A program made the translations under genes and the position numbers. From NCBI GenBank assembly GCA_021161825.1, contig JAGGZW010000130.1, positions 1,503 to 65,502 on the forward strand: DNA of 64,000 nt. Direction: 5' to 3'. Numbering within the stretch: position 1 is the first letter of the stretch; every line of letters starts with the position of its first letter. Below are positions 1 to 64,000 of this stretch, one piece after another. The stretch is from Thermoproteales archaeon. Lineage in GTDB: Archaea; Thermoproteota; Thermoprotei; Thermofilales; B69-G16. The notes under the pieces were generated by a model. It worked only from the letters and a program-made list of their open reading frames with translations. It did not search any database and was not told the DNA's origin.

Positions 1-132
1 ATTTTAACTACACAAAACAAGATATTTACTTATTCAATTAGTGGCAACAGTAAGATCATCACAAAATTTATCGAATTACTAGACAAAATAGTGGAATACT
101 ATTTGAAGCATAAAAAATGTGGGAAAGAAGAA

Positions 133-218
133 CGCCGCGGCCGGGACTCGAACCCGGGAGGCGCGTATGCGCCAGCGGGTTAGCAACCCGCCGCCCTAGC
201 CAGCTAGGCGACCGCGGC
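133..218 (-). tRNA. tRNA-Ser(GCU), no intron
   Basis: Minus-strand cloverleaf: acceptor GCCGCGG/CCGCGGC, anticodon loop TT-GCT-AA, long variable arm GGCGC-ATAC-GCGCC, T-loop TTCGAGT. GC-rich island in AT-rich flanks. CCA not encoded. Confidence 0.9.
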
Positions 219-301
219 CTATTCTTATATTTATAAGGTTGTTTTATTAATTTTTCGTGAAGATGATAATCATGATATTGTTTGATAGATTGATCTATTA
301 A

Positions 302-778
302 GTGATAATCATGGCATTGATTTTAATAATTACTAGGACAGGTAAAGAACAGAGGGTAGCTATCGATTTAGAGGATGCTTTGTTTCATTTGGATCCTGAG
401 GTAAACGCGACATTCACCGGTTTTCCTGGCGTAGTAATGGTTAATGGAAAATTTGATCCCGTAATAGCCGCTAGGGTTATAAAAAGTTTTAATGTTAAGG
501 ATGTTCTGAAAATTAGACCTTTTTTAAGGACTTTGAGTATAAGTGAATTGGATAAAGTTTGTGAAATAATCGGCGATATTGTCAAAAGAGAAAAGACTGT
601 TGGGTTTAGAGTTTACGTCAGAGGAGCTTATCTTAGCAAGAGCGCCATTAAGAACGTACTTTTCGAATGTTTTAAAAAAACGGGTGTCAGAATATCCTCG
701 TCAAGTAGTCTTTTTTTGGTGATCGATATTGTTAAGGATGTTATAGGATTCTCTCTAGTAGATAGGAAAAACGCTTAA
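302..778 (+). CDS. THUMP-domain-like RNA-binding protein (tentative)
   Basis: ORF with GTG at 302 or ATG at 311. The C-terminal half (TVGFRVYVRG...LFLVIDIVKDVIGFSLV) has the strand pattern I associate with THUMP domains. Motif recall only. Confidence 0.4.
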   Translation: MIIMALILIITRTGKEQRVAIDLEDALFHLDPEVNATFTGFPGVVMVNGKFDPVIAARVIKSFNVKDVLKIRPFLRTLSISELDKVCEIIGDIVKREKTVGFRVYVRGAYLSKSAIKNVLFECFKKTGVRISSSSSLFLVIDIVKDVIGFSLVDRKNA

Positions 779-1032
779 TATGCTCTACCTAAACTTGGCA
801 TAGGATTAATTTTCTGCAGATTAGATAGCAAGCATTAACAATCAAGCTTTGAAAATAAGTTTATCTCATAGTTGCTAGAAGCTTATCGCTTAGAAAATCG
901 TCAATTATTTAGTAAATTTAATTTATTCTAAAAAAGGAAGCTTAGATAGGTAATTTTGAAACGTTGTCATTGAAGATTACCGTTAAATTACCAACTAATG
1001 TATTCTGACAAACTATTTTATTATGATAAGGC

Positions 1033-3909
1033 TTACTTGAATATTATTGCTGGTTTTGCGGGAAGTGCTTGGGCTGCTTTTGATTCTGAACATTCTCTCT
1101 CGTTGAAAATTTCCACTTGTAAGCCTATTTCCTTCGACAGAAATTCTCTAGCTTCTCGAATAGCCCTTTCTTCAAGTTCGGGGTCTACTGTCATTGTTAG
1201 TATTTTTTGGTCTTTTAGAAAGCGCATGGCTACTCGGGCAACTTGTTTCTTATCAACCATATGACTCGTTTCAATCGCCTTTCTTACAGAATCGCGCAAA
1301 CTATAGCCTTGACTCATGTAACGTAGCACATTCTCAGCTACTTCATATTTCCATTTATCCGCCAATACTACAATCATTTTTTCGGGCTTGACTTTTAGTA
1401 TCGCAAGCAGGCTTTTTGCGTCCTCTAATAAATTCTTTACTATCTCTTCCGATTTTTCAACTTCTGGATTTATTTTGTCTTCGTCGATTTTCGGCCATTC
1501 AGCCATGCTTATGAAACCTTTTTTACCTATCTTCTCCCAAATTTCTTCGCAAATATGCGGGGTAAACGGTGCTAATAGCAATGTCTGTATTTCAATGAAT
1601 CTTGCCAGCAAATCTCTATTTGGACTTCCGTTACATCTTTTAAGATACCATTTGAAGTTATTTTGCAGGTTGAAGAAGCCCTTTACAAGGGCTGATTTAA
1701 AATCGGTTAGCTCCATTAACTGCTCCACTTCCTTAACAGTTCTATAGAGCACGCTTTCAAACCAGCGGTCCACTTCCATTCGCGAATTTCGTCCTTTCCC
1801 ATAGTTTTCTAACGCAAAAACATACCATTCATATAGTAAATCGACCGCCCCTTCAGCTATTTCTGTCTCAAAGTTAGCATCGTCTAAGCCAGAATCTCCA
1901 GCATATGCCTCTGCAAATCTCGTCGCATCAGCCCCCCACCAGTCAAGAGCCTGCCTTAACATTATAAAGTTACCAAGTGTTTTGCTCATTTTCTGTCCAC
2001 CGACCATAATCCAACCGTTTATACCTATACCTCTTGGCCAATGCTCTCTAGAAAACAACGCTACGTGATGCAATATGAAGAATGTAAGGTGATTAGGCAT
2101 TAAATCCTTGCCTGAAATTCTTAAGTCGACAGGATACCAGTAAAGGAATTCCTTTCTCATAGCCTCTAATAATTCAGTATCAATACCGACGGCTTCCGCA
2201 ATTTTCGCAGGATCCCCTTTGCCAAAGAATATGTAATCGAAGAATTCATCGTTTAGTTTTTCCCATTTAATGTTATATTTTTCTGGATGTTGCAGATATT
2301 TTGATATCGTGTAGTATGCCATGTATATTGTAGAATCGCTTAACGACTCCAGCACCCATTCTTTATCCCATGGCAAGGGAGTGCCTAGTTCACCTTTATG
2401 TGCGCAAGCCCAATCTTCATACCAGTCGATTTGCTTATGGAAAAAGTCTCTAATACTCTCGGGCAGGAAAGTCATAGAATCTACGCATTCGTGAGCCTTT
2501 TGCTTCCATGATTGATCACTATATTTCAGGAACCACTGGTTTTCGACAATTTTCACATGTGTTTTGGCTCTACATCTACAGTAGACTTCACTAGGTAATG
2601 TCCAATGTTCCAGAGCTATACCTTGCCGTACCAAATAATCTACCAGTTCTTTCTTAACTTCAAATACCTTTTTCCCAGCCCATTTACCATATACGGATTT
2701 TAATACTCCCTGATGATACTCCTTTGTGTATATTTCTTTTGTGGCTTTTTCCAGCTTTTCGGTTTCTTCCTGAGACTTTATATTCATTTTTTTAACTATC
2801 TCAATAGCCGGATAATCTCCATATCCTTCGAGCTTTATCAGACTGACCGGCTTAATGCTTTTAATTTTCGCAATTTCCAGTCCATACTTCTCTACCTGCT
2901 CAGGATTATTCTTCAAATCTTCAAGCGCTGCATAATCATAAGGAGCGTGAGCTGGCACTGACATTACAACTCCCGTCCCTATCTTTAAATTAACAAATTT
3001 TGCTGGTAATACCAGGATCTCTTCCTTAGTGACTGGGTTAATAACGCGTTTACCAATCAACTCCTTTCCATTAACCGTTTTTATCGTTTCCACTTTATGA
3101 TATTGATCCTTTAGCTCATTGATTAAATAAGGTGATATTACCCATTTTTCTCCATCAACAGCTGCCAAAACATATTGACCTTCCGGGTTTATCCATATAT
3201 TAACAGCACCATAGACGGTTTCTGGTCTGTAAGTCATGCAGGGATAAACTATTCCATCAGCATCTTTAAACTTTATAATTATAACTTTTTCAGGTCCTAT
3301 GCCGACATATTCGTCGGGTCTATCGTGATCGCCGACTACTTTTTGTTCTTTTGGACACCACACGACGGGATGTTTACCTTTAACTATTAGATTCTTTTCT
3401 TTTAGTTTACGATACTGCCATTCGATAAATTTGCTATAGGGCGGGTTCAAAAACGTTGTATAAAATTCGCGTCTCCAGTCAATAGATAATCCGTATCTCT
3501 TGAAATCGTCGCGCCAGGCTTTAGTGAAAAACTTGACCCAATACTCCGGTTTTTCAAATTTTGGTATTTCATCTTCAGGTATTCCCATCATTCTCAATGT
3601 ATTAATGATTTTGGGGTCACGTTCCCTAACCCTAAGAGCAGAAGCGACGATGGGACTTCCTGTAGCATGCCATCCCTGTGGAAATAGAACATTGTAACCT
3701 TTCATTCGTTTATATCGCGCAGTTATATCAACTCTTAGTACCGTATACGCGGAGCCTAAATGTGGATACGCGTTTACGTAAGGATATGGAAATGTTATGA
3801 AGAATTTAGGCTTATCAGAGGGATCCGCTTCGAAAATTTTAGCTTCGCTCCATTTTTTCTGCCATTTCTGCTCTATACTCTTTAAGAAATCTAATCGTTG
3901 TTTATTCAC
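1033..3909 (-). CDS. leuS: leucyl-tRNA synthetase
   Basis: 958 aa with a GTG start. Class I motifs HLGS (HIGH-type) and KMSKT. Length and large editing insertion are typical of archaeal LeuRS. Confidence 0.95.
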   Translation of the reverse strand: MNKQRLDFLKSIEQKWQKKWSEAKIFEADPSDKPKFFITFPYPYVNAYPHLGSAYTVLRVDITARYKRMKGYNVLFPQGWHATGSPIVASALRVRERDPKIINTLRMMGIPEDEIPKFEKPEYWVKFFTKAWRDDFKRYGLSIDWRREFYTTFLNPPYSKFIEWQYRKLKEKNLIVKGKHPVVWCPKEQKVVGDHDRPDEYVGIGPEKVIIIKFKDADGIVYPCMTYRPETVYGAVNIWINPEGQYVLAAVDGEKWVISPYLINELKDQYHKVETIKTVNGKELIGKRVINPVTKEEILVLPAKFVNLKIGTGVVMSVPAHAPYDYAALEDLKNNPEQVEKYGLEIAKIKSIKPVSLIKLEGYGDYPAIEIVKKMNIKSQEETEKLEKATKEIYTKEYHQGVLKSVYGKWAGKKVFEVKKELVDYLVRQGIALEHWTLPSEVYCRCRAKTHVKIVENQWFLKYSDQSWKQKAHECVDSMTFLPESIRDFFHKQIDWYEDWACAHKGELGTPLPWDKEWVLESLSDSTIYMAYYTISKYLQHPEKYNIKWEKLNDEFFDYIFFGKGDPAKIAEAVGIDTELLEAMRKEFLYWYPVDLRISGKDLMPNHLTFFILHHVALFSREHWPRGIGINGWIMVGGQKMSKTLGNFIMLRQALDWWGADATRFAEAYAGDSGLDDANFETEIAEGAVDLLYEWYVFALENYGKGRNSRMEVDRWFESVLYRTVKEVEQLMELTDFKSALVKGFFNLQNNFKWYLKRCNGSPNRDLLARFIEIQTLLLAPFTPHICEEIWEKIGKKGFISMAEWPKIDEDKINPEVEKSEEIVKNLLEDAKSLLAILKVKPEKMIVVLADKWKYEVAENVLRYMSQGYSLRDSVRKAIETSHMVDKKQVARVAMRFLKDQKILTMTVDPELEERAIREAREFLSKEIGLQVEIFNERECSESKAAQALPAKPAIIFK

Positions 3910-4080
3910 ATATGGTTTAGCAAAAGCTTATCACCGTAACTCTTTCTACAATTGAAAAATTTAAACTTTTCCTAACTTTTTTACCTGCAGATTACGCAGT
4001 ATTATACGGGTAAACTACTAGAGGCAAAAAATAGCGGTAACAGAAAAACGTTGAAATAACTTTTTTGAATAGGATAAACT

Positions 4081-5010
4081 ATGAGAATTTTAGTTACAGG
4101 AGCTGCAGGATTCATAGGTTCACACATTACTTTGGAATTTTTTAAGAGAGGCTACGAAGTTATCGCTATTGACAATTTTTCCAGATCAAATTTTTACAAC
4201 TTTAAATTCGTTAGAGAGCAAGGAATTGAAATTATAAAAGGTGATATAAGAGATGCAGTATTTTTGGAAAAGCTTCCTCGGGTTGACTGGATAATTCATG
4301 CGGCTGCATTAATAAATGTGGAAGAATCGGTAGAGAAGCCAAGTTTATATTACGACATTAATGTAAGGGGAACGATAATACTTTTCAAAAAGTTCTATGA
4401 GAAAGGTACGAGAAACTTTCTCTATATTAGTTCAGCCGCAGTTTACGGCGAGCCAAAATATTTACCAGTTGATGAAAAACATCCAGTAGATCCCATATCG
4501 CCATATGGTGCTAGCAAAGCATCAGCGGAATTCTTTATAAAATCGTTCTATCATAGCCTAAGCGACTTCAATTACGTTATTGTGAGGCCTTTCAACGTTT
4601 ACGGTCCAGGTCAGAGTGGAGAATACGCTGGTGTTATAGCAAGATTTATTGAAAGAATTTTACAGGGTAAATCCCCCATTATTTTTGGAGATGGTTTACA
4701 AACTAGAGATTTTATCCACGTAGATGATGTTGCTAGAGCTATAATAACGATAGTAGAGAAAAATAGATTAAACGAAGTCTTCAATATAGCAACAGGAGTG
4801 CCGCGAAGGATTAGAGACCTCGCATATGAAATAATTAAGCTTGCAAATGCGCAATTAGAGCCTACATATCTACCTCCTAAGCCAGGAGATATTGTACATA
4901 GTTACGCTATACCTGCTAAAATAATGAATTTAGGTTGGAAACCGGTTATAGATTTTAGTGAAGGCTTACAGGACGTTTTAAAATGGGCCAGATCGGAAAT
5001 TTCTACCTAA
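4081..5010 (+). CDS. NAD-dependent epimerase/dehydratase (UDP-glucose 4-epimerase-like)
   Basis: N-terminal Rossmann motif VTGAAGFIGSH and catalytic YGASK (YxxxK) of the extended SDR family. Confidence 0.85.
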   Translation: MRILVTGAAGFIGSHITLEFFKRGYEVIAIDNFSRSNFYNFKFVREQGIEIIKGDIRDAVFLEKLPRVDWIIHAAALINVEESVEKPSLYYDINVRGTIILFKKFYEKGTRNFLYISSAAVYGEPKYLPVDEKHPVDPISPYGASKASAEFFIKSFYHSLSDFNYVIVRPFNVYGPGQSGEYAGVIARFIERILQGKSPIIFGDGLQTRDFIHVDDVARAIITIVEKNRLNEVFNIATGVPRRIRDLAYEIIKLANAQLEPTYLPPKPGDIVHSYAIPAKIMNLGWKPVIDFSEGLQDVLKWARSEIST

Positions 5011-6750
5011 TCATCGTCGCCCATATCTTCTATATAAAAACGCTAAAGCCACTATTATGAAAACGACTGTAATAAGGCTTAAATAGGCTATTTCTTCTCG
5101 TGGTTTAACATTAACTCTGAGCGATCGAGCTATTGTAGCCGACGCGGATTCTATCTTAAATTCTACGAAATAATCTCCACTTGGTATCTCTGGTTCTACG
5201 TTAACGACTAATGTAAATCGTCCCGTCTCACCAGGCATTAATAAAGGAATGTCCTTAGGCTCTACGTTAACTTTTATTTTTTGCGGAGTATCCGTGATAA
5301 TGATCCTAAGATTGCTTATGACTGTATGACCTGAATTTTTAACATCGACGTAAAACTTTTGTTTTGATCCAGCAGTTGTCTCTAAATAAAAATTCTCAGT
5401 GAGAACCTTTAACTCATATCTTCCGAGTATGTTAATTCCCAAATTTATCTTAGCCTCGCTAGTCTCACCTTTTGCCGTGAGGGTAAACTGAACAAAGCCA
5501 GGCTCAGTTCCCGTGGGAATAAGGATATTTATCTCTAACTCCTCTTCACTACCACTTTCGAGGAACAGCTGGTTTACTATATTTCCCTTTTTATCTCTTA
5601 TCGTAAAAGTGTAAGTTTCCGGCAAATCCTTCACATCAAATGAAACTATTGTGCCTGAAAGCCCTTCATTTCTAACTTTTATTTTAATATTGGCCATGTT
5701 TCCAGCATATGCGCTTGTAAAAGGATGTGTTGAGAAGAGTTGAATATCGTCGTAACCTTCGACCACATGAATAGTGAAATCTATCGTCGAGCATACTCCT
5801 AATCCGCAAGCTCGCAAGGTAATGATTTCCTTGCCGTATTTTGCATCGGGGGGGATTCTAACTTTTATGAAAGCAGACACGCTTTCATCTGGTTCGAGAA
5901 AAACTGTTGTAAATGACCTATTTGAATTATCTCTTATGTCTGTTCTCCAATTCTGGGGAGCATCAACTGAAAGTTCTAAAACCGCTCTTTCACCTAGATT
6001 ATTTACGATCTTAAAGTTGAAAATAACTTGACTATCTCTTAGGGCTGTCGCATCTATGAACTCAGCTTCTATCAATTTCCAGTCCTTTTTCTCTACTATA
6101 ACTTCTATAGGAGCTTTATGAACGAAAAAACCCCTTATGATTAAAGTAATGTTATAGCTTCCCAGTGCATTTCTTGGAACTTGAACTTTTAAATTAAAGG
6201 TTTCTCTGGCTCCAGGAGTTATCGAAAAACCTTCAATTCTTAGGCCGTTACTTGAAACAAACTGGGCACGCCAATCTGTTGGTGTTTTTATTTCAACAAG
6301 GCATGTTTCCTTTTCATATCCATCGTTCATAATTAATACTGGAATTTGTAAGAATTCCCCTTGTTCAGTTCTAAATATATTCCCACCGGGTATGATCTTT
6401 ATCGAGTAATCGAGTATAATCTCGCCCATCCAGTAAGTTAAGGCAGTTTTCGAGGAAAGATCTAGCTTAATTTCCTTAACTTCGTAGCCATGCGCTTGAA
6501 ATCTTACTAAAACAACTTCTCGTTCAACATAGAAACTAAATGTTCCTTCATTTCCGGTTTCTGTTTGGAAAATAAGGACATCATTGCGATATATTTTGAC
6601 CTGAGCATCTGATATTGGATTTCCGTTTATATCGATAAGCTTTCCCCTGACATTAATTTTACCATTATATGAGTAAAATGTGGGTATAGTGAATAATATT
6701 ATAAATATTTCAATTACTAATAGACTTGTATTTCTCCTCAAAAACATCAC
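5011..6750 (-). CDS. membrane-anchored surface protein with carboxypeptidase-regulatory-like and repeated Ig-like (CARDB/NEW3-like) modules
   Basis: N-terminal hydrophobic signal/anchor and C-terminal TM (ITVVFIIVALAFLY) followed by RRYGRR. About four ~100-aa repeats end in patterns such as GSYNITLIIRG, GKEIITLRA, GFVQFTLTAKG and GDYFVEFKIES. The stop abuts the stop of the convergent epimerase gene (5010/5011). Confidence 0.6.
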   Translation of the reverse strand: MMFLRRNTSLLVIEIFIILFTIPTFYSYNGKINVRGKLIDINGNPISDAQVKIYRNDVLIFQTETGNEGTFSFYVEREVVLVRFQAHGYEVKEIKLDLSSKTALTYWMGEIILDYSIKIIPGGNIFRTEQGEFLQIPVLIMNDGYEKETCLVEIKTPTDWRAQFVSSNGLRIEGFSITPGARETFNLKVQVPRNALGSYNITLIIRGFFVHKAPIEVIVEKKDWKLIEAEFIDATALRDSQVIFNFKIVNNLGERAVLELSVDAPQNWRTDIRDNSNRSFTTVFLEPDESVSAFIKVRIPPDAKYGKEIITLRACGLGVCSTIDFTIHVVEGYDDIQLFSTHPFTSAYAGNMANIKIKVRNEGLSGTIVSFDVKDLPETYTFTIRDKKGNIVNQLFLESGSEEELEINILIPTGTEPGFVQFTLTAKGETSEAKINLGINILGRYELKVLTENFYLETTAGSKQKFYVDVKNSGHTVISNLRIIITDTPQKIKVNVEPKDIPLLMPGETGRFTLVVNVEPEIPSGDYFVEFKIESASATIARSLRVNVKPREEIAYLSLITVVFIIVALAFLYRRYGRR

Positions 6751-6883
6751 ATTTTCACAAAGACTCTATATTAATAAGAATTTCTCTTGTAAAAGGCTAG
6801 GCTAATAATATTATACAATATGACAAAATTTAGTTATCTTCTAAGGGAAAGTTTTAATATAAACTTTAATTAGACTACCCAGT

Positions 6884-7915
6884 ATGAAGTATTTAAAAGA
6901 CCCTAAAGGCAAAAAGATAAAGCTTTTTTGTTTTATGATCATTGCAATAACGATCCTGACTTTATCTTTAGCCGTAGTTGAAACATACAAAGAATCTTCA
7001 AGTTTAATAGCTAATGTGAACATAAAAACTTCACAGCTGGACTCTGTAATTCAAATAGAAGTTTTACTTGTAGCTACTCTAGCGGGATTTTTTGGTGCAT
7101 TGATGGGGCTTGGCGGAGGAGTAATAATTGTTCCAGTTTTAACTTCTATATTTAATTTGAAAATACACGAGGCAATAGCCATCAGCATAATCGGCGTTGT
7201 AGCTACAAGTATTTCCGGAGGCTCGTCTTATATTGCACAGAGAATTACAAATATACGTTTAGCAATATTTCTTGAAACCTCTACAACATTAGGAGCATTT
7301 TTGGGCGCATTACTCACTTTAATTATGCCCGGAAAATTTCTCTATATTATATTCTCGGTTTTTGCCTTTTACGTAAGCCTTGCACAACTCCACTCAATTA
7401 AAGAAGAAGTTAAGAAAATAAGTGTTAGGGGCTTTAGTAATGTCCTGCCCGATGCAGTTTCAAAATATCTAAATCTATCAGGCGAGTATTTTGATGAACG
7501 GGAAAAGATAAAGGTAGAATATGTGGTTAGAGGATCTATAATTGGTTGGTTAATAGCGTTTATTGCAGGTGTAGGCTCCGGAATGCTTGGTATAGGTGGT
7601 GGCTTTTTGAAAGTTTCGGCTATGAACCTTTTTATGAACATACCGCTTAAAGTTGCTATAGCTACCAGCAAGTTTATGATATGTATCACTGCTGCAACGA
7701 GTGCTGTAATATACTATGTTTCAGGCGTCGTGAGGCTTGACCTTGTAGCTCCACTAGCTGTGGGAACCACAATAGGCGCAACATTGGGATCTAGAGTAAT
7801 GAATAAGTTTAAAATTAAATGGCTTAAACTCATTTTTGCCTTTATAATGTTTTACCTTGGGTATGCAATGTTGCGTAAAGGACTGCTGCTCATTTTCGGG
7901 TTAAGTTTGCCCTAG
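6884..7915 (+). CDS. TauE/SafE (DUF81) family anion exporter
   Basis: Polytopic membrane protein with duplicated glycine motifs GLGGGVIIVPVL and GIGGGFLKV, characteristic of the family. Confidence 0.7.
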   Translation: MKYLKDPKGKKIKLFCFMIIAITILTLSLAVVETYKESSSLIANVNIKTSQLDSVIQIEVLLVATLAGFFGALMGLGGGVIIVPVLTSIFNLKIHEAIAISIIGVVATSISGGSSYIAQRITNIRLAIFLETSTTLGAFLGALLTLIMPGKFLYIIFSVFAFYVSLAQLHSIKEEVKKISVRGFSNVLPDAVSKYLNLSGEYFDEREKIKVEYVVRGSIIGWLIAFIAGVGSGMLGIGGGFLKVSAMNLFMNIPLKVAIATSKFMICITAATSAVIYYVSGVVRLDLVAPLAVGTTIGATLGSRVMNKFKIKWLKLIFAFIMFYLGYAMLRKGLLLIFGLSLP

Positions 7916-7928
7916 GAGGCGATTACAT

Positions 7929-8231
7929 TTGGATATTAATAAGATAGTGTATTGGGTTCTCATAACCGGAATGCTGGTAGGCAATGCTTTATTAGCTACC
8001 AGCGTAACGCTGAACATTCTTTTTCAAGATTCTAAGACTTTATCCATTATGATCGCGTTCCTAGGAACTGCTGTTCTAATAGCTACCCCATATGTTACAA
8101 TCGCGTCTATTATTTTAGCTTCTGCAATAAATAAAGATTATAAACTACTTGTGATATCTCTGATTATTCTATTCGTGATGGTGAGCAGCTTATTGTTTGG
8201 CCTTATCTTCCGCAAAACTCCAAAAAGCTAG
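7929..8231 (+). CDS. small 3-4 TM membrane protein (DUF1634-like TauE partner, tentative)
   Basis: TTG start 14 nt after the TauE stop. Entirely hydrophobic helices. Small membrane partners of this kind often follow TauE genes. The family name is from memory. Confidence 0.4.
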   Translation: MDINKIVYWVLITGMLVGNALLATSVTLNILFQDSKTLSIMIAFLGTAVLIATPYVTIASIILASAINKDYKLLVISLIILFVMVSSLLFGLIFRKTPKS

Positions 8232-8316
8232 TACTAGAAAAGTTTAATTTGAAATATTTTATTTAACTCTGAACTTTACCTAGGAATAATTTAGCTTTTA
8301 TACATAAATCCTGTAA

Positions 8317-8425
<109 letters not shown>

Positions 8426-8474
8426 TTATTTACTAAAAATAGTTAGAGTTTTTAAATTTATCATAACTACTTTT

Positions 8475-9203
<729 letters not shown>

Positions 9204-9268
9204 TTATTTAAACTTACGAAACTATTAAAATGAAAAGATTTTTTTGATATTATATTATTTTATGACCT

Positions 9269-10120
9269 ATGAAAGTATTAGGAGTGGTCTTTAAAGGCTA
9301 TAATTCTGGGATAATCAAATTTGTAACTGAAATCATAGACTTTTTGCAAAATACAGGTTTCGAGGTTTATCTTGAAAAAAACCAAGCAGATAAAATAGGT
9401 AAACAAGAATTAAGTATAAAATCTTTTGATTCCAAGGATTTAGATGCATTAGTTGTTATAGGCGGCGACGGGACGATACTAAAAGTATTTCACGAGATTG
9501 CAAGAGATATTCCATTAATTCCGGTAAATAGCAATTCTCTTGGATTTTTTTATGATCTGAACAGAGACAATTATCAGAAAGCTTTTAAGTTAATAATGGA
9601 AGGAAATTACTATATTAAAACTTTTAAAACAGGAAGCTTGACTGTGGACAGTATAAAAATTTCTGATTTTCTAAACGAAATTGCTATCTATAACGTTAAG
9701 AAGGGGAAAATGTTCATCTTTAAACTTTTTAGGAATGGAGAATTGATAACTGGGGGACGATGCGACGGCGCGATAATAGCTACTATGCTAGGTTCAACAG
9801 CTTATTCTCTTGCTCAAGGAGGCCCTATAATCGACTCGGAACTTGATGCCCTCGTGTATACACCTATTTCACCTTTCACACAATTTCTAAAACCTATAGT
9901 TTTTAGCTCTGAATCTTCACTTGAGGTCCAAAATTTTGTTGATTCTCTGATACTTGTAGATGGAATATTACAATATGAGGTAAAAAAAGATAGCAAAATG
10001 ATGATCACATTATCTGGAAAGAACATTAGTTTCGTTAAAATCAAAGCTTTTGAAAGAAACTTTTTTGCTAAAATCAAAAGACGTTTGTTTGATGAGCCTT
10101 TTACATCAAAGTTTTTCTAA
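9269..10120 (+). CDS. nadK: NAD kinase
   Basis: GGDGT motif (VVIGGDGTILK), NEIAI, and DGAIIATMLGSTAYSLAQGGPI. Confidence 0.85.
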   Translation: MKVLGVVFKGYNSGIIKFVTEIIDFLQNTGFEVYLEKNQADKIGKQELSIKSFDSKDLDALVVIGGDGTILKVFHEIARDIPLIPVNSNSLGFFYDLNRDNYQKAFKLIMEGNYYIKTFKTGSLTVDSIKISDFLNEIAIYNVKKGKMFIFKLFRNGELITGGRCDGAIIATMLGSTAYSLAQGGPIIDSELDALVYTPISPFTQFLKPIVFSSESSLEVQNFVDSLILVDGILQYEVKKDSKMMITLSGKNISFVKIKAFERNFFAKIKRRLFDEPFTSKFF

Positions 10121-11296
10121 CACTGCTATGAAAAAGCCAGGTGTATCATGCCTATTCGGCAGAAACCTTTGCACATAATCTCCAATTTTGTGAATAAAAC
10201 CTGTTAATCCGAGAAAATATTTTTGATATTTCAGTTTTAACTTGTACCTCTTCATTATCTTTAGTATATTTAACTCGTTCTCATAAAGCGTCATGGTACA
10301 CGTGCTATAGAGTATTCTTCCGCCTTTTTTAACAAGTTCTGCAGCTACCTTTAAAAACTGGATCTGATAATTAGCTAGAGCGTGTATGTCTTTAATTGAA
10401 ACATTGCTACCGAGTTTTGGTCTTACGCCTAAACTTGAACATGGTGGATCTACGATTACGGCATCGAAATCTCTCTCGTTAATTCTTAAATCTAGATAGC
10501 GAGAATCCATTTCGAGTATTTTAATACTTTTAATACCGAGTCTATGAACGTTTTCTCTCAATTTCTGGATTTTAGGCTTTGAACGATCTACAGCTAATAT
10601 CTTCCCGTTATCCCCTATAAGCTGAGCCGCATGAGTGACCTTTCCACCAGGCGCTGCACATAAATCTATGATTTTATCACCTGGTTTCAAATCTAAATTT
10701 TTTACAGCTATCATAGCCGGTAAGCTTTGGTCGTAAACATAGCCTTTTTTATGCACATCGAGTTCTCTAATGCTAGGAACCTTAAATACCGAATTTATAA
10801 CTTTTACCGCGAGTCCTCTTTTTTTATTTAGAATTTCATCAACATCTTGCATAATGATGCCTTCACCGACAGGGAATCCGTTAGGATCGACTATAGTAAC
10901 ATAGTCCCCTGGCATGATTTTTCCAACAACTCCCAATATTCCCGCAGCGTATAAATCTGCTCCGAGATAAACACTCTCGGCTGCTTTTTTATCCGCGATT
11001 ATCTTTTTGGGTGTTAAATTTACAGTGTATGGTCCATAAACAGGAAGAAATATAGCTTCTTCAATCACCGGATGTGGAAAAACTTCAAAACCATTCGTTT
11101 TCAAATCCGATAATAGTTCCTCTCTCGATATTTTTAATGTATTTACCCTTAGAAAGTATCTGGTTCCAGGAGTTTTAAGCGCCTTTAGAATATATCTTGT
11201 TTCTTCAATTCCATAAAGATTTATTAAATGTAGTATACTGTCTGCGTGGAAACGATTTTCTCTAGCTAATCTCTCAGCTTCTTTTACCAAATTCAT
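10106..11296 (-). CDS. PUA-domain RNA cytosine-C5 methyltransferase (NOL1/NOP2/Sun family)
   Basis: SAM motif DLCAAPGGKVTH and catalytic motifs VDPPCSSLG and YSTCT. The N-terminal ~170 aa is PUA-like. The 3' end overlaps nadK by 15 nt (convergent). Confidence 0.85.
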   Translation of the reverse strand: MNLVKEAERLARENRFHADSILHLINLYGIEETRYILKALKTPGTRYFLRVNTLKISREELLSDLKTNGFEVFPHPVIEEAIFLPVYGPYTVNLTPKKIIADKKAAESVYLGADLYAAGILGVVGKIMPGDYVTIVDPNGFPVGEGIIMQDVDEILNKKRGLAVKVINSVFKVPSIRELDVHKKGYVYDQSLPAMIAVKNLDLKPGDKIIDLCAAPGGKVTHAAQLIGDNGKILAVDRSKPKIQKLRENVHRLGIKSIKILEMDSRYLDLRINERDFDAVIVDPPCSSLGVRPKLGSNVSIKDIHALANYQIQFLKVAAELVKKGGRILYSTCTMTLYENELNILKIMKRYKLKLKYQKYFLGLTGFIHKIGDYVQRFLPNRHDTPGFFIAVLEKL

Positions 11297-11309
11297 GGTT
11301 ACACATTAT

Positions 11310-11379
11310 GGGCGGGTGTCATTCTAATGCCTTCAATTCACGAATTCATTGTAACTCTGAAAAATCATCCAACCCGCCC
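11310..11379 (-). ncRNA. candidate K-turn/C-D-like sRNA closed by an 8-bp GC stem
   Basis: GGGCGGGT (complement of 11372-11379) pairs with ACCCGCCC (complement of 11310-11317). Minus-sense GAUGA lies 2 nt inside the 5' arm and AUGA 1 nt inside the 3' arm. Internal GUGAAUU sits 12 nt before the terminal AUGA. Boxes are degenerate and guides are AT-rich. Confidence 0.25.
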
Positions 11380-11417
11380 TTGATTTAGTTAATTTAACGA
11401 GTTTATTTATGTATTAC

Positions 11418-12380
11418 TTAGTCGCTTGTAGGTATGCTTATAAGTGGCTGTGCTTCACCGCTTATTACTATTACTGCACCTTGTTTAGCCATCTCGGCGA
11501 GGTAGAAATACTTATAGTATTCTAAGGCATAAACCGGATCGCCAAAAGCCTTTGTTATGAGCTCAATCTGTACCTTAGTAGCATTAGCGATTATAAGTTT
11601 AGCTTTAGCTTCTGCTTCCGCCCTAAGAATTTGTGACTCAGCCTCTCCTTTAGCATGCAGTATTTGCTCCATAGCAGTAGCGTTGGCTAGAGTTATAATG
11701 CGCTCTCTTTCATATTCTGCTTGTATCTTCTGCTGTTCGGCCGTAAGCTTTGACTCTAAAGCCTTTTTGAATTGTTCCGGGAGATCTATATTTCTCAGAT
11801 TTATGCTATCTATTACAATACCTGATACACCCAATTCTTTAAGTTTTTCCAAAAATTCTTCGGAGATTTTTTGAGATATTTCATCTCTTTTTGGAATAGT
11901 ATCCGTGCCCTTGTAATCAGCTATTATATCTCTTACAATCTGTCTAAGAACGGGTGCTAAAGTCCTATCTTCCCAGTCCTTTCTAGGATACTTCATGTAT
12001 ATTTCAACAGCATATTTAGGATCTATATGATATTGAATTGTTATGTCAACGCTCGCTTGTAAACCATCACTTGTAAACGCGTTAATAGCAGGGTATTCAC
12101 CTTGCCTACCCATACTCGTCCACATATCGAGAGTTTCCTGCCCAATATAAATCTGGTCGAAAATTTGCCATGGAAGCTTAAAGACATATTTTGGACCAAT
12201 GCCAACATTCCATATATTTCCCGTGATCGGATCAAGCATTATACCTACGTATCCGAATTCCACTACTGCTATCATATTGAAAGCAAAAATTGCAATAAAG
12301 ACAAGTATAATAAAGACCGCTATTACTTTCAGAGCCGTCTTGCTGGCAGTTTGAACGTTTACAGGAATCTCATATCCCAT
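11418..12380 (-). CDS. SPFH/Band 7 (prohibitin-type) membrane protein
   Basis: N-terminal TM (VIAVFIILVFIAIFAF), PHB-like core, and a C-terminal Ala/Glu/Lys-rich coiled coil (EAESQILRAEAEAKAKLI). Confidence 0.75.
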   Translation of the reverse strand: MGYEIPVNVQTASKTALKVIAVFIILVFIAIFAFNMIAVVEFGYVGIMLDPITGNIWNVGIGPKYVFKLPWQIFDQIYIGQETLDMWTSMGRQGEYPAINAFTSDGLQASVDITIQYHIDPKYAVEIYMKYPRKDWEDRTLAPVLRQIVRDIIADYKGTDTIPKRDEISQKISEEFLEKLKELGVSGIVIDSINLRNIDLPEQFKKALESKLTAEQQKIQAEYERERIITLANATAMEQILHAKGEAESQILRAEAEAKAKLIIANATKVQIELITKAFGDPVYALEYYKYFYLAEMAKQGAVIVISGEAQPLISIPTSD

Positions 12381-12466
12381 AGCATTCCCCTTCTACATAA
12401 AGAATCTCTAGTTTATTAAGCTTCTTCGCCAGAAAAAAATTTAAAAATGCATCCTCTGCAATATTT

Positions 12467-12522
12467 TAGATGATGAATGAACTCCCCGTGTGAACCGTGA
12501 TCGCGTTTCTGGTCGCTGACTA
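12467..12522 (+). ncRNA. C/D box sRNA
   Basis: C box ATGATGA at 12470-12476, then a 13-nt guide and D' GTGA at 12490-12493. After a 3-nt spacer comes C' GTGATCG at 12497-12503, an exact 12-nt guide CGTTTCTGGTCG, and D box CTGA at 12516-12519. Terminal stem is TAG/CTA. A TATA-like AATTTAAAAAT lies ~25 nt upstream. The element is intergenic. Confidence 0.6.
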
Positions 12523-12530
12523 GATTACTG

Positions 12531-13049
12531 TTAACGAGGCAACGTTACACCTCTTTGCTCCTGATAACGCCCCCTATAGGGTACAGGTTCACCTTTTATC
12601 TCCATGAAAACAATATGAGCAAAACGTACTCCCTTTTTTAATACTACGGGAAATGCTCCTCCATGAACTTCTAATGTTATTTGACCCTTAAAGCCAGCAT
12701 CTATAACTGTTGGAGGAATTGATAAGCCAAGCCTTGCAAACGTGCTTCGTAGCTCCACAAGACCACCCACGTTTATGGGCATTTTTATATATTCCAATGT
12801 TGTAACTAAAATCTTCATATAAGGTTGAAGAACAAAGCTATCCTCGATCTTGATCACTTTAAAATATTCTTCGAGATTTACTTCGCCCAATTTTTCTGGA
12901 TCTAATGGATTAGGATTATTAATCAAAACTGCTACTTCATTTCCTATCCGTAGGTCAATTCCGTTTTCTCTTATTATACTGGCGTCTAAGGGATTTACTG
13001 CAAGCTCGCCCTTTTTAATAAGCTTAAGAATTTCCCTTCCTGAAAGCAT
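12531..13049 (-). CDS. dcd: dCTP deaminase/dUTPase family protein
   Basis: 172 aa. N-terminal MLSGREILKLIKKG, NGIDLRIG, and GFKGQITLEV motifs of the trimeric dUTPase-like fold. Confidence 0.85.
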   Translation of the reverse strand: MLSGREILKLIKKGELAVNPLDASIIRENGIDLRIGNEVAVLINNPNPLDPEKLGEVNLEEYFKVIKIEDSFVLQPYMKILVTTLEYIKMPINVGGLVELRSTFARLGLSIPPTVIDAGFKGQITLEVHGGAFPVVLKKGVRFAHIVFMEIKGEPVPYRGRYQEQRGVTLPR

Positions 13050-13119
13050 AATACCGTAATAGTTGCTATTTAAGTTTTAAATTTTATCTTGGTAGAAATT
13101 AAATTTAATTAAATAAAGA

Positions 13120-13575
13120 TCAGAGGCTTTTAATTAAATCTTCAAGCTTTCGCTTTACGTCTTTTAATTTGTTTTCTAGTTGTTCTCTAAGCTCCTTCTC
13201 AGCTTTCAGCTGCTCTTCGAGGTGCTTGCATTTATCACTTAAGAACTCTGGCAATTCTATTTTCACACCTTCCTTTATGAACTTGTTATAAGTTCCCAAC
13301 ACTAGTTTCCCCGCTTCTGATTTTCCCGAGAGATGCCTTCTAATGGTTGCCTCTGTTCTTCCAATATCATCTGCTATAGCTGCAACCGTCATACCAGCTT
13401 TCGACCTGGCAAGCGCAGCTGCCGCCACTGCTAGAGAATCAATCCAGGTAATCCTCTCTGAACTTTCCCTAATTTTATTTATTACATCCTTTCGTAGCAA
13501 TGTCGATATCATCAATGCTGTTTCTAGCTTGTGGATATCACTTCGAGATAAAGGCTTTAATGGAATTTCTTCCAA
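13120..13575 (-). CDS. HTH protein with C-terminal coiled coil (unknown family)
   Basis: Central helix-turn-helix-like stretch MTVAAIADDIGRTEATIRRHL. The C-terminal heptad-rich EEQLKAEKELREQLENKLKDVKRKLEDL follows. The start lies 17 nt downstream of the KaiC-like gene stop on the same strand. Confidence 0.5.
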   Translation of the reverse strand: MEEIPLKPLSRSDIHKLETALMISTLLRKDVINKIRESSERITWIDSLAVAAAALARSKAGMTVAAIADDIGRTEATIRRHLSGKSEAGKLVLGTYNKFIKEGVKIELPEFLSDKCKHLEEQLKAEKELREQLENKLKDVKRKLEDLIKSL

Positions 13576-13592
13576 TCACATCACCCCTAATC

Positions 13593-14345
13593 TCAAATTC
13601 TCTCTTCTCTATAAAGACCGCGAGATATTTTAAGCACACGGTCCGAGTATATTATCAATCCTTTATTGGTTATGTCGAAGGGGTGCCGCTTCATACTATG
13701 ATTTGTCCCCCTCATCTTCCAAACGATCAAGCTTCTTTTAAGCTCACCGTCTACCTCATCAAGATCTAATCTGATTATACCGTCGGCCGCGTGTTCAACT
13801 CCAGGTCCTCCAAAACCGCGTTCTCCAACGCTAATTTGGGAGACCAATATTGATGTACATCCTAATCCAGCTAGCACACGCTTAAGGTTCATTACGACTG
13901 CACGAGCGATAGCAGGCTTCGTCATATATAAGGTTGTCACGGAATCTATAACAACTCTCTTAGCTCCAATGTCTCTTATTGCCTCTCTCACTACATCGAT
14001 GAAGCTGGGAACGTCATCTATTGATCTTACAACGTATTTTTCTCTTTTTGCCGCTTCGCCAACGCCTCCAGTAAAAGCATCTACAATAGCGAACTTCCCT
14101 CGTTCTTCAAAGGGTCTTACATCCCATCCAAACTGTGACATGTTGATTCTAATCTGAACTGGATGCTCTTCTAAAGCAACTAAAATCCCTGGCTCGCCCC
14201 TACTTAAGCCATGATATAAATATTGCTGTCCAAATATTGACTTACCTGTCCCCGGTCCGCCTGAGAGAAGAACAACATTTCTATAGGGAATTCCGCCATG
14301 CAATATATCGTCGAGACCTGGAATGCCTGATTCTATTCTCCTCAC
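13593..14345 (-). CDS. KaiC/RadA-paralog type RecA-superfamily ATPase (single domain)
   Basis: GIPGLDDIL, Walker A GGPGTGKS, Walker B VVIDSV. About 250 aa, typical of archaeal KaiC-like/aRadC proteins. Confidence 0.85.
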
Positions 14346-14618
14346 GGGCGTATTATCACCTCCTAGAAACTCAACTCCGCTAAAAATAATTTAGCATATC
14401 TAGATAAAAAATTTACAAAGATTTATTTAATTTTTTCTTTAATTCTAAGCTCTAGTGCCATATGAAATGAAATTTAATAAACGTTGATAAATGATGCTAA
14501 ATAGCAATTCTCTCTTTCCGGAGTCAGTTTATTTTGAAAGCTAAAAAATATATATCTCGTAATATTAAAAGAAAAGCGACGAGAGCATGCAAGAATTATA
14601 CTAGCTTGGTGGGTTTTA

Positions 14619-14936
14619 ATGACTATGAAATGTACTCCTCTTTGTCCTTTCCGTGCTTTTATTTGTACCAAAAGGGCGTTAAGCATACGTAGATATGGTA
14701 CAAAGATAGTTTCATACTGCTCATGGACTGGCGATAACTGCATAGGTTATAGGTGTCAGTTCGCTTTATGCTCCCGCCACGCTCTATTGCCTGACGGAAC
14801 ATGTGGTTTAACTGTTAGGAGAAAAAGACCCAGCGGACCGTCAATTGAAGAAGAAGCTTTTAAAATGGAAAAAGAATATAAAACGTTAAAAAACAAGTTA
14901 AAGAAGCTTGGAACCGAAATTGAATGGTTAGAATAA
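14619..14936 (+). CDS. cysteine-rich small protein with C-terminal coiled coil (unknown family)
   Basis: 10 Cys in the first ~62 aa (CTPLCPF..C...YCSWTGDNCIGYRCQFALC....GTCG), then a Lys/Glu-rich helix. An antisense ORF (14474-14743) looks compositionally spurious. Confidence 0.45.
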   Translation: MTMKCTPLCPFRAFICTKRALSIRRYGTKIVSYCSWTGDNCIGYRCQFALCSRHALLPDGTCGLTVRRKRPSGPSIEEEAFKMEKEYKTLKNKLKKLGTEIEWLE

Positions 14937-14950
14937 TACATTAAGTTTGG

Positions 14951-16120
14951 TTATGATAATAATGCTTTGGCTACTTTTAAACTTAGTATCGGATGTTTCA
15001 ACAATTTTAAAGCCACCCTTTTTATGTTATTCCCATTAGCTAGATCGAGTATATCCTGAGGCTCTAAAACTTCTGCTAGCATGTTTAGGTCATCATCGCT
15101 TAAACCTTCAATTACTTTTAATGCTTTAAAACTGTCTCGTATTCTTTTACCCCAATATTCTCCATATTTATTTGGATAAGCGCTTAGGAAATCAACGGAA
15201 AGGTCTTCAGCATCGAACGATTTAATTACAACATCACCCGCTATCTTACCCCCTGCTATAGATGTATGTATACCGCCTCCAGTTAAGGGAATGACCTGCC
15301 CTGCAGCCTCTCCTATCAAAATAACATTGTCATCTACTATCTTCTTAAGCTGCCCGCCAATCGTAACAGCTGCTCCTCTAAACTCGATAGCATAAGATTT
15401 GGAGAACATTTCTGGATGATCTTTTATAAACTTATCTAGGTAGGCTTTTGCCGGTTTACCTTGTACGCCTATTCCAACATTTGCGATGTTCTCGCTCTTA
15501 GGGAATACCCACGCATAGCCTAATGGAGCAACTTCAGAGCCTAGGTAGAATTCGGTAGCATCAGCATAATGAAGCTTTACGTTTACCATAACGTATTGTA
15601 GAGATGGTATTATTTTTCTTTCGCCTTTCTTTTCCAAACCTGTTTGTTTAGCGACTACCGATAGGTATCCATCAGCGCCCACCAATAGTTTAGTTTTGTA
15701 AGATTCTTTATCTGTGTAAACTACATACTCATTTTCATTCTTTTTTACATATTTAACACTTTCCGGAATTTTTATCTTCGCTCCTGCGTCTACGGCATAA
15801 TTCGCCATTACTTGAAGAAAAGCTTTCTTATCGATTATATAGCCTAGAGTTTTACCCTCTCCAGGGATTTCTCTCGCCATCCCATTAGGAGCGTAAATTA
15901 GAGCCTTAGTTATTTTACGATGTACAAAATAAGACAGTGTGTAGCTTGGGATATTTGCAGTTTCCAAAACTCTTGAGCTTATACCCTCTCCACAAGGCTT
16001 CATCGCCAACATCCTTTCTTTTTCAAACACAGTAACATCTATCCCTTTTTCAGCTACAACTCTGGCAAACATTAAACCTGCTGGACCCGCGCCCACCACG
16101 ATAACATCAACATTCTTCAT
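14951..16120 (-). CDS. geranylgeranyl reductase family flavoprotein (archaeal lipid saturase type)
   Basis: FAD dinucleotide fold DVIVVGAGPAGL at the N-terminus, GDAAG-like GEAAGQV, about 390 aa. Confidence 0.85.
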   Translation of the reverse strand: MKNVDVIVVGAGPAGLMFARVVAEKGIDVTVFEKERMLAMKPCGEGISSRVLETANIPSYTLSYFVHRKITKALIYAPNGMAREIPGEGKTLGYIIDKKAFLQVMANYAVDAGAKIKIPESVKYVKKNENEYVVYTDKESYKTKLLVGADGYLSVVAKQTGLEKKGERKIIPSLQYVMVNVKLHYADATEFYLGSEVAPLGYAWVFPKSENIANVGIGVQGKPAKAYLDKFIKDHPEMFSKSYAIEFRGAAVTIGGQLKKIVDDNVILIGEAAGQVIPLTGGGIHTSIAGGKIAGDVVIKSFDAEDLSVDFLSAYPNKYGEYWGKRIRDSFKALKVIEGLSDDDLNMLAEVLEPQDILDLANGNNIKRVALKLLKHPILSLKVAKALLS

Positions 16121-16190
16121 AGTCTTACACCGTTACCTCTTTAAGTTTATAGGATAGCTATTAAAATTACGCTACATGTTTGAACCGAGT

Positions 16191-17111
16191 TTAATAGAAA
16201 TACTCTTTTACTATTTTAGCGACATTTGTCGTAATTATAGGTCCCTCATTCGTAACTATCACAGTATCTTCAAACTGAGACACGTACCCTTTCTTTTTCT
16301 CTACCAGAATAGGATAAACCATTATCGCTTTTTTACTTAAAAGCCATCGCAACACATCCTTTACCTTTTCCTTGCTCACGAAGCTAGTAAGCCAACGCTC
16401 AGAAAAAGGTAGACTTTTAAAACGCTTCCACATCTCTCTAAGCACAGAATCCATGTATTTATCTCCTGTTTTCTTAACCGAGATAACTCGGTAAATATAT
16501 CCTTCGTTTGATTCCACCACGTAACCAGTACCATTCGTGGCAAAAGGCTCGATAGCATATACCTCCCCTTCAAAAACCTTGTCTCCAAATATCGTTTTCG
16601 TATTTGGTATCGTTTTACCTGCATGAAGGTTATATCTCAGGATTTTGTGTCCGGTAAGATTTTTAATAGGCTTAAATCCATAACCTGTAATTGTCTTTTC
16701 TATTTTTGACCCGATAGCTCCGGTATTAACATTTGGCATTATGAACGCTTCTGCATTAATTAAAGCCTCAAAGGATGCTTTAGCCAAGTCTTCCAAGTTT
16801 GAGTTAAAAGAGATCGTTATTGCTGTATCTGCGATAAACCCATTCTTTTGTACTCCTACATCAATTTTAACTAGAGACCCCTTTGGAATTGTCGATTCAT
16901 CAGATAGCTTAGGAGAATAATGGGCTGCGACATGATTTATTGAAATATTAACAGGAAAGGCGGGAGCTGCATATCCTCTTATGTAATTTTCGAGCTTTTC
17001 AGCTAGCTCCAGCAGGGGCATTCCTTCATGTATTATTTCAGCGGCCTTAGCTAATGTCTTGTTGGCTATTTTACCAACCCAGAGCCATTGTTTTTCCTCT
17101 TTATTATTCAT
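16191..17111 (-). CDS. map: methionine aminopeptidase, type 2 (archaeal)
   Basis: Pita-bread fold metal ligands (IDVGV, GHKI..., YAIEPF, QFEDTV). The ATG at 17111 (MNNKEE) is preferred over the TTG at 17147 given in the ORF track. Confidence 0.85.
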   Translation of the reverse strand: MNNKEEKQWLWVGKIANKTLAKAAEIIHEGMPLLELAEKLENYIRGYAAPAFPVNISINHVAAHYSPKLSDESTIPKGSLVKIDVGVQKNGFIADTAITISFNSNLEDLAKASFEALINAEAFIMPNVNTGAIGSKIEKTITGYGFKPIKNLTGHKILRYNLHAGKTIPNTKTIFGDKVFEGEVYAIEPFATNGTGYVVESNEGYIYRVISVKKTGDKYMDSVLREMWKRFKSLPFSERWLTSFVSKEKVKDVLRWLLSKKAIMVYPILVEKKKGYVSQFEDTVIVTNEGPIITTNVAKIVKEYFY

Positions 17112-17225
17112 GCTCTCAACCTTGGATTTTACACATATTACGGGCAAATCTCTATCATTTTATACTATTTTACCTTAAATTGAGCTAAGCTATATTTTAT
17201 AACTTCTCTTAACGATTAATAACTT

Positions 17226-17867
17226 ATGAATGTATTACAGAATATCGTAAACGAAATAATAGAATACTTAGAAAATAAAGACGAAATTAGGGAGCAATTG
17301 ATAAAGAACTCGAGAGAGATAATTAGAACATGTAGAAGTCTTGTTAATAAGATCCATAGACGTGAAACTTGCAATATAGAGGAAGATTTCAAAAAACTAG
17401 AAAGCTTAGTTAATACACTTAAACTTAATTGCCAGAAGTTTCCTGATTTTTACTATAGTGGTATAGTTCAAAACGCTTTAATGGAATATTATGAAACTAT
17501 ATTGCTTTATAGCTTTATTACAGGAGAGTCGCTTCAAAATATCCAGCTATCTAAGGAGAATTATGTAGCTTTTTTACTTGGGCTTTCTGATGTAGTTGGA
17601 GAGCTTAGGAGGGAACTAGTTCAGGCGCTAATAAATGACAAAATAGAGCAGGCAATTAGATACTTTAATTATATGGAGCAAATTTATACTCAGCTTTCGA
17701 AGCTTTCTTTTCCTAATGCTCTTACTCCTGGACTGCGCAATAAAGTTGATAGAATAAGGCATACAATTGAAGCCTCTAGAAATGACATATTGTACGTTAA
17801 AAAATCCCGTGAAGTTATTGAATCACTGGATAAAGTAATCGTAAAGAGTGAGCCTTGTGATTCGTAA
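17226..17867 (+). CDS. translin-family protein (tentative)
   Basis: All-helical ~210 aa with GLSDVVGELRRE, which resembles the GL.D..GEL.R motif of archaeal translin-like proteins. From memory. Confidence 0.55.
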   Translation: MNVLQNIVNEIIEYLENKDEIREQLIKNSREIIRTCRSLVNKIHRRETCNIEEDFKKLESLVNTLKLNCQKFPDFYYSGIVQNALMEYYETILLYSFITGESLQNIQLSKENYVAFLLGLSDVVGELRRELVQALINDKIEQAIRYFNYMEQIYTQLSKLSFPNALTPGLRNKVDRIRHTIEASRNDILYVKKSREVIESLDKVIVKSEPCDS

Positions 17868-18510
17868 CTTTTCCGTTAAAAAAGCAAGATTTGCCCAAAA
17901 GAGAATCGCTGAAAAAGTTATAAAGCAAGATATTCTACCAGCTAGAATTGAAAAGATTGCTGGTGTTGACGTAGCTTATAGAAATGGGCATAGCGTTGGT
18001 TCTGCTGTGGTCGTACGCATGCCAGAATATAAGTTGATTGATCATGTTGCTGTAAAAGTACCTGTTAAATTTCCATACATACCAACGCTTTTAGCCTTTA
18101 GAGAAGTATACCCAGCACTTATGGCTTTAAAAAAACTAAGAAAAAACTTTGATCTCTTGATGGTAGATGGTAACGGATTATTGCATCCTTTCAGAGCAGG
18201 ATTTGCATGTCATCTAGGTGTCATTGTTAATAAGCCTTCAATAGGTATAGCTAAAAAACTTTTATGTGGCAACGTTGCCGAGTGGAAAAATAGATGGGCG
18301 CCAATAATTGATAGGAATGAAATCATAGGAGCCGCTGTTAAGACCTCTCCGCGAGCTAAGCCAATATATGTGAGCATCGGTCACAAAATCTCTCTGAATA
18401 CAGCAATACGTATAACCTTGTGGGCTACTAGAAAAGGTTTTAAGTTGCCAGAACCGATAAGACAGGCACATCTTGTTGCTAATAAAGCAATTCGTGATTT
18501 AGTCATTTAA
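17848..18510 (+). CDS. nfi: endonuclease V
   Basis: IAGVDVAY, PYIPTLLAFRE, DGNGLLHPFRAGFACHLG, IGIAKK. Overlaps the upstream gene by 20 nt. Confidence 0.85.
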   Translation: MSLVIRNFSVKKARFAQKRIAEKVIKQDILPARIEKIAGVDVAYRNGHSVGSAVVVRMPEYKLIDHVAVKVPVKFPYIPTLLAFREVYPALMALKKLRKNFDLLMVDGNGLLHPFRAGFACHLGVIVNKPSIGIAKKLLCGNVAEWKNRWAPIIDRNEIIGAAVKTSPRAKPIYVSIGHKISLNTAIRITLWATRKGFKLPEPIRQAHLVANKAIRDLVI

Positions 18511-19180
18511 AAAGTTTTAATATTTTTCTAATTATTTCAGATGATGATGTTAATGGAAAATTATCAGCTTTCCTATTCACTTTTATAATTTTTACACCAT
18601 GTTTAGCAGCATGCTCTTTTACAATGTTTTCTATGACTGACTGATCTGGTCCAAGAAGTATTATGTCAGGTTTATACTTCTTAATTATTTTGCTAACATC
18701 AAAACTTTCCTCTCCAAGATATGCCTCGTCAACATATTTAATGCTCTTTATCATCTCCAATCTTTGACTTTCTGGTATAACTGGAAAATGACCTTTTAAT
18801 CTTTTGACATTTTCATCGCGGGCTATTATAACTATTAATCTGCCATGCTCTCTTGCTTTTTTTAACAAATATACATGTCCTGGATGTAAGAGATCAAACA
18901 CTCCACCAACTAATACCCTCTTTTCCTTTTCCAATTCTTTTGGCCATTCAAACTCGACAAATCCTAGAAATTTAAGAGCATCCAACAGTCCCTCACTGTA
19001 TGCTATACAGGCTAGGCTGGTGAATATGTCGTTTTTATCTTCAAGATAAAATTTTGCATCATAGTAATAACTCTCAGCCAACTTTAGGATATACTTAACG
19101 TGTTCGTCGCTAGAATCTAGCTTGGAAAGCACTTCACCAACTTTGTTAATATAGTTTTTTATCCTATTTTTCGCGTCCAT
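18503..19180 (-). CDS. ribL: FAD synthase RibL-type cytidylyltransferase-fold protein with an extra N-terminal helical domain
   Basis: GGVFDLLHPGHVYLL, IIARDENV, PVIPESQRLEMIKSIKYVDEA, KPDIILLGPDQ. The first ~80 aa form a separate helical (DUF357-like) domain. Confidence 0.65.
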   Translation of the reverse strand: MDAKNRIKNYINKVGEVLSKLDSSDEHVKYILKLAESYYYDAKFYLEDKNDIFTSLACIAYSEGLLDALKFLGFVEFEWPKELEKEKRVLVGGVFDLLHPGHVYLLKKAREHGRLIVIIARDENVKRLKGHFPVIPESQRLEMIKSIKYVDEAYLGEESFDVSKIIKKYKPDIILLGPDQSVIENIVKEHAAKHGVKIIKVNRKADNFPLTSSSEIIRKILKLFK

Positions 19181-19974
19181 TTCTCAATCAACTTTTTATT
19201 TGCATTACACAGAAATATTAAAGCTTCTGCCTCTATTGGGTGTAATATACTAGGAATAATCAAGCTATGCGGTGGAGGACCGAAATTGTAGCTCTTCAGC
19301 TCGGCAAGACTACCTGCTTTTAATATTGTATTTAGACTGCCTACTCTAGCCAATCCTACGCCCAGAGTGTCTGAAGTCACTACTCCTTCGTTAAGCTTCT
19401 CCTCCATCATAAATAAGACGTCTATTGCATCACTTATCGTCATCAGCTTACCAGTTTCAACTTTAAGATCAAGAAGAAAAAATGTGTGTAATCTACGAGA
19501 AAGATTTTCTTTTAAGACTTCATACACTGAAAATGGGAAAAAACCAAGCTCAGGTTCTGGGTAAACTATTGTAGCTATTTTACCAAATTTATAGATCTGT
19601 AATCCGCATTCGCTAATTGCACTAGATATAATAGAGGGGGCGTGAACGACCATGGTTTTAACGCCTCGTTTTTCGGCCTCTATTCTTACAGTTATATGCG
19701 TTGTAGCAATAAATGGATCTCCTGGAACAAGAAGCACTACGTCTTCTTTCGAAGCTTCTTCAATAATTTGACTTATCTTATCGCTTTCTAAAAATTCTCT
19801 TGAAACTTCTACAATTTCCTGACCGATCAAAGTCTCCAATCTCTCACGCGAAAAATCGGGCATTATGTTCGTGTAAGTTTCCATGTATATCTTTTTAGCT
19901 TTTTTTAATACAGAAAATCCATGAAAGGTTAAATCTTGAAGATCATGAAGCCCTAAACCCACGAAAATCAGCAT
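19159..19974 (-). CDS. dphB: diphthine synthase
   Basis: Tetrapyrrole-methylase fold. MLIFVGLGL start and VPGDPFIATTH motif. ~270 aa. Confidence 0.85.
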   Translation of the reverse strand: MLIFVGLGLHDLQDLTFHGFSVLKKAKKIYMETYTNIMPDFSRERLETLIGQEIVEVSREFLESDKISQIIEEASKEDVVLLVPGDPFIATTHITVRIEAEKRGVKTMVVHAPSIISSAISECGLQIYKFGKIATIVYPEPELGFFPFSVYEVLKENLSRRLHTFFLLDLKVETGKLMTISDAIDVLFMMEEKLNEGVVTSDTLGVGLARVGSLNTILKAGSLAELKSYNFGPPPHSLIIPSILHPIEAEALIFLCNANKKLIEKWTRKIG

Positions 19975-19990
19975 AAGCTCACCGTTAAAA

Positions 19991-20075
19991 TGCGGGGGCG
20001 GGGATTCGAACCCCGGTAGGCCTTCGCCAACGGATCTTGAGTCCGCCCCCTTTGACCTAGCTCGGGCACCCCCGC
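19991..20075 (-). tRNA. tRNA-Leu(CAA), no intron
   Basis: Acceptor GCGGGGG/CCCCCGC, D arm GCCCGAGCTAGGTCAAAGGGGGC, anticodon arm GCGGA-CTCAAGA-TCCGT, long variable arm. Confidence 0.9.
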
Positions 20076-20102
20076 ATCAGTAATTATAAGCCTCTAGAGG
20101 AT

Positions 20103-20693
20103 TTATAACTTTCCTCCTGTATATAGGGAAAATTTCTCCCAAAGCTCCATGCGTCTACGTTTAAGTTCGTGTCTTTGCCTCCTTAAATAATTGTATACTG
20201 TTTTATGCTGTCTACCTCTGATTAGCATCTCTATAGCTTCTCTTGCTATTCTAACTTCCTCGTAATCTCCTATTATAGCTATGTGCTTTTCTCCAATCAC
20301 TAATTTTGCACCGCTCAGTTCTTCGATCATTTTTTTGGCTTTTCCAGATTCTCCTATAATTCTGCCTTTTATTCTTTTCAGATCTGACTTATTTCTAGCC
20401 GTTTCGCTAAGATCGATGCATTCGAACATGTATGTTTCATCTGTAAGCATTAAAGCCATGTCTGGATTGAATCCTAATGAAATTGCTTTTAAAACTTCTC
20501 TCGCTCTTATCATGTTCGAAACTGTTGTTTTTTCATTTCTTGGCATTATAATGACTTCATTATTTGCAGAATCTACCCATAGTTTCACGTTGAAAATTTC
20601 CTCTATTTTTCGACGAGTGGCACCGCTTTTGCCTATTATGACTCCTATTCTCTCAGGTGGTATGGGAATTACTAACCGTCCTTTAACGCCCAT
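20103..20693 (-). CDS. double KH-domain RNA-binding protein (aDim2/Pno1-like)
   Basis: Two KH GxxG motifs (IIGKSGATRRKIE; IIGESGKAKKMIE). The ATG at 20693 is preferred. The longer track ORF to 20819 has a low-complexity extension. Confidence 0.8.
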   Translation of the reverse strand: MGVKGRLVIPIPPERIGVIIGKSGATRRKIEEIFNVKLWVDSANNEVIIMPRNEKTTVSNMIRAREVLKAISLGFNPDMALMLTDETYMFECIDLSETARNKSDLKRIKGRIIGESGKAKKMIEELSGAKLVIGEKHIAIIGDYEEVRIAREAIEMLIRGRQHKTVYNYLRRQRHELKRRRMELWEKFSLYTGGKL

Positions 20694-20742
20694 GAAAGTC
20701 ACCGCATTTAATTTATTAACTAAGTCCTTACTTAAAATAGTT

Positions 20743-21534
20743 ATGAAGAATGATTTTGAGAGAAAAATAGAACGGCTTGAACGCGAAAGAATAATAAAAT
20801 CTAAATTGACAAAGATCAAAGATAGTGATCTATTTGAAACAGTAGAAGAAGTATTTGATGCAAGAACTATAATGGCACTCTACAATTTAATGAATAAAGG
20901 CGTTATAAAGAAAATATTTGGAGTAGTTGCTGCTGGTAAGGAAGCTCGAGTTTACTGGGCTGAATCGCCCAAGGGTGAAGATTTGGCTGTAAAAATTTTC
21001 CTTGTATCAACAGCGGAGTTTAGACGAGGAATTATGAAGTATATAGATGGCGATCCCAGATTTAAAAAGGTTAGAAAGGATAGGAGGTACATTATACAAT
21101 TGTGGTGCTCTAAAGAATACAAAAATTTAACGACAGCTTACGCGAACGGTATCAGGGTACCAAAGCCTGTCGATAGAGAAGAAAATGTGCTCGTTATGGA
21201 GTTTATTAATTTACCTGGACAGCGTGGTGTCCCTGCGCCGTTATTAAAGGATTATCCTCCTTTAAATCCAGAGAAGGCTTATTCGATAATCGAAAATTAC
21301 ATTATTAAGCTTTACAAGCAGGCTAAGCTAGTGCATGCAGATCTCTCCGAGTATAATATTATGCATCGAAATGGTGAATATATTATAATAGACTGGGGCT
21401 CAGCCGTACATATTGAACATCCAAATGCAAAAAATTTTCTTTTAAGAGATATAAAGATTATCTTCGGATATTTCCGGAAGATGGGCGTTGATACTGCAGA
21501 TCCTGAAGATTTTCTTGAAAAATTACTCGAGTAA
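20743..21534 (+). CDS. rio1: RIO-type serine/threonine kinase (Rio1)
   Basis: GVVAAGKEARVY (ATP loop), LVHADLSEYNI (catalytic loop), IIDWGSAV. The track ORF from 20281 is an antisense read-through of the KH gene. In-frame ATG at 20743. Confidence 0.85.
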   Translation: MKNDFERKIERLERERIIKSKLTKIKDSDLFETVEEVFDARTIMALYNLMNKGVIKKIFGVVAAGKEARVYWAESPKGEDLAVKIFLVSTAEFRRGIMKYIDGDPRFKKVRKDRRYIIQLWCSKEYKNLTTAYANGIRVPKPVDREENVLVMEFINLPGQRGVPAPLLKDYPPLNPEKAYSIIENYIIKLYKQAKLVHADLSEYNIMHRNGEYIIIDWGSAVHIEHPNAKNFLLRDIKIIFGYFRKMGVDTADPEDFLEKLLE

Positions 21535-21852
21535 TTCCTCCAGTTCTTTTAATTGGCCAGCACGGGTTAATCTCTGAACCTCAGTGTTTGTGTATCTATA
21601 CACTATATCGCCTCGCTTATCTCTTTGGAAATCCCATGGTGCAACGAGAACTACGTCTCCAACTCTCATCCAAACTCTCTTCTTCATTTTCCCCGGTATT
21701 CTGCAAAGTCTCGTATATCCATCTGCGCATCTGACTCTAACTCTATCATAACCTAACAGCTGTTCTATAACACCTAATATAAGGTCTCCGCCTGGCAGTG
21801 GGATTTCCTTTTCTTCTTCCGCATCTAATCTTTTTCTTTTTTTCTTGGGCAT
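21523..21852 (-). CDS. eif1a: translation initiation factor aIF-1A
   Basis: OB-fold core RVRCADGYTRLCRIPGKMKKRVWMRVGDVVLV. The 3' end overlaps rio1 by 12 nt (convergent). Confidence 0.9.
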   Translation of the reverse strand: MPKKKRKRLDAEEEKEIPLPGGDLILGVIEQLLGYDRVRVRCADGYTRLCRIPGKMKKRVWMRVGDVVLVAPWDFQRDKRGDIVYRYTNTEVQRLTRAGQLKELEELLE

Positions 21853-21952
21853 CTAATCACCTGACAATATCACACGCTTCATCTCTATATACGTTGTGGT
21901 TTAAACAGTTTACCAATAATTTAACTTTAAACATAAAGTTGTAAACATTAAG

Positions 21953-21991
21953 TTTTTAAGTTATGAAATATTCATGAAGAGCGAAGGTGAT
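21953..21991 (+). promoter_or_regulatory. TATA-like box plus Shine-Dalgarno-like GGTGAT upstream of ppsA
   Basis: TTTTTAAGTTAT at 21953-21964 lies ~43 nt upstream of the GTG start. GGTGAT at 21986-21991 lies 4 nt before the start codon. Confidence 0.3.
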
Positions 21992-21995
21992 GTAA

Positions 21996-24503
21996 GTGTC
22001 TGAGTATGGAATAGAATCCTCCAAGGATAAGACAAAAAAAGAGATACTTTGGTTTGAAGAATTGACAAAAGACGATGTACCCTTGGTAGGCGGGAAGAAC
22101 GCTAACCTTGGTGAAATGCTACGGGCTGGAATCCCTGTTCCTCCGGGTTTCGCAGTCACAGCATATGCCTATAAACGTTTCATAGAAGAAACAGGCATAA
22201 AGAAGGAAATTTATAAAATATTAAAAGAGGAAGTTCCGGCTTCAGCAGCGAAACCGGAAGATTACATGGAGGCTAGCAGACGTATAAGAGAATTAATTGA
22301 AAAAACGCGTATGCCTGCTGATATCGAGGAAGCCATACGTAGAGCATATAGGGAATTGTCGAGAAAGGTAGGGAAGTATGAAGAGTTTGTAGCTGTTAGA
22401 AGCAGCGCCACAGCCGAAGATCTGCCCGGCGCGAGTTTTGCGGGGCAGCAGGAAACATACCTTAATGTCAAAGGCGAAGATGAAGTAGTAGAGAAGGTTC
22501 AAAAATGTTGGGGTAGCTTATTCACGCCAAGAGCAATATTCTATAGAGAACAGAAAGGTTTCGAACATGAAAAAGTTCTAATTAGCGTTGCTGTTCAAAA
22601 AATGGTTAACTCCAAAGCTGCCGGTGTAATGTTCACAATTCACCCAGTAACAGGCGAACAAAATAAGATACTCATAGAGGCAAACTGGGGCTTAGGCGAG
22701 GCAGTGGTTAGCGGAGCAGTCACGCCAGACGAATGGGTTGTAGACAAAAATACCTTAGAAGTTTTAGAAGAAAGAGTTGTAGAGAAAACTGTGGAATATA
22801 TTAGAGATCCAGTTACTGGCAAGACGATTCATGCTGAAGTTCCTCCGGAAAGAAGAAAGATACCTTGCTTGGCAAAAGAGGAAGTTAGAAGACTTGCCGA
22901 ATTAGCCGTTCTTATAGAAAAACACTATGGAATGCCCATGGACATAGAATTTGCTGTTGACCGAGATTTATCTTTTCCTAAAAGCGTGTTCATTGTTCAA
23001 GCCAGACCCGAAACTGTATGGTCAGTTAAAAAAGCTAAACCTGAAGCTGAAAAAGCTATAAGCATATCAGAGGCAAAAATAGTAGCAAAGGGATTGGCTG
23101 CAAGCCCTGGTTTAGCCTACGGCACCGCTAAGGTTTGTCTATCACTAGAAGATGCAAAGAAGCTAATGAAAGATGGCGACATTTTAGTAACCAAAATGAC
23201 GGATCCCGATTGGGTACCATACATGAAAATGGCAGCTGCAATTGTAACGGATGAAGGCGGCATGACCGCGCATGCTGCGATAGTAAGCAGGGAATTAGGA
23301 ATTCCTGCTATTGTAGGTACGCGAGATGCTACTCAAAAAATGAAAACAGGCAAAGATTATACCGTAGACGCGAGATCAGGAATTGTATACGAGGGGAAAG
23401 TTGAAGAATTACTAAAGGAAAAGGAAGAAAGAAAAGCCGAGGCTAGCGCCGTGATTGCAGAGCTAGTAATTAAGCCAGTAACCGGTACTAAAATCTACAT
23501 GAACCTTGGCGTACCAGAAAAAATAAGAGATTACAAGAACCTACCGTTTGATGGCATTGGCTTGATGAGAGTAGAATTTATAATGGCTAGCTATGTCGGT
23601 GAACATCCCTTATATCTGCTTGAAACTGGGAGAGGCGATGTTTTGATCAATAAGATGGCTGAAGGAATAGCGATGGTTGCGCGCGAGATTTACCCACGAC
23701 CCATAGTTGTCAGATTTAGCGACTTTAAGACAAACGAGTATCGCCAGCTTAAAGGTGGTGAGCAGTACGAACCACAGGAGGATAATCCAATGCTTGGCTG
23801 GAGAGGCGTATCAAGATATATCAGTCCACAATATGAAAAAGCGTTCATTTTAGAAATAGAAGCTATAAAGAAAGTACGAGAAGAGATGGGATTGAGTAAT
23901 GTATGGGTTATGGCTCCCTTCGTGCGAACGCTTTGGGAAGCTGAAAAATTTGTGAATTTGCTAAAACATCATGGTCTCGAAAGTGGTAGAGACTTTAAGA
24001 TATGGGCAATGGCTGAAGTACCAAGCGTTGTATTCCTAGCAGAAGAATTTTCAAGGTTCTTCGATGGATTTAGCATAGGAAGCAATGACCTTACACAATT
24101 AACTCTTGGAACTGATCGAGATAGTGCGATCCTACCTAAGATAGATTCGAGATATTTTGATGAGAGAGACCCAGCCGTTAGAACGGCAATTGCCATGCTA
24201 ATAGAAAAAGCGCATAATTCTCCCTACGGTTACCGCACCGTAAGCATATGTGGACAAGCTCCTAGCGTCTATCCAGAATTCACAGAGTTTCTTGTAAGAC
24301 ATGGTATTGACAGCATATCTGTAAACCCAGATGTCGTCGTACGAACTAGAGAACTCGTCGCGGCAGTAGAGCGCCGTATATCAATGGAAAAGTTACTTGG
24401 CATAGTACACGAAGATGAAGATTTAGGTTGGCCTCCGAAGTTAAAGAGAAGAAATAAAGCAAAGCGAGGCCCCGCTGCTTTCGAGGAATTTTACGAATAT
24501 TAA
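21996..24503 (+). CDS. ppsA: phosphoenolpyruvate synthase
   Basis: 835 aa. N-terminal ATP-grasp (GGKNANLGEM), swivelling His domain (GGMTAHAAIVSRELGIPA), and PEP-utilising C-terminal domain (GSNDLTQ). Confidence 0.95.
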   Translation: MSEYGIESSKDKTKKEILWFEELTKDDVPLVGGKNANLGEMLRAGIPVPPGFAVTAYAYKRFIEETGIKKEIYKILKEEVPASAAKPEDYMEASRRIRELIEKTRMPADIEEAIRRAYRELSRKVGKYEEFVAVRSSATAEDLPGASFAGQQETYLNVKGEDEVVEKVQKCWGSLFTPRAIFYREQKGFEHEKVLISVAVQKMVNSKAAGVMFTIHPVTGEQNKILIEANWGLGEAVVSGAVTPDEWVVDKNTLEVLEERVVEKTVEYIRDPVTGKTIHAEVPPERRKIPCLAKEEVRRLAELAVLIEKHYGMPMDIEFAVDRDLSFPKSVFIVQARPETVWSVKKAKPEAEKAISISEAKIVAKGLAASPGLAYGTAKVCLSLEDAKKLMKDGDILVTKMTDPDWVPYMKMAAAIVTDEGGMTAHAAIVSRELGIPAIVGTRDATQKMKTGKDYTVDARSGIVYEGKVEELLKEKEERKAEASAVIAELVIKPVTGTKIYMNLGVPEKIRDYKNLPFDGIGLMRVEFIMASYVGEHPLYLLETGRGDVLINKMAEGIAMVAREIYPRPIVVRFSDFKTNEYRQLKGGEQYEPQEDNPMLGWRGVSRYISPQYEKAFILEIEAIKKVREEMGLSNVWVMAPFVRTLWEAEKFVNLLKHHGLESGRDFKIWAMAEVPSVVFLAEEFSRFFDGFSIGSNDLTQLTLGTDRDSAILPKIDSRYFDERDPAVRTAIAMLIEKAHNSPYGYRTVSICGQAPSVYPEFTEFLVRHGIDSISVNPDVVVRTRELVAAVERRISMEKLLGIVHEDEDLGWPPKLKRRNKAKRGPAAFEEFYEY

Positions 24504-24599
24504 TAACCTGCACATTTTTATTTTCTATATTTCTTATTAAATATTTCAACATTTTACTGGATAAAACTTTTATAATCAAAGTCTAAATAGATTAGTGGT

Positions 24600-24715
24600 G
24601 CGGGGGTGCCCGAGCTAGGTCAAAGGGGGCGGACTTAAGATCTCGAGCAAATAGGGCCGAGAAATAGGAAATCCGTTGGGGAAGCCCTGCCCGGGTTCGA
24701 ATCCCGGCCCCCGCA
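24600..24715 (+). tRNA. tRNA-Leu(UAA) with ~31-nt canonical intron
   Basis: Same body as the other Leu genes. Anticodon arm is GCGGA-CTTAAG[ATCTCGAGCAAATAGGGCCGAGAAATAGGAA]A-TCCGT. Confidence 0.9.
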
Positions 24716-24758
24716 CTCTACCTTACAAAAGCGATTTTAATATTGTCGGTGTGTTAAT

Positions 24759-25514
24759 GTGCAGAATTTAGAAGCTAAATTAAGACTGATTGGTCTATCT
24801 CCTAATGAGATTAAGGCTTATCTCGCGTTGGTGACTCACGGTGGACTAACTGCGTTAGAGCTTAGTGAAAGGACAGGCATACCATCTTCCAAGATATATA
24901 ATGTATTGAAAAAGTTAAGAGAAAGAAACTGGATTATAGTGAAACAAGGACGCCCCTCACTTTATTATCCAGTTCCTCCTATTGAAGCATGGGAATCTAC
25001 TAGGAAAAAGATAATATCGGAGCTTGACGAAGTGGAGAATACCGTTATTGCTGAAATACAACACCTGTATGAAACGACCGCTGTTGAACGGGAATTCATG
25101 CTAGGGTCGTTGTATATAGTTTATGGGTTAGAAACTATCATAGATAGCATAATAGAGATATTAGAGAAAAAATGTAGAGGTTCCATAATGGTGGCGATGC
25201 CTTTTGAGGCAATATTGAATAACGAAAAATTGGTAGAGAAAATTAAATGGTTATCACAAAATTGGGATTTAAAATTGCTAATCAGTAATCAGCTTCAAAA
25301 TTTAATTTATAAAAAATTTAGAGATGCCAGAATGAGCGTAAGAACACGAGACAAATTATTTGGTGGCGGCGTAATATGCGATGAAGTAATATTTATTGTC
25401 GAAAATAGAGACTTGTTTATAGGCTTAAGATCGGGGCTAGACTTTTTCGTTAATCTTGCAAAAATATATTTTGAATATCTCTGGAAGGACAGCGAAATTT
25501 TGTTATTGTCCTAG
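24759..25514 (+). CDS. TrmB-family transcriptional regulator
   Basis: GTG start. N-terminal wHTH LGLSPNEIKAYLALVTHGGLTALELSERTGIPSSKIYNVLKKL. Confidence 0.8.
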   Translation: MQNLEAKLRLIGLSPNEIKAYLALVTHGGLTALELSERTGIPSSKIYNVLKKLRERNWIIVKQGRPSLYYPVPPIEAWESTRKKIISELDEVENTVIAEIQHLYETTAVEREFMLGSLYIVYGLETIIDSIIEILEKKCRGSIMVAMPFEAILNNEKLVEKIKWLSQNWDLKLLISNQLQNLIYKKFRDARMSVRTRDKLFGGGVICDEVIFIVENRDLFIGLRSGLDFFVNLAKIYFEYLWKDSEILLLS

Positions 25515-26696
25515 AATATCCTTGTAAGACAATATTACAAGTTTTTCTGGTATTCTCGTAGCATCGCCAATTCTAGCACCCACTAAAATCTTTGCATCTT
25601 TCGAATACGCTGCATCCACTATTCTCTGCGTAATTATACCATCAAATATGACTGCATAGACAGAGTCTATCTCTTCTTTTAGTAACGATACTAAGTCCCG
25701 TACCGGCACCTCCTTTACAAGCTCCCATTTATCATTATATATTCGCGCTAACAGGGTTCCCTTTAAAGATTCTATATTTTTTATAATATGATCTGGTATT
25801 TTCACCTCAAGCGCCTCTACCTCTGTCATTGCTTCTTCACGTACTTTTTCTGTAGATGCTTTTTCCTTTGAGATGCTTTCAAAATATTCTTCAGCTGGCA
25901 GTTTATTACGTAAGCATTTAGCAATTTCTTTCCCCGTTAGTTCTTCGACTTCTCGCCCAGGTGGGGCGCGTGCCACGTAGTCAATGTCAACAGCTGAGGC
26001 TAAATTTTTAAGTATAAGCTCGCCTCCTCTATCGCCATCGACAAAAGCTATTGTGGTTTTCTTCTTACTTAGTTCCACGATAGTCTTCGGCACAGTAGCT
26101 CCTCCTACGGCTATAACGTTTTTATATCCATGTTTAAGCAAATTAACGACATCGGCTCTTCCTTCTACTATAATAACAGTATCAGCGCGATCCACATCCG
26201 GTCCTGCCGACAATCCTTCAGGACCATATTTTATGACCTCAGCTTCCCTAATCGCTTTCAATACCTCCTCGGTAAGTTCTCTAGTTTCAGGCATCTCTTC
26301 TTTAGACCATTTTCTAAGGATTTCTTTTGCTCGTTCTATTATTTTCTTTCTTTTCTCCGCTCGCACATCTTCAATTCTAAAGACCTTCACCTTAGCCGAA
26401 TAGGGACCTACCTTGTCTACGATCTCTATAGCAGCTGCAATTAGAGCTGTTTCAGCTCTGTCTAAATTTGATGGAATAATAATAGTTCCTCGAATACGAC
26501 CACTTTTATTTTCTAGTTTCACGTCAATTCTCCCTATCCTGCCACTTTTTCTAAGCTCTCTTAGATCAAGATCTTCTCCTAGAATATTCTCCGTTTGCCC
26601 AAAAATCGCTCCTATAATATCCGGTTTTTCAACTATTCCATCCACTTCTATAGATGCATAGATTACGTATTTCGCGTTTACTGGAGGACCACCCAT
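25503..26696 (-). CDS. dnaG: archaeal DnaG primase-like protein (TOPRIM; exosome-associated type)
   Basis: Conserved N-terminus YVIYASIEVDGIVEKPDIIGAIFGQTE, TOPRIM core IIVEGRADV and DGDRGGELI. Confidence 0.9.
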   Translation of the reverse strand: MGGPPVNAKYVIYASIEVDGIVEKPDIIGAIFGQTENILGEDLDLRELRKSGRIGRIDVKLENKSGRIRGTIIIPSNLDRAETALIAAAIEIVDKVGPYSAKVKVFRIEDVRAEKRKKIIERAKEILRKWSKEEMPETRELTEEVLKAIREAEVIKYGPEGLSAGPDVDRADTVIIVEGRADVVNLLKHGYKNVIAVGGATVPKTIVELSKKKTTIAFVDGDRGGELILKNLASAVDIDYVARAPPGREVEELTGKEIAKCLRNKLPAEEYFESISKEKASTEKVREEAMTEVEALEVKIPDHIIKNIESLKGTLLARIYNDKWELVKEVPVRDLVSLLKEEIDSVYAVIFDGIITQRIVDAAYSKDAKILVGARIGDATRIPEKLVILSYKDILGQ

Positions 26697-26779
26697 TGCT
26701 TGTCACCTCTGTTATATGCCAAGTACTCATTTCTTCAAAACCAAAAATGGTATAACGCTATAAAAAAGTAATCATTATA

Positions 26780-26877
26780 GACGTGCCTATCGCCGTCCGG
26801 CACACACGCTCTCCTGGCTAGGCGGTACAACGCCTTAGGCTCCGCGTGCTCTCCTCGGACGGCAGATTCGGCACGTC
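26780..26877. ncRNA. 98-nt GC-rich structured RNA candidate (H/ACA-like extended hairpin; strand unresolved)
   Basis: Nested helices GACGTGCC/GGCACGTC, GCCGTCCG/CGGACGGC, CACGC/GCGTG and AGGCG/CGCCT, with internal loops. TATA-like boxes and T-tracts are present for either orientation. GA-rich internal loops (K-turn-like) exist only in the minus sense. Confidence 0.4.
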
Positions 26878-26974
26878 TTTTATGAATAGACGTATGCAAT
26901 CACTAATAATCTTTGCGTCTTCCTTACGGGATAAATTGATAAAGTTAATATTTGATTAAAGCATAGTTATCAAT

Positions 26975-27043
26975 GCCGGGAGGCGGTCTCTGTCCGAGAC
27001 TGCAAGGCATGCGATGACAGACAGAATACCCACTCCCGGCACA
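26975..27043 (+). ncRNA. H/ACA box sRNA candidate (single hairpin)
   Basis: Lower stem GCCGGGAG/CTCCCGGC followed directly by ACA at 27041-27043. Pocket strands are GCGGTC and ATACCCA. Upper stem is TCTGTC/GACAGA. Apical GAUGA faces GAGA (K-turn-like). ACA lies 15 nt from the upper stem. TATA-like TTGATTAAAG lies ~22 nt upstream. Confidence 0.55.
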
Positions 27044-27101
27044 TTCTAAAGGGAGGAAGATATAAAAGAGAAAATAATGATTTAATGTTTCGGATGGAAG
27101 C

Positions 27102-27311
27102 ATGGTAAGGCCTGAAGAAATTTTCGGCGTTAACGCAGGCAAAGTTTGGGAGGCTTTGAGAGGGGAAGATGGTTTAACAGCTAAAGAAATAGCACAAAAA
27201 ACAGGACTAAAGATAACCGAAGTTTACGCCGCTCTCGGCTGGCTTGGTAGAGAGGGGAAAATAGAAATTATAAAAAATCGCAAAAGACTGCGTTTTCGAT
27301 TACTTGAGTAG
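27102..27311 (+). CDS. small winged-helix protein (DUF2582-like)
   Basis: 69 aa. AGKVWEAL...LTAKEIAQKTGLKITEVYAALGWLGREGKI is a wHTH pattern. Confidence 0.55.
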   Translation: MVRPEEIFGVNAGKVWEALRGEDGLTAKEIAQKTGLKITEVYAALGWLGREGKIEIIKNRKRLRFRLLE

Positions 27312-27437
27312 AACACTTGTTCGATTGCATAGTGTCTCTTCAAAAATGGCTTCTATGTTATCAGCTCTTCTTTTTGAAAGAGCGAGGAAACATATAAATT
27401 TTAAATTTACGACGTATATTAGAATATCAGATAAGGG

Positions 27438-28865
27438 TTGATGCTTATTGTGTTGAAAATTTATAATACACTTACAAAACGCTTAGAGACATTCAGTTCT
27501 GTAAAAGAAGGCAAAGTTACGATGTATGTATGCGGCCCTACTGTTTACGACTATAGTCATATAGGCCACGCAAGAACATATGTAGCTTTTGACGTGATTA
27601 GACGTTATCTTAGATTAAGAGGATACGATGTTTTTTATGTTCAAAATATAACAGATATAGATGATAAAATTATAAACCGCGCTGACAGTGAAGGTGTTGA
27701 TTGGAAAGAAATTGTAGATATTTACACGAAAGATTACATGGAGGCTTTAAATAAGCTAAACATAAAAGTTGACTTACATCCTAGAGTTTCTCAACATATT
27801 AAAGAAATAATCGAATTTATTCAGTTGTTAATTGACAAAGGCTACGCCTATGTCGCACCAAGCGGAAGCGTCTATTTTGAGGTCGATAAATATGAAGATT
27901 ATGGTAGATTAAGCGGTAGACGCGACAAACAACTATGGAGTCAGGAAACTTTTGCCAAAGAAAAGAAAAAACCCTACGACTTTGCACTGTGGAAAGCCGC
28001 AAAACCCGGAGAACCCTGGTGGGATTCTCCATGGGGGGCGGGAAGGCCTGGATGGCATATAGAATGCAGCGTCATGGCTAGCAAGTATTTAGGACAACAA
28101 CTTGACATTCATGGCGGTGGGACAGACCTTATCTTTCCTCATCATGAAAATGAACGCGCGCAAAGCGAAGCAGCGTTTGACGTAAATCCGTGGGTGAAGT
28201 ATTGGATGCATACCGGCATGCTCACTATTAAAGATGAAAAAATGAGCAAATCTCTCGGAAATATCATTTCGCTAAGAGAAGCATTTAAAAAATGGAAACC
28301 TGAAGTCATAAGGCTTTGGTTAGCTTCTGCGCATTACAGGACAATACTATCTTTTTCCGAGGAAGCCCTTAATCAAGCCACGCAAAATTACGATAGATTG
28401 GTGACCACAGTTTACACTTTAAAGAAGCTACTCAAAGAAGCTGAGACAAGTTATAGTTTAAGCTCGAAGAGCATGCATGTTCTTAAAATTCTTGATAATA
28501 TAAGACGTGGATTCTACGCTGCAATGGACGATGACTTTAATGCTAGCAAGGCTTTCAGCTACGTTTACGAATTGACCAATGTAGTTTTTAAATATATAGT
28601 CTCTAATCCCGAGTATACTGTTATTCTAAAAGCTTTTATGTTATTGAAGGAGTTTAACCAGGTATTGGGAGTATTAGACAGGCATTTTGCAGAAGCTTTT
28701 GGAGAAATAAACGTAAGCGCTCTCATAGACCTTATAGTAGAGGTTAGGAGTATACTTAGAAAACGTAAAGATTATGAATTAAGCGATTGGATACGAGATA
28801 ATTTGCAAAAGCTAGGAGTTAAACTACTTGATGACAAAGATAAAACGACATGGTTACTGACATAA
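27438..28865 (+). CDS. cysS: cysteinyl-tRNA synthetase
   Basis: HIGHARTY and KMSKSLGN class I motifs, WHIECS zinc site. 475 aa. Confidence 0.95.
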
Positions 28866-29282
28866 ATCGAATATTTAATTAAGATTTTTTCGACACTATT
28901 TTATACAAGCTTACATTTAGAATCTGTACTATATTTATTCTAGAACGCAACTAAAAACGCTATATTCAATCAGGCTTTAGATATTTTTCAAAAATTATTC
29001 TCGATTCTGTAATAATTAGAGATTCTATACCAAATTTTTGCTCATTACATTCGCAAAAGGGTTATAGAGAGTTATCATTTTAAGATTTTGGACTCGTGGT
29101 ATAAGAGAGTTTAATGATTATTGCCGTAACTGCACGACTTTATGTCTCTAAAAACGCTTACCATTTCTATTTTAAAAAATAAAACACCTTAAATTTTAGC
29201 TTCTACGCTTAGGTCGTAAACGACATCTTTCCTTCAATATGCTACAATTTTAATGAAGTTAAGCCTCTGCCGACAAGACATT

Positions 29283-30170
29283 TTACTTCACGAGATTTCT
29301 TACATATTCTGCTATCAAATTTGCAACTGAAACTTTGGATATGGAGGAAGGTATAGTATCCGTAGCAACTATATCAACAATACCAGACGAAAGTATCCTA
29401 TCATAAGATCCGTCAATGAGGAGTGGATGCGTACAGGCGGCATAAACTTTTCGCGCTCCAAGAGAAATCAAAGTTTTAGCGGCTAATGCTATAGTGCCGC
29501 CAGTACTTATTATGTCGTCAATAATTAGAATCTCTCTATTTTCTACGTTTAACGTTTTCGGTTTTACTGAAATTTCTCCTGTAATTCTATCTCTGAACTT
29601 TTCTAAGTAATCGTAATCACAATTTAAAATCTGTGCTGCTCTTTCTGCTCGTTTAATAGCTCCCATATCAGGCGCCAGAACAAGTGGATTTATTAATTTA
29701 TTCTTGAAATATGAGGCTAACTCTTCAACCGCTGATAAATTTACGTATCCTATTTTTAACCAGTTTTTTAAGCTTTCCTCTTTATGAATATCTACTGTGA
29801 TTAAATAGCTTGCTCCTAAATTTTCTATGCATTTTAGAATTGTTTTTATGCTTACAGCCTCTCCTTGCATGAAACGCTTGTCCTGCCTAGCATATGCCAG
29901 ATAAGGCGCTACTACGATAACTTTTTCTGCACCGAGATCAAAAGCCGCGTCTATCATAAATAAAAGCTGTAGCATATGCCTGTCCTGTGGCGGATATAGG
30001 GATTGGACTATTACAACAGTGTCTTCTAAATCTTTCTCAAAACGAATATAAGTTTCACCGTCAGGGAATAGCTTCCATGTTACTTTTACTAATGGGCTTC
30101 TTAAGATACTACTCATTTTAGACGCTATTCCATTAGACGCAGGACCAGCTATTATCATCATGTTAATCAT
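29283..30170 (-). CDS. prs: ribose-phosphate pyrophosphokinase
   Basis: PRPP-binding loop IIDDIISTGGT, flexible-loop region, ~295 aa. Confidence 0.9.
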   Translation of the reverse strand: MINMMIIAGPASNGIASKMSSILRSPLVKVTWKLFPDGETYIRFEKDLEDTVVIVQSLYPPQDRHMLQLLFMIDAAFDLGAEKVIVVAPYLAYARQDKRFMQGEAVSIKTILKCIENLGASYLITVDIHKEESLKNWLKIGYVNLSAVEELASYFKNKLINPLVLAPDMGAIKRAERAAQILNCDYDYLEKFRDRITGEISVKPKTLNVENREILIIDDIISTGGTIALAAKTLISLGARKVYAACTHPLLIDGSYDRILSSGIVDIVATDTIPSSISKVSVANLIAEYVRNLVK

Positions 30171-30254
30171 TACTAATATACTGAATGACTAAAATAGTTT
30201 TTATCTATCCTGTAATCGAAATGCTTAAGAATACTTGCCATATGAGAAATAGAT

Positions 30255-31919
30255 ATGCGTAAAATACTCGTAACAGCCGCATTACCATATGCTAATGGAG
30301 AACTTCATATAGGTCACTTAAAGAGCACATATATTCCAGCAGATATTTATGCCAGGTATCACAGGCTGAAAGGTAATTATGTAGTTTTTGTTTGCGGCTC
30401 TGATCAGCACGGTACGCCTATTGAGATTGCTGCTCGTGAAGCGGGTGTAAAGGTAGAAGATTACGTAGATTATTGGATGAAAAATCATGCAGAAGATTTT
30501 AAGCGTATGAATATAGAATTCGATATTTTCTATAAAACTCACAGTCTTGAAAATATTGAAATGACAAAATTTTTTTTGAAAAAGCTCAAAGAAAACGGAT
30601 TTCTATACAAGAAAAAAGTTCTTCAATTATATTGTAAACATGATGGAATGTACCTTGCCGATAGATATGTAAAAGGAGAATGCCCGTATTGCGGAGAACA
30701 AGACCAATACGGAGATCATTGCGAAGCATGCGGTGCAACATATGAAGCATGGCAATTAAAAAACCCCAAATGTATACTCTGCGGAAACAAGCCAGAAATT
30801 AAGGAGGAAGAACATTATCTTTTCAAGCTCAGCGCGTTCAGTGAAAAACTGAAAATCTGGATCCACAACAACCCCAAATTTCAGAAATCCGTAGTTAAAT
30901 ACGTGTATAATTGGCTCGACAGTCTAAGAGATTGGGATATAACCAGAGAAAACTACTGGGGCATAGAAATGCCATTTGAAGATGTTAAAGGTAAATATGT
31001 CTATGTATGGTTCGACGCGCCTATAGGCTACATTTCTGCGACAATTAAATGGGCTAAAGAAAACAATAGAAACTGGGAGGAATTCTGGAAAAATCGTGAT
31101 GCTGAAGTTATACATTTCATTGGCAAAGATATAATTTATCATCATTATCTCTTTTGGCCAGCAATGCTAATTGGTGTAAATGATAATTTCAATCTGCCCT
31201 CAGCAATGCCTACTAGAGGATTCTTGCTTTTAGAAGGAAGAAAATTTTCCAAGAGTAGAAAATGGTATATATCCATTAAAAGAGCCACGGAAATATTCGA
31301 TCCCGACTACATAAGATTCTACCTGACCCTAATTACACCCTACTCTCTAGAAGATACCGATTTCAAACTGGAAGATTTCAAAAACATAGTAAATAGCGGC
31401 TTAAGCGATACCATTGGTAATCTAATTCATAGAACTTTGACCTTTATAACGAAATATTTCAATTCTAGAATCCCCCAGCCAGGAGAATACGACTCTCTAG
31501 ACAAAAAAATGATAACAAAGCTCAGGCAAACTCCAACTATTGTTGGCAAATTTATAGAAGAATTTAGATTAAAAACTGGTCTTGAAGAAATTTTAGGTTT
31601 AGCTCGTGAAACAAACAAATATTTTAACACTAAAGAGCCTTGGAAGTACGTGAAAAAGGAAAGAGAAAAAGCTGCTACTACATTATTTATTACTGCAAAT
31701 ATTGTTGCTTCACTTTCAGTTTTACTCTCACCTTATACTCCAAAAATAGCTGAACGAATAAAGAAAGTACTTAATTTAGAAAAAACTCTACAATGGGACG
31801 AGTCTGGAACATTTATTCTGCCGCCAGGTCACGCTATTGGAAAAATCGAAATAATTGCTCCTAAGATAACCGATGAACAAATTCAGAAACTTAGAGAGAA
31901 ACTAGGGATTCGCCAATAA
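30255..31919 (+). CDS. metG: methionyl-tRNA synthetase (core enzyme without C-terminal appended domain)
   Basis: PYANGELHIGH, Zn knuckles CPYCG...CEACG, KFSKSR. Confidence 0.95.
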   Translation: MRKILVTAALPYANGELHIGHLKSTYIPADIYARYHRLKGNYVVFVCGSDQHGTPIEIAAREAGVKVEDYVDYWMKNHAEDFKRMNIEFDIFYKTHSLENIEMTKFFLKKLKENGFLYKKKVLQLYCKHDGMYLADRYVKGECPYCGEQDQYGDHCEACGATYEAWQLKNPKCILCGNKPEIKEEEHYLFKLSAFSEKLKIWIHNNPKFQKSVVKYVYNWLDSLRDWDITRENYWGIEMPFEDVKGKYVYVWFDAPIGYISATIKWAKENNRNWEEFWKNRDAEVIHFIGKDIIYHHYLFWPAMLIGVNDNFNLPSAMPTRGFLLLEGRKFSKSRKWYISIKRATEIFDPDYIRFYLTLITPYSLEDTDFKLEDFKNIVNSGLSDTIGNLIHRTLTFITKYFNSRIPQPGEYDSLDKKMITKLRQTPTIVGKFIEEFRLKTGLEEILGLARETNKYFNTKEPWKYVKKEREKAATTLFITANIVASLSVLLSPYTPKIAERIKKVLNLEKTLQWDESGTFILPPGHAIGKIEIIAPKITDEQIQKLREKLGIRQ

Positions 31920-33185
31920 GAAAAATGGCGTTGCCGATATAATTTTTAACATTTTTATGTCGCCAAGTGCTACTTTTTGGTTTTTCCTCGGTATAACAAC
32001 GGGTTTATAGTTTAGAGTGCGCCCAAGTAATGTCGAATTATAACCAAAGGAATTAATCAATACCTTTTCTATTTCTCCCACATGTTTCAGATTTCTTTCC
32101 ATTGCCAATTTGTTGGCAATTTCTGTAACTTTTTTACTTCTTTTTTTCTTTATCGATTCTTGGACTTGTTTCATTTTGGCGGCCGGAGTAAATGGTCTTA
32201 TGGTATATCTAGCAACATGCGTCTTATCTGGCTTTATTTCCTCCAGAACTTCAATTGTATGATTGAAGTCTTCTTCCGTCTCACCTGGAAATCCAACGAT
32301 AATATCCGTGGCTATATTTAATTGAGGAAATACTTTTCTAAACTTGCTTACTATTTCGATATAATCCTCTACTGAATACTTTCTTTGCATGAGTTTCAAG
32401 ACTTTATTACTGCCTGATTGAAGAGGTAAATGAAGATATTTGAATACTCTCTCATCTTTGTAAATCTTTATTAATTCATCTAAGTATTTTAGCGTTAGAC
32501 TTGGCTCTAACATTCCAATTCTTATAAAATATTCTCCATCGACCTCGTCTAAGATTCTTTTTATTAATTCCGGCAATGTAGTACCAATATCAAGCCCATA
32601 ACATATTACGTCTTGTCCTGTAATGCATATTTCCTTAGCACCATTCTGAACCGCGTCTTTTACCCTCTCTACGATCATGTCTGGAGCATAGCTGTGCAAT
32701 CTGCCTCTTGCTATCGGTTCTATGCAAAATGCACAATTTCCCAAGCAACCAGTTTGCACTGGAACAATGTACTGTATTCCTTTCTTATTATATTTTGGAA
32801 GTATGCTTCTTTCCCAGCAGTATCGCCTAACAAGATATTTTTTACGATCCGAGTTTATGATTTTCCATATATTCTCGATAGCTCCTGGTTCGATTAAACT
32901 TGCAAATGGAGCTATACGAGTAATAGATGCTGGTCGGACATTAACCAGACAACCCATTACAATAAATTTCAAGTTTCTAGCGCTGCAATAGTCACTTAAT
33001 TCTTTGATGCGTGTTAACATCTTACGTTCAGTATCTCCTCTAATAGCACAAGTGTTCAAAATAACTACATCTGCGCTTGCAATATCGTCAACTATTACTC
33101 CTCCATTATCCCTAATGATAGTTTCGACTATGGAACTTTCCCCTTTGTTTAACCAGCAACCATATGTTTCAATATAGACCTTCAT
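31902..33185 (-). CDS. MiaB-like tRNA methylthiotransferase (archaeal/eukaryotic CDKAL1-type)
   Basis: UPF0004 N-domain (YIETYGCWLNKGES), radical SAM CLGNCAFC, C-terminal TRAM-like domain. Overlaps the metG 3' end by 18 nt. Confidence 0.8.
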   Translation of the reverse strand: MKVYIETYGCWLNKGESSIVETIIRDNGGVIVDDIASADVVILNTCAIRGDTERKMLTRIKELSDYCSARNLKFIVMGCLVNVRPASITRIAPFASLIEPGAIENIWKIINSDRKKYLVRRYCWERSILPKYNKKGIQYIVPVQTGCLGNCAFCIEPIARGRLHSYAPDMIVERVKDAVQNGAKEICITGQDVICYGLDIGTTLPELIKRILDEVDGEYFIRIGMLEPSLTLKYLDELIKIYKDERVFKYLHLPLQSGSNKVLKLMQRKYSVEDYIEIVSKFRKVFPQLNIATDIIVGFPGETEEDFNHTIEVLEEIKPDKTHVARYTIRPFTPAAKMKQVQESIKKKRSKKVTEIANKLAMERNLKHVGEIEKVLINSFGYNSTLLGRTLNYKPVVIPRKNQKVALGDIKMLKIISATPFFLLANP

Positions 33186-33226
33186 ACCTTCTGAAAAGAC
33201 CTGTTTTTAGTTATATTAAGATTTAA

Positions 33227-33333
<107 letters not shown>

Positions 33334-33413
33334 TGTATCCATAATAGATTAAAATTGTTGTTTTTAAAAGTTTTGCTCATGAAGTAAACTTTCATGAGAT
33401 TAATATGTGAGAA

Positions 33414-35114
33414 CTAAATTTTCAAAAAGTTTAATGCTTTTTTATTGGATAATATTTTTTCAAGCAATTCAATGTTTTTTACTGGTCGATTAAGTAGTAT
33501 TTTTTGGATATCACTTCTGCTTAAGTAAGGAACATGCAACAATAGGCGTCGTGAAGCTGTATTTACATTAAGCGGGTAGGGTATAGCGGTTACAGATCTG
33601 TAACCATGATCAACAACTATGACATCCAATTTCTTTTTTAAGGGTAAAATATCTGGTATATAAACAAGTAAGGGATAGGATCCACATTGTCGCGCAAGAG
33701 TGTTCTTTCCTTCATATGTTTCAGTGTATAAGTTGCGTAAAATTGTGCCTGCTGGAACGACTCTTTTTAGCATTGGTAGGTCAATCAGCTTTCTAACTTT
33801 CTCTTTGAATTTTTTAAAGTATTTTTTGTTGTTTCTAATTATCTTATCTCCTACTAACCACATTCTAGTATTAGGCAAAGGCAAAACTTGTCTAAGATTT
33901 ATCCGCCTAACCATTAAGCCTGAAGATAGAATTTTTTTCAAAAATTCAAAATTTGATTTATAAGTTTCAAGGGTTTCTCCTATAAGCCCAGCGACAAAGT
34001 TTAAACCTGGAAGAAGTTCTGGAAGCCCATTCCATCCTCTTTTGGCTCCATATTCATTTATCAATTTTATTGCTTCAAAAGCTTCTTCAGGCATAACTTT
34101 GAGTCTGTTTAATTTAATAACTTTTGGATCTGCACTTTCAATACCCATAGCAGCCACATCTCCAGGCGTGTGGTATTTTATCAATGTCTTGGTTATTTCA
34201 ATGGCTTCTTTCTTATGATGATATACTGTTCCAGGATTTACGTTATCAATATGTAAAGTCTCTATTTTTGGCGCTACTGCTCTAATGCCCTTAAGTAATG
34301 TTTTAATAGCTTGTGGATTTGGCTTAGGAAATTCGGTTTCATTTGCATCTTTAGCCATGTAAATAAAAAAGTCGGGCTGTCTTCCAAGTCTAAAGTGCCT
34401 AACTCCATACTTATATAAGATTTCTATTTCACGAATTATTTCGTTAATTGAACGAAACATAACTTTACCATATTGTGGTTCTATGCAAAAACTACAACCT
34501 CCTACAATATGTCTAGGGCACCCCCTAAAAGTTTCTATTTCAACCGTCAGGTTATAGTTGTAGTTGGGATGCTGGGTTACTATTCTGGCACCTTTCTCAG
34601 CAAATTTTGCTATTTCCAGATAATTTGACCTTCTAGCTCGCGGATTGACATGCTCTATTCGCATTTTCTCTTTCACAAGCTCATAGACTACGATTTCTAA
34701 ATCTCCCTCAACTACTACATCAAAATAGTCTTTGAAAACATGAGGGGATATTGCTATGCGTCCACCTTCTTCTCCCATACCAAAGCGAGCTACAGGTCCA
34801 CCTAGTATCTTTACCGGTTTTTCTAAAAGCTTACTCCAAAGCAGAAGTTCTTCTTTTCTTATAGGTTCACCGCCTAAATACTTGCCTGGAACCACGACTC
34901 CGGCTATGAAAACAACCATATCTGCTTTACCAGCATTCTTTAGAAAAACATCCACGTTTCTTCTAACTTCGTCAACTGTAAAGTATAAGATGTCCGCTTG
35001 AGGTTTTAAACACCATATAGCTCCGGCAACATACCTTGGATAGACATCCAAATAAGGGGGGACGCCCAAACCTGCCGGTTCATCAACGTATCCATCTAAT
35101 ATTACAACTTTCAT
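33414..35114 (-). CDS. radical SAM domain protein with N-terminal B12-binding-like domain and C-terminal helix-hairpin-helix
   Basis: FRGCPRHIVGGCSFC cluster motif, TIM-barrel-like core, and C-terminal LNVNTASRRLLLHVPYLSRSDIQKIL (HhH). Confidence 0.65.
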   Translation of the reverse strand: MKVVILDGYVDEPAGLGVPPYLDVYPRYVAGAIWCLKPQADILYFTVDEVRRNVDVFLKNAGKADMVVFIAGVVVPGKYLGGEPIRKEELLLWSKLLEKPVKILGGPVARFGMGEEGGRIAISPHVFKDYFDVVVEGDLEIVVYELVKEKMRIEHVNPRARRSNYLEIAKFAEKGARIVTQHPNYNYNLTVEIETFRGCPRHIVGGCSFCIEPQYGKVMFRSINEIIREIEILYKYGVRHFRLGRQPDFFIYMAKDANETEFPKPNPQAIKTLLKGIRAVAPKIETLHIDNVNPGTVYHHKKEAIEITKTLIKYHTPGDVAAMGIESADPKVIKLNRLKVMPEEAFEAIKLINEYGAKRGWNGLPELLPGLNFVAGLIGETLETYKSNFEFLKKILSSGLMVRRINLRQVLPLPNTRMWLVGDKIIRNNKKYFKKFKEKVRKLIDLPMLKRVVPAGTILRNLYTETYEGKNTLARQCGSYPLLVYIPDILPLKKKLDVIVVDHGYRSVTAIPYPLNVNTASRRLLLHVPYLSRSDIQKILLNRPVKNIELLEKILSNKKALNFLKI

Positions 35115-35122
35115 ACGTTACC

Positions 35123-36106
35123 CTACGATTTTCTAAAATGGTTCCAGCCAAGTGGTTTTATAGGAAATATTTCGTTTTTTACTTTCATATAAACTCCTTT
35201 ACCCTTCTCCACATAACCTATAATCTGAACATTCACATTGCAGGCTTTCGCTAATTTAAAGACATCATCGATTTTTTCATGATCAACAGCATATACTGAA
35301 ATATATTCCTCTCCACCCTCATATAATACTGTCTTAAGGGGGTTCAATCCCCATGTTAACAGCTGAGTTTTAGCATCTTCAGCAATAGGCATATTTTCCA
35401 CTATAATTTTCACGTTGCTTGAGTTTGCCATTTCGTGTAGGGTCCATGCGAGACCGTCGCTAGAGTCGATACCTGAATATGCCAGCTTTTTTCCCAATAG
35501 TTCTACCCCGAATTTTAATGAGACCTCTGGGTAAAAAACCGAGCGAAAGATTTTGTCTAAGAGCGCATCATTTTTTATAGTAAAATTCTCAAGTAGGACT
35601 TTATAAGCTAAAGATGTATAGCCAAAAAATCCGGTCGCGATCAATAAATTCCCTGGCTTTGCGCCGCTTCGACTTAGAACTTTCTTTGAAAAACCTACAA
35701 GCATGGGCGCTATGATTATTTCTTTTGCCTCGCTTACATCTCCACCCCAAACATATATGTTATACCTTTTACATGCTTTAGACACACCCTCATACAACTC
35801 CTTTACCGCCTTAATACTCGTGTTTTTGGGTAAACCTAGGGCTATAACGCCTCCTAAAGGTTTTACGCCTTTAGCTGCAAAATCGCTGATATTCATGACG
35901 ACTGCTTTCCAACCCATACTTGAAAAAGGCATTCCCGGCAATCTATCAGTGGATTCTACGAACATGTCGGTTTTTGTTATTAGTAGCTTTCCATCAATAT
36001 TAGTAGCTGAAACGTCGTCATAACCCAGTATTTCTCTCGGATCATTCTCTAAGATTTTAAGCAATTGCCTTATCAAGGAGAATTCGCCGATTTCGCTAAC
36101 GCTCAT
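35123..36106 (-). CDS. thiL: thiamine-monophosphate kinase / AIR-synthase-related protein
   Basis: GYDDVSAT...LLITKTDMFVESTD and GGDVS motifs. The ATG at 36106 is preferred because the track ORF (to 36190) runs into the tRNA-Leu gene. Confidence 0.7.
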   Translation of the reverse strand: MSVSEIGEFSLIRQLLKILENDPREILGYDDVSATNIDGKLLITKTDMFVESTDRLPGMPFSSMGWKAVVMNISDFAAKGVKPLGGVIALGLPKNTSIKAVKELYEGVSKACKRYNIYVWGGDVSEAKEIIIAPMLVGFSKKVLSRSGAKPGNLLIATGFFGYTSLAYKVLLENFTIKNDALLDKIFRSVFYPEVSLKFGVELLGKKLAYSGIDSSDGLAWTLHEMANSSNVKIIVENMPIAEDAKTQLLTWGLNPLKTVLYEGGEEYISVYAVDHEKIDDVFKLAKACNVNVQIIGYVEKGKGVYMKVKNEIFPIKPLGWNHFRKS

Positions 36107-36138
36107 AAAGCTATCCCAATTTTGAAGTATTATTAAAG

Positions 36139-36239
36139 TGCGGGGGCCGGGATTCGAACCCGGGCAGGGCTTCCCCAGCGGAGTTCCCATCTAATAGATC
36201 CTGAGTCCGCCCCCTTTGACCTAGCTCGGGCACCCCCGC
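36139..36239 (-). tRNA. tRNA-Leu(CAG) with ~16-nt intron
   Basis: Same Leu body. Anticodon arm is GCGGA-CTCAGG[ATCTATTAGATGGGAA]C-TCCGC. Confidence 0.9.
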
Positions 36240-36285
36240 ACCAACATATACGTGGAATAAACCTTAATTTAAATCCTTCTTTACT

Positions 36286-36969
36286 TTAATAGGTTATTTT
36301 TGTTCCGATTTTTTCTCCTTTGATAGCTTTAAGGATATTTGTAGGGGGATTGCCGTTGAGAATTATTGTTGGCATTTTTGATCTTTCTAAAATGTTAATT
36401 GTAAGGTAATCAATTAGCTTATAAGTCCCCGCTTTTACTGGACGATCGCGAAATATTTGCTTTAGTTCGCCTATGCTTACTTTATCCAGTTTTTTTGCTT
36501 GGCTATTCAAATTGGGATCTTCTGTGTATATTCCATCAACGTTTGTAGCTATTATCAACAAATCAGCATTTACAGCTTCGGCTACAATTGCTGCAGTCGT
36601 TGTAGTTGACTGACCCGGCTGCAACCCGCCCATGAATATTACCTTATGAAAACTTAGTAACGCTAGTAATTCTTCTACAGTCTCCGGGATTTTTTTAATG
36701 GATGCATGATTCATCAGTAACGCTAAAAGTAAAGCATTTAATCTTGAAGCTTTGATTCCTAAGATATCACCATAGCATTCATTCTTTAAATTCTCCCTGA
36801 GAACGTCTATGTACACTCGAGAAATAAAGCCGCCTCCTGTGATCACGATCGTTTCATGTTCTTCTTTAATTTTATTAAAAACTCTGAGCAGTTCATGAAT
36901 ATAACTGGCATTCAATATGTTGTTTTTATCTGAAATCAGATGTCCTCCAATCTTTATTACGACTCTCAT
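36286..36969 (-). CDS. pyrH: uridylate kinase (archaeal type)
   Basis: Amino-acid-kinase fold. MRVVIKIGG, ITGGG, GIKASRLNALLLA, ATNVDGIYTEDP. Confidence 0.75.
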   Translation of the reverse strand: MRVVIKIGGHLISDKNNILNASYIHELLRVFNKIKEEHETIVITGGGFISRVYIDVLRENLKNECYGDILGIKASRLNALLLALLMNHASIKKIPETVEELLALLSFHKVIFMGGLQPGQSTTTTAAIVAEAVNADLLIIATNVDGIYTEDPNLNSQAKKLDKVSIGELKQIFRDRPVKAGTYKLIDYLTINILERSKMPTIILNGNPPTNILKAIKGEKIGTKITY

Positions 36970-37086
36970 ATTACTCGCCCTCTGCTAATAATTTATAAAA
37001 GAGACTCTTATAAATAACAAAGGCTAATGAAAGCCAAGCTTTAAAATAATCGTAAATCTAACAGAGATTAAAGATTTGGTGTTAAA

Positions 37087-38307
37087 ATGAAAAGCAGAAA
37101 AATAGATCGATTCAGAATTGAAATGCTGATAAGAGAGCTAAAATCTAAGCGGGGTAGGGGTACAGAGCTTATATCATTGTATATTCCAGCCGGTAGACCA
37201 ATCGGAGAGGTTATGAGCGTATTAAGAGATGAGTATTCCACAGCTACGAATATAAAAGATAGAACTACAAGACACCATGTTCTGGAAGCCCTTACTTCTA
37301 TTATGCAAAGACTTAAATTATTTCGTGCCACTCCGCCAAATGGCTTGATCATCTTTGCAGGATATGTGGCTGGCAGTGCTCCAGGCGATGAAAAAATGGA
37401 AATTCATGTTCTAGAACCTCCACAAACTTTGAGAACATGGCTTTATAGATGTGATTCAAGATTTCATACTGATATTTTAGAAGATATGATCGCCGTAAAG
37501 GAAACTTATGGCCTGATAGCTTTAGATAGAGGAGAGGCTGCCTTTGGTGTTTTACGGGGAAAGTTCTTGGACGTTGTTGAAGAAATTACGTCCGGAATAC
37601 CTGGTAAGCATAGAGCGGGTGGTCAATCCGCTAGACGTTTTGAACGTATACATAATCAACTTGTGCACGAGTTTTACAAAAGAATCGGTGAACATGCAAA
37701 TAGGATTTTTCTTCCTATAGAAGATCTTAAAGGTATAATTGTAGGAGGCCCAGGCCCTGCAAAGGATGAGTTCGTAGATGGGGACTATTTGCATTATAAA
37801 CTTAAGGAGAAAATTTTGGGAGTATTTGACATAGGATACAGCGGCGAAGCCGGCATATATGAACTGGCTAATCGCGCAGCCGATCTATTGGAAGACGTAG
37901 AGTACATAAGAGAAAGACAGCTGGTTAACAAGTTTCTATACCATATAGCAAGAGACACAGGCCTCGCAATATATGGCGAAGAAGAAGTAAGAAAATATTT
38001 ACTTATGGGAGCCGTTGATATCTTGCTTTTATCTGAAAAACTTGAAGCCTATAGAGTTACTCTAAAATGTGAAAATTGCGGTTACAAGGAGGAAAAAACT
38101 TTTAAGGAGATACCTAAAAACCCAACGTGCCCAAAATGCGGAGCTTCCTTAATTATAGAACAAACAAAGCTGTTAATTGAAGATTTAATAGAACTAGCTG
38201 AATCTACTGGAACCCGGGTGGAGTTAATCTCTACTGAAACAAGTGAAGGAAAGGAATTATTCAGATCTTTTGGAGGAATCGCCGCTATTTTGAGGTTTAA
38301 AGTTTGA
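37087..38307 (+). CDS. prf1: peptide chain release factor aRF1
   Basis: NIKD (NIKS-type) codon-recognition motif and GGQSARRF. A CxxC...CxxC knuckle (CENCG...CPKCG) is inserted in the C-domain. Confidence 0.9.
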   Translation: MKSRKIDRFRIEMLIRELKSKRGRGTELISLYIPAGRPIGEVMSVLRDEYSTATNIKDRTTRHHVLEALTSIMQRLKLFRATPPNGLIIFAGYVAGSAPGDEKMEIHVLEPPQTLRTWLYRCDSRFHTDILEDMIAVKETYGLIALDRGEAAFGVLRGKFLDVVEEITSGIPGKHRAGGQSARRFERIHNQLVHEFYKRIGEHANRIFLPIEDLKGIIVGGPGPAKDEFVDGDYLHYKLKEKILGVFDIGYSGEAGIYELANRAADLLEDVEYIRERQLVNKFLYHIARDTGLAIYGEEEVRKYLLMGAVDILLLSEKLEAYRVTLKCENCGYKEEKTFKEIPKNPTCPKCGASLIIEQTKLLIEDLIELAESTGTRVELISTETSEGKELFRSFGGIAAILRFKV

Positions 38308-38918
38308 AGCTTACTAAAAAACATCTAGAAATTCTGTTGAGCAAAATCCCCTTTTTGAAATATCCAAAGATAAAACTCGAGCAATATCCTATTTCTGCCG
38401 CGCTAGCTGCGAGAACGTTGTGGATAGCTCACATTACGTATGATGACATACGAAACAAAATTGTGCTGGATTTGGGTGCTGGGAGTGGAAGATTAGCAAT
38501 CGGTGCTAGTTTATTAGACGCTGAATATGTCATCGGTATAGACATAGATTTCGATATACTAAAACTGTTCAAGGATTGCGTCGATAAATTTGAATTATCA
38601 AATATTGACATAGTTTGTTCGGACGTAGGGTTTATATCTTTCAGAAAAAAAGCTGATACAATTCTACAAAACCCTCCTTTTGGAGTATACAAACCTGGTT
38701 TTGACATTTATTTTTTAGAAAACGCCATTAGATTGGGTAAAACCGTTTACTCTATACATAAGCTGGAAACTAGAGAATATGTGATCGATTTTTTAAAAAA
38801 TCTTAATTTGGACACTAAGCTTTTATTTTATGATATCATAGAAATACCGCCGATATATCCTAAACATAGGGAAAAATGGCATCCAGTAAGAGTATTTGTT
38901 GTGAGGGTTAGCACATGA
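38304..38918 (+). CDS. N6-adenine-type RNA methyltransferase (METTL5/COG2263-like)
   Basis: SAM motif LDLGAGSGRL and NPPFG catalytic motif. 4-nt overlap with the aRF1 stop. Confidence 0.7.
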   Translation: MKLTKKHLEILLSKIPFLKYPKIKLEQYPISAALAARTLWIAHITYDDIRNKIVLDLGAGSGRLAIGASLLDAEYVIGIDIDFDILKLFKDCVDKFELSNIDIVCSDVGFISFRKKADTILQNPPFGVYKPGFDIYFLENAIRLGKTVYSIHKLETREYVIDFLKNLNLDTKLLFYDIIEIPPIYPKHREKWHPVRVFVVRVST

Positions 38919-39475
38919 TTAAGAAAAAAATCGTAACGCCAGGAGAGGAAATCGCTGTAATAGAGGAGTTTATGGGAAGCAGAAACACTTACATAATAGA
39001 TGGCAGAATAATTTCTAAGGTAGTTGGGCTTGCAAAATTCGATTTCGAGGAAAGAATTGCAGAGATATCTCCTTTTAAAATTCCCGTACTACCTAGGAAA
39101 AATGATATCGTGTATGCGCAGGTGTTCAAGCTAAAAGATAATGTAGCAAGTTTAGATGTTTTCTTCGTAGAAAAACATAACAAATATTTTTTCCCCGCAC
39201 TTTCAGCAACATTACACGTAATGAATGTAAGCACAAGCTACATAAAAACTCTTTACGATGTACTTGGCTATGGAGATATTGTAAGAGCAAAAATTTTGGT
39301 TGGTAATAATCCTCCTTATATTTTATCGTTAAAGGGAAGAGATTTTGGCGTAGTATACTCGAATTGTCCTTACTGCATGACTCCTCTAAAAAGAAAGGGG
39401 TTAAGTTTATTTTGTACAAAGTGTAGGCGAACAATAAAACGAAAAATTTCAATGAGCCATTATATTTTAACTTAG
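38915..39475 (+). CDS. csl4: exosome RNA-binding subunit Csl4
   Basis: N-terminal PGEEIAVIEEF, S1-like centre, C-terminal zinc ribbon CPYC...CTKC. Confidence 0.75.
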   Translation: MIKKKIVTPGEEIAVIEEFMGSRNTYIIDGRIISKVVGLAKFDFEERIAEISPFKIPVLPRKNDIVYAQVFKLKDNVASLDVFFVEKHNKYFFPALSATLHVMNVSTSYIKTLYDVLGYGDIVRAKILVGNNPPYILSLKGRDFGVVYSNCPYCMTPLKRKGLSLFCTKCRRTIKRKISMSHYILT

Positions 39476-39483
39476 GAGATTAC

Positions 39484-40128
39484 ATGACTACTAGACATGT
39501 TTTCTTCTCTTTTAAGAATTCAAGCGAGGCAGTTAACTTTGTAAGCTATATCCAAAGTAAAATGCGAGGGAAAAACATAAACATTAGTGTTAAAGGGAAA
39601 AAAGTTAAAATTACATTGAGAGCTAGTAAGCAAGATCTTTCGCTACTTATGGCAATGATAAAAAACGAATATAAAAACTGGAAATTATCAACTCATGGCA
39701 CGAAAACAGGATTTTATAAACATTCTATACCTAGAATTCTCCATGATGCAAAGTTAAAAACTAGTATACCAATCAACTCCATTATTGATGTGTTGACACT
39801 TCTGGGATATCCAGCTCGTATAGAAAGCGGATATATAGTAACCACAATGAATTTTGAAAATGTAATTAAAATTACTGAGAAAATCTCGGAAAAATACAGA
39901 GAATTATTAGAAAATGCTAAATATGCTCCCATGGCTAGGCGGCTACTGGCTGTAGTATTATCTACCTTTAACTGGAATGATATTAATCAGACCACCGAAA
40001 AATTAATCAATATGGATATTTTATCCATCGATAGTAGAACTTCAAAAATAACATTATCTGTAGCTTATGAAAAAGCTCTTGAAAAAATTAAGGAGATGGT
40101 AAAAACTCATGGAAATACACGTGATTAG
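39484..40128 (+). CDS. conserved hypothetical protein between csl4 and rpoL
   Basis: 214-aa ORF with good coding look and no motif that I recognise. Its position in the Csl4-RpoL cluster suggests co-expression. Confidence 0.45.
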   Translation: MTTRHVFFSFKNSSEAVNFVSYIQSKMRGKNINISVKGKKVKITLRASKQDLSLLMAMIKNEYKNWKLSTHGTKTGFYKHSIPRILHDAKLKTSIPINSIIDVLTLLGYPARIESGYIVTTMNFENVIKITEKISEKYRELLENAKYAPMARRLLAVVLSTFNWNDINQTTEKLINMDILSIDSRTSKITLSVAYEKALEKIKEMVKTHGNTRD

Positions 40129-40399
40129 GAAAGAAAAAAATTTACTTGAGTTTGAGTTACCTTCAGAAGATCATACTTTTTGTAACCTTCTAGTTAATAT
40201 GCTTAATAAACATCCCAACGTAAAATTTGCGTCTTACAGGATAGAACACCCTTTGATCAGAATCCCGAGGGTTTATGTCGAAACAGATAGTAACAAAAAC
40301 CCCGAAGAAGTTCTTATCGAAATTTCCGAAAAAATAGTAAAAATTTATGATGATATTAAGAAAAAATTTATTGCTGCATTAAATGAAAGAAAGAGATAA
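40109..40399 (+). CDS. rpoL: DNA-directed RNA polymerase subunit L (Rpo11)
   Basis: LEFELPSEDHTFCNLLVNMLNKHPNVKFASYRIEHPL is the typical Rpo11/RpoL signature. Confidence 0.85.
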   Translation: MEIHVIRKEKNLLEFELPSEDHTFCNLLVNMLNKHPNVKFASYRIEHPLIRIPRVYVETDSNKNPEEVLIEISEKIVKIYDDIKKKFIAALNERKR

Positions 40400-40772
40400 C
40401 AAGAAAATTTATCAAAAACTTGATAAAAATCTTGCAAAATTTGGAGATTCTATTGTGAATTTTGTCGTGTCGGCTGCTCTTACAATTTTTTATAAGAAAC
40501 CTCAAGGAGTAAAAGTGAAAAATCATGTCTTAAGATCCGCCTGGCTTAATACTCATAATAGGTTGGGTGTAAGAAAGCCTTTTTTAATGCCAGAGGATTT
40601 AGCAGAGGCTTACATAGCTTATCTATGGTTAACTCATAAATTGAGTATTGAAGATATGATCAAAATTTTAATATCGCATCTAGTAAATTTAAAACCAGAC
40701 CCGAAAAGAACGGAAGAAGCTATAAAAAGGGGTTTAGAGGAAATACTCAGAAAAGGTGGAATTAATGAATAA
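40383..40772 (+). CDS. small RNase III-like domain protein (tentative)
   Basis: NLAKFGDSIVNFVVS resembles the RNase III signature (..LEFLGDS..) but has Ala at the first catalytic Glu position. EDLAEAYIAYLWL resembles the second motif (D..EA.IGA..L). Confidence 0.35.
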   Translation: MKERDNKKIYQKLDKNLAKFGDSIVNFVVSAALTIFYKKPQGVKVKNHVLRSAWLNTHNRLGVRKPFLMPEDLAEAYIAYLWLTHKLSIEDMIKILISHLVNLKPDPKRTEEAIKRGLEEILRKGGINE

Positions 40773-41499
40773 ATTATTTCTAGATGTAAATAAACGTGAT
40801 ATAAAAAATAAGGTTTTAGTGGCTGGTTTCCATGGTATTGGTTCAGTGGGTTGGATTACTGTAAACTTTCTATGTGATAAGTTGAAAGCCAGACGGATAG
40901 GGATAATAGTAACAGATAATATACCCCTGTTTGCTGCTAGAAAAGAAGATTTTATTGTAACACCTTACGAGTTATATTTAGCTGAAAACTTTTTATTTCT
41001 GAAATGTAATATGCCAGTTTCATCCGAGGAAGCCTATTCTGTTTTAAAATATGTGATCGATCTAGTTAATGAAGAAGCAATAAAAGAAGCTTTTTTGATT
41101 GGAGGTTTAGATTCGAGGCTTAAAAAGGAAAACGATGAAAAAATTCGTTATATTTGTACTCGCTCTCTACACCAAAATCTTAACGATAAAATAGTTAAAA
41201 ATAAGAGATTAACAAAACTGGAAAAAGGACTTTATGTAGTAGGTCCCTTGGCTTTATTACTGATCTACTTTGAAGCTTTGAAAGTTCCAACTTTAACTAT
41301 ATTACCATATGCAAAAATTGACCGCCCAGACCCAGAAGCCGCTTCAGAAGCAGTGAAAATTTTCAGCTACATTTACGATAGGAAAATCGATTATCTTGAT
41401 TTAATTGAGCAGGCTAAAGAAGTAGAGAGGTATTTAAACGAGATACAAAAGAAGCTAGAGGAGATGCGGAAAGAAGAAAGTAAGTTAATCTATATTTAA
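40756..41499 (+). CDS. PAC2-family proteasome assembly chaperone-like protein
   Basis: VAGFHGIGSVGWITVNFL near the N-terminus and an acidic helical tail. ~245 aa. Confidence 0.6.
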   Translation: MELMNKLFLDVNKRDIKNKVLVAGFHGIGSVGWITVNFLCDKLKARRIGIIVTDNIPLFAARKEDFIVTPYELYLAENFLFLKCNMPVSSEEAYSVLKYVIDLVNEEAIKEAFLIGGLDSRLKKENDEKIRYICTRSLHQNLNDKIVKNKRLTKLEKGLYVVGPLALLLIYFEALKVPTLTILPYAKIDRPDPEAASEAVKIFSYIYDRKIDYLDLIEQAKEVERYLNEIQKKLEEMRKEESKLIYI

Positions 41500-43092
41500 A
41501 ATTTTATGTAAAAATTGCGATGCAGATTTTTCATCCTTGATTCTGCTTACACTATAATATATTGTTTTAATGCTTGGACATTTACTTTTTAATTTTTTAA
41601 TGAATGATTTTTTAACGTTGATGAGCTCGTCATCTATTATAAATATTATTTTTGTGTAGTTATTTGAGTGCTTGATTAGATAACTACTTAAGGCGTACCT
41701 GAGGATTTTACTTATACTTCTGGTAATAAGTCTACTCACCTTATATTGAGACAGAGGAAAAATTTCTGAGAGTTCTATTGGAACTATCCCAAAAATTGGT
41801 GAGTATACGATTATGTGGCAGGAAATTCCTTTGTTTTTAATTAGTTTGTAAATTATTGAGATTGGCCCGTAACGAGTATATGGTTTTTCGGGGGTTTCTG
41901 GCAATATTAACAAGGTATTACAAGTTGGAGGAAGATATCTACTATCAAGTCGTCTGACATGCCTATATATTTCAGGTCGCCAAATAGACGTAGGTAGAGA
42001 AAAAGTTAAGCCACGCACGGGTTGTCTGGTAACCGGATGATGTTTTTCGAGGAATTTTACATATTTTCTTAGTCTACACAGTGCATCCATAATAGCCGGT
42101 TGACCTGCTGCCTTTCTTTCTATTAACTCCCAAAGCCAACCTTCGTGTATTGCTTGTTTTATTGTTTTAATTTCTTTAGAAATAACATAAAGATTGTGAA
42201 GAGCTATCTTCTGCTCTAATTCCTCTCTCGGTAGCTCTTTCAAATCTTCAATCTTATACTTTGAGCATATAGGACAATTACACGGTAATTCTTTTAACCT
42301 TTCAAAGCGCAGAACACCGTAACCGGTCATATACCGTAAATCTTTAGCATAAATAGCATATGCTGCTGAGTCGAAAAGATCTATCCCTAGAGCTACAGCT
42401 AAGGACAACATAACGGGATTCCCGCCTCCAAACAAGTGTACAGGTTTATCTGGAGGCAGCCATGTCTTAGCTCTTACTACTGCATCTGCCATTGCCACAA
42501 AATTATATCGCTCCATTAGTTGTGTGAATCCTCCAATAGCGAAAATATCGAAATTCATGTCTGACATTTCACGTGCAGAGTATTCTACCAAGTCCAGGTA
42601 TATGCTTCCTTGTACTGGTCCTACCAAGAGCATTTCTCCCTTTCGCATCTCCAAGGCCTTCTTCGCGCGGCGTAAAGTTTCTTCAACTCTTTCCTTAGCC
42701 TCCTCTTGCGAAAGACCTGGAGGTGTGGGTAAATCAAGGATTACACCAATATCAGAACCTATAGCTTCTTCAAATCTTAGAATCTCCTCAGGCGTTACAT
42801 CAATTTTTCCGTAGGTCATTAATTGGTAAGCCCCCGAATCTGTCATAACAGGCTTCTCTACTCCAAGAATCCTGTGAACACTTAATTCTTCGGCAAGCTC
42901 GCCGTATTGCTTTTTCAATATGTAGGCGTTAGTCATAAGCAGAGGGAAATTTAGATCTACGATTTTAGCTGGTATTATTATATTTTTTGAAGGATTTACT
43001 ACAGGAGCGATCGCCGGAGTCTCGATTTTGCCATGTCTAGTTTCTAATATTCCAATCCTACCGGCAAGATCTTTCTCTAAAATCTCAAACAT
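41485..43092 (-). CDS. tgtA: archaeosine tRNA-guanine transglycosylase
   Basis: ILETRHGKIETPAIAPVVNP, TDSGAYQ, GGNPVML, and Zn site CNCPIC. Overlaps the PAC2 gene 3' end by 15 nt. Confidence 0.85.
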   Translation of the reverse strand: MFEILEKDLAGRIGILETRHGKIETPAIAPVVNPSKNIIIPAKIVDLNFPLLMTNAYILKKQYGELAEELSVHRILGVEKPVMTDSGAYQLMTYGKIDVTPEEILRFEEAIGSDIGVILDLPTPPGLSQEEAKERVEETLRRAKKALEMRKGEMLLVGPVQGSIYLDLVEYSAREMSDMNFDIFAIGGFTQLMERYNFVAMADAVVRAKTWLPPDKPVHLFGGGNPVMLSLAVALGIDLFDSAAYAIYAKDLRYMTGYGVLRFERLKELPCNCPICSKYKIEDLKELPREELEQKIALHNLYVISKEIKTIKQAIHEGWLWELIERKAAGQPAIMDALCRLRKYVKFLEKHHPVTRQPVRGLTFSLPTSIWRPEIYRHVRRLDSRYLPPTCNTLLILPETPEKPYTRYGPISIIYKLIKNKGISCHIIVYSPIFGIVPIELSEIFPLSQYKVSRLITRSISKILRYALSSYLIKHSNNYTKIIFIIDDELINVKKSFIKKLKSKCPSIKTIYYSVSRIKDEKSASQFLHKILNID

Positions 43093-43448
43093 TTTATCAA
43101 ACGCTCCTATTGCAAATTTATGCTTACTCTATTCGTCTCCTGCCTCTTATGGAGTCTTGTCATCTATATATTCATTGCTTCATTAAATTCATCTCAATGC
43201 ATGTTTCACCACTTATGATGCCACCAGTCTAATAAAAACACTATTGAAGAATACTAGATGATTCCCCTGCCAATATGTTTGAAAACAATAAACAAATTTT
43301 TTGAGTATAAGGAGTGGGCAGTTAGGATTTTGAGGCTAAAAATTGTCTTACTAATACAACTACAGTTGTTTACGCGTCAAATAACTAAATAAACTTTAAA
43401 TGTAAAACATAAAAATAAAAATTTTTATATTGAAACTGTTGATCATAT

Positions 43449-43913
43449 TTATTCTATTTTTTTAGCTTTTGCTTTTTCAATAAAATCATTGAAGATGTCT
43501 TTTACCCTTTCGGCCATTGGACCAGATCCTTCAACACCTTTCTCGGTAACCCTTATTTTATCCATTACTAGTATAACTCTAGAATCAGGATAGTATTTAA
43601 CCATTCTGGGAAATCTTTCTTCTAATCTTCTAGCTAATTCACCAAGATCTAGTGGTTCTTCTATTAGGAATATTTCTGAAATAGTGCTTCCATATATTAT
43701 AATCCTATGATATTCGTTTCCTGCCATATCTTTTGCATCCGCAAGTACAATGCTGTAATTTGAAGACTCATATCCCACTAATCTTCCACTGTATTCCTTC
43801 CCACTTTTTGTTCTCACAGCTACAAGTTTGTCAACCATTGCCGAAAACTCCGCGGTAAATCGTCTAGATGGTATATCTATTATACTCAAATCTTTACACC
43901 TCTCTATTACCAC
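43449..43913 (-). CDS. Sm-like (LSm) domain protein with C-terminal extension
   Basis: Sm1-like VAVRTKSGKEYSGRLVGYESSNYSIVLADA and Sm2-like IIIYGSTISEIFL, followed by a ~70-aa extra domain. Confidence 0.5.
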   Translation of the reverse strand: MVIERCKDLSIIDIPSRRFTAEFSAMVDKLVAVRTKSGKEYSGRLVGYESSNYSIVLADAKDMAGNEYHRIIIYGSTISEIFLIEEPLDLGELARRLEERFPRMVKYYPDSRVILVMDKIRVTEKGVEGSGPMAERVKDIFNDFIEKAKAKKIE

Positions 43914-44077
43914 CCTAACTTACTCATGCAAAAACATCTTTTCTTTTATATTTTTCCCTATCGTTACCTTGGCAACGACTTTACTAATCAAAATATTAAA
44001 GGAATGATGTCACGGAAAATTAATAAGCAAAAACTGATATAGTGAGAAAGAATAAACACTGATAAGGTATTCAAAAT

Positions 44078-44443
44078 ATGAAAGAAGAAGTAAGTTATAA
44101 AGTTGAAAAAACTGAAAAACACCCGTTCGAAAATATTTATACGTTACTGCTTTCAAAGAACAACAAAAAAATTTCTATAGAAATTCCTACCATGATATTT
44201 GAAGATCTAGGAATCAGTGCAGAAAAAATTGATACTGTTAAATTAGTAGTATTTAAGCAAAAACCAGATCTTGAGCCTTGGGATTTAGTACTACGTGCAA
44301 TAGTTTACAAGATAAAAATGACTGACACTAAGGAAAAAACCGTATATGCTTCAGCTGGTGGTCTTCAAATAAGAATATTTGGAGAGGAATCGGAAACTTT
44401 CAGCGAAGACGAATATATTTATTTGGCATTAAAATTTGCATAG
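44078..44443 (+). CDS. RNA polymerase subunit Rpo8 (RpoG)-like protein (tentative)
   Basis: 121 aa. ASAGGLQIRIFGEE resembles the SxGGL(L/M).(L/I).G motif of Rpb8/Rpo8. From memory only. Confidence 0.4.
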   Translation: MKEEVSYKVEKTEKHPFENIYTLLLSKNNKKISIEIPTMIFEDLGISAEKIDTVKLVVFKQKPDLEPWDLVLRAIVYKIKMTDTKEKTVYASAGGLQIRIFGEESETFSEDEYIYLALKFA

Positions 44444-44492
44444 TAATATAGAGAAGAAATTTTAATCTATTTGAACAGCATATTATACGACC

Positions 44493-44789
44493 ATGTTTAC
44501 GCATAATGACATATTAAGAATTAGAGAATGGGCTGAAAAAAGAAATGCCAAAATTATATTTCGTTTCAAAAATTATCCTTACATATTAGTGATAGAAAAA
44601 ATGATAAAATCTCAAGATATAAATGAGCGAACAGTTGACTGGATCCGGGCTTTTGGAACTAAAAGGCCTCATCAAGTAATATCTAGCATGCCTATTGATA
44701 GTATAACGATATATTATAAGACTAGCGGTGAAGAGGAAAAATTAAAAAACCCGAGACAATTACTCCAAAAGGCAACATCAAATTTATAA
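44493..44789 (+). CDS. hypothetical protein
   Basis: 98-aa ORF with reasonable composition and no recognised motif. Confidence 0.35.
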   Translation: MFTHNDILRIREWAEKRNAKIIFRFKNYPYILVIEKMIKSQDINERTVDWIRAFGTKRPHQVISSMPIDSITIYYKTSGEEEKLKNPRQLLQKATSNL

Positions 44790-44818
44790 TATAGATATTA
44801 AATGTCATAAATACGATA

Positions 44819-44913
44819 GGGCCCGTAGCTTAGTAAGGTAGAGCACCCGGCTCTTAATTTAGACACCCAAAGGAGAGACCGGGGGGTCGCGGGTTCAAAT
44901 CCCGCCGGGCCCG
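44819..44913 (+). tRNA. tRNA-Lys(CUU) with ~21-nt canonical intron
   Basis: GGGCCCG-TA-GCTT..GAGC-A-CCCGG-CTCTTA[ATTTAGACACCCAAAGGAGAG]A-CCGGG-GGGTC-GCGGG-TTCAAAT-CCCGC-CGGGCCC-G. Confidence 0.9.
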
Positions 44914-44977
44914 TAACATAATTCCAATACTTTATAATCATGTTTTTATAGGATTACTCACATTTTTTGAGGGGATT

Positions 44978-45283
44978 TTGAAGATAATATCTGCTGCAGG
45001 CATCGCTTGCATATTCATATTGCTCTTTGCAAGCATTGTTTATGCTCAGCCAGCGGAATCGGAGATTATCGAAGAAATAATAGCAAGTTTTGAAGAAATT
45101 GTAATTAGTGGCTTAAATCGATTGTTAACAGCGATCATAAACATTGCAAGAGCGATTTATATTCTACTTGGTATTGCTGGTGTGATACTTTGGGCTACAG
45201 GTTTTAATCCAGGGAGGGGGAAACAATTGATTATTGGAGCTATAGTAATCGCAGTACTTCTAGAAATGCTTACAAAGATGTAA
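44978..45283 (+). CDS. small secreted/2-TM membrane protein
   Basis: TTG start. Signal-like N-terminus ending VYAQP, an acidic linker, then two hydrophobic helices. Lies between two tRNA genes. Confidence 0.4.
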   Translation: MKIISAAGIACIFILLFASIVYAQPAESEIIEEIIASFEEIVISGLNRLLTAIINIARAIYILLGIAGVILWATGFNPGRGKQLIIGAIVIAVLLEMLTKM

Positions 45284-45336
45284 GCTGAGGATTTATCGAG
45301 GAAAAATTTAAAACCCTACTATTTTATAACAAATAT

Positions 45337-45433
45337 GCCGGGGTAGCTCAGCTCGGTAGAGCATCCGGCTGTTAAAAGTATACATTGCTTTACAGAGACC
45401 GGATGGTCGCGGGTTCAAGTCCCGCCCCCGGCG
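45337..45433 (+). tRNA. tRNA-Asn(GUU) with ~23-nt intron
   Basis: GCCGGGG-TA-GCTC..GAGC-A-TCCGG-CTGTTAA[AAGTATACATTGCTTTACAGAGA]CCGGA-TGGTC-GCGGG-TTCAAGT-CCCGC-CCCCGGC-G. Confidence 0.9.
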
Positions 45434-45553
45434 TTTCCTTTTATCTACTACCTATGGTTTGTAAAGTTTGGCCTGGCATGTAATTTAGAGAAAAGATATT
45501 TCAGATTTTTGGTAGAATTGCCTGAAGTATAGAGTTCTGCAAATTAGAAGCTT

Positions 45554-46117
45554 CTATCTGCCTTCAACATATTCAATAACTATTTTACCTGCAGATTCTT
45601 TAGCAATAATCTTGCTTAATCCTGTAGGATCATCAATAATTATTGTTAACTCCCCTCCCTTCTGTTTTACTTTTGCAATATACTCTCTAATCCTTGTTAC
45701 TTCCTCGTCATTGGTTCTATTATCTTCTAAAACTCTAATTCTATCTATAGCATCCTCTATTCTAGAAAGGATGCCCTCTATATTTGTTATAAAAACTGGA
45801 GCATCAACACCGGGTTCTATGACTGCACCGAGTTCTGGAATGTATATGGTGGCTGTACTAGTTCTCACTATTTTTGAATACAAGTCCTTTTTCTCGGTTG
45901 CTTTGTATACTATTATTTTTCTTTTTTTGATTTCTAATGGTATTATTTCAGTTTTTTTATAGCCACATTTCTCACATAATTTAGAAACTATTAACGTTCT
46001 GCCCAAGTGAGGCTGTAGATGAATTACCTCGTTAATCTTAAATGTTTTATCACCACACATGGGACAAATTTCTGTATAAGTATTTTTGTATTCGACGAAT
46101 ATAGTTTCGTTATTCAT
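45554..46117 (-). CDS. ZPR1-type zinc finger protein
   Basis: CPMCG...CEKCGYK zinc ribbon followed by the ZPR1 beta-helix-like region. ~190 aa, as in archaeal ZPR1 homologs. Confidence 0.6.
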   Translation of the reverse strand: MNNETIFVEYKNTYTEICPMCGDKTFKINEVIHLQPHLGRTLIVSKLCEKCGYKKTEIIPLEIKKRKIIVYKATEKKDLYSKIVRTSTATIYIPELGAVIEPGVDAPVFITNIEGILSRIEDAIDRIRVLEDNRTNDEEVTRIREYIAKVKQKGGELTIIIDDPTGLSKIIAKESAGKIVIEYVEGR

Positions 46118-46200
46118 AAAAACTCCGATTTTATCCGTTTAAATATATAGGCCTCCTCATAATATTTAGAGGTCTATTATAAATTAAGTGGTGCGTCTAC

Positions 46201-46551
46201 TTGAAAGATGAAACATTAGTAAAAAAGATGGCGGAGCTCCTAAAGAGCGGAGCAACCATGCTGGATAAGACATGCCCCGTATGCAACACTCCTCTTTTTA
46301 GGCTAAAAAACGATGATGTCGTATGTCCAAAGTGCAATAGTAGAGTATATATCGTTAGTAGCGAAGAAGAAGAATCAAGGGTTTTCAGTAGCTTAGCTAT
46401 CAGTAATTTAGAAAAAACTATTGCGACAAAAATCAATGATCTTGATAATAGGCTACAACGGACAAGCGACTTAGATGAATTAAAGCTGTTAACTATGATT
46501 CTACTCGGCCTACTTGACGCTCTTGACAAAATAAGAAAGTTGACAAAATGA
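46201..46551 (+). CDS. UPF0148 / autoantigen p27-family zinc-ribbon protein
   Basis: MAELLKSGATMLDKTCPVCNTPLFRLKNDDVVCPKC. TTG at 46201 or ATG at 46228. Confidence 0.65.
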   Translation: MKDETLVKKMAELLKSGATMLDKTCPVCNTPLFRLKNDDVVCPKCNSRVYIVSSEEEESRVFSSLAISNLEKTIATKINDLDNRLQRTSDLDELKLLTMILLGLLDALDKIRKLTK

Positions 46552-47246
46552 AAATCGTGCGCATACAAGATAGTAAACATGTAAAATATAGTAACGAACA
46601 TTGGAAATTACTGCGTAGTCTAAGAGCCTATGCTTTGAGAATAATGAAAATTCTCTTAAATTCAGGACTTGACCCTATAGTGCATGGAAGTATTGCAAGA
46701 GGAGATGTTCATAAAAATAGCGATATTGATATTGTAATACCCTACTATACGAATCCATTCTTAATAGAAAATGCCCTAGATATGGCAGGGATTTCTCTAT
46801 TGAAAAAAGAAATAGTGCAAGCCACACCAAGGCACGCAATTAAAGCAAGCATTTATATTGATGAAAGGACAGTCGTAACATTTCCCTTATCGAAATTATC
46901 TAGACTTGAAAGAGAATTTTATAGATTCAGTGGAGAGATAAATTCTGATGATCTAGAAAAAAATCTGAGAGTACCCGGAGTTAATAAAAAATTACTGGCA
47001 ATAATTCCAGTAGAGGATGGTCATATAGAATTTTCCATAATTGGAAGAGAACATGAAGTTGCTGAAATTTTAAAAGTATCAATTGACATAGTGAAAGAAA
47101 GAGAGTATATCCTGACGAGACGAGACGAGAAAGGACGTACTGGTGTCTTTGTACATAAAGAACTCCCACCAGACATGAGCATAGCAGAAGCTGCTTTAAA
47201 AATAGCACGTCAAAATCTTATGTTTAGAAAACAATTAATAATCTAA
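46548..47246 (+). CDS. Pol-beta-superfamily nucleotidyltransferase
   Basis: HGSIARGDVHKNSDIDIVI (GS...D.D motif). 4-nt ATGA overlap with the upstream gene. Confidence 0.6.
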   Translation: MKIVRIQDSKHVKYSNEHWKLLRSLRAYALRIMKILLNSGLDPIVHGSIARGDVHKNSDIDIVIPYYTNPFLIENALDMAGISLLKKEIVQATPRHAIKASIYIDERTVVTFPLSKLSRLEREFYRFSGEINSDDLEKNLRVPGVNKKLLAIIPVEDGHIEFSIIGREHEVAEILKVSIDIVKEREYILTRRDEKGRTGVFVHKELPPDMSIAEAALKIARQNLMFRKQLII

Positions 47247-48319
47247 CTAAAAACTGGAAAATATAGGAAAGCAACAATGCCTCCTAGTGATTTAAGCTTT
47301 ATTCCATGTTCATGATCATCAGATATTATAATTATTTCACCCTTGGACTTTTCAATGTTGTCCAATAAATAGCTAAACTCTTCATTAGCTTTTAGCTCGA
47401 AGAATATCGTATCTGTAATGAGCAGTTTTTCGATTGCAGCAATTTCAGCAGCTTTAATAACTTCTCTTAGCCCAATAGCTACTCGTCTTTCACCTTTTTC
47501 TAATTGTTTAAAAATCTGGTCAACAAGATTTTTCTCGTAGTTCAATTTAAGCTCGGTAACAACCTTAGCTAGCTTTCCATCCCTTACTAACTCATAAATT
47601 CCCGAAAGCCCCCCCTCTGTAACATTCAAGAACATAGCTTTTTTGTATAATTCTTTCTGATATCTAGCTAGATAATTACGGAAAAAATCTTCAAGTAAAG
47701 CTGGTGCCGCTATTATAACCCTATCGTAACTATCCTTTTGTAAGAGAAATTTTATTTCCTCTAATATACTTCTCCAATAATCACGGTATTCTTCAGTATA
47801 AGATTTTTTACCTCTATCATGTTTTACCACCTTGCATGCTATAGTGGCTATTATCTCTATACCACTTTTGCTTATTTTACCAAATACAGTTTCTTGATCG
47901 CCTATGCAAATTAGTAAGTTTTTATAAGTTCTACGCGCTGCTTTTTCTAATATTCGTAAATAAATATTTGGCAGATTTTTCTTTATTATCTTTACTTCGG
48001 CTACAGGCTGTAACGATAATGTATGATAATGTCCTTTTATGTGCAGGTATTCTGGAGCTTCGATAACTTTTCCAAGTATTCTTAACCTATCTGTAAACTT
48101 TTGAAATTCTAGCTTTTCTACAACAATACCCAAGTATATCCTAACTCTTTCTCCTTTTTCGCTTTTTCCCATCCCTGTTTCTATTCTTATCTGTCTCCAA
48201 GTCCAAGCATATACTATATCGTTTTTATCAAGAATTAGTGATAAATAATACAAGTCTTCCTTTTGTTCGATTATTAATTCTATTGTTTTTTCCTCCAAAT
48301 TTATATCCTTTATTTTCAT
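47243..48319 (-). CDS. pelA: Pelota (Dom34) mRNA surveillance factor
   Basis: ~358 aa. The N-terminal Sm-like domain begins MKIKDINLEEKTIELIIE..DLYYLSLIL, and the eRF1-like C-terminal domains end in GGIVAFLYF. Confidence 0.8.
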   Translation of the reverse strand: MKIKDINLEEKTIELIIEQKEDLYYLSLILDKNDIVYAWTWRQIRIETGMGKSEKGERVRIYLGIVVEKLEFQKFTDRLRILGKVIEAPEYLHIKGHYHTLSLQPVAEVKIIKKNLPNIYLRILEKAARRTYKNLLICIGDQETVFGKISKSGIEIIATIACKVVKHDRGKKSYTEEYRDYWRSILEEIKFLLQKDSYDRVIIAAPALLEDFFRNYLARYQKELYKKAMFLNVTEGGLSGIYELVRDGKLAKVVTELKLNYEKNLVDQIFKQLEKGERRVAIGLREVIKAAEIAAIEKLLITDTIFFELKANEEFSYLLDNIEKSKGEIIIISDDHEHGIKLKSLGGIVAFLYFPVFS

Positions 48320-49014
48320 ATTTGCTCCTCATGAATGTCTAAGACATCTTCCACTGCGCAGATAACCTCTGCTGTTACTACCCAGGCATCTAAAATATAT
48401 TTGCTTATCGAAAACTCCTTGTCCACTATTTTTTTTATATTGCTTGATAAAGGTCCGTGCTGATAAGCTCCAATAACTACCATTGGCAATTCGTATTTTA
48501 TTATCTCCCTCGCTAGCATTCTTGGAGAAAGCTGTTCGCCGTCTTCAGTTAAAAGGAATATTTCTGAGGGGTTGTATTTCTCTAATATTATTTCTAAATC
48601 TTTTCCGATCACTCTCATAAGAACTTTATCACCCACGGGGGGTACTCGACCTACCGTCAAAAGCTGCTCGATCAATCCAACGAACCTATTATAGTTACGA
48701 GGAAGTCTTATTTCGGGATCGATTGAGATAATGTCGTTACAATAAGTTTGTATTATGGGGAGGAGCTTACCAGCTTTGCAAAGCGGTGAGCCTAGTGCCA
48801 TTAGCAAACAGAAATGGACAATATCTGGGCGTCCCCTTTTTCTGAAGTCTTTAAGTTTTTTCATAGCATGATAATGCAGAGAGATATCCAGCAGCATTTC
48901 GCCTGGCTTTTTAGATCTTTTTCTAGAATGCGCTTTTATGACAGGGTGATTCCATATTTCCTTTGGGATAAGCTCTATGGCCGCGTCAGCAAAAAGCATG
49001 ATTAATTGTTTCAT
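48316..49014 (-). CDS. nep1: ribosome biogenesis SPOUT methyltransferase Nep1
   Basis: GRPDIVHFCLLMALGSPL and the SPOUT knot region. The ATG at 49014 (MKQLIMLFADAAIELIPKE) is preferred over the track start at 49125. Confidence 0.8.
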   Translation of the reverse strand: MKQLIMLFADAAIELIPKEIWNHPVIKAHSRKRSKKPGEMLLDISLHYHAMKKLKDFRKRGRPDIVHFCLLMALGSPLCKAGKLLPIIQTYCNDIISIDPEIRLPRNYNRFVGLIEQLLTVGRVPPVGDKVLMRVIGKDLEIILEKYNPSEIFLLTEDGEQLSPRMLAREIIKYELPMVVIGAYQHGPLSSNIKKIVDKEFSISKYILDAWVVTAEVICAVEDVLDIHEEQI

Positions 49015-49077
49015 TAGCCCTTCCTCGTGAATATTTTTATTCATAACTTTAAAATAATTGAAAGCCAAAAGTATTTT

Positions 49078-49407
49078 GTGCATAAACGAAAAGACATAGG
49101 CTTTATAAAAGACTTGGCTCTGCAACGTATAGAAATACTTTTTGAGAATGCAGATAAGACTTTTTTAAAAGATCCCCAACTTGCTCAAAAATACGTAAAT
49201 CTTGCCTTAAGAATAGCACAGTCGTCCAGAATAAAAATACCGAAAAAATATAAATTGCGAATATGCAAGTTCTGCAAAAACTACTTATGGCCCGGTATAA
49301 ACGCAACCATACGCTTACGAACAAATAGACAGCCTCATATCGTTATTAAATGTCATGCTTGCGGTCGCATAGCTAGAATACCATATAAGCCTCAAAAGGC
49401 AAAATAG
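49078..49407 (+). CDS. rnp4: RNase P protein component 4 (Rpp21)
   Basis: ALQRIEILFENA, then zinc ribbon CKFC...CHACG. GTG at 49078 is preferred. The track start at 49027 is also GTG. Confidence 0.75.
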   Translation: MHKRKDIGFIKDLALQRIEILFENADKTFLKDPQLAQKYVNLALRIAQSSRIKIPKKYKLRICKFCKNYLWPGINATIRLRTNRQPHIVIKCHACGRIARIPYKPQKAK

Positions 49408-49420
49408 AATTATTACGGCA

Positions 49421-50245
49421 CTATATTTCAAGCTTCCTTAAAGTATTTACTATATTTATAAAATCTTCTGGTGTTAGCTGGTATACTCTCAATCGAGAAT
49501 TTATTCCTACCTCCGATAATATCTTTTCAAAATCTATCGAAGGATACTTAAGCATAATATATTCTCTTAAAACCTTACCAATGTTCTTTCTTCTACGCGA
49601 AAACATAAATCTTAATATATCATCTATAAGCTTGGTATCTATACAAGGACTCTTAAGCGGCTTTATCTTAATTAATACGGCGTCTACATCGGGCTCTGGA
49701 TAAAAGCATTTACGCGAAATAAATGTTAAAACCTCCATTCTAGCCCTAGATTGAAATGAAACTGTTAATCTTCCATAAGCTTTAGTTCCAGGCTTAGCTC
49801 TCAACCTATCAACAAATTCTTTCTGAAAAGACATTACTGCAAAGTCGTAGTACGGTTCGTCTAATAATTTAAAAAGCAAGGGCGAAGATATCGAAAACGG
49901 AGTATTTGAGAAAATTTTATCAACTCGAGGAATGCTCATATCCAGTATATTAGCTGAAATTATTTCAACATTGTCAAAATCTCTCAACTCTCTTCTTAAC
50001 AATTCGACTAGACGCTTATCGATTTCTACTGCTAGAACTTTTAAACATCTTTCTGCGATAACGCGTGTGACTGTTCCTATCCCAGCGCCTATTTCTAAAA
50101 CTATTTCATTATTTTTAAGTTCCAGACTATTTACTATTATATCCAAAATTTTCTTATCTACTAAGAAATGTTGGGACAGCCGCTTTTTAGGATAGACTCT
50201 ATATTTCCTTAGTATCTTCTTAGTATACTCTAATAGCTCCTTCAT
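49421..50245 (-). CDS. rsmA: 16S rRNA dimethyladenosine transferase (KsgA/Dim1)
   Basis: LSQHFLVD, EIGAGIGTVT, NTPFSISSPL. Confidence 0.85.
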   Translation of the reverse strand: MKELLEYTKKILRKYRVYPKKRLSQHFLVDKKILDIIVNSLELKNNEIVLEIGAGIGTVTRVIAERCLKVLAVEIDKRLVELLRRELRDFDNVEIISANILDMSIPRVDKIFSNTPFSISSPLLFKLLDEPYYDFAVMSFQKEFVDRLRAKPGTKAYGRLTVSFQSRARMEVLTFISRKCFYPEPDVDAVLIKIKPLKSPCIDTKLIDDILRFMFSRRRKNIGKVLREYIMLKYPSIDFEKILSEVGINSRLRVYQLTPEDFINIVNTLRKLEI

Positions 50246-50338
50246 ATCTCTCTAAACTCTTACTTTATATCTTTAACATATATACAATATCTAGTTGTAT
50301 TTATTGAAGAAGAATCTGCGCTAGTTGGCGATGAAACT

Positions 50339-51337
50339 ATGTATGACTTAAGCATTCAACGTGTAAAAAAGTGGTTGTCAGATAATAAGGCAAAAAAAGT
50401 GCTAATACAAGCGCCTGATGGAATAAAAGCCTATTTAGAAAATTTCATAGAATCCTTGGAGAAAGAAGTAGAAGTTTTCATATCTGGAAGTCGTGCTTGG
50501 GGCGGTTGTGATATAGCATTAAAGGAAGCTAAGCAATTAGGCATAAAACACATTATCCACATTGGACATCATGGACCCGTTCGTGTAAAAATTCCAGAGA
50601 ACATTCAAGTATTTTTTGTTCCTGCATTTGCCAAAATAAGTGTTGAAAATGCTTTAGAAAATAACCTTAATAAACTTGGAGACTGCTCTCCAATCGGCCT
50701 TTTAGCTTCATTACAGCATGTAAATCAGCTTAAAAGTGTAAAGAAAAAGCTTGAAAATCTTGGATACTCTGTAGTTATCGGACATGGTAATCTTCCCTTT
50801 GATGGACAAATTATTGGCTGTGATGTATCTGCGGCTGTAAATATAGCTCGCAAAGTATCGTGTTTTCTGGTTATTGCCGGTGGCATATTTCATGGATTTG
50901 GTGTTTATATAAGAACTGGTAAGAAAACGTTAATCCTTGATCCCTACAGGAAAAAAATTGTAGACATCCAAAAAACTATGGAGAAATTTTATGCAAAGCA
51001 TTTGTATAACCTAGCAAAGGCATTAGAGGCTAAAAAATTTGGCGTGTTAGTATCAACAAAACCTGGACAATATTCGATAAATCTAGCAAGAAAAATTGCC
51101 CAAAAAATTAAAAAACATGGCAAAAAAGCCTATATCATAGTTACCGATGAGATAGAACCTGAAACACTACAAAATTTCACTTTTATAGATGCATACGTAA
51201 ATACCGCATGTCCGAGGCTTAATTTTGACAATGAAGATAATTTTAAAAAACCTATAATAGGGGCAAAAGAAATAGATTATGTTCTGGAAAATAGATTAGC
51301 AGACCATAAAATAATAGATACACTGCACATCTTATAA
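50339..51337 (+). CDS. dph2: diphthamide synthesis protein Dph2
   Basis: ~330 aa. VLIQAPDGIKAY and the three-domain Dph2 architecture, with conserved Cys (GCDI, GCDV, TACPR). Confidence 0.8.
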   Translation: MYDLSIQRVKKWLSDNKAKKVLIQAPDGIKAYLENFIESLEKEVEVFISGSRAWGGCDIALKEAKQLGIKHIIHIGHHGPVRVKIPENIQVFFVPAFAKISVENALENNLNKLGDCSPIGLLASLQHVNQLKSVKKKLENLGYSVVIGHGNLPFDGQIIGCDVSAAVNIARKVSCFLVIAGGIFHGFGVYIRTGKKTLILDPYRKKIVDIQKTMEKFYAKHLYNLAKALEAKKFGVLVSTKPGQYSINLARKIAQKIKKHGKKAYIIVTDEIEPETLQNFTFIDAYVNTACPRLNFDNEDNFKKPIIGAKEIDYVLENRLADHKIIDTLHIL

Positions 51338-51375
51338 AGTAAACTTAATAAATATCTCTCTGAAAATATTAGTCA

Positions 51376-51473
51376 GCCCCGGTAGCTCAGGTGGTGGAGC
51401 ACCGCCTTGGTAAGGCGGGGGAACAGCTGCTAGCAGCTGTCTCGAAACGCGGGTTCAAGTCCCGCCCGGGGCT
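51376..51473 (+). tRNA. tRNA-Thr(GGU) with a 25-nt non-canonical intron in the variable loop
   Basis: GCCCCGG-TA-GCTC..GAGC-A-CCGCC-TTGGTAA-GGCGG-GGG[AACAGCTGCTAGCAGCTGTCTCGAA]AC-GCGGG-TTCAAGT-CCCGC-CCGGGGC-T. Removing 51422-51446 leaves a 5-nt variable loop. Confidence 0.85.
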
Positions 51474-51479
51474 TTCATA

Positions 51480-52529
51480 TTACCGACATAGCCTATATTC
51501 TTCTTTGTTTATTATTTGTCTAGGAAATGTTGGAGCTTCCTCTATAATGTATACGCTAAAACCTTTTTTAACTAATTTGTCGGCGTAATACATGCTAGTA
51601 CATGCTTTGTTTGCATGTGTTTCCCTTAGTGGTGGAGGAATAATGTTTTTTATAGATACTAGGTTATCTGTTTTTACCTCTACATACCTAAGTAATCCTT
51701 CATCTGTTATTTCTTGATAATTTTTTGCAATAGATACTGCTCTCCTGTACAATCTTAAACTTGTTTGGTAGCGGTCTTTTACTACTGCAGGACAAAAATG
51801 AATGCTCAAGCTTAAATTTTCTGTGGCCCATTCGATGACGTTAATTGCAGTTTCTCTACTTCCCTTAGCTGTTATATAATCCTCTCGCATTTTATATCCT
51901 CGCTGGAGTAAAGCTATGGCATTTGTTTCGCTAAATTCTAGCTCGTTTAAGTTAAGAAAATCTGCTTCTATACTATCAAGATATTTCGCGAATTTTATTA
52001 TCTCTTCCTCAGCACCAGGTAAGACAGGTATCTCTGCGCCTACCCTCATCGAAGAATTTTCAAGGGCCAGCTTAATTTTGTTCCAGTATCTGCGTGAAGG
52101 ATGTATTCTCAACTCGTCCAAGCCTGCACGGTCAAGTTTAGATATTATACCTTTTGTCAAAGTGACACCTGATGTATACAAGTGAATGTGAAAATTTGAA
52201 AAGACTTCTTTAAGATAATTGATAATTGATAATGTAACATCTATTTTTACTAAAGGATCTCCACCCGTTATACCTGCCCCATGAGAATCTGATAGCAAAA
52301 TTTCAGCTAACATTTGCTTCCTATCATACTTTTTTAATTGTTTTTCATTAACAAAAAAAACATCTTTTCTACGATTTAGACTTAGCGGACAATAGAAGCA
52401 CTTACGAAGACAGAGTCCCGTTATGAAAATAATGCTTTTTCTTCCCCGCTGACATAAGCTACAGCCAGGGGGTAGTTTGCCTAGCACTATACTTCCCGTC
52501 GGCAAAACTCTTACACGAGACATTTTCAC
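51480..52529 (-). CDS. radical SAM protein (PflA-activase-like, COG2108-type)
   Basis: Canonical CLRKCFYC (Cx3Cx2C) cluster motif. ~350 aa. Confidence 0.7.
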   Translation of the reverse strand: MKMSRVRVLPTGSIVLGKLPPGCSLCQRGRKSIIFITGLCLRKCFYCPLSLNRRKDVFFVNEKQLKKYDRKQMLAEILLSDSHGAGITGGDPLVKIDVTLSIINYLKEVFSNFHIHLYTSGVTLTKGIISKLDRAGLDELRIHPSRRYWNKIKLALENSSMRVGAEIPVLPGAEEEIIKFAKYLDSIEADFLNLNELEFSETNAIALLQRGYKMREDYITAKGSRETAINVIEWATENLSLSIHFCPAVVKDRYQTSLRLYRRAVSIAKNYQEITDEGLLRYVEVKTDNLVSIKNIIPPPLRETHANKACTSMYYADKLVKKGFSVYIIEEAPTFPRQIINKEEYRLCR

Positions 52530-52577
52530 ACGGAAAATTTAAAGCTTTGAATGTTTAAATTAGTAAGGGTGTAGATT

Positions 52578-52757
52578 GTGTCTAAAGTAAAGAAGAAACG
52601 TGAAAGAACGCCAGCCACAATGTCGGCAGCCGGATTAATGTCCTTTTTTGAGGAAGAAATTGAAGGTATAAAATTACGCCCTGAGCTTGTTGTAGCTTCA
52701 GCAATTGTCCTTATTACTCTTGTAATAATGGCGCATCTCGGCCTCTTCGCTTTTTAG
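52578..52757 (+). CDS. secG: preprotein translocase subunit Sec61beta (SecG), missed by the ORF track (59 aa)
   Basis: GTG start preceded by GGGTG. Translation is VSKVKKKRERTPATMSAAGLMSFFEEEIEGIKLRPELVVASAIVLITLVIMAHLGLFAF. The basic N-terminus, AAGLM.FF.E motif and single C-terminal TM are typical of archaeal Sec61beta. Confidence 0.75.
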   Translation: MSKVKKKRERTPATMSAAGLMSFFEEEIEGIKLRPELVVASAIVLITLVIMAHLGLFAF

Positions 52758-53514
52758 CAGCTTCTTTTATTGAATCAACAATTTCCTTCAACGTTTTATA
52801 TACTTCGCTAACTTCTTCTATAATCGTTCCCGTGACTATTATATTAGCACCTGCCTCCACAGCCCGTTTAGCAAGTTCTCCATTCCTAATACCGCCTCCA
52901 ACTATTAAAGGTATGGTAACGGTTTCGCTTACCATTTTTATTATATTCGGAGGTATGGGCTTACCTCCCGAGCCACCCTCAAGGTATATAAATTGAAAAC
53001 CTAAAAATTGGGCTGCAAGAGCAAAGGCTACGACTACTTCTGCTTGATCAAAGGGTATTGGTCTTGTATTGCTAACATAGCTGACGGCTCCGCCACACCC
53101 CAGAATTAGATAAGCTAGCGAAAGCGGCTCTACGCCATACCTCTTTATTATCGGCGCGGCTTGCATTTGTCCTCCAATAATAAAATAGGGGTTAACAGAG
53201 TTTAACACCGATAAAAACCAAACAGCATCAGCATACTTGCTTAGCTCACCTATGCTGCCAGGAAAAAGTATAACAGGAAGATCGGAATTTTCCTTTATTG
53301 CAATTACCGTTTCATCAACCATTCTCTCCGAGACTCCTATGCTTCCTCCAACCATAACTGCAGAAGAACCAGCTTTTTCGGCTTCAACAGCTATTTTAGC
53401 TGCACGATCGGGTGGCGTAATATCAGGATCAATTAAGACCATGTGTATTGCATGATTCTCTGTTATTTTTTTCATTATCATCTTCTTTACTTGTCCTTTG
53501 TAGCTTTTCCTCAT
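52714..53514 (-). CDS. geranylgeranylglyceryl phosphate synthase (PcrB/GGGPS family)
   Basis: TIM-barrel motifs VMVGGS, YLEGGSGG, LIVGGGIR. The basic C-terminal tail overlaps Sec61beta by 44 nt. Confidence 0.85.
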   Translation of the reverse strand: MRKSYKGQVKKMIMKKITENHAIHMVLIDPDITPPDRAAKIAVEAEKAGSSAVMVGGSIGVSERMVDETVIAIKENSDLPVILFPGSIGELSKYADAVWFLSVLNSVNPYFIIGGQMQAAPIIKRYGVEPLSLAYLILGCGGAVSYVSNTRPIPFDQAEVVVAFALAAQFLGFQFIYLEGGSGGKPIPPNIIKMVSETVTIPLIVGGGIRNGELAKRAVEAGANIIVTGTIIEEVSEVYKTLKEIVDSIKEAAKKRRGRDAPLLQE

Positions 53515-53762
53515 ATGATGATCCCCTGTTCTTGAATAAAAGCATCAACAAATTTGCCGTAATAGTCGACCGGTTGAAATATTTCTTCGTATTTAAAGGT
53601 GTAGCTTAATTTACATGCGCCGCAAATTACCGAAACTATCTCATCTTTCTTATTAACATTTACAGATACTGCTGTGGCACCGCATCTCGGACATTGGAAT
53701 ATAGCTGGAATTTTCTTTTTAGGCCTAGTTCTAATTTTTCTTCTGCTTTTTCTCCTCCCCAT
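53511..53762 (-). CDS. transcription elongation factor Elf1 homolog
   Basis: MGRRKSRRK basic N-terminus, then zinc ribbon CPRCG...CGAC, then VDYYGKFVD. 4-nt overlap with the downstream GGGPS gene. Confidence 0.7.
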   Translation of the reverse strand: MGRRKSRRKIRTRPKKKIPAIFQCPRCGATAVSVNVNKKDEIVSVICGACKLSYTFKYEEIFQPVDYYGKFVDAFIQEQGIII

Positions 53763-53811
53763 ATACCATCACTTAATACTATCACTAATATACCCGCTTA
53801 TATAATGTACG

Positions 53812-55302
53812 TTAAAAGTTTGTCCTTTTAACATTGAATGCGATCATCTGGGGAAGTTTGTTCTTCATTTTATACATATAACCTTGAATTTCAATATCTG
53901 ATCCTTTAATTTCCTCCTCTATATATCTTAAAATATTTTTTGCTATACCTAATTCATGATAATCTCTTAACTCATCGATCGTCATACGCGATAATTCTTC
54001 AAAAACTCTTGAATTACTGCTATAAACTTTAGCCTCTCCTGTACCATCGTCCACTACAAACGAAACAAAAGGTAAAACCAGTTCATTATTGTCATGAATA
54101 AAATACCGAACATTAAAACTTATAGAAACTATCACACCCTCGATTGAACAAGCTCCTGCGCAATCAATTATGAATTTTTTAGGGAAATCCATTTTCTCTA
54201 GGAAAATATCTTCCTCAAAAACTTTAATGCTGCTGCATCGTCCAATTCTAAAAAATGTACCTTTTGATCCCTTAACAATGTCTATTCCCTTAATCATAAT
54301 TTCGGTGCCTATCTTTAATGTAGCGAAAGTAGGAAGTAGCTGTTCGTAGACTAATACTAAAGAAACTATTTCCGTTTCATCTCCAAGGATTATCCTAGGA
54401 AACTTAGTGGGATTTAGTGCTAAAAAATATCCTCGTAACGTGATATCTTTACCTTCTTGAGGAATATTAGAAGGTTTATAAGCATGACTAGACTCCTCTT
54501 CATGCGCACTTTCATCAAGCATCATAATTTTCAGTTTCCTTGAATTTGTATAATATTCTACAAAATTTTGCATAGATATATGCTGTCTGACCCCACATAT
54601 GTAATATCTGCCCGTGGGTAGATCTCTTTCTTCCAAGCCATCCCAAACAACTATTCTGATCCTTCGTCCTTGCAGATCAGTACCTCTTATGCATGCAAAA
54701 TCTGGCTTTAAAACAATTTCTTCTATATCGGCTATTATGCAGTCAATTTGTGACTTGTTGATAAAATATTCTAAAGTTGGTAAATCATCTTCTGCTGCTA
54801 GCTCTATGTTACCATCAGTACTTACATAAAGCTCGATTTTCCCTCGGTAATCCTTAGTATAGCCTCTCGTTATTTTAATTACATCTCCAGGCTTTATCCC
54901 CCTTACGAGATTTGTTTGCTCATTCCATAGCACTAGGGTGATGGTTCCTGTATCATCCCCAATTATAATCCTTATGTAACGATATTCTCTATTGTTTCTA
55001 AAGAATGAGACTTCTTTGTCTATTTTTAACACTCTAGCTACAAGATTTACGTTTCGTAAACCTGAAATAAGATCTTTAATTTTGAGCTTAGCTATTTTCG
55101 GCTTTTCTCCTTTTAGATTTATTCCAAGTTCTTTAGCAATCATTAACGCAACAACGTGCTCGTCTATTAATCCTCCCAATTCCTTTGTTTTCTCTTCTAT
55201 CATTCGTTTTACCTGTTCAAAGTTAAGCGATGGTTTTTCCTTGACTATCCAGGATATTATCTTGTTTACTTCTTTTTCGCTATTCACCATATCAGAGACC
55301 AT
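53812..55302 (-). CDS. multi-OB-fold replication protein A-like ssDNA-binding protein (tentative)
   Basis: The N-terminal helical domain (EEKTKELGGLIDEHVVALMIAKELGI) is like euryarchaeal RPA N-termini. At least 2-3 OB-like repeats follow (e.g. VNLVARVLKI...IIIGDDTGTITLVLW). Confidence 0.5.
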   Translation of the reverse strand: MVSDMVNSEKEVNKIISWIVKEKPSLNFEQVKRMIEEKTKELGGLIDEHVVALMIAKELGINLKGEKPKIAKLKIKDLISGLRNVNLVARVLKIDKEVSFFRNNREYRYIRIIIGDDTGTITLVLWNEQTNLVRGIKPGDVIKITRGYTKDYRGKIELYVSTDGNIELAAEDDLPTLEYFINKSQIDCIIADIEEIVLKPDFACIRGTDLQGRRIRIVVWDGLEERDLPTGRYYICGVRQHISMQNFVEYYTNSRKLKIMMLDESAHEEESSHAYKPSNIPQEGKDITLRGYFLALNPTKFPRIILGDETEIVSLVLVYEQLLPTFATLKIGTEIMIKGIDIVKGSKGTFFRIGRCSSIKVFEEDIFLEKMDFPKKFIIDCAGACSIEGVIVSISFNVRYFIHDNNELVLPFVSFVVDDGTGEAKVYSSNSRVFEELSRMTIDELRDYHELGIAKNILRYIEEEIKGSDIEIQGYMYKMKNKLPQMIAFNVKRTNF

Positions 55303-55351
55303 TATGCTTTATTTATTTTAGCTATAGAACAAGTTTTAATAGTGTACAACC

Positions 55352-55687
55352 TTATTTATCTATAAACTTGATAAATATGTCTTTTAAAAAATTGACTTTT
55401 TCCTTATCTTCAATTGTTTTTTCCTTGTATAGTCTATTTTTTTCAGCAATTTCTCTAGCTTGGATATGATAACATCGCGACGTTAATCTTCTTAGCTTAA
55501 CATTAACAATGAAATCTCTACATGAACAGTACATTCCTGGTATAACAATGTACATGTTTTTGAATTTGTGTCCGTAAACGATCCAGAAAATAGTGCCACT
55601 GGGTTGGAATACAAACTTGGTAACTCTACCCTCTCTAGCTGCTTTATAAGCTTCCTTTTTTATGCGTTTTTCTCTAAGCGATGTCAA
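55352..55687 (-). CDS. SWIM zinc-finger protein
   Basis: CSCRDF...x15...CYH fits the CxCxnCxH SWIM signature. Confidence 0.6.
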   Translation of the reverse strand: MTSLREKRIKKEAYKAAREGRVTKFVFQPSGTIFWIVYGHKFKNMYIVIPGMYCSCRDFIVNVKLRRLTSRCYHIQAREIAEKNRLYKEKTIEDKEKVNFLKDIFIKFIDK

Positions 55688-55703
55688 TGCCTGCCACTAT
55701 CCG

Positions 55704-57008
55704 CTACTTTTCAAATATTAATTCTTTACCGTTTTCGGGAAAATAAACTTTTAAACCCGTGTTTTTAATACATGAGCTTATGAAATTTTCTCCCTCATCT
55801 TCGCTGCTATGTACTAATATAATTTTTGCATGTTGTGATAAGGCGTTTATGACGTCACATAATCCTTTCCTGCTTATATGAGATGAAAAGTCAAACCACT
55901 CGATTCTTGCCCTAACAGGTCCCACTCCTTTCCTTGTAGAAAAAACTCCCTCCTCGATAATTCTTCTAGCAGGAGTCTCTTCTATTAAATAACTTACAAA
56001 GAACACGGCGTTTTTAGGATTATCAAAAATTTTTTCCATATAAAACACGGATGCCCCTCCCTTCAACATTCCTGCCGGAGAAATTATTATACTCGGCCTC
56101 TTTATAGCTCTTTTACGCATTTGCCATCCAGAAATAATTTTTACGCGTTTAAAAGCCTCTTCAAATAGTTCTGGATTCCCCAAATACTCTCTGTAATGAT
56201 ACATAAGTTCTGCTATTGCTCGTGCCATTCCATCAATATATATCGGATACCCAATATCATATTTGGCAAGAACGCACATAATTTCCTGCGACCGCCCAAC
56301 CGCAAAAGCGGGTATAAGCACAGTACCCCCATTGTCAAGTACTTCTTTCAACTTTTCTACGAAAATTTTCTCTATTTTATCTCTAGATGGATGGTCGAAA
56401 TTCGCGTATGTCCCCTCTGTTATTAAAATATCCACGTCTTTTAACACGTTCAAATCAGCACCTTTGAGAAGACACGTATTCGTCGTATTGTAATCCCCAG
56501 TATATAGTATGTTTAGTCCGTCTAATCTAATCTTAAACATGCAACTACCAGGTATGTGACCAGCATCAATTACCTCAATTTCCGCATCTTTAATGGAAAT
56601 AGATTCGCCATAGTTCACTAGCTTTACATGGCGAACCATATTTTCCAGCTCAATCATCTCAAATGGTACGTAAAATTTTGATATCTTTAGAAAATCTCTG
56701 ATAAGGATACTGGAAAATTCTAGCGTAAGCACGGTGGTGTATAATGGTTTTGCTTCGCTTATATACAGAAATGGCAATGCTCCAGAATGGTCTAAATGTG
56801 CATGAGTTAAAAAAACAGCATCCAATGATTTTGGACTTACGTGAAGTGGAAAACTAGGCTCTTCTTTGCCGATAGCTACTCCATAATCGAAAAGTAGCCT
56901 AGTATCTTTATGCTCTATCATAATTGCAGAACGCCCTACTTCCCTCCCCGCTCCTAAGATTTTTATCTTCGTCTGTTTTTTTCTTCTCTTTAAAACCATT
57001 ACTAACAC
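55704..57008 (-). CDS. metallo-beta-lactamase/beta-CASP ribonuclease (aCPSF2-like, no KH domains)
   Basis: HAHLDHSGALP motif 2, DAGH, and beta-CASP motifs downstream. ~430 aa. Confidence 0.7.
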   Translation of the reverse strand: MLVMVLKRRKKQTKIKILGAGREVGRSAIMIEHKDTRLLFDYGVAIGKEEPSFPLHVSPKSLDAVFLTHAHLDHSGALPFLYISEAKPLYTTVLTLEFSSILIRDFLKISKFYVPFEMIELENMVRHVKLVNYGESISIKDAEIEVIDAGHIPGSCMFKIRLDGLNILYTGDYNTTNTCLLKGADLNVLKDVDILITEGTYANFDHPSRDKIEKIFVEKLKEVLDNGGTVLIPAFAVGRSQEIMCVLAKYDIGYPIYIDGMARAIAELMYHYREYLGNPELFEEAFKRVKIISGWQMRKRAIKRPSIIISPAGMLKGGASVFYMEKIFDNPKNAVFFVSYLIEETPARRIIEEGVFSTRKGVGPVRARIEWFDFSSHISRKGLCDVINALSQHAKIILVHSSEDEGENFISSCIKNTGLKVYFPENGKELIFEK

Positions 57009-57015
57009 CGTTTCC

Positions 57016-58341
57016 CTATGGGAAATGCCAAATGTTAATAATATATCTCTCGTCTCCTAGCTTAACTCCCAGTAATCTCTTAGGTTTCGAAAGATGTCTA
57101 TAAGCCGATGGAGAAGAAAGATAAAGACCAGGCTCTAAGATTCTCGCTTTTAAAATTTTTTCTTTAGTAATAGTTTTGGATTTAAAACCACATTTCGGAC
57201 ATTTAAATCCTTTATTTTTACCTGCAGATTTCATTCTATAGTTACAATTGGGACACCTTGGATTTCTAATCTCCTCTCTCAATACTAGTTTTTTAATTCT
57301 CAATGTTTCCGCATTAACCGTAAGACCATGTTTACTACTGGCCGGCCTAACCCCTCCCCCAATTTCAACAAAATCCCCCGGCATTAAGAGCCTAGCTACA
57401 CGATTTAAAAAAATTGTTTCTTTGTAAAATATGCAATCCACTTCTCCGCTTTCGTCTCTAATTTTAACTTTTACATGACCTCCTCTCAATATAGTTGGAA
57501 AAACTAACACACTCCCGGTAATTTTACACGAATCATAAGGTTTTAGAGATGCAATATTTTTATGTTTTCTTAAATGCGCACCTGTTCCCTGATTTGTTTT
57601 GTATATAATCCATCGCTCGGCATCGCCTAATTCATCTATCATATTCTTTGCTATTTGATTCAAGACTATTGGATTGACGCTTCTTATCCCTAACAATACG
57701 GGATCTGGCCCGTGAGGCACAACGAGTAATCTATCTGTCGAAAAATCTATGTTAGCGAATAAAACTTCTCTAAATTTCCTATCCAAGACTTTTATTTTTT
57801 CATAGCTAACTTTTCTATCCTTAATTTGCCTCGGATTTCTATAGACTAATAATTCAAACGTATATTCATGCAGAGGATGCGCCCCTATAGCTGCAAGAGC
57901 ACCCACTATACCTCTATCATTTCCCCTTAATACAAAGTAGTCAATCCCAAGTCTTTCCGCTAATTTTCTCGCGTATTCAGGAGTTACAACTTCGGATAAC
58001 GCGCGTTCATAAAATAGCTTCAACTTATGGTTGATACCCTTTGAAAACACAACGACAGGATTTGGCTTTCGGCCACCATATAGAATTGATTCGTTTACTA
58101 TTCTTAAAATGAGCTCTTTTAGTTCATCGTAATAGTATTCAGGAATATTTAAGCTGAAAGATACCGCACCATTACCTCTAGTTTTAAAGGGTATATTTGG
58201 ATTTAACCTTACTAGATAAGGATAGTCAAGAAAGGATACTCCATTAACCCTATTGAGAGCCTCTGCTATCAAAGCCCCAGTATACGTTGTACACATTCCA
58301 TGAGGAGAATCTACATCGTCTATGCCTATGATTAAGCGCAT
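57016..58341 (-). CDS. tiaS: tRNA(Ile2) 2-agmatinylcytidine synthetase TiaS
   Basis: IGIDDVDSPHGMCTTY N-terminus, central OB-like domain, and C-terminal zinc ribbon CPNC...CPKC. The ATG at 58341 is preferred. Confidence 0.75.
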   Translation of the reverse strand: MRLIIGIDDVDSPHGMCTTYTGALIAEALNRVNGVSFLDYPYLVRLNPNIPFKTRGNGAVSFSLNIPEYYYDELKELILRIVNESILYGGRKPNPVVVFSKGINHKLKLFYERALSEVVTPEYARKLAERLGIDYFVLRGNDRGIVGALAAIGAHPLHEYTFELLVYRNPRQIKDRKVSYEKIKVLDRKFREVLFANIDFSTDRLLVVPHGPDPVLLGIRSVNPIVLNQIAKNMIDELGDAERWIIYKTNQGTGAHLRKHKNIASLKPYDSCKITGSVLVFPTILRGGHVKVKIRDESGEVDCIFYKETIFLNRVARLLMPGDFVEIGGGVRPASSKHGLTVNAETLRIKKLVLREEIRNPRCPNCNYRMKSAGKNKGFKCPKCGFKSKTITKEKILKARILEPGLYLSSPSAYRHLSKPKRLLGVKLGDERYIINIWHFP

Positions 58342-58342
58342 T

Positions 58343-58585
58343 TTATTTAGAAAAACCCTCCACAACAATCATGGTTAGTGTTGATCTGACCTTACCAAAT
58401 CTTCTTATCCGCGACGTTACAATATCGCGTAAATGATCTATTTCGTCGACAGCAACTTTAACTACGATATCATATACTCCATATACAATATATGCTTCAA
58501 CGACTTCGGGTATCGTTTTTAGATGCTCCAGAACCTCCTTTTCAGCCCCTATTTCTGTACTTATCAACACATAAGCAAGCTTCAA
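58343..58585 (-). CDS. stand-alone Lrp/AsnC-type ligand-binding (RAM) domain protein
   Basis: 80 aa. AYVLISTEIGAEKEVLEHLKTIPEVVEAYIVYGVYDIVVKV is a ferredoxin-like RAM pattern. Confidence 0.65.
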   Translation of the reverse strand: MKLAYVLISTEIGAEKEVLEHLKTIPEVVEAYIVYGVYDIVVKVAVDEIDHLRDIVTSRIRRFGKVRSTLTMIVVEGFSK

Positions 58586-58671
58586 CTTGTCATCACCAAT
58601 AATAGTATCTTAATACAAAAAAATAAATCTTCGCGTTGTCATTACTGCACTGACAACAAAGTAAAAATTCT

Positions 58672-59021
58672 GGGGTTAGCCGATCGTAACCCACCTTCTG
58701 TTTTAGCGGAATCTGTCTAAGAGCCTACCCGAGCCTTCCCACGGACCTCATCGGCTCTGTTTGGCTCTGAACCCGCGGGGCGGCCGTTTCATCCTTTCCT
58801 ACATTCTCGTCGACGGGTTATCTCCGTCCTGTTGCCAGGACGGTTCTCGGCTTAACGCCTCGGCCGTCTCATTCTCATGGAATGTAGGAGGTCTCGTTTC
58901 TGTGCCGTTGCCTAGGGTTTCCCCCAGCGCCTCGCAGCGCCACGGGTCCGTGGACGTGGTGGAGTTTCCTCAGGTTGCCCGTCGCCGTGGCAACCCGAGA
59001 TCCGCCCGTCGGCTAACCCCC
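58672..59021 (-). ncRNA. rnpB: RNase P RNA (archaeal type A-like)
   Basis: 350-nt GC-rich island. P1 is GGGGTTAGCCGA/TCGGCTAACCCC, and P3 is the hairpin GGTTGCC..GGCAACC. CR-I is TGAGGAAACTCCACC. CR-IV/V is AAAACAGAAGGTGGGTTAC, whose GGTGG pairs with the CR-I CCACC (P4). Confidence 0.85.
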
Positions 59022-59074
59022 ATATTTAGTTAACCACAAGATATTCTTAAGTTTATTTATTTTTTATGGTAGAG

Positions 59075-59188
59075 TGCGGGGGCCGGGATTCGAACCCGGG
59101 CAGGGCTTCCCCAGCGGAGATCTCATCTCGGCCCTATTTGCTCGAGATCCTAAGTCCGCCCCCTTTGACCTAGCTCGGGCACCCCCGC
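59075..59188 (-). tRNA. tRNA-Leu(UAG) with ~29-nt intron
   Basis: Same Leu body. Anticodon arm is GCGGA-CTTAGG[ATCTCGAGCAAATAGGGCCGAGATGAGAT]C-TCCGC. The first 23 intron nt are identical to the tRNA-Leu(UAA) intron. Confidence 0.9.
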
Positions 59189-59287
59189 ACCACTAATCTA
59201 TTTGATAAGAAGTATATTTAAAAATTTACCTAGAACCTCGTGAGGTTGCTACGAAAACCCTCTTATTTCGGATAGATTTTAGTTATC

Positions 59288-60706
59288 TTACTCGTTTAGA
59301 ATACAAGTAATTAAGTTTTCAATATTCGCCCAAGATTTTTCATCGTCGATACGTGATTTTATGTAATTTATCTTGCTCATTATAAGCTTATAAAAATCGC
59401 TGGTTATCATTTTTCTATTTAGCATTTCTTCTAATTCTTTTTGATCAATTATTTTCGCTTTTCCACTTGCTTCTGCAACAACATCGATTCCTAAGTCTAC
59501 ATACCAATAAATGCCTGAAGACTTCCTTTCAATTGGTAAATTTACGTTAACATACATTCCTTTTAAATCTCCCCTACAACTGTAATATACGTGTGGCAGG
59601 AAAATAGAGCCGACTTTAATATAGGAAAAAATAATATCTCCTTTTCTTTTTTCAATGCCTAAACCGTCATATAAGCCATTAGAACGGACTTCTCGTCTTA
59701 TTTTAAGATACTGATCATTTTTCAGCACAATTTCACCATGTATTCTTATAATATTCCCGTTTACCCGTTCGTGCTCTAATATAATTTTATTTTCCACTGT
59801 GCTGTGTAATCTATTCCATGCTCTACTCTCGACACGAGATTTGTCGCAACAGTCAAGAACATACTCTAACCAATCAAAAACATCTGAACTTATATCTTGT
59901 AATGATTTAAAGTAATGATGCCCCTTTAACGTACTAACTATTTCATTCCTAATTCCATCAAGTTTAAGTTTATCTTCGAGTGAGAAAATGATTTCGAAAA
60001 TTGCATCACCTTTGGACACGAAACATGGCGGTTCGTCTTCTAGCTTGGCAATTTTTAAAGCTTTCCTTTTTAAACTTTCGAGTTCGGCAATGATATCCTC
60101 GAATTTGCCAAAGTTTGCGTTGCTTCTCCAACGTATCCCCCAGTTTTCCAATTTTAAGAATGCACTAAGCGTCATCAACTCTTTTCTTCTATTCTTGTTT
60201 TTTATATGTCTGCTAAAGGTGACTCTACCGTATTGTATTAGTCTTGCATATTTTCCTGAAACAGCTATTCCATATCTCAATAATGGAGGCTCGGATAAAA
60301 ATGGTTTTTTTACATGTACAAATACGATATCTCCTTCCCTTAACTTACCATTATATTCTAGAAAACCATAACCTCCTGGAATTTCAACAATCCATAAACC
60401 CCTTTCCTTTCTAAGTATTTTTCCTTTAAAACAATCATATATTCCATAGGAGTATTCTTTGAAGATACTACACGTAAAGGCTTTTTTAAAAATAGAAGCT
60501 AATTTTTTTACAGTTTCTTTATCTCCAATGATTACTATACCCTTTTTATCCTCTCTATCTTTTACAGTTACATCTGCTGGTATAGTTTCTCTTTTAAGAG
60601 AAAATCTTTTGGCAACTATCTCGCCTGGTTGAGTAATATTAAAACCGTTAGAAAGAAAAAGGTTAGTTAGTGCCGTGGCATATATGCCGCGTACTCTAAT
60701 AAACAT
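59288..60706 (-). CDS. FAU-1 / RNase E-G-like RNA-binding protein
   Basis: MFIRVRGIYATALTNLFLSNGFNITQP matches the conserved FAU-1 N-terminus. ~470 aa with a DUF402-like C-terminal half. Confidence 0.7.
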   Translation of the reverse strand: MFIRVRGIYATALTNLFLSNGFNITQPGEIVAKRFSLKRETIPADVTVKDREDKKGIVIIGDKETVKKLASIFKKAFTCSIFKEYSYGIYDCFKGKILRKERGLWIVEIPGGYGFLEYNGKLREGDIVFVHVKKPFLSEPPLLRYGIAVSGKYARLIQYGRVTFSRHIKNKNRRKELMTLSAFLKLENWGIRWRSNANFGKFEDIIAELESLKRKALKIAKLEDEPPCFVSKGDAIFEIIFSLEDKLKLDGIRNEIVSTLKGHHYFKSLQDISSDVFDWLEYVLDCCDKSRVESRAWNRLHSTVENKIILEHERVNGNIIRIHGEIVLKNDQYLKIRREVRSNGLYDGLGIEKRKGDIIFSYIKVGSIFLPHVYYSCRGDLKGMYVNVNLPIERKSSGIYWYVDLGIDVVAEASGKAKIIDQKELEEMLNRKMITSDFYKLIMSKINYIKSRIDDEKSWANIENLITCILNE

Positions 60707-60722
60707 TTATTATTCCCTAATT

Positions 60723-60983
60723 CTAATCTCTGACCTGTTCCAGTAGACTTATCGCTTGCCATATAGCAGTTCGCGCGAAAAGGGGCATATTAGGATCTTG
60801 GGATACTTCATCTAAAACGCTTATAGCATTTGCTGCTCTTAGCCCCATAGATAATTCTTTTCTCTGTAGAATTTTTATTGCTTCGCTAGCTGCACGTCTA
60901 ATGTTACGAGGAACCCCTGGGTCTTCGGCGACTCTCTGCAGAAGGATACTAGCTTGCTTGAACTGCTCAACTTCTTCACCCAT
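60723..60983 (-). CDS. UPF0147 family protein
   Basis: VPRNIRRAASEA and DPNMPLFARTAIWQ are the two repeated helical motifs of UPF0147. Confidence 0.7.
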   Translation of the reverse strand: MGEEVEQFKQASILLQRVAEDPGVPRNIRRAASEAIKILQRKELSMGLRAANAISVLDEVSQDPNMPLFARTAIWQAISLLEQVRD

Positions 60984-61009
60984 TCACATCACCCCTTTTT
61001 GGGGGCTAA

Positions 61010-61504
61010 GTGATTTACAATACGAGAAATTTAAATTTTATCCTAAAATATAGGAGTATACTGATTAGCGTGATCATTCGGAAAGCAGATAAAAAAGACT
61101 TAAATGAAATATTTAAGATAGAAGTTTCGTCATTTAAAAATCCGTATCCTCGGCAATATTTAGAATTTTTAATGATAATAACTCCTGACTTTTTTCTAGT
61201 GGCAGAAGAAAACAATGAGATAATTGGCTATGTAGTCGGCATTATAAGAAAAAACAAAACTGGCCACATAGTATCTATAGCAGTTTCGCCGAAACATAGA
61301 AGAAAAAAGGTGGGTCAAAAGCTACTAGATGCTATACTTACAAAGTTTAAAAAACGAAAATTAATAAGAGTAAAGTTAGAGGTAAAAACTACTAATATCC
61401 CAGCTATCAGCCTCTATCTAAAAAACGGTTTCCAAATTGTAAAAAGAATAAAAGAGTATTATCCGAATGGGGAAGATTGCTATGTTATGGAAAAAGATTT
61501 ATAA
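61010..61504 (+). CDS. rimI: GNAT N-acetyltransferase (RimI/Ard1-type)
   Basis: GHIVSIAVSPKHRRKKVGQKLL (acetyl-CoA site) and YYPNGEDCYVMEK tail. An alternative GTG start at 61070 gives a more typical ~145 aa. Confidence 0.8.
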   Translation: MIYNTRNLNFILKYRSILISVIIRKADKKDLNEIFKIEVSSFKNPYPRQYLEFLMIITPDFFLVAEENNEIIGYVVGIIRKNKTGHIVSIAVSPKHRRKKVGQKLLDAILTKFKKRKLIRVKLEVKTTNIPAISLYLKNGFQIVKRIKEYYPNGEDCYVMEKDL

Positions 61505-61513
61505 AATTTAATA

Positions 61514-61605
61514 CGCCCCGGCCGGGATTTGAACCCGGGTTCTGGCGGGATCTGCGCTTAAAGCTTGACAGCCGCCCATACTCGACCTGGCTATACGACC
61601 GGGGC
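61514..61605 (-). tRNA. tRNA-Asp(GUC) with ~16-nt intron
   Basis: GCCCCGG-TC-GTAT..GTAT-G-GGCGG-CTGTCA[AGCTTTAAGCGCAGAT]C-CCGCC-AGAAC-CCGGG-TTCAAAT-CCCGG-CCGGGGC-G. Lies ~90 nt downstream of the 23S 3' region on the same strand. Confidence 0.85.
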
Positions 61606-62058
61606 GTAGAGTAGGTTAAAGAACCTACAAAAAACACAAAGTCCACAAATTTAAGTTTTTCTGCCAAAATTAGCGTTAATTAAATAGAGAAGCCGTATAC
61701 AGCCCATGCACGCATACGCCCAAGTCCACACCCAGCAAACACAACACCTCGGGCTATTGGGAGTGGCCAGCTCACGCCTCGGCCGAAGCCTCGGCGCTTA
61801 CACCGCCACCCCATCAACCCTGTCTTCTACAGGTGCCCTCGTCCCGGTCCCGGAGAGTCGTCGCCGACCCCCAACGGACCGGGAATGGCCGCCTCGTCTC
61901 GGGGAGGGCTTCGGGCTTAGATGCCTTCAGCCCTTATCCCTTACGGCGTGGCTGCCCGGCGCTGCCCTGCCGGACAACCGGTAGACTAGAGGCCGCGGCC
62001 CGCCGTTCCTCTCGTACTGAGCGGACCTTCCCCTCAGGCGGCCAACACCCCCGACAGG

Positions 62059-62093
<35 letters not shown>

Positions 62094-62127
62094 TCTCACG
62101 TTCCCCTTTAATGGGCGGGCAGCCCCA

Positions 62128-62816
62128 TTCAAGGGGGAGAGCCGTGGCCGGATAAGTGTTTAACCAGGCTTACATCGTAATTTAAGGAAATTATATTTTT
62201 CAACAATCTTGGGGTGAATGGGGTTGAATATCTGAATGAATTTTTCGATGTTTTCCCATCCTCTTATCCTTACCTTATATATTGTTTTTCTATTCCCTTT
62301 TCCTAGATGTTTTGTTACTGTAACGTTTACTCCTTTTCTCTTGATGTATTCCGCAATGCTGTAAATGAGTTCTTTGTTTGTGTTCGCTACTTCCAAGACT
62401 ATTCTGCATTTTTTATCTATATATACCGTTCCTTCAGCATCTGTCAGTCCTGTTACAAAGCTTTTAACTGGTTTTCTTTGTCTAATCTTTATTCTTTTCT
62501 GAATTTCCTCGTATAGGGATTTAGATGTTACTTGTAATCGGTAATAGTTCTTCTTTTTACGATAGATATGAGCATTTATCTTGAATATCTTTTGTATTAT
62601 TGTTTTCAGTTCTTTAAGGTATTCATAGCTATTGTCGTATATGTAGATGTAGTGAGTGTTTCCTTGTCTATAGAGTGTTCCATCCCCTATTATTACTCCT
62701 GCTAAGTAGTTGTAGGTTGTTCTTATCCTACACATATTCACCCCTATTAGAGTAAGCAAACGTATTTAATGCAGTTCATATGTGATCGTGATAACTTTCG
62801 GCCACGGCTCTCCCCA
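62128..62816 (-). mobile_element. archaeal (BHB-spliced) rRNA intron, 689 nt, encoding a LAGLIDADG endonuclease
   Basis: Outer helix GCAGCCCC/GGGGCTGC, central 4-bp helix CAAG/CTTG, and 3-nt bulges GGT and AAT. A 17-bp inner helix is GGGGAGAGCCGTGGCCG/CGGCCACGGCTCTCCCC. The joined exons read CAAGGG|TGGGGCTGCCCGCCCATTAAAGG, colinear with bacterial CAAGGGTATGGCTGTTCGCCATTTAAAG. Boundaries +/- 2 nt. Confidence 0.85.
62160..62759 (-). CDS. double-motif LAGLIDADG homing endonuclease (I-DmoI-like architecture)
   Basis: Two dodecapeptide motifs, YLAGVIIGDGTLY and FVTGLTDAEGTVY, about 95 aa apart. TTG at 62759 or ATG at 62735. Entirely inside the intron. Confidence 0.85.
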   Translation of the reverse strand: MLTLIGVNMCRIRTTYNYLAGVIIGDGTLYRQGNTHYIYIYDNSYEYLKELKTIIQKIFKINAHIYRKKKNYYRLQVTSKSLYEEIQKRIKIRQRKPVKSFVTGLTDAEGTVYIDKKCRIVLEVANTNKELIYSIAEYIKRKGVNVTVTKHLGKGNRKTIYKVRIRGWENIEKFIQIFNPIHPKIVEKYNFLKLRCKPG

Positions 62817-62865
62817 CCCTTGGGGGCTGCTGCACCCCCAGGATGGGAAGAGCCGACATCGATGT

Positions 62866-62906
<41 letters not shown>

Positions 62907-63428
62907 TCTGTTATCCCCGGGGTAACTTTTCTGTCATGCCCGGCCCCCACCGGAGGGGGCACGAGCGTTCGCTAGGCCGCGGTTTCCCGGCCGGACCCGT
63001 TATGTTCCGGGGTCCGGTCAAGCCGGCTTTTGCCCTTGCACTCTACGGCGGAGCTCTGACCCGCCTGAGCCGACCTTTGGGCGCCCGTGTTACCTTTTCG
63101 CGGGCGTGCCGCCCCAGCCAAACCGCCCACCTGACGCTGTCCCCCCGGGTTCTCCCCGGGGGTAAGGCCTCCGGGCTGCGGTGAGTGGTGTTTCATTGGC
63201 GCCTCCCCCACCCCCGGAGGGGTGGGTTCACTGGCTCCCACCTACGCTACGCACCGCAGCCCGGAGGCCAACGCCAGGCTGCGGTAAAGCTCCACGGGGT
63301 CTTATCGCCCTGCGGGGGGTTGCCGGCCTGTGCACCGGCTCCGTGTATTCACGGGGCCCCGGGCCAGGACAGTGGGGACCTCGTTGATCCATTCATGCGC
63401 GCCGGAACTCACCCGGCAAGGCATTTGG

Positions 63429-63938
63429 CTACCTTTCTCCCGGGAGGTCCCGCCGCCTGGCGATATGTGAATTAATAATTGTGATTATTTCTTCAAGACT
63501 CCTTTTTCTACGAGCTTTTGAGCTGAGGCTTGATAATTCATATGCTTTAGAAACCAGTTCTTTGAGTTTAATATGGTTTTTATGTAGCCCTTTACTGAGT
63601 GAAAGAACTATTTCTCTGAACATTAGGTATTGTTCTTTCTTTATACTTAGCAGCTCTATATAATTATCAAGGAACGGAATTAATTTCTCGGTGAGTTCAG
63701 CCATATTATCTATTATGAGTAAGTATAGGTGTTTTTGTCCAGACTTCCTGATTATTCTTCCTGCATTGATTATTTTGCTTATTAGTTCTAATGGTTCCTT
63801 TTTTGCTTGTGTAATGCTGAATACTGGGTCTAGCCTTACTCCGTATGCTAGGTCTTTTTGAATTTTTATACTTACTGAGAAACTGGCTTCTGCATCTATG
63901 AATCCCAACACATAACCAATTATTAGGTCTTTGTTCAT
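63429..63938 (-). CDS. single-motif LAGLIDADG homing endonuclease (homodimer type)
   Basis: N-terminal IIGYVLGFIDAEASFSV is the only dodecapeptide motif. 169 aa. The last sense codon and the TAG stop use the downstream exon bases GGTAG. Confidence 0.8.
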   Translation of the reverse strand: MNKDLIIGYVLGFIDAEASFSVSIKIQKDLAYGVRLDPVFSITQAKKEPLELISKIINAGRIIRKSGQKHLYLLIIDNMAELTEKLIPFLDNYIELLSIKKEQYLMFREIVLSLSKGLHKNHIKLKELVSKAYELSSLSSKARRKRSLEEIITIINSHIARRRDLPGER

Positions 63939-64000
63939 TTCCTAACCCCTGGCTACCAATTTACAGCCAGGAGCTAATAAGCTTTACTTTTAGCCAGGCG
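63434..64000 (-). mobile_element. second archaeal rRNA intron (5' boundary beyond the window end)
   Basis: AT-rich ORF-bearing insert ending ...CCCGGGAGAAA immediately before the exon GGTAGCCAAATGCC. The universally conserved upstream exon block (..ACTCTCTTAA) is absent from the window, so the 5' junction lies past 64000. Confidence 0.7.

Follow-up and report, generated by a model that had tools for sequence, protein, structure and literature searches.

The window examined here, a 64,000-nt stretch of DNA from a Thermoproteales archaeon (GCA_021161825.1, JAGGZW010000130.1:1503-65502), is archaeal and carries a partial 23S rRNA gene, an archaeal RNase P RNA and nine tRNA genes (133-218, 8318-8425, 19991-20075, 24600-24715, 33227-33310, 44819-44913, 45337-45433, 51376-51473 and 61514-61605). 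Each of these tRNA genes spans 84-116 nt, implying introns in most or all of them, which fits an origin in the Thermoproteota. Near the middle of the window, dnaG on the minus strand (25503-26696) diverges from a gene for a DUF2582 winged-helix (wHTH) protein on the plus strand (27102-27311), which is followed by cysS. The divergent intergenic region is 405 nt long, and the gene callers called no gene within it. It contains a 69-nt candidate H/ACA hairpin at 26975-27043 (+), the structure of which was read from the sequence. The original prediction located this hairpin downstream of dnaG; it lies upstream, between the divergent dnaG and DUF2582 genes. The nearest DnaG proteins in species-representative genomes were only 58-64% identical and came from uncultured Thermoproteota MAGs labeled Thermoproteales, Thermoprotei, Methanomethylicota and Nezhaarchaeota. 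The window's own species was found in several metagenome assemblies, where the neighboring proteins were 99-100% identical. A motif scan of the window detected no Cbf5-like (TruB catalytic) motif.

The same intergenic region holds a second conserved hairpin of about 100 nt (26779-26878, + as modeled), 96 nt upstream of the H/ACA hairpin and directly upstream of dnaG in divergent orientation. Its fold has a z-score of -6.6, compensatory changes were found in 10 of its 21 pairs, and its invariant motifs are the unpaired ACAC, GCUC and GCUCUCU and an apical hairpin, GGCG-GUACAA-CGCC. Homologues were located in L001 (3684-3792), L002 (3810-3922), L003 (3783-3895), L008 (3843-3955), L005 (3768-3880) and L007 (1704-1809), and this element still adjoins dnaG where the H/ACA gene has moved. 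A covariance model of the element matched Methanomethylicota loci and, weakly, loci labeled Nezhaarchaeota or Hadarchaeota. We found no K-turn, H box or ACA in it and no Rfam match at E<=10 across 26650-27150. Comparing its two strands and scanning it for bipartite complementarity to rRNA gave no clear signal. The element may belong to a new family of sRNAs, or it may be a long, structured leader of dnaG.

The H/ACA hairpin is built on a lower stem, P1, in which GCCGGGAG (26975-26982) forms eight perfect pairs with CUCCCGGC (27033-27040; CTCCCGGC in DNA letters), and the ACA box (27041-27043) follows immediately 3' of this stem. Above P1 the pocket is formed by a 5' strand, PS1 (GCGGUC, 26983-26988), and a 3' strand, PS2 (AUACCCA, 27026-27032). 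The upper stem, P2, pairs UCUGUC (26989-26994) with GACAGA (27020-27025). The distance from ACA to P2 is 15 nt, made up of the 7 nt of PS2 and the 8 nt of the P1 3' strand. The 8-bp stem with ACA, the 6+7-nt pocket, the 6-bp upper stem and the 15-nt spacing that had been described for the hairpin were thus all present. Folding gave an MFE of -32.7 kcal/mol (z = -4.2), and none of 200 shuffled sequences folded as well. In the MFE structure three base pairs close the pocket, joining GGU of PS1 to ACC of PS2; such partial self-pairing is a weak point of the guide reading, and an unavoidable one because the two target arms are complementary to each other.

Above P2 the hairpin carries a K-turn. 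The non-bulged strand reads C and then G-A (26995-26997, positions 7-9 above the pocket), the apical stem has six layers and a 3-nt loop (26998-27012), and the bulged strand (27013-27019) consists of a 3-nt GAU bulge, the sheared G-A and CA running into P2. The layout was read against two orthologues, L002 and L003, in which P2a-C-GA-[6-bp apical stem, 3-nt loop]-AAU-GA-NN-P2b is a standard K-turn with the apical stem as C-stem, P2 continuing the NC stem, tandem G:A pairs and a 3-nt bulge. The window has the same ungapped layout with GAU as its bulge, and the non-bulged strand is identical in all three RNAs. At the level of sequence, the 3-nt bulge positions and both GA dinucleotides agree among the window, L002 and L003. 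The window C-stem contains two mismatched inner layers (A.G and C.U), for which reason ViennaRNA favors a 4-bp stem in a shifted register. Across the family, covariation was seen in five of the six C-stem layers, the first pair is always G-C, and (G/A)AUGA is retained in all orthologues. The GA motifs that had been placed at the apex belong to an internal K-turn capped by a 6-bp stem and not to an apical K-loop. An alternative upper-stem register, CUGUC/GACAG (27016-27020), abolishes the K-turn and is unsupported by L002 and L003. Counted from the base of P2, the distal G:A pair is 9 layers up on the 5' strand and 10 on the 3' strand, in agreement with published rules that put the GA pairs 9-10 above the pocket (PMC7075261) and give a productive GA stem of 10 layers (PMC4652768). 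In the notation of PMC4652768 the fold type is 10/7/8, within the 15-nt class of the 10/6/9 family.

Searching 45 dnaG loci with the 69-mer by nhmmer and blastn returned no homologue, and orthologues were instead detected by a motif and stem scan together with reading of the syntenic region by eye. The L002 orthologue was seen on reading; the scan confirmed it and added L003. These orthologues lie at or near the syntenic dnaG position in relatives whose DnaG proteins are 80% and 59% identical. The window, L002 and L003 sequences align without gaps, the K-turn, the pocket core (including GGUC of PS1) and ACA are identical, and 9 of 20 pairs have changed on both sides with 96.7% of cells still paired, which is the kind of compensatory change in dnaG-adjacent orthologues that had been proposed as a check. 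A covariance model and one metagenome pattern scan yielded 14 further copies, and an alignment of 10 distinct family sequences (A4) was assembled. In A4, 95% of pair cells were paired versus 34-46% when the partners were slid by 1-3 columns, double compensatory changes occurred in 12 of 20 pairs, and all three helices covaried. P1 had 98.8% of its cells paired and double changes in three of its eight pairs, one of which (alignment columns 7/61) appears as AU, GC, UA and CG. P2 was paired in every cell (100%), with double changes in four of six pairs. Conservation of the stems in relatives, on which the original prediction had staked the hairpin, is thus borne out.

The metagenome search pattern contained GGUC, CGAG, AUGA, AUACCC and ACA, so the invariance of these motifs among the metagenome matches is by construction, and the independent evidence on invariance of the pocket and K-turn comes only from the window, L002 and L003; stem covariation was not imposed by the pattern. 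Two strain polymorphisms were observed among L046, L050, L051, L073 and L075. A27022G converts a P2 U-A pair to U.G with pairing kept, and A27032G leaves the target U still paired, as G.U. ACA directly follows P1 in the window, L002, L003, L006 and L016, and in L005 one C intervenes. L005 accordingly has 16 nt between ACA and the upper stem, against 15 nt in L006, L016 and every member of the clade. One family member (L061 549-618 / L071 859-928) has a lower stem of 7 bp with the spacing to ACA still at 15 nt.

A BRE/TATA-like element, AAAG followed by TTAATATT, was found at 26941-26952 (+), -34 to -23 from the first base of the hairpin, a position suggesting a promoter function. Elements of the type AAAG(G/T)TAATAT lie at the same distance in L074, L062 and L070, and A/T-rich equivalents are present in L002, L003 and L059. 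Archaeal BRE/TATA geometry would start transcription at or just before P1, and the hairpin would therefore be transcribed from its own promoter.

The location of the hairpin, on the DUF2582 strand and 59 nt ahead of that gene, together with the ability of its pocket to pair partly with itself, could also suggest that it is not a guide and that a terminator or a 5' leader of DUF2582/cysS resembles an H/ACA RNA by chance. We consider such a cis-element extremely unlikely. The hairpin is retained in L062, L070 and L074, where DUF2582 is absent, it lies 0.9-2.6 kb away from dnaG in L003- and L059-type genomes, and a second TATA-like AT-rich stretch, AAGATATAAAAGAG, separates it from the DUF2582 gene, so that it behaves as an independent gene. 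Furthermore, the unpaired nucleotides of the K-turn, pocket and ACA do not differ among the window, L002 and L003, whereas all the stems covary, a pattern that marks H/ACA RNAs and not terminators.

Rfam models run at their gathering scores over the whole window gave no H/ACA family match, and none was obtained at E<=10 in 26650-27150 (families there include, e.g., RF00058, RF00060, RF00064 and RF00065). Together, the architecture, the covarying orthologues, the promoter-like element and the lack of an Rfam match point to a genuine H/ACA sRNA outside the described families. The proposed identity as a single-hairpin guide has held up, as the architecture follows the published rules (PMC7075261, PMC4652768) and covariation extends over 10 orthologues, and we conclude that the hairpin at 26975-27043 is very likely an archaeal box H/ACA guide sRNA.

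The predicted target is 5'-UGGGUUUAGACCGU-3' in the 23S rRNA (62080-62093, minus strand), corresponding to E. coli 2580-2593, in the part of the peptidyl-transferase centre where a linker joins helices 90 and 93. The E. coli numbering is taken from the established landmarks U2585 and A2602; the E. coli segment was matched in a RefSeq genome copy with homopolymer indels, and the numbering rests on the landmarks because of these errors. The complementarity was as first described, and the position given for it (62069-62082) was off by 11 nt. ACCCA of PS2 pairs with UGGGU (5 bp) and GCGGUC of PS1 with GACCGU (6 bp, one G-U), 11 bp in total. Three target nucleotides (U-U-A) and two guide nucleotides are left unpaired, the top two nucleotides of PS2 (AU) having no Watson-Crick partner in the simplest model; the pairing can be drawn alternatively with a U.U mismatch or a bulged U. 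The original wording, suggestive rather than ideal, stands for this fit, which carries modest statistics.

Target scans covered the complete 16S and 23S rRNAs of the same species (contig L052, whose complete rRNA operon has 16S at 4758-6261 and 23S at 6413-9445), the 64-kb window and contig L052. In a scan with relaxed geometry and tolerance for mismatches, the guides of the window, L002 and L003 all scored best at LSU 2677-2690. In a stricter scan for contiguous pairs the best site for L003 was elsewhere, at LSU 1673. With relaxed geometry, 74 of 3000 shuffled pockets scored as well as the window guide, which gives p ~0.025 and only modest significance for this guide alone; L002 and L003 form only 9 bp at the target, which taken alone is indistinguishable from chance. 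The original prediction had allowed that a better target of canonical geometry might lie elsewhere, and searching the 16S, the 23S, the window and L052 for such a site (UGGGUAU-UN-GACC, U-N being left unpaired and no guide base passed over) revealed none that was credible. The best canonical match, SSU 797, had mismatches in both arms and only 3 bp to PS1 for L002 and L003. We also considered extending PS1 by opening the first P2 pair so that U26989 could pair with A2587 of the target, and rejected this because it works for the window only, L002 and L003 carrying G there.

The variation in the pocket, its register relative to ACA, the duplex energies and the diverged guides described below all strengthen the case for this target. 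Position 1 of PS1, which faces a target U, varies only between A and G in A4. The last PS2 position, also facing a target U, is A or G in 9 of 10 sequences and C in L061. Purines at these two positions can pair with the target U's, and the pair with E. coli-equivalent U2580 is lost through this C in L061/L071. Base pairing with E. coli-equivalent U2584 falls exactly 13 nt from ACA in nine of nine guides. The arm that pairs 5' of the target U gave duplex energies of -5.5 to -7.8 kcal/mol, with L061 the weakest; these values lie around the reported cutoff of -6 kcal/mol (PMC4652768).

Diverged H/ACA hairpins were also found near dnaG in L005 (3642-3719, +; Methanomethylicota), L006 (2501-2576, +; Nezhaarchaeota) and L016 (143-224, -). 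PS1 in these guides reads CGACGG instead and pairs with CCGUCG two bases further 3', and the best rRNA match of each is the same 23S segment, with 10-12 bp. Their pairing would leave 4-5 target nucleotides unpaired, an unusually open pocket that is conserved in three lineages.

A genuine H/ACA guide could nevertheless serve another substrate, such as a tRNA, a small RNA, an mRNA or several weak sites. The 23S match is non-canonical and of modest significance, with only 9 bp in L002 and L003, the scans were confined to the rRNAs, the window and L052, and Sulfolobus islandicus sR435 uses short duplexes to modify eight sites, some of them in tRNA and CRISPR RNAs (PMC11077068). However, no canonical target was present in the 16S, the 23S, the 64-kb window or L052, this one 23S segment is the shared match of six guide variants that differ in PS1, and the ACA register equals that of a proven guide of Haloferax, leading us to regard a different substrate as unlikely. 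The 23S segment first proposed is the best-supported target, being the top site under relaxed geometry, the shared match of three diverged guides and the site of the Haloferax precedent.

In that precedent, stem-loop 1 (SL1) of Haloferax volcanii sR-h45 directs the formation of Psi2605 at the last U of this UUU (PMC7075261, PMC5029457). Two A's of PS2 hold the preceding two U's, which places the target at a distance of 15 nt from the box (PMC7075261). The comparison was made from the published description. Both RNAs address the same rRNA segment (GGGUUU-A-GACCG, helices 90/93), the third U is 15 nt from the ANA or ACA box in both, and they share a K-turn in the upper stem and a Cbf5-dependent mechanism, which for the window RNA are predicted from its sequence. 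They differ in that sR-h45 is a double hairpin with an H box and the window RNA is a single hairpin with its own putative promoter, and in that Haloferax has a canonical unpaired UA whereas the window pairing leaves three target and two guide nucleotides unpaired. PS2 of the window RNA reads A-U-A rather than AA, so the second target U faces a U. Canonical PS2 pairing, a double hairpin and an H box, the features by which an orthologue of sR-h45 SL1 would be recognized, are absent from the window RNA.

Other archaeal H/ACA guides were compared as well. In Pyrococcus abyssi, Pab35 motif 1 directs Psi2672 (= E. coli 2580) and Pab91 directs Psi2685 (= E. coli 2593) (PMC2377435), using the offset of +92 between the two numberings that is implied by the RluE/RluC/RluB equivalences in that paper. 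These RNAs resemble the window RNA as classic hairpins with a lower stem, ACA and a K-turn or K-loop that address the same 14-nt stretch, but they modify the flanking U's, the first and last of the segment, and not the central UUU. No Psi was reported at the UUU in P. abyssi, where domain V was largely, not completely, probed (PMC2377435), and the Pyrococcus H/ACA models in Rfam gave no match to the window RNA even at E<=10. In S. islandicus only three 23S pseudouridines were reported, none at the UUU, and the neighboring U2724 appears to be m3U (PMC11077068). Both absences count against the predicted modification. The window RNA also resembles S. islandicus sR115 and sR435 and Pyrobaculum sR201 and sR202, single-hairpin classic RNAs of the Thermoproteota that combine ACA and a K-turn with a lower stem of 8-9 bp (PMC11077068, PMC4652768), the targets of which differ (tRNA-Tyr U35, several 16S sites and 23S U2597, = E. 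coli 2457). Many crenarchaeal guides are atypical, without lower stem and ACA, in contrast to the fully classic window family (PMC11077068, PMC4652768).

The 23S gene of the window contains at least two insertions on the minus strand (62128-62811 and ~63436-64000), with LAGLIDADG-type ORFs at 62160-62759 and 63429-63938 (minus). The first intron is inserted ~30 nt 5' of the predicted H/ACA target. In L052, from the same species, the 23S gene is intron-less and 3033 nt long. The exon between the introns (62812-63435) is 81% identical to L052 LSU 2031-2647, whereas identity reaches 98% for the exon on the 3' side of the first intron and 99-100% for the flanking proteins; a chimeric assembly across the rRNA, a divergent second allele or intron-associated co-conversion are possible explanations for the 81% exon. 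A 472-aa DUF402/RNase E/G-like protein of the window (59288-60706) corresponds to two genes (283 + 169 aa) in L052 (10278-11617), where the neighboring beta-CASP gene is also shorter than in the window; the split DUF402 gene probably reflects frameshift errors or strain-level pseudogenisation.

An H/ACA-type RNP might also bind the 23S precursor without modifying it, acting as a chaperone for folding or processing, as the eukaryotic H/ACA snoRNAs snR30/U17 do. We know of no archaeal precedent for such a non-modifying H/ACA chaperone, which counts against this explanation. In its favor, the site lies close behind an intron insertion in the window's 23S, and the conserved pocket, with its extra guide nucleotides and 3-5 unpaired target nucleotides, could be unproductive by the rules of PMC4652768. 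Against it, the same site is modified in haloarchaea, and the top of the pocket is described as able, given an ACA, to accommodate as many as four unpaired bases (De Zoysa 2018, as summarized in PMC7075261), making a role in binding alone very unlikely.

We therefore favor a modifying guide that acts on the UUU of the peptidyl-transferase centre, a reading we hold to be probable, with the modification itself being predicted. The locus would encode a single-hairpin H/ACA sRNA of ~69-72 nt expressed from its own BRE/TATA promoter. L7Ae would bind the K-turn of the upper stem, and the pocket strands would pair with the 23S precursor, ACCCA with UGGGU at 2580-2584 and GCGGUC with GACCGU at 2588-2593. 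U2585-U2586-A2587 would then remain unpaired at the pocket top, within the active site of Cbf5, and one of the two uridines would become pseudouridine. The RNA architecture, the covarying conservation, the promoter-like element and the complementarity kept across diverged guides are observed directly, and from them we infer transcription, protein binding, modification and the choice of U.

By analogy with known guides, the modified base is probably U2586 (62087, minus) or U2585 (62088, minus). At 15 nt from ACA, U2586 has the register of Haloferax Psi2605; U2585, at 14 nt, is the first unpaired U from the 5' side. Work by De Zoysa 2018, as it is summarized in PMC7075261, indicates that the most 5' unpaired U of a run is the one converted and that atypical reactions require ACA. 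Under this rule a window-type guide would convert U2585, while the Haloferax register points to U2586. Together with the 14-nt distance, the rule predicts U2585 for window-, L006- and L016-type guides. We suggest tentatively that the conserved non-canonical pocket, in which a U faces U2585 and 3-5 target nucleotides are unpaired, may pseudouridylate U2585 itself, although on balance we doubt it. U2585, a uridine conserved universally, sits in the heart of the peptidyl-transferase centre, and to our knowledge no organism is known to modify it.

The kind of RNA, its mechanism and even its target region are already known, and how H/ACA RNPs work is unchanged by this family; its sequence matches no Rfam family and the lineage is unstudied. 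As an atypical pocket conserved in nature, the family offers a natural test case for the relaxed guide-target rules derived from mutants. It adds a well-supported H/ACA guide family for little-studied uncultured Thermoproteota, relatives of Methanomethylicia- and Nezhaarchaeota-like MAGs, and, if the prediction is true, these archaea would carry a pseudouridine in the catalytic core of the ribosome at a position where, to date, only haloarchaea are known to have one.

Follow-up and report, generated by a model that had tools for sequence, protein, structure and literature searches.

LAGLIDADG homing endonucleases cleave both strands of the intron-less allele at a specific site and leave 3′ overhangs of 4 nt. 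Kjems and Garrett are said to have described, in 1991, small ORF-less hairpin introns in conserved stretches of domains IV and V of the 23S rRNA of Staphylothermus marinus, in which the exon pairing within the splice motif was reportedly incompatible with the mature fold, requiring a conformational switch after splicing. I-DmoI is encoded in an archaeal bulge-helix-bulge (BHB) intron of the 23S rRNA of Desulfurococcus mobilis, a member of the Desulfurococcales, and is a monomeric two-domain LAGLIDADG_3 protein of ~190 aa that has an Asp and a Glu as catalytic acids (PDB 1B24, 2VS7). Gain of the D. mobilis intron by cells lacking it has reportedly been assayed by co-culture or transformation. 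Another group of mobile archaeal 23S introns occupies position L1927 and encodes the LAGLIDADG enzymes I-Vdi141I (Vulcanisaeta distributa, PDB 3E54) and I-ApeKII (Aeropyrum pernix), which recognize a pseudopalindromic, functionally fixed rDNA target (PMC2602781). For A. pernix, ORF-bearing introns and shorter deletion derivatives occur at one rDNA position in natural populations, as summarized in PMC2738675 from Nomura et al. (2002).

Here, we analyze a 64,000-nt stretch of DNA from a Thermoproteales archaeon (the window), in which positions 62128-62816 most probably (probability about 0.9) constitute a mobile archaeal rRNA intron of the BHB type that carries a homing-endonuclease gene.

An insertion at the base of the A-loop

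The archaeal large subunit (LSU) rRNA model of Rfam matched the window at 61737-64000(-), running off the window end. Within this match, 696 nt aligned to a segment of 7 nt in the model (positions 2645-2653, in the loop of helix 92), giving an insertion of 689 nt at 62128-62816(-) in an otherwise near-consensus peptidyl-transferase region. Composition changed sharply at the same place, from a GC content of ~0.68 in the rRNA to ~0.33-0.35 within the insertion (0.35 over the 689 nt), and its ends coincide with the cut positions predicted from the splice motif described below. The host, with a GC content of 0.37, is placed by its rRNA and by homologues of the intron protein as a low-GC relative of Desulfurococcales MAGs (metagenome-assembled genomes). 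The insertion follows the equivalent of G2545 of the E. coli 23S rRNA, at the foot of the A-loop hairpin (helix 92), and we refer to this site as L2545; helix 92 begins at 2547, which places the insertion one base ahead of the A-loop hairpin. A first-pass annotation made from the sequence had called a 23S rRNA intron at these coordinates, just upstream of the A-loop hairpin, and the alignment to the intron-less model bore this out almost to the base, on the minus strand.

The predicted splice junction and its conservation

The precursor can form a canonical hBHBh′ motif, with two 3-nt bulges on opposite strands, 4 bp between them and a helix on either side. The exon-exon helix pairs GCAGCCCC (62823-62830, minus strand, as for all features given here) with GGGGCUGC (62119-62126) by 8/8 Watson-Crick pairs, as established base by base and against the Rfam alignment. 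In the mature rRNA, GCAGCCCC belongs to helix 91 (3′ strand and loop) and GGGGCUGC to helix 92 (5′ strand and loop), where it includes the equivalents of Um2552 and G2553. The central helix consists of CAAG (62819-62822) and CUUG (62130-62133). It is flanked by the 5′ bulge GGU (62816-62818), in which the 5′ splice site is predicted at 62817/62816, and by the 3′ bulge AAU (62127-62129), in which the 3′ splice site is predicted at 62128/62127. The intron is closed by a perfect 17-bp helix between GGGGAGAGCCGUGGCCG (62799-62815) and CGGCCACGGCUCUCCCC (62134-62150). If each bulge is cut behind its second base, the excised piece is exactly 62816..62128 (689 nt) and the exons join as ...CAAGGG+UGGGGCUGCCCGCCCAUUAAAGG, which matches the Rfam consensus through helices 91 and 92. 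This junction, with its exon helix, CAAG/CTTG centre, GGT and AAT bulges and 17-bp closing helix, had been drawn up in the first-pass annotation together with the claim that the joined exons restore a conserved rRNA block; all of its pairs were verified, and the canonical cuts do return the consensus.

The motif TGGGG is present at both junctions, which leaves the boundary ambiguous over 5 nt when the window sequence is considered alone. The position of the 5′ splice site was fixed by comparison, because the introns of three related loci (L003, L006 and L020) begin with A, the third bulge base being A and not U.

The BHB motif recurs at L2545 in 17 other loci of hot-spring-type archaea, found in metagenomes and metagenome-assembled genomes (MAGs); wherever the record gives an organism, these relatives are Desulfurococcales MAGs. 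The sequences of all 18 loci, the window included, are compatible with the motif. The six inner pairs of the exon helix, which were the ones scored, are compatible throughout (6/6 in 18/18 loci), and the central helix has 4/4 pairs in 17 loci and 3/4 in L003. Its 3′ strand CUUG was found in 18/18 loci, an invariance that is not independent evidence, as CUUGA belonged to the search patterns with which the loci were collected. After canonical cuts the mature junction is identical in 18/18 loci, CCCAAGGG+UGGGGCUGC. The 3′ bulge varies (AAU, AGU, AUU), and in every case the 3′ exon begins with its final U.

The exon and central helices hardly vary and are thus uninformative on covariation. The closing helix, in contrast, showed changes on both sides in 11 of 15 pairs, that is, compensatory changes. 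Among the seven distinct junctions its in-register pairing reached 95%, compared with 41-64% when the partner strand was slid by 1-3 nt, and none of 2000 column shuffles gave pairing as high as observed. The compensatory changes in the closing helix show that the BHB structure is kept by selection.

The minimum-energy structure predicted for the 756-nt precursor includes the closing helix. That fold does not give the canonical BHB, as the exons favour the mature helix 91 and helix 92 hairpins, and a slipped CAAGGG/CCCUUG register competes with the canonical one. Constrained energies placed the canonical conformer 1.0-3.7 kcal/mol above the minimum-energy fold across the 18 loci. Minimum-energy folding was rejected as a test of the BHB because its preference for the mature exon hairpins or the slipped register makes it misleading, and the motif was judged instead by explicit pair checks together with the constrained energies.

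A two-motif LAGLIDADG gene

The intron contains a homing-endonuclease gene of 191 codons plus stop (62160-62735), recognized by its Pfam match, the family alignment and its predicted fold. The first-pass annotation had proposed a two-motif LAGLIDADG ORF of 199 aa; both motifs are present, but the length is 191 aa. The longer version started at TTG and was a mechanical TTG-to-stop ORF, and it was ruled out since all homologues (10/10) open at a conserved MC(R/K), which corresponds to the ATG at 62735. Exact-sequence look-up of both ORF versions, and of the 496-aa product of a neighbouring gene, found no entry in the indexed protein collection. An HMM search matched the protein to LAGLIDADG_3 (PF14528) over two stretches with E=1.4e-20 and 73.8 bits, against a cut-off of 22.5 bits. 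Motif 1, YLAGVIIGDG (residues 10-19; 62679-62708), and motif 2, FVTGLTDAEG (residues 93-102; 62430-62459), align with the respective motifs of I-DmoI and contain the catalytic Asp18 and Glu101. Among 11 sequences the GDG of motif 1, with D18 and G19, and the DAEG of motif 2 (D99, A100, E101 and G102) are invariant.

The AlphaFold model (pLDDT 94.5, pTM 0.90) has the order alpha-beta-beta-alpha-beta-beta-alpha twice. The best Foldseek matches of this predicted fold were I-DmoI, PI-PfuI and I-Tsp061I, with E=1.5e-10 and a TM score of 0.67-0.74 for I-DmoI. In a sequence search of the PDB, I-DmoI was matched at E=7e-7 with the single sequence and at E=3e-15 with the family profile. Judged from sequence and modelled fold, the gene product is a monomeric two-domain LAGLIDADG protein and a predicted endonuclease.

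Between the ORFs of the window and of L001, the related locus with the most similar enzyme, 59 of the 85 differences fall at third codon positions, and dN is 0.06 and dS 0.85, a dN/dS of 0.07; the ORF is under purifying selection. An A/T-rich, TATA-like box, ATTAAATA (62763-62770), lies 28-35 nt upstream of the ATG and is a possible internal promoter. Most other ORF-bearing introns have a similar box ~25-38 nt ahead of the start codon, within different surrounding sequence; in L023 the best TATA-like box is further upstream. The G-rich run GGGGUGA (62738-62744), ending 2 nt upstream of the ATG, may act as a Shine-Dalgarno-like element; most of the compared introns with an ORF also have a G-rich run within the ~15 nt that precede the start codon, and in L006 this run is weak or absent. 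A genome scan with the single ORF protein as query returned no match, and a rescan with the family alignment returned five loci. Two of these five, L012 and L013, were set aside as irrelevant to the intron, being LAGLIDADG domains within protein genes (the context of L012 is intein-like).

The enzyme is close to I-DmoI in kind and separate from it in lineage. It shares the monomeric two-domain architecture, size and pair of acidic catalytic residues, and I-DmoI is its closest match in both sequence and structure, yet the two are only ~26% identical. The I-DmoI site is in domain IV, whereas L2545 is in domain V before helix 92. The sequence that we take to be the I-DmoI target identifies 63398-63422(-) in the 23S gene of the window, a site that is uninterrupted, with one mismatch, and that lies ~600 nt upstream of the L2545 intron in the rRNA. 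As the earlier reading of this gene had supposed, the I-DmoI site is empty here, and because it is uninterrupted the L2545 endonuclease and its site form a different pair. The ORF is not an I-DmoI orthologue in the sense of the same enzyme and site lineage, its insertion site being different, and the predicted target of the L2545 enzyme would be unrelated to that of I-DmoI. The L1927 introns are likewise mobile archaeal 23S introns with LAGLIDADG genes. Their enzymes, unlike the two-motif monomer predicted at the A-loop, are single-motif homodimers (LAGLIDADG_1) that belong to helix 69. A second 23S intron in the window, itself cut by the window end, is a known one: it sits at L1927 and carries an orthologue of I-Vdi141I.

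Mobility, decay and alternative explanations

L011 and the Rfam consensus lack an insertion at L2545; 18 loci have one there, and these introns differ widely in length. In this series, which is drawn from metagenomes and MAGs and not from isolates, we found intact introns of 672-707 nt, frameshifted or truncated ones of 669 and 654 nt (a frameshift in L014 and a truncation in L018), internally deleted ones of 210 and 224 nt and hairpin-only ones of 39-52 nt that have kept the BHB motif alone. A cycle of endonuclease invasion, degeneration and loss is thus visible at L2545, from intact through hairpin-only forms. As far as the summary of the A. pernix introns in PMC2738675 goes, this series from 707 down to 39 nt resembles the one described there, and it differs in concerning other sites and other endonuclease lineages and in coming from metagenomes and MAGs.

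The rRNA exons of the window are 80-83% identical to those of every relative, and those of L001 are 88-90% identical to those of L002-L005. The endonucleases of the window and L001 are 88% identical to each other, and both are 45-50% identical to the rest. By these comparisons the intron tree conflicts with the host tree in where the window and L001 belong, on a basis of ~390 nt of rRNA and 6-7 taxa. The intron of L001 has 36% GC within a flank of 51% GC, and the endonuclease gene of L003 has a GC content of 0.37 versus 0.59 for its host; as an argument for the direction of transfer this is weak, because AT-rich endonuclease genes occur generally in GC-rich hosts. Horizontal transfer of the L2545 intron is probable from these sequence relationships.

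A different reading of the same observations is that the intron is spliced but no longer mobile, with an endonuclease that is kept for another reason or has been freshly inactivated, and with vertical inheritance only. The decaying copies at the site, namely the frameshift in L014, the truncation in L018 and the 39-224-nt derivatives, fit such a history in that they make loss of activity a common event, and if every genome had the intron, its fixation in the population would leave no empty target. This reading has to contend with the dN/dS of 0.07, the invariance of both catalytic acids and of most fold-defining residues and the discordant trees of the window and L001; moreover, the archaeal splicing pathway requires no maturase, so that no alternative role for the protein is evident. 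We consider an immobile intron unlikely.

The notion of a lineage-specific expansion segment retained in the mature 23S rRNA has a single fact in its favour, that the 689 nt are an insertion within rRNA, and we regard it as having almost no chance of being correct. The insertion lies in the peptidyl-transferase centre, a single base away from helix 92, ties up the A-loop strand in the exon-exon helix, has 35% GC compared with 68% for the rRNA and encodes a protein under selection; the insertions at this one site range from 39 to 707 nt with the splice motif always kept, and the alignment with L011 and the Rfam consensus, both of which lack the insertion, also disfavours a retained segment.

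A self-splicing group I or group II intron with a LAGLIDADG gene, as known from organelles and some archaea, would account for the type of gene, which is typical of group I introns, and archaeal LSU genes do carry group I introns, at positions 1923, 1931, 2500 and 2593 (PMC6125680). Against this, a search of the intron at E<=10 with permissive filters matched neither Intron_gpI nor group II nor any other Rfam family, the ~80 nt (5′) and 32 nt (3′) outside the ORF are too short for a ribozyme core and the 39-52-nt derivatives at L2545 hold just the BHB motif, making a ribozyme intron extremely improbable. The scarcely credible case of a transposon or MITE-like insertion, for which the perfect 17-bp inverted repeats at the termini and TGGGG at both junctions as a 5-bp target-site duplication could be cited, is met by the lack of the direct repeat in L003, L006 and L020 (as these introns start with A, the repeat is a coincidence of a closing helix that starts with GGGG), by inverted repeats that covary as an RNA helix without conserved sequence, by the lack of a transposase and by an excision at the RNA level that restores the exact consensus rRNA.

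Proposed splicing and homing

A mobile BHB intron could operate as follows. The 689 nt would be transcribed within the 23S precursor, in which the exon flanks would pair with each other, in place of helices 91 and 92, while the ends of the intron would make the 17-bp helix, presenting two 3-nt bulges 4 bp apart. The host tRNA-splicing endonuclease would then cut each bulge behind its second base, at 62817/62816 and at 62128/62127, and an RNA ligase would join ...CCCCCAAGGG to UGGGGCUGCC. After ligation the flanks would be free to take up their mature fold, as helix 91 and the A-loop hairpin, and the intron would be released, probably as a circle. The logic reportedly at work in S. marinus would also fit the exon helix and the 39-52-nt derivatives at L2545. 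At the DNA level, the 191-aa enzyme is predicted to cut the intron-less 23S gene at the joined exons, around the junction of GCAGCCCCCAAGGG and TGGGGCTGCCCGCC, and repair would copy the intron in; the joined-exon DNA, as predicted substrate, is 5′-GGTGCAGCAGCCCCCAAGGGTGGGGCTGCCCGCCCATTAA-3′. We infer RNA cleavage and ligation, circularization, expression of the ORF, DNA cleavage and the exact target from the sequence. A probe for the splicing-endonuclease gene detected none within the 64-kb window, as is expected because this is only 64 kb of the genome.

A bolder proposal can be attached to these steps, which we advance tentatively and at somewhat less than even odds: L2545 would be an uncatalogued homing site, and the ORF would found a new thermostable, I-DmoI-like lineage. 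Its target would be GC-rich and nearly palindromic (GCAGCCCC-CAAGGGT-GGGGCTGC), a symmetry stemming from the complementarity of the splice motif, the element would now be moving between distant Desulfurococcales and the site would show the whole life cycle of the endonuclease. Literature searches for L2544-L2547, L2552 and L2534 returned no intron papers; catalogues of archaeal 23S intron positions were outside their coverage.

Significance

The L2545 element is a fresh example of a well-known intron type, real and well supported, and it leaves the accepted view of archaeal introns unchanged. The 23S gene of the window has at least two introns, and its mature rRNA and endonuclease genes are to be annotated accordingly; primers and probes placed across the A-loop region will not work on organisms of this kind. 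As a monomeric LAGLIDADG enzyme that is compact and probably thermostable, with a predicted new GC-rich target, the protein is a possible additional scaffold for the engineering of meganucleases of the I-DmoI family. The element breaks the rRNA at a distance of one base from the hairpin responsible for positioning the A-site tRNA, and its splice motif keeps a strand of this hairpin paired elsewhere; ribosome assembly must therefore wait for splicing. In L2545 a natural series from an intact mobile intron to a 39-nt relic is combined with probable horizontal transfer, which makes the site useful for following the life cycle of a homing endonuclease.

Insertion upstream of the A-loop of the 23S rRNA

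The final 2.3 kb of the window hold, on the minus strand, the 3′ part of an archaeal 23S rRNA gene (Rfam RF02540, 61737-64000, 792 bits, the match being cut by the window end), in which two AT-rich islands (GC ~0.33) lie within GC-rich rRNA (~0.68), one at 62128-62816 (-) and another from ~63435 to the window end. The former is flanked on either side by near-consensus rRNA in the Rfam alignment, and the window has 696 nt where the model has a 7-nt helix 92 loop, hence 689 nt are extra. Using Um2552, G2553, pseudouridine 2580 and A2602 as anchors for E. coli numbering, cross-checked by the second intron landing on the published L1927 site, we placed the insertion after G2545 (site L2545), with U2546 as the next base and helix 92 starting at the one after that, in agreement with the first-pass annotation, which had located it just upstream of the A-loop hairpin.

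At two highly conserved positions of the peptidyl-transferase region, the window 23S carries a base found neither in any relative nor in the Rfam consensus: at 62094 (-), the 2579 equivalent, GAGCUGGG has become GAGAUGGG (C to A, giving a G.A mismatch flagged as non-canonical by Rfam), and at 62077 (-), the ~2596 equivalent, CGUCGUGAG has become CGUCGCGAG (U to C). These substitutions could be real variation, sequencing error or the scar of nearby past intron traffic.

Predicted splice junction and its conservation

On the RNA strand the junction reads GCAGCCCC-CAAG-GGU-GGGGAGAGCCGUGGCCG ... CGGCCACGGCUCUCCCC-CUUG-AAU-GGGGCUGC, with an 8-bp exon helix, a 4-bp central helix and a 17-bp closing helix in which all pairs are Watson-Crick, and is predicted to be a canonical helix-bulge-helix-bulge-helix substrate for the archaeal splicing endonuclease. 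Cuts after the second base of both 3-nt bulges release exactly 62816..62128 and join CAAGGG to UGGGGCUGCCCGCCCAUUAAAGG, which is the Rfam consensus; the ends originally proposed, 62128-62816, are therefore exact. When every pair was checked, the proposed GGT and AAT bulges, CAAG/CTTG helix and perfect 17-bp closing helix all held, as did the claim that the joined exons restore conserved rRNA.

When the 756-nt precursor is folded to minimum energy, the closing helix forms and the exon flanks adopt the mature hairpins instead. Moreover, the canonical 4-bp central helix with its bulge has a competitor, a slipped 6-bp pairing, CAAGGG/CCCUUG (window 62816-62822 with 62130-62136 (-)), which the energy model favoured by about 1-4 kcal/mol in most loci, its advantage in mini-substrates being 1.0-3.7 kcal/mol. 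The 3′ strand of helix 91 and the 5′ strand of helix 92 would thus need an alternative pairing prior to splicing; alternative exon pairing until splicing is reportedly a property of archaeal rRNA introns, said to have been described by Kjems and Garrett in 1991. The slipped pairing may have a role, e.g., in splicing regulation, or may be a mere by-product of the G/C-rich ends. From the established behaviour of the family we infer that RNA cleavage, ligation and intron circularisation take place at L2545.

A protein search returned 10 homologues of the endonuclease ORF, and relatives were gathered by contig look-ups, a genome scan and one metagenome scan using the 3′ junction sequence. An intron at L2545 is present in 17 further loci (L001-L006, L009, L014-L021, L023 and L024), the named hosts among the relatives being Desulfurococcales or Desulfurococcaceae MAGs; not counted were L007 and L008, shorter contigs with the L006 intron, and L010 and L022, where the sequence ends before the 5′ junction. 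With the window included, the exon helix is possible in all 18 loci (6/6 pairs scored), the mature junction after canonical cuts is identical in 18/18, and the central helix scores 4/4 except in L003 (3/4). The closing helix varies in sequence and keeps its pairing, with both sides changed in 11 of 15 pairs; 95% of its cells are paired in register versus 41-64% with the partner strand slid by 1-3 nt, and pairing as high as observed occurred in none of 2000 shuffles.

A TGGGG repeat at the window junctions creates a 5-nt boundary ambiguity, which is resolved by the introns of L003, L006 and L020 because these start with A, not U; the same A-starting introns rule out a transposon-like element with a TGGGG target-site duplication. 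No group I or group II intron was detected in the 689 nt by a permissive Rfam scan.

The predicted intron-encoded endonuclease

The mechanically called ORF has 199 aa and a TTG start; however, all homologues begin with MC(R/K), which sets the gene to 62735-62160 and the protein to 191 aa, so that of the original description the two LAGLIDADG motifs stand and the 199-aa length does not. Pfam LAGLIDADG_3, a family that the first-pass annotation had named for the search, was matched well over threshold in two stretches. Among solved structures, I-DmoI, the enzyme of the Desulfurococcus mobilis 23S intron, is the nearest in sequence (E=7e-7 alone, 3e-15 with a family profile). A confident AlphaFold model from an 11-sequence alignment (pLDDT 94.5, pTM 0.90) consists of two alpha-beta-beta-alpha-beta-beta-alpha domains, for which I-DmoI was the top Foldseek match (26% identity, TM about 0.7), ahead of PI-PfuI and I-Tsp061I. 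The catalytic acids D18 (GDG) and E101 (DAEG) are invariant in this alignment, and between the window and L001 copies (88% identical) dN/dS is 0.07, with 59 of 85 differences at third codon positions, which is consistent with a working protein in both lineages.

Most other ORF-bearing copies have an A/T-rich TATA-like box ~25-38 nt 5′ of the start and a G-rich run within the last ~15 nt before it, suggesting an internal promoter and a ribosome-binding site. The mode of expression, DNA cleavage and the exact DNA target would follow the established behaviour of the family. In L002 (1527-1529) and in L009, which has the same sequence (both GC-richer relatives), the ORF continues across the 3′ strand of the closing helix to a UGA stop made from the central-helix CUUG and the first bulge base, so that coding sequence and splice motif overlap completely; the window ORF, unlike these, stops 9 nt upstream of the closing helix.

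The intron and its enzyme belong to the same kind of element as I-DmoI and the D. mobilis intron that encodes it, but the two enzymes are only distant relatives and the insertion sites differ. The sequence that we take to be the I-DmoI target lies at 63398-63422, uninterrupted and with one mismatch, bearing out the earlier observation that this site is empty in the same gene. The predicted DNA target of the enzyme is the joined exons, which form a near-palindrome (GCAGCCCC...GGGGCTGC) owing to the complementarity that also builds the exon helix in the RNA motif. No archaeal intron already listed at L2545 was found in the literature under the standard site names, a search to which the key position catalogues were external, and we put slightly less than even odds on this pair of site and enzyme being uncatalogued.

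Further introns and neighbouring genes

The 23S gene has a second intron, which runs from >64000 to about 63435 (-), with its 5′ junction beyond the window end, and encodes a 169-aa single-motif LAGLIDADG_1 protein (63429-63938 (-)) that is a clear orthologue of I-Vdi141I (PDB 3E54, E=3.8e-41). Its 3′ end, ...A|AGGUAGCCAAA, corresponds to the published L1927 site in the helix 69 region (PMC2602781). The ORF reads through the 3′ splice site and ends at TAG in the exon sequence GGTAGCC.

Many relatives carry a small intron in the helix 91 loop, after the A2534 equivalent (L001 ~121-164; same place in L004, L005, L009 and L011). It is also found in L014, L015, L017-L021 and L024, where the exon 5′ of the L2545 intron reads ..AAGCCCCC, not GCAGCCCCC. 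The copies examined in full sequence are about 43-100 nt long, and their splice motif is canonical, with GCAG/CUGU as the central helix and CAA and AAG as the bulges. The small intron lies 11-12 nt upstream of L2545, and what remains between both introns is a micro-exon of roughly 11 nt; the window 23S is without this small intron. In L011 (1340-2470), an uncultured Desulfurococcaceae MAG, domain V is dense with introns. Besides the helix 91 mini-intron, an AT-rich intron that lacks an ORF (about 210 nt) interrupts the A-loop itself, following GGGGCU at about U2552; two further inserts, each about 40-55 nt long, lie near positions 2590 and 2603; and directly upstream of the sarcin-ricin loop there is an intron with an endonuclease (36% identical).

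The genes near the window 23S, TiaS, a beta-CASP RNase and a complete archaeal RNase P RNA (58675-59017 (-), RF00373, 171 bits), fit an archaeal chromosome. A 92-nt tRNA some 130 nt beyond the 3′ end of the 23S gene (61514-61605 (-), detected by Rfam and missed by ARAGORN) and an unassignable 95-nt 'tRNA-???' (44819-44913 (+), ARAGORN) have lengths suggesting intron-containing genes, which would give the splicing endonuclease additional substrates. The contig of L001, the closest relative, has a tRNA-splicing endonuclease gene (6451-6824 (-), Pfam tRNA_int_endo) about 5.5 kb downstream of its 23S gene with the intron; no counterpart was found within the 64-kb window.

Evidence for mobility and decay of the L2545 element

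An rRNA comparison of 399 columns puts the window at 80-83% identity to each relative and L001 at 88-90% to L002-L005, whereas the endonucleases of the window and L001 share 88% identity and either shares just 45-50% with the others, a conflict that points to movement of the element. The GC contents (L001 intron 36% versus 51% in its neighbourhood; window intron 35%, window genome 37%) would fit a transfer between the L001 lineage and one of low GC after divergence of the hosts, with its direction uncertain since AT-rich endonuclease genes are common in GC-rich hosts.

The site is without an intron in L011 and in the Rfam consensus, a polymorphism that likewise speaks for movement. Elsewhere, L2545 holds intact endonuclease genes (L015, L016 and L023, 672-707 nt), a frameshifted (L014) and a truncated gene (L018), internally deleted introns (L019 and L021, 210 and 224 nt, respectively) and bare hairpins (L020, L017 and L024; 39, 47 and 52 nt, respectively), and even the latter retain the splice motif. 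This decay series parallels the deletion derivatives reported for introns of Aeropyrum pernix (PMC2738675), and the L2545 variants would represent the expected cycle of invasion, decay and loss.

Follow-up and report, generated by a model that had tools for sequence, protein, structure and literature searches.

A probable bulge-helix-bulge intron at 23S rRNA site L1927 of a Thermoproteales archaeon, with an endonuclease ORF that ends on an exon stop codon

The closest described relative of the element reported here is Vdi141.L1927 of Vulcanisaeta distributa, which encodes the homing endonuclease I-Vdi141I (PDB 3e54). This enzyme is a homodimer that cleaves the intron-less site CCTGACTCTC^TTAA^GGTAGCCAAA and leaves 4-nt 3' overhangs, properties demonstrated for I-Vdi141I only; its specificity is minimal at the outermost target positions (Nomura et al. 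2008, PMC2602781). The enzyme encoded at site 1927 of Aeropyrum pernix is named I-ApeKII, and I-PpoI from the Physarum polycephalum intron PpLSU3 recognises essentially the same conserved rDNA, CTCTCTTAA^GGTAGC (PMC2602781). PpLSU3 differs in being a self-splicing group I intron, and I-PpoI is a His-Cys box protein of unrelated fold. The A. pernix intron is said to be the 575-nt 'I-gamma' of Nomura et al. 1998.

The window analysed here is a 64,000-nt stretch of DNA from a Thermoproteales archaeon. Rfam search placed archaeal LSU rRNA on its minus strand at 61737-64000, with the 5' end cut. Within this gene, high-confidence alignment restarts at GGUAGCCAAAUGCC, from position 63433 downward, opposite 'uUAAgGUAGC' of the model. 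The sequence 5' of this restart is non-rRNA and AT-rich (GC 0.37) as far as base 64000, and the CTCTCTTAA block is absent from the window. To recover the missing 5' junction, we used two metagenome contigs, L001 and L002, that carry the identical endonuclease ORF; L001 and the window share 1189 nt without a difference (100% identity). In both contigs exon 1 (...CTGACTCTCTTAA) adjoins the insert without a gap. The 5' junction corresponds to window-equivalent 64014/64015, about 15 nt past the window end, and is read from L001 and L002, which are identical to the window over the overlap. The full intron is 581 nt long. Its 3' 566 nt occupy positions 63435-64000 (minus strand), as delimited by the Rfam exon restart and the full intron in L001 and L002, and its first 15 nt, ACGGGAGAAUCUCGC, lie outside the window at window-equivalent 64015-64001.

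The junctions thus obtained from contigs identical to the window read ...GACTCTCTTAA|CGGGAG...GGGAGAAA|GGTAGCC. Rejoined exons give TCTGACTCTCTTAAGGTAGCCAAA, which agrees with the published I-Vdi141I target at 23/24 positions; the single mismatch falls on the outermost position (+/-12 in the paper). This confirms, at the level of sequence, that the insert occupies exactly 23S site L1927, the I-Vdi141I/I-PpoI site. A preliminary description of this DNA had proposed such a site from an AT-rich insert standing in place of the preceding exon block, and had suggested extension past base 64000; its statements on the sequence hold, and L001 and L002 show the upstream block directly beside the insert. 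The insert is very probably a mobile archaeal 23S intron, an additional member of the known I-Vdi141I/Aeropyrum lineage, and the likeness to I-PpoI is convergence on one target rather than shared ancestry.

In a bulge-helix-bulge (BHB) motif, a 4-bp central helix is placed between two 3-nt bulges, one on each strand (PMC10485636). Such a motif was found by an unconstrained MFE fold of the whole intron (exon-1 275-279/857-861, bulge UAA, helix 283-288/851-856 in the fold). Its central helix pairs exon-1 CUCU (window-equivalent 64021-64018, outside the window) with intron GGAG (63437-63440, minus strand, as are all elements that follow), between the bulges UAA and AAA. The AAA bulge (63434-63436), located by the fold and by homologs, would contain the 3' splice site. 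On the intron side an intron-intron helix follows, with CUCCCG (63441-63446) as 3' strand and CGGGAG at window-equivalent 64014-64009, again outside the window, as its partner. Next comes the closing stem of the intron. Its 3' strand, GCCAGGCGGCGGGA (63448-63461), overlaps the ORF codons ..ARRRD.., and its 5' strand, UCUCGCCGCCUGGC, starts at window-equivalent 64006, so that only CGCCUGGC (63993-64000) is inside the window. A separate 14-bp hairpin is present in the 5' leader (63942-63977) and ends 3 nt ahead of the ATG.

The centroid structure is concordant with the MFE fold (z=-4.5). When 16 distinct junction variants are compared, pairing holds in 98.1% of cells, versus 35-61% in slid registers. 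The inner helix (6 bp plus the 14-bp stem) is strong, and compensatory changes occur in it, at 3/6 pairs of the intron-intron helix. The central helix is invariant and 100% paired in these variants and, since it never varies, covariation gives it no support. The outer exon-exon helix has only 3 bp (ACU/GGU); it shows a U-to-C change on one side, with pairing preserved, and no double change. Owing to this short helix, the motif falls short of the symmetry of the textbook form. Folding of a mini-construct favoured a slightly shifted register (UCUU/GAGA, 2-nt bulge). Taken together, the intron ends are supported to form a canonical BHB splice motif: the structure is seen in silico, and cleavage within it would follow. 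The pairing between the intron 3' end and upstream exon CTCTC, anticipated in the preliminary description, corresponds to the CUCU/GGAG central helix of the MFE fold.

Symmetric cuts in the bulges would join ...CUCUCUUA to AGGUAGCC and yield the conserved CUCUCUUAAGGUAGCC, which is the published intron-less I-Vdi141I target; this is true of all 50 related inserts, and in-silico splicing yields CUCUUAAGGUAGCC in every homolog. Judged from sequence, the boundary can be placed only to within 1-2 nt, since both junctions carry A-runs. The 3' bulge reads AAA, AUA, GAA or AGA in homologs, and a cut after the first bulge base is ruled out by the AUA variants. The splicing endonuclease normally cuts after the second bulge nucleotide. 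Under this standard cut exon 2 probably starts at A63434, and consequently the whole AGG codon and TAG, not just GG and TAG, are exon. The exact 3' boundary is thus probably one base upstream of the A|GG junction given previously.

Group I introns are known from the same or nearby rDNA sites in eukaryotes, organelles and DPANN archaea, and we asked whether the insert could be one of them. I-PpoI (site 1925) and I-CeuI (site 1923) lie in group I introns, and group I introns of archaea that carry LAGLIDADG genes have been described at LSU/1923 and LSU/1931 (PMC6125680). I-CeuI, whose insertion point is 4 nt away, has a related fold and is the second-best structural match of our ORF product (TM 0.80). 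Distant homologs of the ORF (29-46% identity) are found in 1923-type inserts of DPANN and Asgard genomes, 4 nt upstream. Those inserts differ from the present one: they are without BHB ends, their ORF is followed by a long conserved stretch of RNA, and its stop codon lies 40-60 nt before the exon. Since Rfam gave no group I match in one such DPANN-type insert (contig L010) at gathering and permissive thresholds, their group I identity is suspected from the literature (PMC6125680). In the window, Rfam at the gathering threshold did not find Intron_gpI. Moreover, intron sequence outside the ORF amounts to a 5' leader of about 76 nt and no 3' UTR, too little for a ribozyme core, and the intron ends fold as a canonical BHB in which pairs covary. 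A group I origin of the insert is thus hardly credible.

The endonuclease ORF (63429-63938, minus strand) encodes 169 amino acids, followed by a stop codon, and contains a single LAGLIDADG motif (GYVLGFIDAEAS). Pfam returned one LAGLIDADG_1 match (E=2.5e-15, residues 11-111); this was the sole Pfam match even at E up to 1, so that a His-Cys box was not found in the ORF. The best solved relative is I-Vdi141I (3e54; E=3.8e-41, query residues 3-157 versus chain residues 5-158), with 49-51% identity. The AF2 model (pLDDT 92.3) has core elements in the order H-E-E-H-E-E-H, that is alpha-beta-beta-alpha-beta-beta-alpha, the I-CreI-type fold. All Foldseek fold matches are LAGLIDADG enzymes, the best one being I-Vdi141I (TM 0.91/0.97, rmsd 0.9 A). 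E17, the motif acid (..FIDAEAS..), Q44 and K100 are invariant in 22 homologs. We take them to be equivalent to I-CreI D20, Q47 and K98, the acidic residue at the motif end presumably binding the catalytic metal. Sequence and model thus support an I-Vdi141I homolog of the single-motif, homodimer type; the preliminary description had proposed this type and recommended the comparison with I-Vdi141I. I-Vdi141I shares the rDNA site, the 169-aa length, the single motif and the homodimer-type fold. In the tree it branches basally to the clade holding the present enzyme. The two ORFs differ at their ends: judged by its protein end, I-Vdi141I stops inside its intron (...GRNVSTSL) and is without the PGER tail.

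In contrast to I-Vdi141I, the present ORF takes up the entire intron loop and lacks an intron-encoded stop. It terminates ...GGA GAA AGG TAG, where exon 2, (A)GGTAGCC, opens with AGG (63434-63432) and TAG (63431-63429), the stop being the TAG of exon GGTAGC. Completion of the final codon and stop by the exon had been pointed out before and is verified here. It is real but not special, since an exon-TAG stop with an intact ORF is present in 28/50 distinct L1927 introns. Among them is A. pernix, where the insert measures 575 nt, has the same site and the same BHB ends, and the ORF ends ...CCC CCG GGA GAA AGG TAG on the exon TAG. The A. pernix element differs in protein identity (49%), in an annotated ORF that is shorter (158 aa) and in its inner helix (CGGGGG/CCCCCG). 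In a tree from which the tail was left out, exon-stop introns are dispersed among deep branches, and the state spans clades down to about 48% protein identity. On sequence grounds the exon stop is a clade trait, not a peculiarity of the present gene. A full-text literature search, the 1998 A. pernix paper aside, found no earlier account of an archaeal rRNA intron whose ORF borrows its stop from the exon.

Homing endonuclease genes decay after fixation, and 8/50 related introns have ORFs degenerated by frameshifts or premature stops. One might therefore regard reading into the exon as an accident of a decaying gene that has lost its own stop. This we consider very improbable. The ORF is full length in the window, and dN/dS over residues 1-158 is 0.07-0.16, measured against relatives with synonymous sites near saturation. 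Core residues, the acid of the catalytic motif among them, do not vary, the confident model superposes on I-Vdi141I, and the frame into the exon is preserved in 28 distinct sequences.

The last 11 codons overlap the closing stem and BHB. In codons 159-169 synonymous divergence amounts to 0-0.23, versus 0.62-0.82 in the ORF body. Residues 167-169 have pLDDT below 50 and the tail is predicted to be disordered; in the I-Vdi141I crystal chain, 159/169 residues are ordered. As the end of the ORF is read off the 3' strand of the closing stem and BHB, followed by the invariant exon UAG, the conserved ...PGER tail is best understood as translated splice motif, a by-product of RNA and target-site constraints rather than a functional peptide. 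Exon-stop introns are 559-585 nt in length, most internal-stop introns 594-617 nt. We judge the exon stop to reflect compaction, which would be tolerated because the exon UAG can never mutate.

Alternatively, the exon stop itself may be under selection. It would then tie synthesis of the enzyme to the unspliced precursor: translation would melt the stem and BHB and so exclude splicing, and synthesis of the enzyme would be confined to a short time ahead of excision, unless the circular intron supplied a distinct, longer isoform. The age and persistence of the state in 28/50 introns and the physical overlap of the final 11 codons with stem and BHB are in line with this. So is read-through on the circular intron, which in the 50-intron survey always reaches a stop within 8-27 codons. 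These read-through tails differ among introns in length and sequence, which speaks against a conserved specific isoform, and RNA pairing alone explains the suppressed synonymous change in the tail. The exon stop is also dispensable, because relatives with internal stops are equally intact, I-Vdi141I is biochemically active, and in one homolog (L005) a single point mutation 19 nt upstream created an internal stop, with no other change. Selection for the exon stop is thus unlikely, and tolerated compaction remains our preferred reading.

We propose that the insert is very probably a 581-nt BHB intron at L1927, of the lineage of Vdi141.L1927 and the A. pernix intron, in which splicing, homing and the exon stop are combined as follows. 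In pre-rRNA, exon-1 CUCU and intron GGAG would form the central helix, with CGGGAG/CUCCCG and the long closing stem on its inner side. Both bulges would then be cleaved by the host tRNA-splicing endonuclease, after which a ligase would connect ...CUCUCUUA with AGGUAGCC and so re-form the universal rRNA sequence. By homology, the 169-aa homodimeric enzyme would act on intron-less alleles, with cleavage at CTCTC^TTAA^GGTAGCC, and the intron would be copied into the cleaved allele during repair. Translation of the last 11 codons would proceed along the 3' strand of the closing stem and BHB and terminate at the UAG of invariant GGUAGC.

With regard to the host splicing machinery, Rfam detected 9 tRNA matches in the window, at least six of them 92-116 nt long. 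ARAGORN, run without intron handling, gave 4 genes, namely three clean tRNAs and one 'tRNA-???'; five of the six long matches are unreported by it and the sixth is the 'tRNA-???'. The long matches fit intron-containing tRNAs and hence a host splicing machinery.

From this scheme three candidate messengers with three C-termini can be derived. The 169-codon ORF with its stop would be present only on unspliced pre-rRNA (...DLPGER, 169 aa), the linear excised intron would be a non-stop message, and the circular intron would encode 168 + 13 aa (...PGE-TGESRRLAKSKAY), giving the longer ...DLPGETGESRRLAKSKAY. Mass spectrometry could discriminate between them. The present case sharpens the old question of what serves as mRNA for archaeal intron-encoded endonucleases. 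The exon stop might even act as a switch, with full enzyme arising only from unspliced pre-rRNA, translation and splicing being mutually exclusive, and the circle yielding either the isoform extended by 13 aa or no released product. We regard this as doubtful; if true, the dosage of the homing enzyme would be coupled to rRNA transcription and splicing kinetics. A scan of the region for sigma-70 promoters and terminators returned chance-level counts, these models being uninformative for an archaeon.

Since L1927 introns split the 23S rRNA and conceal a real protein gene, they will be mis-handled by gene callers and rRNA finders alike. In most of the lineage the last 11 endonuclease codons are splice motif read as protein, a clean case in nature in which a conserved peptide tail (...PGER) is set by RNA structure together with an invariant target site. 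The enzyme itself is a further natural variant of a family that serves as scaffold for engineered meganucleases.

Further, we examined the remainder of the 23S gene. The exon between the two introns extends over 62812-63434 (minus strand), its first bases, GGTAGCCAAA, being the 3' half-site for homing. It is followed by the other intron, of 689 nt (62123-62811, minus strand). The size of the latter derives from the empty site in L001, and a 5-nt TGGGG repeat leaves its exact boundaries ambiguous; a hand-drawn BHB for this intron failed to reproduce the L001 empty-site sequence. Its ORF (62759-62160, minus strand, 199 aa) has two LAGLIDADG_3 stretches and a stop inside the intron. The nearest solved relative, at weak similarity (E about 1e-6), is I-DmoI, from the Desulfurococcus mobilis 23S intron, with two LAGLIDADG domains per chain. 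The I-DmoI target, which we take to lie just downstream of L1927, is uninterrupted in the window, and the other intron is situated about 620 nt further on. Two different LAGLIDADG architectures therefore do occur in one rRNA gene, as noted in the preliminary description.

Similarity to other contigs is mosaic. Window positions 64000-62812 are 99% identical to contig L032, and identity to L032 drops to 81% in the exon past the other intron. For that exon the closest sequence is L084 (90%), which is itself distant for the middle exon. The break coincides with the insertion site of the other intron, and BLAST of the L032 flanking genes found no match in the window. This raises the question of a chimeric assembly, in which the L1927 intron would come from a different rRNA gene or genome than the rest of the window. 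We think this rather unlikely, and L032 could be the chimeric contig instead. On L034, an independent metagenome contig, the L1927 intron is followed by the middle exon and then by a homolog of the other intron, the order seen in the window. Whichever answer holds, the L1927 intron together with both exon junctions is found on four separate contigs.

Rfam places an archaeal large-subunit rRNA at window 61737-64000 on the minus strand, truncated at its 5' end. Confident rRNA alignment restarts at GGUAGCCAAAUGCCUUGCCGG, from window 63433 downward, facing 'uUAAgGUAGC' of the model; from 63433 up to 64000 the sequence is AT-rich (GC 0.37) and the alignment merely nominal. Exon restart, AT-rich insert and ORF end had been described accurately in the preliminary description, as judged by Rfam alignment and ORF reading. 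The 5' junction, which it had suggested recovering, falls about 15 nt outside the window (window-equivalent 64014/64015) and was read from the metagenome contigs L001 (1509 bp) and L002 (802 bp). Both were retrieved by exact-sequence search with the window ORF and are 100% identical to the window across 1189 and 646 shared nt, respectively. In both, exon 1 terminates ...GGAGTAACTCTGACTCTCTTAA, immediately followed by CGGGAGAATCTCGCCGCCTGGC, whose final eight bases are the opening eight of the window minus strand; the conserved upstream block expected next to the insert does adjoin it. TTAA and GGTAGC are separated by an insert of 581 nt, and the intron with both junctions is present on four separate contigs.

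Rejoined exons read TCTGACTCTCTTAAGGTAGCCAAA and match the published I-Vdi141I substrate, CCTGACTCTC^TTAA^GGTAGCCAAA (Nomura et al. 2008, PMC2602781), at 23 of 24 positions, which bears out the proposed placement at an I-PpoI/I-Vdi141I-type site. The sole mismatch concerns an outermost position (+/-12 in that paper's numbering), where specificity is minimal (PMC2602781). The same authors named the Vulcanisaeta intron Vdi141.L1927, noted that its site is nearly identical to that of I-PpoI and reported an analogous intron with its enzyme, I-ApeKII, in Aeropyrum pernix (PMC2602781). The window's intron is a further member of this already described lineage.

The insert encodes a predicted homing endonuclease of 169 aa (63938..63429, minus strand). 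Its ORF ends ...CGG GAC CTC CCG GGA GAA AGG TAG, the TAG being that of GGTAGC. A single LAGLIDADG_1 stretch is detected by Pfam (E=2.5e-15), as had been proposed, and the closest solved relative is I-Vdi141I, PDB 3e54 (E=3.8e-41, residues 3-157). An AlphaFold model based on 22 homologs (mean pLDDT 92.3) displays the expected helix-strand-strand-helix-strand-strand-helix core. Its best Foldseek match is 'Archaeal intron-encoded homing endonuclease I-Vdi141I complexed with DNA' (TM 0.91/0.97, rmsd 0.9 A, 49% identity), followed by I-CeuI and I-CreI. E17, the acid closing the LAGLIDADG motif, Q44 and K100 are invariant among homologs. Over residues 1-158, dN/dS is 0.07-0.16 against relatives with near-saturated synonymous sites (pS 0.62-0.82). 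Judged by this ratio together with the intact enzyme fold and motif, the gene is under purifying selection and is no relic.

Unconstrained MFE folding of the complete intron plus flanking sequence pairs exon-1 UCUCU (L001 275-279) with GGAGA (857-861), leaves UAA (280-282) as a 3-nt bulge, and pairs CGGGAG (283-288) with CUCCCG (851-856) and UCUCGCCGCCUGGC with GCCAGGCGGCGGGA. In a second fold the centroid agrees with this pairing, and stability exceeds that of shuffled sequence (z=-4.5). In canonical register, a 4-bp central helix CUCU/GGAG is flanked by bulges UAA and AAA, in agreement with how a bulge-helix-bulge (BHB) motif is defined (PMC10485636); the pairing of intron 3' end with exon 1, previously only predicted, is thereby found in the fold. 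The outer exon-exon helix comprises only 3 bp, and one mini-construct fold favoured a register shifted by one. Relatives were gathered from 29 loci in genomes and 80 in metagenomes, 50 of which represent distinct inserts of L1927 type at the L1927 site. Over 16 distinct junction variants, the BHB model is 98.1% paired, as compared with 35-61% for slid partners. The inner helix displays compensatory changes at three pairs (e.g. CGGGAG/CUCCCG, CGGGGG/CCCCCG, CGGAGC/GCUCCG); since the central helix is invariant, covariation is uninformative there.

Because of A-runs at both junctions, three symmetric cut positions yield an identical product in the window's sequence, and relatives with an AUA bulge rule out cleavage just 3' of the first bulge base. 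The standard archaeal splicing cut is located after the second bulge nucleotide. If it applies here, the intron corresponds to L001 282-862 (window 64015-63435), exon 2 starts at A63434 and the frame reads ...GAA|AGG TAG, with last sense codon and stop entirely exonic. The boundary TTAA|GGTAGC of the preliminary description, which counted the stop and the final GG of AGG as exon, would then probably shift by this A; its borrowed stop stands. Under either boundary convention, the stop is borrowed from the exon.

Comparison of relatives indicates that borrowing of the stop characterizes the lineage. Intact ORFs stopping at the exon TAG, with tails ...PGER, ...PGDR or ...PGGR, are found in 28 of the 50 distinct inserts; intact ORFs stop elsewhere in 14, mostly Caldivirga-like and terminating 30-65 nt ahead of the exon, and the ORF is degenerate in 8. 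The 575-nt A. pernix intron ends ...CCC CCG GGA GAA AGG TAG, on the exon TAG exactly like that of the window; I-Vdi141I has its own internal stop. In a neighbour-joining tree restricted to residues 1-157, the exon-stop state is spread over several deep branches, and internal stops are seen in a single nested clade as well as in isolated cases. One isolated case (L005) is due to a single nonsense codon 19 nt upstream, beyond which ALPGER is still readable in the old frame. In one of the 14, a Caldivirga-like variant (L078 and L079), the ORF runs 22 nt into exon 2 in another frame (...KVAKCLAG) to a TAA stop there, a second route to a borrowed exon stop that probably followed a frameshift. Exon-stop introns (559-585 nt) are shorter than most internal-stop ones (594-617 nt), and the intron has probably been compacted until filled by its ORF.

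In its final 11 codons (IARRRDLPGER), the ORF reads closing-stem 3' strand, inner helix, central helix and 3' bulge as protein. Synonymous divergence is 0-0.23 in these codons versus 0.62-0.82 in the ORF body, a suppression that is a signature of nucleotide-level constraint. In the predicted model, pLDDT averages 58 at residues 161-169 and is below 50 at 167-169; in the I-Vdi141I crystal, 159 of 169 residues of the chain are ordered. We conclude that the ...PGER tail is a by-product of splice motif and invariant target sequence. Full-text literature search, whose reach did not extend to the 1998 A. pernix intron paper, retrieved no prior account of an exon-borrowed stop in archaeal rRNA introns. 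Mildly new is the generality of exon-supplied stop and RNA-dictated PGER tail in the L1927 lineage.

This organization would have consequences for expression. The 169-codon ORF with its stop would be carried by the unspliced precursor only, and the linear excised intron would contain no in-frame stop. In a circular intron, reading would cross the ligation junction and continue for 13 codons (TGESRRLAKSKAY) until a leader UAG is reached; the corresponding extension in relatives spans 8-27 codons and its length is unconserved. A ribosome finishing the ORF would have to open the closing stem and splice motif. Regulatory use of any of these features seems unlikely. A 14-bp leader hairpin (window 63942-63977, minus strand) ends 3 nt ahead of the ATG and might gate translation initiation; its 3' strand spans purine-rich GGGGUUAGG.

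Further 3' in the gene lies another intron of 689 nt (window 62811-62123, minus strand, ambiguous within a TGGGG repeat), sized by the empty site of L001. Though L001 equals the window over 1189 nt, it lacks this intron at 1470-1509 (...CCCAAGGGTGGGGCTGCCC...), which looks like presence/absence polymorphism among near-identical strains. The intron's 199-aa ORF contains two LAGLIDADG_3 stretches (Pfam), stops inside the intron and distantly matches I-DmoI (E=7e-7). Two LAGLIDADG architectures do therefore coexist in one rRNA gene, LAGLIDADG_1 once and LAGLIDADG_3 twice, as initially claimed. An independent contig, L034, carries the L1927 intron (98% ORF identity), middle exon and second-intron homolog in the same order.

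Window 64000-62812 is 100% identical to L001 and 99% to L032. The exon 3' of the second intron (62120-61749) is only 81% identical to L032 (4809-5216) and best matches L084 (90%), itself distant from the window in the middle exon. The break at 62812 falls at the second intron's site, and BLAST search of the window for genes flanking the L032 23S gave no match. Either genuine recombination at a hot spot for introns or chimeric assembly, of the window or of L032, could account for the mosaic. The L1927 intron itself is unaffected by this question because both its junctions occur on the four contigs.

Short, hairpin-like, ORF-less inserts with G+C-rich ends were observed a few to ~20 nt from the second intron's site in L032 (~43 nt, about 4810-4855) and L034 (~33 nt, about 2195-2230), the latter having both mini-insert and large intron. 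They look like mini-introns clustering at one hot spot. L032, a 98%-identical relative, also has an additional LAGLIDADG_3 ORF (229 aa, 2077-2766) in the 5' half of its 23S, a portion lying outside the window, so that a third intron may be present upstream of base 64000 in the window's own gene as well.

Distant ORF homologs (29-46% identity) occur in Woesearchaeota, Aenigmatarchaeota, Micrarchaeota and Heimdallarchaeota (L010, 2784-3506; L011-L023, L025, L027, L029-L031). Their inserts lie 4 nt upstream of the L1927 position (...AACTCTC|...|TTAAGGTAGCG), without BHB ends, and share a conserved RNA tail 3' of the ORF, GGATCCTCAGAGACC(A/G)TACGCC. They resemble archaeal group I introns described at LSU/1923 (PMC6125680); Rfam search of the L010 insert returned no group I match.

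Among collected loci, the nearest named genome by middle exon is Candidatus Calypsonella navitae (Acidilobaceae, Thermoproteota; 92.8%). Six of the window's nine Rfam tRNA matches measure 92-116 nt (8318-8425, 24600-24715, 44819-44913, 45337-45433, 51376-51473, 61514-61605). ARAGORN in default mode leaves five of them unreported and one, at 44819-44913, unresolved ('tRNA-???'). These six probably represent tRNA genes with introns, as is typical of Thermoproteota, and fit an active BHB splicing system in the host. Archaeal RNase P RNA is encoded at 58675-59017 on the minus strand (171 bits), ~2.7 kb downstream of the 3' end of the 23S gene.
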